This document shows positions 1 through 15,276 of a stretch of DNA of 15,276 bases, piece after piece. Every line of letters begins with the position of its first letter. Position 1 is the first letter of the stretch. This DNA comes from a virus (lineage: Duplodnaviria; Heunggongvirae; Uroviricota; Caudoviricetes), in the IMG/VR virus record IMGVR_UViG_2609459826_000005, positions 1 through 15,276 of that record, one strand, 5' to 3'. The translations under genes and the position numbers were made by a program. The notes under the pieces were generated by a model that saw only the letters and a program-made list of their open reading frames with translations, had not been told where the DNA came from and did no database searches.

Positions 1-357
1 CAGGTTAAACAGCAGTTGGCTGCGCTTGGCTATACCACCGTTCCTGACTTCATGATCGACGCCTACCTGTGCAAGCTGGCGAAGATAGAACCCTGCCTGA
101 TTGCCGCCGGTTACGACGATTGCGATCTGATGCTCATCCAAGTGTACGCAGTCACCTTGATGGCTCTGACGGCGTACACGCAGCGGATTAAGTCGCAGGG
201 TGCTCCGTCCGGTGCGTCCCGGTCGTTCGACTACAGCGACAGCGTGCTCAACATGCGTGACGCTCTGCTGGCGCTGGATACCTCCGGTTGCACGTCAGAG
301 CTGCCCATCGATGTCGGGCAGAAGGTTGGGATGTTCCTCGTTGTTGGGGGCTGCTGA
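1..357 (+). CDS. phage head-tail connector/adaptor protein (gp6-like), 5' partial
   Basis: Reading frame is open from base 1 (no stop upstream of the listed ORF at 16), ends TGA 355-357 overlapping the next start. Position immediately upstream of head-closure, neck and major tail genes. Family assignment is by synteny and general resemblance, not a recognised motif. Confidence 0.45.
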   Translation, partial: QVKQQLAALGYTTVPDFMIDAYLCKLAKIEPCLIAAGYDDCDLMLIQVYAVTLMALTAYTQRIKSQGAPSGASRSFDYSDSVLNMRDALLALDTSGCTSELPIDVGQKVGMFLVVGGC

Positions 358-530
358 TGACCTGGACACCCGTAAGCGTCCGGCTGCCGCGCTCATTCAC
401 TCGCATCTGGGTGCTGACCGACACCGGTCGGGAGACTACCGGCTACGTCAAATCGGATGGGGAGTGGTTCATTAACTGTGATCGCATCCGGGCTACTGGC
501 GCGGTGGTGCTGCGCTGGAGGGAGGACTGA
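357..530 (+). CDS. small hypothetical phage protein (57 aa), translationally coupled
   Basis: ATG at 357 overlaps upstream stop (TGATG) and its own stop overlaps the next ATG at 530 (TGATG). Coupling on both sides argues for a real small gene; function unknown. Confidence 0.4.
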   Translation: MTWTPVSVRLPRSFTRIWVLTDTGRETTGYVKSDGEWFINCDRIRATGAVVLRWRED

Positions 531-886
531 TGTCGGCAACCGCGAATTGGAGTTACACCGCCAAAGCCACCATCTGGCGCAAGGGCGCAGGCGGCAGGGA
601 TGAGAACGGCGACCCCATAAACGGCTATGACGCGCCGGTAGTCATCATGGTCGATTATGAGGGCGGGCTGTCAAAGCGCATCGGCAACCTGGGCACTGAA
701 ATCGTAGTGAAAAATACCGTCTGGACGGAATACGCGCTGGCCGACGCCGGTGATTACCTGCTGATTGGTGAATCTACCGATGCCGATCCGGTTGCTGCTG
801 GCGCTGACGAGGTGCGGCAGGTTATCCGCTACGCCGATACGTTCGAGCGAGTGGCGGATGATTTCGCCATCCTGACGGGAGTGTAG
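530..886 (+). CDS. head-tail joining / head closure protein
   Basis: 118 aa ORF in the canonical position between connector and HK97 gp10-like gene; start coupled to upstream stop. Assignment by synteny and size. Confidence 0.5.
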   Translation: MSATANWSYTAKATIWRKGAGGRDENGDPINGYDAPVVIMVDYEGGLSKRIGNLGTEIVVKNTVWTEYALADAGDYLLIGESTDADPVAAGADEVRQVIRYADTFERVADDFAILTGV

Positions 887-888
887 CT

Positions 889-1257
889 ATGGGCATCAAA
901 GTTAAGGGCATCAGTCAGGCGCGTAAAAACCTCAATGCCCTAGTCGGCGACATCCAGGGCCGTAAGACCATCAGGGCCATGCAGTCGGCGCTGATTATCG
1001 GGGGCTCGCAGGCTGCGCTCTATACGCCGATCGACACGTCCACGCTGCTGAATAGTCAGTTTCGCGACATAACCGTGAACGGCAATCGCGTAACGGGCCG
1101 TGTGGGATACTCTGCTAATTACGCGGTGTATGTTCACGACCCGAACGTACCTCAGACCTTCCGACGAGCTACAGCACGGAAAGAATTCCTCACGAAAGGC
1201 TTTGAGGATACGCGAAGACAAATCGATGCGGTGATCGCCAAGGAGATGTCGCTATGA
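889..1257 (+). CDS. HK97 gp10-like tail completion (neck) protein
   Basis: 122 aa, GGGAG 8 nt upstream of ATG 889; size and position typical of the HK97 gp10 family; stop overlaps next start (ATGA at 1254-1257). Confidence 0.55.
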   Translation: MGIKVKGISQARKNLNALVGDIQGRKTIRAMQSALIIGGSQAALYTPIDTSTLLNSQFRDITVNGNRVTGRVGYSANYAVYVHDPNVPQTFRRATARKEFLTKGFEDTRRQIDAVIAKEMSL

Positions 1258-1637
1258 CGCCCATGATGCATGAGCGGGTGCGCAACATGTTCGGTGATGC
1301 TGGCCTCACGGCCGGGTTCACGGTGCAGAAGTTGATGTATGACGACCCGGAGGATCTGACGCAGGCCGTGATGGTGTTCAGGCCAAACGGTGGTACCGAC
1401 GTACGAAACGATCTTGGTTCTGAGCATTACGTCCTGGTCGATGTCATTGCTGCGAAGGACAGGCGCGGCGACGCCGCTAATGCTGTTCAGCGTATTGTCG
1501 ATTATGTTCAGGCAAACCCTATGGCTGATGAGTGCGTCGGCTATATCCAGAATATGGGCGCAATCCCCGCCCCGGTGTTAACAGAAGAGGGGCGAATGAC
1601 CTTCCGGCTCCAGTTCGCCTGCACCTACGGCGAATAG
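1254..1637 (+). CDS. tail terminator / tail tube-head joining protein (gpU analogue)
   Basis: 127 aa ORF directly upstream of the major tail protein gene, translationally coupled to the preceding gene; followed by an intrinsic terminator. Confidence 0.5.
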   Translation: MTPMMHERVRNMFGDAGLTAGFTVQKLMYDDPEDLTQAVMVFRPNGGTDVRNDLGSEHYVLVDVIAAKDRRGDAANAVQRIVDYVQANPMADECVGYIQNMGAIPAPVLTEEGRMTFRLQFACTYGE

Positions 1638-1653
1638 CCAACCCAACCAAATA

Positions 1654-1680
1654 GACCCGCTACGGCGGGGTTTTTTTTTT
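1654..1680 (+). terminator. rho-independent terminator (CCCGC-TACG-GCGGG stem-loop + T10)
   Basis: Perfect 5 bp GC stem 1656-1660/1665-1669 with tetraloop, followed by ten T at 1671-1680, 17 nt after the stop at 1637. Confidence 0.7.
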
Positions 1681-1700
1681 AGTCAAAGAGGAAGTTTCAC

Positions 1701-2444
1701 ATGGCTAATTGCCCTAGCTCTAACGAGCGCCTATTCGGTGGCGCGGTGGTGCTGGAAGTCGCCGACGGCTGCCCGGATGTCAAACCACTTGAATCAGAGT
1801 GGAAGGCGCTGGCGGCCGGTACGTCCAAAGGCTTCGACTTCAACCCGAACTCGGTAACCTCAGATGCTGATGACGGCGGCGGCTATGTCGAAACCATCAT
1901 CACCAACAGTGACTTCACCCTGAGCTTTGAAGGTGAGGTCCGCAAGAAGGATAAACTGGATCAGTACGGCGTCGGCAAGTTCATCAAGTATTTCGCTGAC
2001 GAGCTGAAAGCCAAACGCCAGCCCGGAATCTGGGTGCGAATGGACTACGGCCCGGTTGAATTCATCGGCTACATGAACATCAACGCGCTGAGTTCTGACG
2101 GCGGCACCAACGATATCGTCACGTTCTCTACCGAGTTCAAAGTGGGCGATGCCAGCACCATCGAAGTTAACGAAGTGACGGCAGTGGCGGTGACCGGCGT
2201 AACGGTGACCCCAGCTACCAGCACTGGCGCGGCAGGCGGTACCAGCACCTTTACGGTGAATATCGCCCCGACCGGCGCAACCAACAAAGACTTCACCGTA
2301 GCATCAACCGATCCAACCAAAGCCACTGCTACCGCCTCCGGTACCACCGTGACGGTGAACCGCGTCGCCGCCGGCAGCGCGCAGATCGTCATTAACACCG
2401 AAGACGGTAATTTTGTTGCAACCCATACCGTTACCGTCAGCTAA
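1701..2444 (+). CDS. major tail protein with C-terminal Ig-like (Big_2-type) domain
   Basis: 247 aa; AAAGAGGAAG RBS at 1685-1694. The C-terminal ~90 aa is Thr/Val/Ala-rich with alternating beta-strand pattern (VTGVTVTPATSTGAAGGTSTFTVNIAPTGATNKDFTVASTDPTKATATASGTTVTVNRVAAGSAQIVINT), typical of Ig-like domains appended to siphovirus major tail proteins (cf. lambda gpV C-terminus). Confidence 0.8.
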   Translation: MANCPSSNERLFGGAVVLEVADGCPDVKPLESEWKALAAGTSKGFDFNPNSVTSDADDGGGYVETIITNSDFTLSFEGEVRKKDKLDQYGVGKFIKYFADELKAKRQPGIWVRMDYGPVEFIGYMNINALSSDGGTNDIVTFSTEFKVGDASTIEVNEVTAVAVTGVTVTPATSTGAAGGTSTFTVNIAPTGATNKDFTVASTDPTKATATASGTTVTVNRVAAGSAQIVINTEDGNFVATHTVTVS

Positions 2445-2504
2445 CGGCCATTCCAAAGGGTGGCCGCGGCTGCCCTTGATAATGACCGTTAACCTGGGTG
2501 AAAC

Positions 2505-3179
2505 ATGACAGTAGTAGCCATGAAAGAAATTGGCGAGATCGCCATTAGTGACAGCCGGGAAGGTGGTAAGGACTACTTACTGCGGCCTTCCTTCTCAGCG
2601 ATGATGAAGGTTGGTGAACCGGATGAGATCGTGAAGATGTACGCACTAATTCACGGTAGCGAGGTGCAGCAATTGATAGCCTCTTGTACTGCTGGCTTCG
2701 ACTCAATTCCTGAATGGATGGCTCCATCCTTCAATGTTGCAGCTGACAATCTGCTATTCACGTCAATGCTGGTATTGCAGGCCTGCTGTGATGATGATCT
2801 CGATGAGATAATTGGCGAGTGGGCTGATGAAGGCGGCAGAATCTCCTATCAGCCCGGCATGATGGCAAAAGATTTAATCATCATTTTCGCCCGCGAGCTG
2901 ATGCAGCACGGCATCGTAGGTAAAGCCAGTGTGCGACGCCTGCAGCGGCATGAGTCAGGCGAAACGACGAACGAGTTTAAGGCCTTCGACTACATCAGCG
3001 CGGCGCGTAGCCACTTCGGCATGAGCCGGGAAGAGGCTGCGGCGCTGACCATGACCGAGTTTCAGCTGATGCTGGCGCAGAAATACCCTGATCAGAAGGG
3101 TTTCACGCGGGATGAGTACGACGCGGTTGCGGATGACTTCCTGGCGAAACAGGCTGCGAGAAGGGCTAAGCAGAAGTAG
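2505..3179 (+). CDS. putative tail assembly chaperone (position-based)
   Basis: 224 aa acidic protein in the slot between major tail and tape measure genes, where gpG/GT-type chaperones are encoded. No slippery frameshift site recognised; the call is synteny-based only. Confidence 0.4.
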   Translation: MTVVAMKEIGEIAISDSREGGKDYLLRPSFSAMMKVGEPDEIVKMYALIHGSEVQQLIASCTAGFDSIPEWMAPSFNVAADNLLFTSMLVLQACCDDDLDEIIGEWADEGGRISYQPGMMAKDLIIIFARELMQHGIVGKASVRRLQRHESGETTNEFKAFDYISAARSHFGMSREEAAALTMTEFQLMLAQKYPDQKGFTRDEYDAVADDFLAKQAARRAKQK

Positions 3180-3195
3180 CCCACCCAAATAATCA

Positions 3196-3223
3196 AGCCT
3201 CGGCATTGTCCGGGGCTTTTTTG
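3196..3223 (+). terminator. rho-independent terminator after the chaperone gene
   Basis: AGCCTCGG / CCGGGGCT 8 bp stem (one G-U wobble) with CATTGT loop followed by TTTTTTGT, 17 nt after stop at 3179. Confidence 0.6.
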
Positions 3224-3261
3224 TACCCGCAGTAAATCAACCGCGCTTCACACGCGCATTG

Positions 3262-3267
3262 TATAAT
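3262..3267 (+). promoter_or_regulatory. consensus -10 hexamer TATAAT upstream of the KilA-N gene (candidate moron promoter)
   Basis: Exact TATAAT at 3262-3267 immediately preceded by TG, located between a terminator and the KilA-N start. No good -35 found at 17 bp spacing. Confidence 0.35.
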
Positions 3268-3341
3268 CCTAGAGCCTACAGTAAGCGAGCCTGAGAGTTG
3301 CCGTTATAGGTGGCGACCTCTCTAGGAGGCGGCTTCTCTGT

Positions 3342-3905
3342 GTGACAGGCTCTGCTTTCTATAGGCAAATCGCAATGAAATATCCAACCGTATCAGTAAG
3401 CGGCGTTTCCGTTCGCGTTGATGACGAAGGGCGCTATAACCTTAATGATCTTCATGCAGCCGCAGTGGCAAACGGAGAGGCAACAGAACAGCAGCGCCCA
3501 AGTCAGTTTTTGCGTAGTGCTCAAGTTAAGCGCTTCATAAAAGCACTAAAAGCCAAAGTGCAAAAAAGCACTCTGGAACAAATTCAACCACTTAATGTTA
3601 TTAAAGGTGGGGATGAACCAGGCGTTTGGGGTGTTGAACTGTTGGCGATCCGTTATGCCGCATGGATTAAGCCGGAATTTGAGATTGAAGTATATGAGGT
3701 GTTCCGAACGGTGGTTCGCCTCGGCATTAGTGCCATGTCTCGCCTGAACAAAATCGACCACATCATCAACACCGAATCGAAAGAGATCAGCAAGTGCGCC
3801 AGCCAGATGGCCCGGTGGGGTGTCGGTGGTCGTAAGCAGCTATTGCACGCAGCAAGAGATCGCGTCGCCGATGAAGTTCAGATGTACCTGCCAGGCATCG
3901 CGTGA
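3342..3905 (+). CDS. KilA-N domain protein
   Basis: GTG start 3342 with AGGAGG at 3325-3330 (alternative ATG at 3375). N-terminal region contains the hallmark KilA-N pattern (VSVRVDDEGRYNLNDLHAAA...RPSQFLR...IKGG...GVWGVELLAIRYAAWIKPEFEIEV). Confidence 0.8.
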   Translation: MTGSAFYRQIAMKYPTVSVSGVSVRVDDEGRYNLNDLHAAAVANGEATEQQRPSQFLRSAQVKRFIKALKAKVQKSTLEQIQPLNVIKGGDEPGVWGVELLAIRYAAWIKPEFEIEVYEVFRTVVRLGISAMSRLNKIDHIINTESKEISKCASQMARWGVGGRKQLLHAARDRVADEVQMYLPGIA

Positions 3906-3912
3906 AGGTGGC

Positions 3913-3935
3913 AAGGCCCACTCAGGTGGGCTTTA
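3913..3935 (+). terminator. hairpin terminator after KilA-N gene (weak T tract)
   Basis: AGGCCCAC-TCAG-GTGGGCTT hairpin (GCCCAC/GTGGGC perfect stem) followed by TTTAG; 8 nt after stop at 3905. Confidence 0.45.
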
Positions 3936-3960
3936 GATCTCTTATCTCGGGGAGAGGGCG

Positions 3961-4155
3961 GTGAAACCTAAGCAAACATTAACCATTAACAATTTGATAC
4001 CATTCCCAAGCGAAGCGCCTAGAGAAGAGACCATAGAGTGTAATGATGTTTTTCTTGATAATTCAATGCTAGAGGAAAAAATTTCTACTCGAATAGGTTT
4101 TAGTAGATTGATTTTTGTTAATGAAATCAACTCGATCAATTCCATCTCGGAGTGA
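3961..4155 (+). CDS. small hypothetical protein (64 aa) in AT-rich moron segment
   Basis: GTG start with GGGGAGAGGG just upstream; ends 37 nt before the peptidase gene. A 73 aa ORF on the opposite strand (3942-4163) covers the same DNA, so strand and reality are uncertain. Confidence 0.3.
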   Translation: MKPKQTLTINNLIPFPSEAPREETIECNDVFLDNSMLEEKISTRIGFSRLIFVNEINSINSISE

Positions 4156-4192
4156 ATTATCATATGCGCATACCTTTCAATAGGATGCGAAA

Positions 4193-4771
4193 ATGATTAA
4201 CGAATATGATTTCGTGACAGCGGCAGGTCATATAGCTAAACATGAAGCCGGTCACTGGCTTGCGGCGTTTAAATTAGGCTGGAACCCAAGAGGTATAGGC
4301 TTGAGAGTGCCGCCTCATGCTAAAGATCACATGGGTTATTCAGAAACAAGTCACAAAGTCGATTTAAGCAGCATTGAGGATGTCCGGGATTACGCAAGAG
4401 GCAGGGTAAAAATTCTCTACAGTGGCGTATATGCAGAGCACTTTGACGGAAAAGACTTTGATCACGAATCCATAATGCGTGATATGAAGCGTGGCGGCGG
4501 TGCTTATTCTGATTTCTGGAAAGCTGAAGAAATCTACTTCTTTTACTACAACTGCCTCGACACAAAGGGAGAGTGGGATGAAGAGTTTCAGCCTGTTATT
4601 TGCGACGTTCAGCTCATGATCGAAATGCATTATGACTTCATCACCTTGGTAGCCAAATTTGTTATGGCGAGGGCAAATTTTGTCGGTCAACGCATAGAGA
4701 TTTCATCCACCGACCTGATCAGGCTGTTCGAAAATAGCGCCATTAATCTACCGGATCACGACCCTGCCTAA
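4193..4771 (+). CDS. standalone FtsH-like (peptidase M41-type) zinc metallopeptidase domain protein
   Basis: 192 aa; HEAGH at residues 17-21 (AGHIAKHEAGHWLAAFKLGWNPRGIGLRV), followed by a PRG motif and LYSG...AE / GGGAYSD segments. This parallels the FtsH protease domain (HEAGHA...IIPRGRALG...LYGGRLAEE...GASND) as recalled from E. coli FtsH. No AAA+ ATPase or transmembrane part. AGGA 7 nt upstream of ATG. Confidence 0.65.
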   Translation: MINEYDFVTAAGHIAKHEAGHWLAAFKLGWNPRGIGLRVPPHAKDHMGYSETSHKVDLSSIEDVRDYARGRVKILYSGVYAEHFDGKDFDHESIMRDMKRGGGAYSDFWKAEEIYFFYYNCLDTKGEWDEEFQPVICDVQLMIEMHYDFITLVAKFVMARANFVGQRIEISSTDLIRLFENSAINLPDHDPA

Positions 4772-4883
4772 CTGCGGGTTTTTCCGGCGCTAGCCTCTTG
4801 AGATCAATAAATCAGCGTTTGCCGTTGCGCCTGTGCTATTCCTGGGTAGGATGTTTCCACTTTTACCAATGGGGAATAGGGAT

Positions 4884-5270
4884 ATGAAGCGTTTACTGAT
4901 CATGGCTATTGCTGGGCTATCACTAACCGGCTGCGGCAAACCTGCACCGACAAGAGATGAGGCCTTTCAAATGGCTAAGCAGGAAATGTCGATGGCTCTT
5001 TGTGGCGATAGGAGTGCAAGCTGTTTTATTGCTGAAGGAGGAAGCTCTAAAGTATCAGAGAAGAAAAATGACAATACCTATAACGCCTCAGCTACATTTA
5101 ACAGCCTAAAAGGGAAGGGCAAGGATTTGGAATATAGCGGCGGGGGCGTTTTTTTCGAAATAGATGACGAAACAAGGGCTGTATATGTCAAATCCATCTC
5201 AGCATGGTCTGAGGATGGAAAAAAGAGCATTGAGCTTTGTGGTTCGAACTATAAATTCTGTACTAAATGA
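4884..5270 (+). CDS. small lipoprotein (128 aa), candidate superinfection-exclusion moron
   Basis: Likely start ATG 4884 (in-frame upstream GTG/ATG at 4833/4851/4869 lack a signal peptide). N-terminus MKRLLIMAIAGLSLTGC has a basic n-region, hydrophobic core and lipobox L-T-G-C. Followed by a strong terminator. Confidence 0.7.
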   Translation: MKRLLIMAIAGLSLTGCGKPAPTRDEAFQMAKQEMSMALCGDRSASCFIAEGGSSKVSEKKNDNTYNASATFNSLKGKGKDLEYSGGGVFFEIDDETRAVYVKSISAWSEDGKKSIELCGSNYKFCTK

Positions 5271-5286
5271 AGCCCTAATAAACAGC

Positions 5287-5309
5287 AACCCGCCGAGGCG
5301 GGTTTTTTT
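5287..5309 (+). terminator. rho-independent terminator (CCCGC-CGAG-GCGGG + T7) abutting the tape measure gene
   Basis: 5 bp GC stem 5289-5293/5298-5302, tetraloop, seven T at 5303-5309. Confidence 0.7.
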
Positions 5310-5324
5310 ATGCCCGGAGAGAAC

Positions 5325-7727
5325 ATGGCCAGCGAGGAGCAGGTAGGTAATATTGTCTATCAGGTGCAGATGGATGTTGCCAATCTTATTGAGGCGCAGC
5401 GTAAAGTAAACGAACGCCTTGAGAAGATGAATAGTGGAGTATCAAAAGCTGCCAGCAAGTTTGATGAGCTTCAGACCAGTATAAGCAGAGTAGCTGGCGC
5501 GATCGCTGCTTCAATTGTCGTTGAATGGGGGAAGGCATTTCTTGTAGCCGCTGACAATATGAGCCAACTTAACGCTCGAATTGAAAGGCTAACTGGTAGT
5601 GCTTCTGTCGCATCTCAGACCATGCAAAGTCTGATGAATATAAGCTCAACAACAGGAGGATCTCTCCAGGATACAGCCAAGCTGTGGGAAACGTTAAGCA
5701 CTGCGTTGCGGAGCACTGGTGCCACTAATGGCCAAATATTGCAGCTTACCGATACCCTTCAAAAAATTGGTCGAATTGGAGGCACATCTGCCGAGGAAAT
5801 GGCTAATGCGCTGCGCCAATTCGGACAGTCTATTTCATCCGGCGTTGTTAGAGCAGAAGAATTTAACTCTATTCTTGAGCAAATGCCTGAGTTGGCAAGG
5901 CAGATGGCGGCAGGGCTTGGAATTGGTATTGGTGAATTGCGTCAGTTGATGCTGGATGGGAAACTTTCTGCTCAAGATGCACTCAATGCAATTCAGAAGC
6001 AAACCAGCATCGTGAATGCAGAGTTCGCAAAATTGCCCCGCACCTTATCTCAGGCCAATGCTGCTCTTACCAATTCGTTTCTGTCAATGGTTGACTCAAT
6101 TAACCAGACTACAGGCGCGAGCAGAACCATGGTGGCTGTAATTGACTCCATCACCACAGCCATAGACAGGCTGACTGGGAAAACAGCTTCAGCAGCAGCT
6201 CAAATTTCCGATCTCAATAGCACAGCAGAGATGTTCGAGCGAAGGGCGAGGACATGGTCTTGGCTGGGCCTGGATGGTTGGGAGGCTCAAAGCAAGGCGC
6301 TTGCAGGGCTAAGCAACAAAGCTGCAGCTCTCGTTGGGGATATTTCTGCCGTGACCCAAGCCTCTCAAGAGGCCTCTAACACAAAGCCAATAAACATTAA
6401 AACGACCGGAGACGATGCGGCTACATCGAAGCTGATAAAAAACTCAGAGCGCCGCTTAGCGCTCGCCAAGCTGGAAGGTGAAGCCAGAGCCAGACTGCAG
6501 GCCCAATATGATGCAGCAGACGCTGGCATCACCGATCAGAAACGCATCAAAGCTCTTCAGGATGAATACGCAGAAACCTATCGGGTTACTGAGGCGCGGA
6601 AAGAGAGCAACAAAGAGGGCAAGACCTCCGCCTCGCAGGCTGAATCCATTGCTCAGAAACTGGCGAGCCTCAAACAGCAATCCGAACTCGCTGCAGATTC
6701 GACCAGTGAGTTGAGTCGAGAGCAGGCCATGCTAAGGGCCGAGCAATCCCTCGGCAGCGCCGCCACCCAGTCCCAGATTAAAGAGGCAAGGGAATACGCA
6801 GCCAGGACGTGGGACGTTGCTAATGCCCTGAAAATGCGTCAGCAGGCGGAGCAGGCCTCCCGGTTTATAAATCAGGAAGTGTCAGCTGCGAAGGTTCAAC
6901 GCGATCCTTACACAGGTGAAGCGCAGGACCCAGCCGCGCAGGTCAACGAGGAAGAGCAGCGTAAACTCGAGGCCCTGGCTAAATACCAGGAACTGGGCGT
7001 AATCAACGCGCAGCAGTTCGAAGACGGAAAGACGGCCATCGCAAGGCAGGCATCGAACGATCGCATCAGTATTGCCCAGCAGGAGGCTAAGCGTCAGGTT
7101 GACGTGATGAACATGCTGCTTGGCGGGATCGGTGATGGTTTCTCAGGCCTGGCTGAAATCGTGTCTAAAAGCGCTGGCGAAAGCAATGCCGCTTACAAGA
7201 CACTGTTCGCTATCAGTAAAGCCTTTGCGGTTGCTCAGTCCACTCTGAACCTTCAGCTTGCACTCTCAAACGCCATGGCCTCGGGTCCATTCCCCTGGAA
7301 CATGGCAGCAATGGCGCAGGTTGCTGCAGCTGGCGGCCAGGTGATCTCATCTATCGGCGCAATGTCATATGGTGGCGGGCGCGAACACGGCGGCCCGGTA
7401 TCTGCCAGCTCCATGTACCGTGTGGGCGAGGGCGGTAAACCTGAGATTTTCAAAGCCAGCAATGGCAGCCAGTACATGATCCCCGGCGATAACGGTCGCG
7501 TCATCAGTAACCGGGATATTGGCGGGGGTGGCGGGGCGTTCAATTACAGCCCGGTCATTCAGGTCAACGGTGATCCGACAGAGCAGACGCTTGCCATGCT
7601 TGAAGCGGCGGTTAAGCGCGGTGCGCAGCAAGGCTATGCCATGGCCGTCAGCGATGTCGCCAGCGGCAAAGGTAAGCTTTCCAACGCGCTGACCAACAAC
7701 TTCAACACCAGTCAACGCCTCACATAA
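5325..7727 (+). CDS. tail tape measure protein
   Basis: Long ORF (800 aa from ATG 5325; in-frame ATG also at 5310 but it abuts the terminator T-run, whereas CCCGGAG at 5313-5319 is a well-spaced RBS for 5325). Ala/Gln/Glu-rich coiled-coil-like middle, Gly-rich C-terminus, and position between chaperone and minor tail genes. Confidence 0.9.
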   Translation: MASEEQVGNIVYQVQMDVANLIEAQRKVNERLEKMNSGVSKAASKFDELQTSISRVAGAIAASIVVEWGKAFLVAADNMSQLNARIERLTGSASVASQTMQSLMNISSTTGGSLQDTAKLWETLSTALRSTGATNGQILQLTDTLQKIGRIGGTSAEEMANALRQFGQSISSGVVRAEEFNSILEQMPELARQMAAGLGIGIGELRQLMLDGKLSAQDALNAIQKQTSIVNAEFAKLPRTLSQANAALTNSFLSMVDSINQTTGASRTMVAVIDSITTAIDRLTGKTASAAAQISDLNSTAEMFERRARTWSWLGLDGWEAQSKALAGLSNKAAALVGDISAVTQASQEASNTKPINIKTTGDDAATSKLIKNSERRLALAKLEGEARARLQAQYDAADAGITDQKRIKALQDEYAETYRVTEARKESNKEGKTSASQAESIAQKLASLKQQSELAADSTSELSREQAMLRAEQSLGSAATQSQIKEAREYAARTWDVANALKMRQQAEQASRFINQEVSAAKVQRDPYTGEAQDPAAQVNEEEQRKLEALAKYQELGVINAQQFEDGKTAIARQASNDRISIAQQEAKRQVDVMNMLLGGIGDGFSGLAEIVSKSAGESNAAYKTLFAISKAFAVAQSTLNLQLALSNAMASGPFPWNMAAMAQVAAAGGQVISSIGAMSYGGGREHGGPVSASSMYRVGEGGKPEIFKASNGSQYMIPGDNGRVISNRDIGGGGGAFNYSPVIQVNGDPTEQTLAMLEAAVKRGAQQGYAMAVSDVASGKGKLSNALTNNFNTSQRLT

Positions 7728-7736
7728 GGAGTTCCC

Positions 7737-8207
7737 ATGGGGATCAGCAGCACCATTGATTTCCCGCACCAGTACCTACCAATGCCCCAGCGTTCCGGGC
7801 ATGGATTCACTCCCGTAAGCCCCCTCCAGCGTTCCATCATGACATCCGGCCGCACGCGCCAGCGTCGCAAATACACCTCGGTTCCGACTGAGGCGGGGGT
7901 TTCGTGGGTGTTTAATGATGCACAGGCGCAGCTGTTTGAGGTGTGGTTCAGGGATGTGATCACTGATGGCGCAGCGTGGTTCAACATGCGCATGCGCACG
8001 CCAATGGGCGTTGGTGACTACGTCTGCCGGTTCAAGGATATCTACGACGGGCCGGTGCTGTTCGGGTTAGGGTTCTGGAAATTCACGGCAACTCTGGAAC
8101 TGTGGGAACGTCCTATTCTGCCGCCTGGCTGGGGTAATTTCCCTGAGTTCATCGTGGGGCAGAGCATTATCGATTACGCGCTCAACAAGGAGTGGCCTGA
8201 AGCATGA
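7737..8207 (+). CDS. minor tail protein (distal tail/tip assembly)
   Basis: 156 aa; AAGGAG at 7725-7730; first gene after tape measure; stop overlaps next start. Confidence 0.6.
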   Translation: MGISSTIDFPHQYLPMPQRSGHGFTPVSPLQRSIMTSGRTRQRRKYTSVPTEAGVSWVFNDAQAQLFEVWFRDVITDGAAWFNMRMRTPMGVGDYVCRFKDIYDGPVLFGLGFWKFTATLELWERPILPPGWGNFPEFIVGQSIIDYALNKEWPEA

Positions 8208-8692
8208 CCAGTCCAACCCTGAACAGGCTTTACGCCAGCGGCGGCAGCGAGGCGCTACTGAATACGTTGCAGATTACCGTCGGTGGGCAGGATTACTGGC
8301 TGGTCGAGAACTTCGAAGATATCACCGCTGTTACAGAGGCGGGGGCGACAGTGACATTCCAGGCAGCTGCAATGGCCGTCGCGCTGCCAGCCAGGAACAA
8401 AGACGGTACGCAGGATCTGCAGTTCGCCATCAGCAACATTGACGGCATCGTTTCCACTGCGATACGCAACGCCCTGGCTAACCTGAACAACGGCGCGCTG
8501 GTAATGCGGCAGTACATATCGACCGACCTTAGCTACCCGGCGGCACCACCTATCGTTCTGCAGATTAAGGACGGGTACTGGAAGGCCACAGAGGTGCAAA
8601 TTACTGCCGGATTCCTGAATATCCTGAAAACCGCGTGGCCGCGATACCGATACACGCTTCCTGTGTTCCCGGGACTCCGCTACCTACAGTAG
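8204..8692 (+). CDS. minor tail protein
   Basis: 162 aa; ATG overlaps upstream stop (ATGA); AAGGAG 9 nt upstream; syntenic with lambda L-position genes though not recognisably lambda L. Confidence 0.6.
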   Translation: MTSPTLNRLYASGGSEALLNTLQITVGGQDYWLVENFEDITAVTEAGATVTFQAAAMAVALPARNKDGTQDLQFAISNIDGIVSTAIRNALANLNNGALVMRQYISTDLSYPAAPPIVLQIKDGYWKATEVQITAGFLNILKTAWPRYRYTLPVFPGLRYLQ

Positions 8693-8701
8693 GAAATCAC
8701 C

Positions 8702-9082
8702 ATGTTCAATCCAGATAAATACCGTTCTGTCGAGTGGCAGAAGGGCGGGCGCGCTTACCCCGCGCTTGACTGCTTTGGCATCGTCAACGAAATCAGGCGC
8801 GATCTGGGTCTGGATCCGTGGCCGGATTTCGCCGGAGTCACGAAGGATGATAACGGCCTAGATCGGGAAGCGCGCGGGCTGATTGCTGGCCTGACTCGAT
8901 GTGAACCGACCCCGGGCGCAGGTATCGCCTGTTATTCCGGCTCTGTTGTTACACACGTTGCCATCGTTGTCGAGATTGACGGCCAACTGCGCGCTGCGGA
9001 GTGCAATCCCCGCACTAACGTAACCTTTCTGCCGCTGGCGCGGTTTGCGCGCCGCTTTGTTCGCGTGGAGTATTACCAGTGA
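8702..9082 (+). CDS. NlpC/P60-family tail protein (gpK-like)
   Basis: 126 aa with putative catalytic Cys in ALDCFGIV and downstream His in VVTHVAIVVE, the Cys-His arrangement of NlpC/P60 peptidases; position equivalent to lambda K. Confidence 0.65.
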   Translation: MFNPDKYRSVEWQKGGRAYPALDCFGIVNEIRRDLGLDPWPDFAGVTKDDNGLDREARGLIAGLTRCEPTPGAGIACYSGSVVTHVAIVVEIDGQLRAAECNPRTNVTFLPLARFARRFVRVEYYQ

Positions 9083-12000
9083 CGATCCGTATCTATCCCT
9101 CCCGGTTGCCGGGCGAACCGTTGGAAACGCATCAACATGAAACGATGACCCTTAGCGCCTGGTTTGCGCAGAACGTGAAGGACTGGACGCCGGATCAGCA
9201 GCATCCGGTTGCGGTTGAAATCGACGGTGTCCCCGTCCCGCCGGCAGAGTGGACACTGCGCGTTATCAAGCGAGAAACAGACGTCAGGTTGTATCCGGTG
9301 CCATACGGTACCGGCGCAGAAATCGCTATCTGGGTTGCCGTCAGCGTAGCTGTCGCCTCTGCTGCGTACAGCATCTACATGATGAGTACAATGTCACAGG
9401 CGGGTGGCGGCGGTGCCCAGGCGGCCAGCGGAGACCAGATTGACCTCAACCCGGCCAAAGCGAACGCTGCGAAACTTGGTGATCCCATCCGGGAAATCTT
9501 CGGCAAATATCGGGTCTGGCCTGATTACGTTGTGCAGCCGGTAAGCCGGTTCGTCAACGAGACCAGCATGGAAACCAGCATGTTCCTGTGCGTGGGCGTC
9601 GGTGACATGGTGATTAACCAGTCCGATATCCGGATTGGCAATACGCCGATCTCCGCTTTCGGTACCGACGTGCGTTACACCATCTACCCACCTGGCACTA
9701 ATGTATCCGGCGACACGCGTACCGAAAACTGGTTCAACTCACCAGAGGTCGGGAATACCGGTTCCGGTACCGCCGGGCTGGACCTTGGCTCAAGCGGTCC
9801 GGAGACGGTCAGTATTATCGCTGACGCTCTGGTAGTGTCCGGAAACTCCATCACGCTCGTTGACGTATCGGCGTCAGGCGGCGATGAGGAGATCCCGCCG
9901 TCGTGGACTGTAGGAACGGTGATCACCGTGCTGGCGCCAAACTCTTATACGGTGGTGTCATCCGGCGGTTACAGCGTCATTTATGGCGGGATAGAGGAAC
10001 TTGCACCTTATGTCGGCATGCCGGTGACGCTGAACTATAACGGCAACGACTACGACCTGGTGATCGCCAGCTATGCCCCGGGCGTTCCGGCGGTACCCGG
10101 GGTTGGCGGCAGTGCCGCGACCTTAACCGCCAGCGCCGCGCCGACGACTTATGATTTCAGTACCGCACCTGTGACGTTCAGCATCAGCTGGCAGGGTACG
10201 ACCTACCCGGTCTCGCTGGTTACCAATTACGTCACCATGTCGGGTCTGGTTTCCTCGATCACCTCGCAGCTCTCAGGCTCCGGTCTGATTGCCAGAGATA
10301 ACAGTGGGCGTCTCGAAATCGGTGAGGCCAGCAGCCCGTTCGCTGGCGGTTCCATAACCAACAGCCCTTTACCCGCTGCTGTGTTCGGCGATGCGCCAGT
10401 CAATAAGGCGGGCGTGAAATCAACGGGCGGCACGGCGGAAGTCAGGGCGCACATTACCCTGGCTTACAACAGCGCCACCGGCACGCCGTTTACCGGGTTA
10501 CCGGAAGGCATTCAGCGGTTCTCGCTGGGGTTGGCTGGCAATCAGTTCCGGATCACCGATGTGGACAGCCAGACGGTCACGATTGAGCGGTTAACTGTGA
10601 CAACAGGCTCTGGCGGTGAAACCATCACGACGCCGGATCCATCGTGGCCTGGCTTCACTGAGCGCATGCTGCTGGATGCGACTGTAACGGGTGTCAGTGA
10701 CGATTATGAGTGGGTCGGCCCGTTCCTGGCCTGCCCGGACGGGGAAACGCTGGACGCATTCGAGGTGAACATCAACTTCCAGAGCGGCCTGGTGCGTTAT
10801 ACCGACCAGGGGAATAAACGCTCCATGCCGGTACGCCTGGTGATCCAGTATCGCAAGGTCGGCACCACCGCCTGGCAGCAGCAGTCTCCGTTCTATTCAC
10901 GCAGCACTGAAAACCAGATCGGGTTTACGCATCGCTACAGTGTGTCGCCGGGCCAATATGAGATCCGGATGCGCCGCACTGAACCGGTTAAGGGGGGCAG
11001 TACCCGCGACCAGGTATTCTGGCAGGCGCTGCGCTCACGACTCAGCAAGCGCCCCACGAAGTACAATGGTGTCACCACCATGGCGCTGACCGTGCGCACA
11101 GGGAATCGCCTGGCGGCCATGTCCGATCGCCGGATAAGCGTCACGCCAACCCGGATTTACAGTGGCGGCAGAACGGCGCGGAGCATTAGCGGGGCGCTTT
11201 ACCACGTCCTAGGGTCGCTGGGGTTCACGGCCAGTCAGATAGATACGGCGGCAATTGACGCGCTGGAACAAACCTACTGGACGCCACGCGGTGAGAAGTT
11301 CGACTGGGCGAGCGGGGAGAGCAAGTCAGCGCTTGAGGTATTGCAGAAAATCACCAACGCAGGGATGGGGTATTTTCTGCTGTCTGATGGGCTGGCGTCT
11401 GCCGGCAGGGAAGGCATTAAACCCTGGGTAGGCATGATCACCCCTCAGGAAACCACCGAGGAGCTGCAGACCGCGTTTAAAGCCCCGTCACAGGACGATT
11501 ACGACGGTGTGGACGTGACGTATATCAACGGCACCACCTGGGCAGAGGAGACCGTGCAGTGTCGCCTGCCTGGCAATCCTACGCCGTTGAAAATCGAGAG
11601 CTATACGCTGGATGGTGTTCTGGATGAGGACCGGGCCTACCGCATCGGCATGCGCCGGTTGCTGGGCTACCAGCTGCAGCGCCTGCAGCACACCACCTAC
11701 ACCGAGATGGATGCGCTCTGCTATGAGTTCATGGATCGCATAGTGCTGGCCGATGACATCCCGGGCAGCCAGACTCTTAGTTGCCTGATTACCGATATGA
11801 CGTATGACAGCAGCAAAATTACCATGACGCTAAGTGAGCCGCCGGACTGGTCGTTCCAGAACCCGCGCGTGATTATCCGCCATCAGGATGGCAGGGCATC
11901 AGCCATGGTGGTGCCGACACGCATTGACGACTTCACCATCTCGGTGCCGTACAGCGCCGCGCTGGAGCCCGAACTGTGGGCAATGAACGACGCGTACATT

Positions 12001-12165
12001 GAGCCGCCGCGACTGCTGTTCTGCTCGTCTGTGCGGGTGCCGTATGACGCCCTGGTAGGCGAAATATCACCGGGAAACGACGGTATCAGTCAGGTAACAG
12101 CAATTCAGTATCACCCCGGAAAATATGCCTACGATGACGCCACTTACCCCGGCGACGTTACTTAA
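9079..12165 (+). CDS. central tail fibre / tail tip protein with gpI-like N-terminal domain and gpJ-like core
   Basis: 1028 aa; GTG start overlaps upstream stop (GTGA). N-terminal ~200 aa resembles lambda gpI organisation (short soluble domain, hydrophobic stretch IAIWVAVSVAVASAAYSIYMM, then a PAKANAAKLG...IFGKYRV segment). Further in, QYEIRMRRTEPVKGGSTRDQVFWQALRS matches the lambda J NIRMRR...TLW motif as recalled. Confidence 0.75.
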   Translation: MTIRIYPSRLPGEPLETHQHETMTLSAWFAQNVKDWTPDQQHPVAVEIDGVPVPPAEWTLRVIKRETDVRLYPVPYGTGAEIAIWVAVSVAVASAAYSIYMMSTMSQAGGGGAQAASGDQIDLNPAKANAAKLGDPIREIFGKYRVWPDYVVQPVSRFVNETSMETSMFLCVGVGDMVINQSDIRIGNTPISAFGTDVRYTIYPPGTNVSGDTRTENWFNSPEVGNTGSGTAGLDLGSSGPETVSIIADALVVSGNSITLVDVSASGGDEEIPPSWTVGTVITVLAPNSYTVVSSGGYSVIYGGIEELAPYVGMPVTLNYNGNDYDLVIASYAPGVPAVPGVGGSAATLTASAAPTTYDFSTAPVTFSISWQGTTYPVSLVTNYVTMSGLVSSITSQLSGSGLIARDNSGRLEIGEASSPFAGGSITNSPLPAAVFGDAPVNKAGVKSTGGTAEVRAHITLAYNSATGTPFTGLPEGIQRFSLGLAGNQFRITDVDSQTVTIERLTVTTGSGGETITTPDPSWPGFTERMLLDATVTGVSDDYEWVGPFLACPDGETLDAFEVNINFQSGLVRYTDQGNKRSMPVRLVIQYRKVGTTAWQQQSPFYSRSTENQIGFTHRYSVSPGQYEIRMRRTEPVKGGSTRDQVFWQALRSRLSKRPTKYNGVTTMALTVRTGNRLAAMSDRRISVTPTRIYSGGRTARSISGALYHVLGSLGFTASQIDTAAIDALEQTYWTPRGEKFDWASGESKSALEVLQKITNAGMGYFLLSDGLASAGREGIKPWVGMITPQETTEELQTAFKAPSQDDYDGVDVTYINGTTWAEETVQCRLPGNPTPLKIESYTLDGVLDEDRAYRIGMRRLLGYQLQRLQHTTYTEMDALCYEFMDRIVLADDIPGSQTLSCLITDMTYDSSKITMTLSEPPDWSFQNPRVIIRHQDGRASAMVVPTRIDDFTISVPYSAALEPELWAMNDAYIEPPRLLFCSSVRVPYDALVGEISPGNDGISQVTAIQYHPGKYAYDDATYPGDVT

Positions 12166-12184
12166 CAGCATTTAAAAATTACCT

Positions 12185-12206
12185 GACCCGCTTCGGCGGG
12201 TTTTTT
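12185..12206 (+). terminator. rho-independent terminator (CCCGC-TTCG-GCGGG + T6) abutting the fibre gene
   Basis: 5 bp GC stem 12187-12191/12196-12200, tetraloop, six T at 12201-12206. Confidence 0.7.
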
Positions 12207-12221
12207 ATGCCCGGAGCGAGC

Positions 12222-13889
12222 ATGACCACATACCGCACGAATAATCCATTTGGGTCAATGGATCCGAAAGACCTTTTCGATAACTCCCAGAATCTTGACT
12301 ATGCCCTAAACGATATAACAAAATCCTTGTGGACAGACCGCTTAGGAAGAGTAAGGAAAAGTTATTGGGGAATGGAGCAGGCTTTTTCTGCTCAACTTAT
12401 CAGCCAGCAGCAAAGATTTAATTATTTCATTCAGAATTCAGGGTATAAAGTAATTGGTGAATATACCCAAGGTCCTCTGACTGTTACTGATTATAATCAA
12501 CTGATTCGCTATCAGAGTGAATTTTATAAATTAAATTCTTCTACTTCCATTCCATTTACCACTACGGGCAATGACTCCACGTCATGGTCAAACGATTCTT
12601 CACATTTTGTCAGTGTAGGGGATGCGGCCATTCGCCAAGAATTATCTGGTGCTGGCGGCTCAGGTTTGATTGGAGATTTACTCAAGCCTATCACGTGGGA
12701 TGGGTTTTCTGGAGGAGCGGCCTGGGACGGTGTAACCAATGATAATATTCCCTACCAGGCGGCAGCTCAATATGGTCGAAAATTTTTAATGCCATATGGC
12801 GTTGGAAATATAACAGAGTATTCAGTAGGTCTTTTTGCGCCGAATTTCTCTGTTCTTGGTGAGGCAGAGCAATTAGGCTCATTGCAATATCCTGTTGATG
12901 ATTTCCGTCCATCAAGGACGGATACAAAATACTCAAAGTATCACGAAACGGATCCAGCATCTAATCGATGGGATTCCTGTTCTATACATACAATTGTTAA
13001 ATGTCCTCAGGACGGTGCTAATCCAAAAGGAAATGCGGCAGCTGTAACTGGATATGCCAGGGCTATCAATAGCGAGGGTGGTGATCATGTTGGCGTACAT
13101 GGTAGAGCAGAAGGTGATACCAGTTACGACTTCGGTACTGGGATGGGGTTGTGGGGTGGATGGCTGTCAGCCGTTTACAGACCTAATACAGGCTCAGCTG
13201 GGAAGCCAATAAAGTCTATTATTGGTTGTGAGATTGACGTGCAAAATGATGGGCCACACGCACAAAACCCCAATCCGGATGGTGTTGGTGAGCTGCGTGG
13301 TCTCGCGGTAGGGAATACTGGCACCGGCCATCTTAATCAAGGCGTTGATGTATTCGCTAACAATAGCGGTGCGCGTGGAAGGTGGTGGATGGGCGTTCAC
13401 GTACGTGCTAATTCCATTGTAGGAAGACATCTGGTATCAACAGAGGGGGAAGTTGGTAATGCAATGGTGATTGCTGGAGCGGCATCGTCAGGGACGCGTT
13501 ACGGCGGATTAAAATTTAGTAAATATCCCTACACAGCGGTAGGACAAGGAGGTCATCTTTCTTATGGAATTGATTTCAGGGAGGCAACAATTCGCTTACA
13601 AAACGCGATTGTAATGGGGCCTCAGCACCGGATTACATGGGAGCCTGACACTGCAAAGGGTGTTGCGGTAGAGACAGAGGGAGGGGATGTAATTACTTTC
13701 CGGGGATATAACATAGCCATAAATAACTCCAAAGTTTTGGGGACTAGGCAAACTGGTATTTTTAATATGTCGGGGACGGCAGATGGAACCTCATACAATA
13801 CAGAAACCGTCACACTTGTAAATCTTGCCAGATACCTCAAGAAAGTAACTGATGCATTAATATTTCATGGCCTTATTGGCCCAACTTGA
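12222..13889 (+). CDS. tail fibre / tailspike protein (putative receptor-binding protein, possible depolymerase)
   Basis: 555 aa from ATG 12222 (in-frame ATG at 12207 abuts the terminator; CCCGGAG RBS serves 12222). Last large gene of the tail cluster; visibly lower GC than neighbours; Gly/Asn/Thr-rich C-terminal half suggestive of a beta-rich binding or enzymatic domain. Confidence 0.65.
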   Translation: MTTYRTNNPFGSMDPKDLFDNSQNLDYALNDITKSLWTDRLGRVRKSYWGMEQAFSAQLISQQQRFNYFIQNSGYKVIGEYTQGPLTVTDYNQLIRYQSEFYKLNSSTSIPFTTTGNDSTSWSNDSSHFVSVGDAAIRQELSGAGGSGLIGDLLKPITWDGFSGGAAWDGVTNDNIPYQAAAQYGRKFLMPYGVGNITEYSVGLFAPNFSVLGEAEQLGSLQYPVDDFRPSRTDTKYSKYHETDPASNRWDSCSIHTIVKCPQDGANPKGNAAAVTGYARAINSEGGDHVGVHGRAEGDTSYDFGTGMGLWGGWLSAVYRPNTGSAGKPIKSIIGCEIDVQNDGPHAQNPNPDGVGELRGLAVGNTGTGHLNQGVDVFANNSGARGRWWMGVHVRANSIVGRHLVSTEGEVGNAMVIAGAASSGTRYGGLKFSKYPYTAVGQGGHLSYGIDFREATIRLQNAIVMGPQHRITWEPDTAKGVAVETEGGDVITFRGYNIAINNSKVLGTRQTGIFNMSGTADGTSYNTETVTLVNLARYLKKVTDALIFHGLIGPT

Positions 13890-13915
13890 TTTAATAAATA
13901 TTCTGAGGATAATAA

Positions 13916-14083
13916 ATGGACAGCCAAGTAGTACAAAATATCATGCAATTTATGCTGCGTGTTAATCTTTCCGGACAGGAGGTCCCGGCGTTTAATGTTG
14001 CAATGAATGCATTGCAGGAAGAGTTGATCAAAAGTGAAAAAAACCATGAAAGGGAGGTTGAATAATGGCTTTGAAAACAAATG
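13916..14083 (+). CDS. small hypothetical protein (55 aa)
   Basis: ATG 13916 with GAGGA 6 nt upstream, in an AT-rich stretch right after the fibre gene; overlaps the next ORF by 19 nt. Below the 60 aa cut-off of the supplied ORF track; found by manual translation. Confidence 0.3.
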
Positions 14084-14310
14084 ATGCCGGTTCAGGGTTA
14101 TATATACGCGTCGAGTTACCACGCGTACATGGCAAATACCGTGCGCAGTTTGACCTTGTTCAATATGTTAACCACCCTGTCACAGGAGATAAGGCGGAAG
14201 TGGGTCGTGAAACAATGGAGTGTGATTACGATCTGAATGGAGCTAATGTAATTGAGCAATGCTACTTTTACGCCAAGGCCAAGGTGCCTTTTGGAGTTTT
14301 AGATTGCTAG
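14065..14310 (+). CDS. hypothetical protein (81 aa)
   Basis: ATG 14065 preceded by strong RBS AAGGGAGG at 14048-14056; no recognisable motif. Confidence 0.45.
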   Translation: MALKTNDAGSGLYIRVELPRVHGKYRAQFDLVQYVNHPVTGDKAEVGRETMECDYDLNGANVIEQCYFYAKAKVPFGVLDC

Positions 14311-14342
14311 GCTCTCGCGCAGATCTCTCTCCGATTGCACAT

Positions 14343-14609
14343 GCCATGGCTGCAGTAGCTGTGCAGTTATTACTTGCAATTACGTCTGGAAATTGGTGTT
14401 GTGGCGGTGTGCTGGGATGTTTATGGTTCATATCCAGAGAGCACACCCAAGCTGAATATCGCTGGATTGCTCAGTTCGGCGAAGGCAAGCGCGCCAACAT
14501 GCCTTGGTGGGGCGGGTTCGACTGGCGAGTGTGGAATCTGCCCAGCCTTCTCGACTGGCTGATTCCGGTGCTGGCCTGTAGTGTCGTTTATTTTGTCTCC
14601 ACCATCTGA
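14343..14609 (+). CDS. small two-helix membrane protein (88 aa), Trp-rich loop
   Basis: Start chosen at ATG 14343 because the listed start at 14259 lies inside the preceding ORF. Hydrophobic segments AAVAVQLLLAITSGNWCCGGVLGCLWFI and LLDWLIPVLACSVVYFVSTI flank a loop containing NMPWWGGFDWRVW. Confidence 0.45.
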   Translation, partial: AMAAVAVQLLLAITSGNWCCGGVLGCLWFISREHTQAEYRWIAQFGEGKRANMPWWGGFDWRVWNLPSLLDWLIPVLACSVVYFVSTI

Positions 14610-14665
14610 CTTCTGTAATCGGCATTGATAGGCGTCGCCTCATTGATCTGCACCCCTTTCAAAAC

Positions 14666-14685
14666 TACTGTATATAAAAACAGTA
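14666..14685 (+). promoter_or_regulatory. LexA (SOS) box TACTGTATATAAAAACAGTA
   Basis: CTGT-N8-ACAG with AT-rich spacer, 17/20 match to the E. coli consensus TACTGTATATATATACAGTA; sits directly upstream of AAGGAG (14687-14692) and the GTG start at 14702. Confidence 0.7.
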
Positions 14686-14701
14686 TAAAGGAGTGCAGAT
14701 C

Positions 14702-14941
14702 GTGCCCCGCAAATCAGACATTCACAGCGCATTTGTCGCTGCAATACAGCTAAATCCTAAGGGATACCAGTGTTTACGCACGGACGACTTTATTCGAGAA
14801 CTTGCCAAGGTGCACTGGCATTTCAGTCAGGAAGATGCCAATGACTGGATAGAGCGCTACCAGGAGTTCTTCGTCGATAAGACGCCTGATAACAGCCAGA
14901 ACAGGTTGTGGATCCTGCGCAACATGGGGAGGGTGCTCTGA
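14702..14941 (+). CDS. hypothetical protein (79 aa), first gene of a putative LexA-regulated operon
   Basis: GTG 14702 lies 9 nt after AAGGAG (the listed start at 14693 has zero spacing to the RBS). Stop TGA overlaps the ATG of the next gene (TGATG). No recognised motif. Confidence 0.5.
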   Translation: MPRKSDIHSAFVAAIQLNPKGYQCLRTDDFIRELAKVHWHFSQEDANDWIERYQEFFVDKTPDNSQNRLWILRNMGRVL

Positions 14942-15276
14942 TGGGGTTTCCTTCACCGGCGGGCGACTACGTAGAGCAGCGGTTAACACCGGAGCGTATC
15001 TGCGGGATCGGCATGGACAGCCGCATCCTCGAAACATCATCCGGCTTTGCCGTTATCGAGCCGTGCACCAGGCTGGTACAGAATCAGGTTCTGCTGATTT
15101 TGTCTGGCGGCCGGACTCAGTTTGCCCGGGTAATGGGTAGGGCGCTGATTTGTGATGATGGCGAAGCGATCGAAGGTGATGCAGCTGAAGAGGCTGAGGT
15201 TATGAGGCGGGTGACGCACTTTATCAACAGCACTGATGCTGCGATATCTCTTGAGGCGGCATTGGCGCAGTTTTGA
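14941..15276 (+). CDS. UmuD-like (LexA/S24 superfamily-related) protein, divergent
   Basis: 111 aa starting MGFPSPAGDYVEQRL, matching the N-terminal arm motif of UmuD/MucA (GFPSPAADYVEQRIDL / GFPSPAQGYEKQEL as recalled). The canonical GDSM serine and the catalytic lysine context are not evident. Stop codon is the last three bases of the window. Confidence 0.5.
   Translation: MGFPSPAGDYVEQRLTPERICGIGMDSRILETSSGFAVIEPCTRLVQNQVLLILSGGRTQFARVMGRALICDDGEAIEGDAAEEAEVMRRVTHFINSTDAAISLEAALAQF

Follow-up and report, generated by a model that had tools for sequence, protein, structure and literature searches.

The window, i.e. the whole stretch of 15,276 nt of phage DNA that was analysed, ends in a two-gene operon whose control region (14623-14700) is a predicted sigma-70 promoter combined with a LexA operator, and this region is homologous to the promoter-operator of the host umuDC operon. 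The two genes are translationally coupled, as their layout indicates. Judged by sequence, the operon is a phage version of the SOS mutagenesis module. A preliminary description of this DNA had proposed an SOS-controlled accessory operon at this place. The two-gene SOS operon stands, whereas the word accessory is too general for its content, which is a predicted winged-helix protein followed by a HumD/UmuD'-like protein. The proposed LexA control of the operon is well supported, because the operator is the same as that of umuDC, overlaps a umuDC-like -10 hexamer and is conserved in 75 of 76 loci. The LexA box can thus be taken as a real, functional-looking SOS operator.

Since P1 HumD, phage homologues of UmuD' under LexA control have been a known class, and the family of the second gene already bears the label 'UmuD-like' in some phage records as well as in the PHROG families. 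The literature search turned up no account of the homology of the whole control region to umuDC, of the loss of the catalytic dyad and its loop in the family of the second gene, of the obligatory winged-helix partner, or of the spread to IncX3-type plasmids. Few steps of the SOS response are gated as tightly as the activation of Pol V, and this activation drives mutagenesis after damage as well as the evolution of resistance. Here a ready-made UmuD'-type subunit, or a decoy, appears to be carried under the host's own umuDC operator, and such a module would alter the timing and the amount of host mutation after DNA damage or quinolone exposure.

The LexA operator and the promoter

The features of the region are the following (positions in the window):

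14566-14596, plus strand: terminator-like hairpin and T-run from a consensus scan (8 pairs, 3 of them G-C; tail TTTATTTTGT)
14623-14630, plus strand: upstream (C)ATTGATA element, first copy of the direct repeat, conserved
14630-14640, no strand assigned: palindrome AGGCGTCGCCT, not conserved
14643-14648, plus strand: -35 hexamer TTGATC, within the second CATTGAT repeat (14641-14647)
14666-14671, plus strand: -10 hexamer TACTGT, overlapped by the LexA box
14666-14685, no strand assigned: LexA operator TACTGTATATAAAAACAGTA, 20 bp
14688-14693, plus strand: Shine-Dalgarno sequence AAGGAG, 8 nt before the GTG start at 14702
14702-14941, plus strand: gene 1, 79-aa predicted winged-helix protein, phrog_3893
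14941-15276, plus strand: gene 2, 111-aa UmuD'/HumD-like protein, the ATG of which overlaps the TGA of gene 1 by one base

A LexA box was defined as a 16-bp core CTGT-N8-ACAG with an AT-rich spacer, inside a 20-bp palindrome close to the enterobacterial consensus TACTGTATATATATACAGTA. The box in the window matches this consensus at 18 of 20 bases. It is identical at 20 out of 20 positions to the LexA operator of umuDC as read from the K-12 genome, and the umuD operator in a published table is the same sequence (PMC3009722). The bare core motif occurs once in the window and at least once in 33 of 200 shuffled sequences, so the minimal motif alone is weak evidence, whereas the full 20-mer is strong.

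The site was scored with a position weight matrix (PWM) built from 18 known E. coli LexA sites, and umuDC and sbmC were kept out of the matrix to avoid circularity. The window box reaches 26.2 bits, which is above all 18 reference sites (13.4-23.8 bits) and above the best score over 100 shuffles of the window (17.7), while the runner-up site in the window stays below 7. Scoring of this kind had been suggested in the preliminary description, and its outcome, together with the identity of the full 20-mer to the umuDC operator, confirms the box at 14666-14685. The placement of the box directly 5' of the ribosome binding site was also correct.

Could the box be a chance match, or the inert relic of a captured umuD fragment? 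The frequency of the bare motif in the shuffled sequences would fit this reading, but the full site scores far above any shuffle. Moreover, a strong LexA box is found 14-24 nt before gene 1 in 75 of the 76 related loci that have gene 1; across these loci there are 26 spacer variants while the CTGT and ACAG arms are constant, and the distances to the -35 hexamer and to the start codon are fixed. We consider a chance match or a relic hardly credible.

The likeness to the host operon extends beyond the box. The K-12 sequence upstream of umuD is ATATTGATAgcctgaatcagTATTGATCTGCtggcaagaacagacTACTGTATATAAAAACAGTATAActtcagGCAGATtattATG, and its counterpart in the window is GGCATTGATAggcgtcgcctCATTGATCTGCacccctttcaaaacTACTGTATATAAAAACAGTATAAaggagtGCAGATcGTG. 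Both contain the 20-bp LexA box, the hexamers TTGATC and TACTGT separated by 17 nt, both ATTGAT repeats, the upstream ATTGATAG, TATAA after the box and GCAGAT in the leader. In other words, the flanks are homologous as well (ATTGATAG, ATTGATCTGC and TATAA), and a similarity to K-12 as high as that seen upstream of the box arose in only 4 of 2000 shuffles. In both operons a gene downstream encodes a UmuD-type protein, and codons 25-37 of umuD match gene 2 at 31 of 38 nt. The two operons differ in that the one in the window is prophage-borne, has no umuC downstream and has the winged-helix gene between the promoter and the umuD-like gene; in comparison to umuD, gene 2 lacks the first 24 codons and the Ser60 segment.

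A generic promoter scan called no promoter at this site, because TACTGT matches only three of the six bases of the -10 consensus (T1, A2 and T6). The promoter was therefore assigned from homology and conservation. Of 80 related promoters, 73 have retained TACTGT, and umuDC has it at the same position. TTGATC at a spacing of exactly 17 nt, as in K-12 umuDC, is present in 48 of the 80, and TTGnnC variants are seen in others. A 47-bp segment derived from umuDC, reaching from the -35 through the box, suffices for SOS-inducible expression (PMC9074414). Transcription would be expected to start at about 14678, so that the box would cover both the -10 hexamer and the predicted start, i.e. the classic layout for occlusion of RNA polymerase by LexA.

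The promoter and the box are followed by a leader of 23 nt that contains AAGGAG. The leader AAAGGAGTGCAGATC is conserved in the homologues, and its GCAGAT also occurs in the leader of umuD. Homologues have an ATG at the position of the GTG at 14702 and their proteins begin with MPR..., therefore 14702 is the correct start of gene 1 and not the upstream in-frame GTG at 14693. No RNA family was found by Rfam in 14000-15276.

The preliminary description had also pointed out a CATTGAT direct repeat flanking the palindrome, and had proposed a possible second operator there. The repeat is indeed present twice and its second copy was correctly placed, whereas the first copy lies at 14623-14629, one base off the position given earlier. 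The window holds 15 palindromes of the 5+1+5 form and 38 seven-base direct repeats (gap of 25 or less), and by these background counts the repeats and the palindrome are unremarkable alone. They appear to matter only through their conservation in homologues and in the host umuDC promoter.

This conservation is uneven. One of ATTGATAG, ATCAATAG and ATTAATAG is found in 45 of the 80 distinct related promoters, and the K-12 umuDC promoter has ATTGATAG. Such an element goes beyond the needs of the promoter core, and this would speak for an operator of another regulator. However, 35 of the 80 promoters are without the upstream element, and the second repeat is fully explained by the -35 hexamer at its canonical 17-nt distance, the first being the ATTGATAG element. 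The distance from repeat to repeat is also not quite the same in the window and in K-12 umuDC (one base of difference). As for the palindrome, its 5+1+5 form is kept in 5 of the 80 related promoters and a 4+3+4 form in 11; in one of the related loci (L002) the position reads AGGTGCCGCCG, and the palindrome is absent from the K-12 umuDC promoter. A second operator is therefore improbable in our view, and the palindrome in particular is not supported as one. The upstream element by itself is possibly an upstream promoter element or a factor site.

The window represents the tail end of the late region of a lambdoid siphovirus, with genes for the tape measure, TipJ and the tail fibre. The terminator-like hairpin lies inside the 3' end of the ORF that precedes the cassette (14259-14609), and folding of the RNA of 14555-14665 gives a z-score of -2.2. 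On evidence that we grade as weak, the hairpin may insulate the cassette from read-through of the late operon. The ORF itself encodes 116 amino acids with a hydrophobic C-terminus and belongs to phrog_1443, a family of unknown function. Only some of the loci have a related gene ahead of the cassette, therefore the conserved module begins at about 14620.

The two gene products

Gene 1 has no match in Pfam, NCBIfam or PADLOC, its PHROG family is of unknown function, and all of its 168 homologues are named hypothetical. The AlphaFold2 model (pLDDT 88) has the topology H-S-H-H-S-S, which corresponds to the H1-S1-H2-H3-S2-S3 order of a winged helix-turn-helix. A profile search against PDB sequences returned noise only, and the search against viral folds returned only the gene's own family and generic winged-helix proteins. 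A DinI/ImpC-type protein was considered and rejected: there is no PF06183 match in Pfam, and the hhalign probability against the neighbouring phage DinI is 0.1%. A LexA-like motif was seen inside the gene, where the codons for NWHFSQ (14813-14832, CACTGGCATTTCAGTCAGGA) score 6.7 bits on the PWM and read CTGG-N8-CCAG in many homologues; this weak motif is probably coincidental.

Gene 2 is assigned to phrog_3469 ('UmuD-like'), and its start, MGFPSPA..., corresponds to the post-cleavage Gly25 of UmuD. Taken as a single sequence, the protein shows little else of this relationship. There is no Pfam match at E <= 0.1, and the gathering threshold of Peptidase S24 (PF00717) is missed. The NCBIfam HumD model (NF051876) gives 25.5 bits against a cutoff of 120 and covers residues 1-24 only, which is not sufficient for the equivalog. 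A single-sequence search finds UmuD'/HumD over residues 1-20 only (GFPSPAGDYVEQRL). The picture is different when a profile of the family, built from 22 diverse members, is used: this matches UmuD/UmuD' at full length with an E-value of 8e-10 (PDB 8gmt_B, residues 25-137) and an hhalign probability of 97.7%, so that homology to UmuD' is seen over the beta-domain. The AlphaFold2 model of gene 2 has a pLDDT of 81.5, and its top Foldseek matches in the PDB are the C-terminal domain of LexA and UmuD' (TM 0.55-0.6) at weak E-values of 0.01-0.06.

The Ser-Lys dyad of UmuD (Ser60 and Lys97) is missing. A deletion of 11 residues removes the SGDSM segment together with Ser60, and an Ala is aligned with Lys97 (the window reads QFAR, the consensus FAK). 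A cleavable N-terminal extension with a Cys/Ala-Gly site is also absent, i.e. the protein begins with Met-Gly. We conclude that gene 2 is a shortened HumD-type homologue of UmuD' without the catalytic dyad. The loss of about 11 residues around Ser60 makes it less certain that the protein would bind UmuC in the manner of UmuD'. A distant member of the family (P0271, 141 aa) keeps a UmuD-like N-terminal extension with a Cys-Gly cleavage site, and is either an evolutionary intermediate or a recombinant.

The C-terminus of the window copy is also unusual. The last ~15 residues (15229-15276) are STDAAISLEAALAQF, and they replace the DDxP(V/I)I tail of the family. This variant is common, with 89 blocks in the index of the collection. 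Gene 2 is followed in the native E. coli contig by an AT-rich stretch that contains a hemerythrin-domain gene, and an insertion at the 3' end of gene 2 is the probable source of the variant C-terminus. An origin from attR was rejected, as more phage genes follow gene 2 in that contig.

Proposed role in the host Pol V pathway

The closest characterised relative of gene 2 is HumD of phage P1. According to the P1 annotation and the alignment, gene 2 is of the HumD type, i.e. a phage-borne UmuD' in its pre-processed form under a LexA box. P1 HumD and N15 gp26 share with it the MGFPSPA start and the lack of a cleavable extension. In P1 the LexA box lies about 20 nt upstream (the annotated site in the humD record is at 19 nt), and N15 gp26 is also found downstream of a tail-fibre gene. 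The differences are in length (105-111 aa in the gene 2 family, 129 aa in HumD) and in the active site, since HumD keeps DS and K, whereas gene 2 is without the loop of the nucleophile Ser and has Ala in place of Lys97. The C-terminal DDxP(V/A)I tail of HumD is present in most members of the gene 2 family but not in the window copy. Finally, gene 2 is preceded by a co-translated winged-helix gene, while P1 has the divergent lxr gene. In the annotation of the P1 record HumD 'functionally complements E. coli UmuD'', and P1 HumD is described as a functional complement of UmuD' (PMC9603915).

We consider it probable that the umuDC-type promoter and operator drive the gene pair and that the product of gene 2, here called mini-UmuD', acts in the Pol V pathway of the host; this is the best explanation of the data as a whole. 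In an undamaged lysogen, LexA dimers on the box would block RNA polymerase. Under persistent DNA damage, RecA* would drive the self-cleavage of LexA and the gene pair would be expressed. As the operators are identical, the timing and the threshold of induction would be the same as those of the host umuDC operon. Mini-UmuD' would then serve as a ready-made surrogate of UmuD' that pairs with host UmuC and does not have to wait for RecA*-dependent processing. This role is proposed by analogy with P1 HumD, and our certainty about it, as about any action in the Pol V pathway, is moderate to low; in more general terms, mini-UmuD' may stand in for UmuD' or modulate Pol V of the host. As for the winged-helix protein, it would be a partner or an adaptor of mini-UmuD'. 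The two genes need not act only together, because phage HK225 carries gene 1 without gene 2.

The missing active site may also be read in the opposite sense, namely that mini-UmuD' is an antagonist that forms dead-end heterodimers with UmuD/UmuD', occupies UmuC or binds in the groove of RecA*. Pol V mutagenesis, or the co-protease activity of RecA*, would then be damped during induction in a DinI-like way. The lack of the catalytic Ser segment and of the Lys is in line with such a role, and so is the size of the protein, which is 20-25 residues shorter than HumD. It is also in line with the genomic neighbourhood, as 20 of 88 loci, and likewise mEp390, HK225, Eeyore and the native E. coli contig (L088), have the cassette linked to a phage dinI whose LexA box is either its own or shared. 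UmuD and DinI both bind the groove of the RecA filament (PMC9926225), which would suit an antagonist as well. On the other hand, the closest characterised relative promotes mutagenesis and does not block it, and UmuD can do without its catalytic residues after processing. The former is reportedly due to McLenigan (1999), who is said to have found that P1 HumD promotes mutagenesis and complements UmuD'; the latter, the dispensability of the catalytic residues of UmuD after processing, was reportedly found by Nohmi et al. in 1988. We regard an antagonist, the chief competing reading, as unlikely, and prefer mini-UmuD' as an active participant in the Pol V pathway.

Distribution of the cassette and its relatives

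Related cassettes were collected from E. coli prophages, from cultured phages and from 80 IMG/VR contigs. The cultured phages include mEp390, HK225, HK140, Eeyore, phiES15 and many Klebsiella and Enterobacter phages. A megablast search of the region against phage records found nothing, and the relatives were reached by distant and protein searches. The cassette is frequent in prophages of E. coli, Klebsiella, Enterobacter and Leclercia. The one-base overlap of stop and start between gene 1 and gene 2 is present in 75 of 79 loci, and in one case the two genes are naturally fused into a single protein (P0301, 187 aa). There are also forms without gene 1 (L060, L068 and L079), in which the promoter and leader are placed directly on ATG-GFPSP. 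In most records both genes are labelled 'hypothetical', and some phage records miss gene 1. The RefSeq record of mEp390 (NC_019721), for instance, is without an annotation of gene 1 (L004, 2501-2737), and in its place it calls a 129-nt 'hypothetical protein' on the minus strand.

The arrangement of dinI varies between the loci. Gene 1 and a divergent dinI have a single box between them in mEp390, HK225 and Eeyore, while in L013-L020 a divergent dinI with double boxes stands in front of gene 2. The prophage with the exact gene 2 of the window adjoins yciI in E. coli, and the sequence on its flanks matches E. coli at 100%. Just beyond the point that corresponds to the window end, the native contig (L088, 6336-7972) carries the hemerythrin-domain gene, dinI and a DNA invertase gene, and the host genes yciI to ompW follow after the invertase. 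The dinI of this contig is on the minus strand and has its own LexA box TACTGTTTATTTATACAGCG at L088 7302. The right end of this prophage is a small SOS island, because dinI with its own LexA box follows gene 2.

Two kinds of exceptional loci were noted with respect to the control region. In L091 (1-142), which has an identical operon, unrelated GC-rich sequence replaces everything upstream of the ribosome binding site, the LexA box included; either an insertion element or a break in the assembly could account for this. In Shigella phage phiSD1 (L092, 1200-1265) and in Klebsiella phage TSK1 (Drexlerviridae, Webervirus; L093, 1200-1272) the module of -35, LexA box and leader is found after the tail genes, with the pattern TTGATCTGC...TACTGTATA(T/A)AAAAACAGTAT...GCAGAT. 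Downstream of it there are only an ORF of 1-3 codons, non-coding sequence and terminators. In these two phages the module could be a remnant or a LexA-controlled non-coding transcript.

LexA-controlled antirepressor operons are known from prophages of the Gifsy, 186 and N15 type (PMC3121763), and the cassette might be an induction module of this sort, comparable to Gifsy dinI-gfoA, 186 tum or N15 antC, with one of the two proteins acting as the antirepressor. In layout it resembles them: a hairpin lies upstream of the LexA box, and the small genes that follow are outside the immunity region, often next to dinI. The LexA box before small prophage genes outside the immunity region and the association with dinI are indeed common to the cassette and to Gifsy dinI-gfoA-irsA and 186 tum. 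Gene 1, a small protein of winged-helix fold and unknown function, would be a suitable candidate. However, the proteins of the Gifsy and 186 operons are unrelated to those of the cassette, and gene 2 is clearly derived from UmuD'. Furthermore, a repressor that RecA cannot cleave was not found in the two carriers examined, the E. coli LR-28 prophage and mEp390. Both encode repressors with an HTH and a Peptidase_S24 domain, which should self-cleave with RecA*, so no antirepressor would be needed; the immunity region of the phage in the window lies beyond the analysed stretch. The pair is also found on conjugative plasmids, which have no lysogeny switch. Because of the S24 repressors of the two carriers and the presence of the pair on plasmids, we judge an antirepressor role very improbable, and the Pol V pathway remains our preferred setting for the gene pair.

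The plasmid relatives are a pair annotated as 'umuD' (WP_001549892 and WP_004199403). Here too a 79-aa winged-helix gene, with 39% identity to gene 1, is directly followed by an S24-type protein starting with MGFPSPA..., for which the hhalign probability against the phage family is 98.7%. The plasmid partner, with 127 aa in its intact form, is longer than gene 2. It has retained the loop, and its score of 25.6 bits is above the Pfam S24 threshold of 23.3. The homologous pair of winged-helix and S24 genes was found in 1033 plasmid records, mostly of conjugative IncX3 plasmids, the group that spreads blaNDM. As the module is frequent in prophages and a related pair is present on IncX3, an answer to the question of function would be widely applicable.

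This distribution leads to a tentative and rather doubtful reading, according to which the pair is a dedicated module of mobile elements that takes over or blocks the Pol V/RecA* checkpoint of the host. The pair is found in lambdoid prophages and, in the longer form, on more than 1000 conjugative plasmids, and its expression would set in at precisely the umuDC threshold of LexA. For example, activation controlled by the element could replace the RecA*-gated activation of UmuD, and the winged-helix protein could be a so far unrecognised partner of Pol V or of the UmuD family.

Some plasmid copies have an altered upstream region. In the IncX3 plasmid pNDM-QD29 (L095, 2370-3100) and in pSa44-CIP (L096, 2370-3130) only the right half of a LexA box precedes the pair (CATATGCATACAGCT / CATGTATATACAGTA). 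The two plasmids have the same sequence upstream of the pair, and a gene for the ISKox3 transposase adjoins this sequence in pNDM-QD29. An insertion may have removed the LexA control of the pair in these plasmids. In IncX3 the plasmid S24 gene is also cut by IS26.
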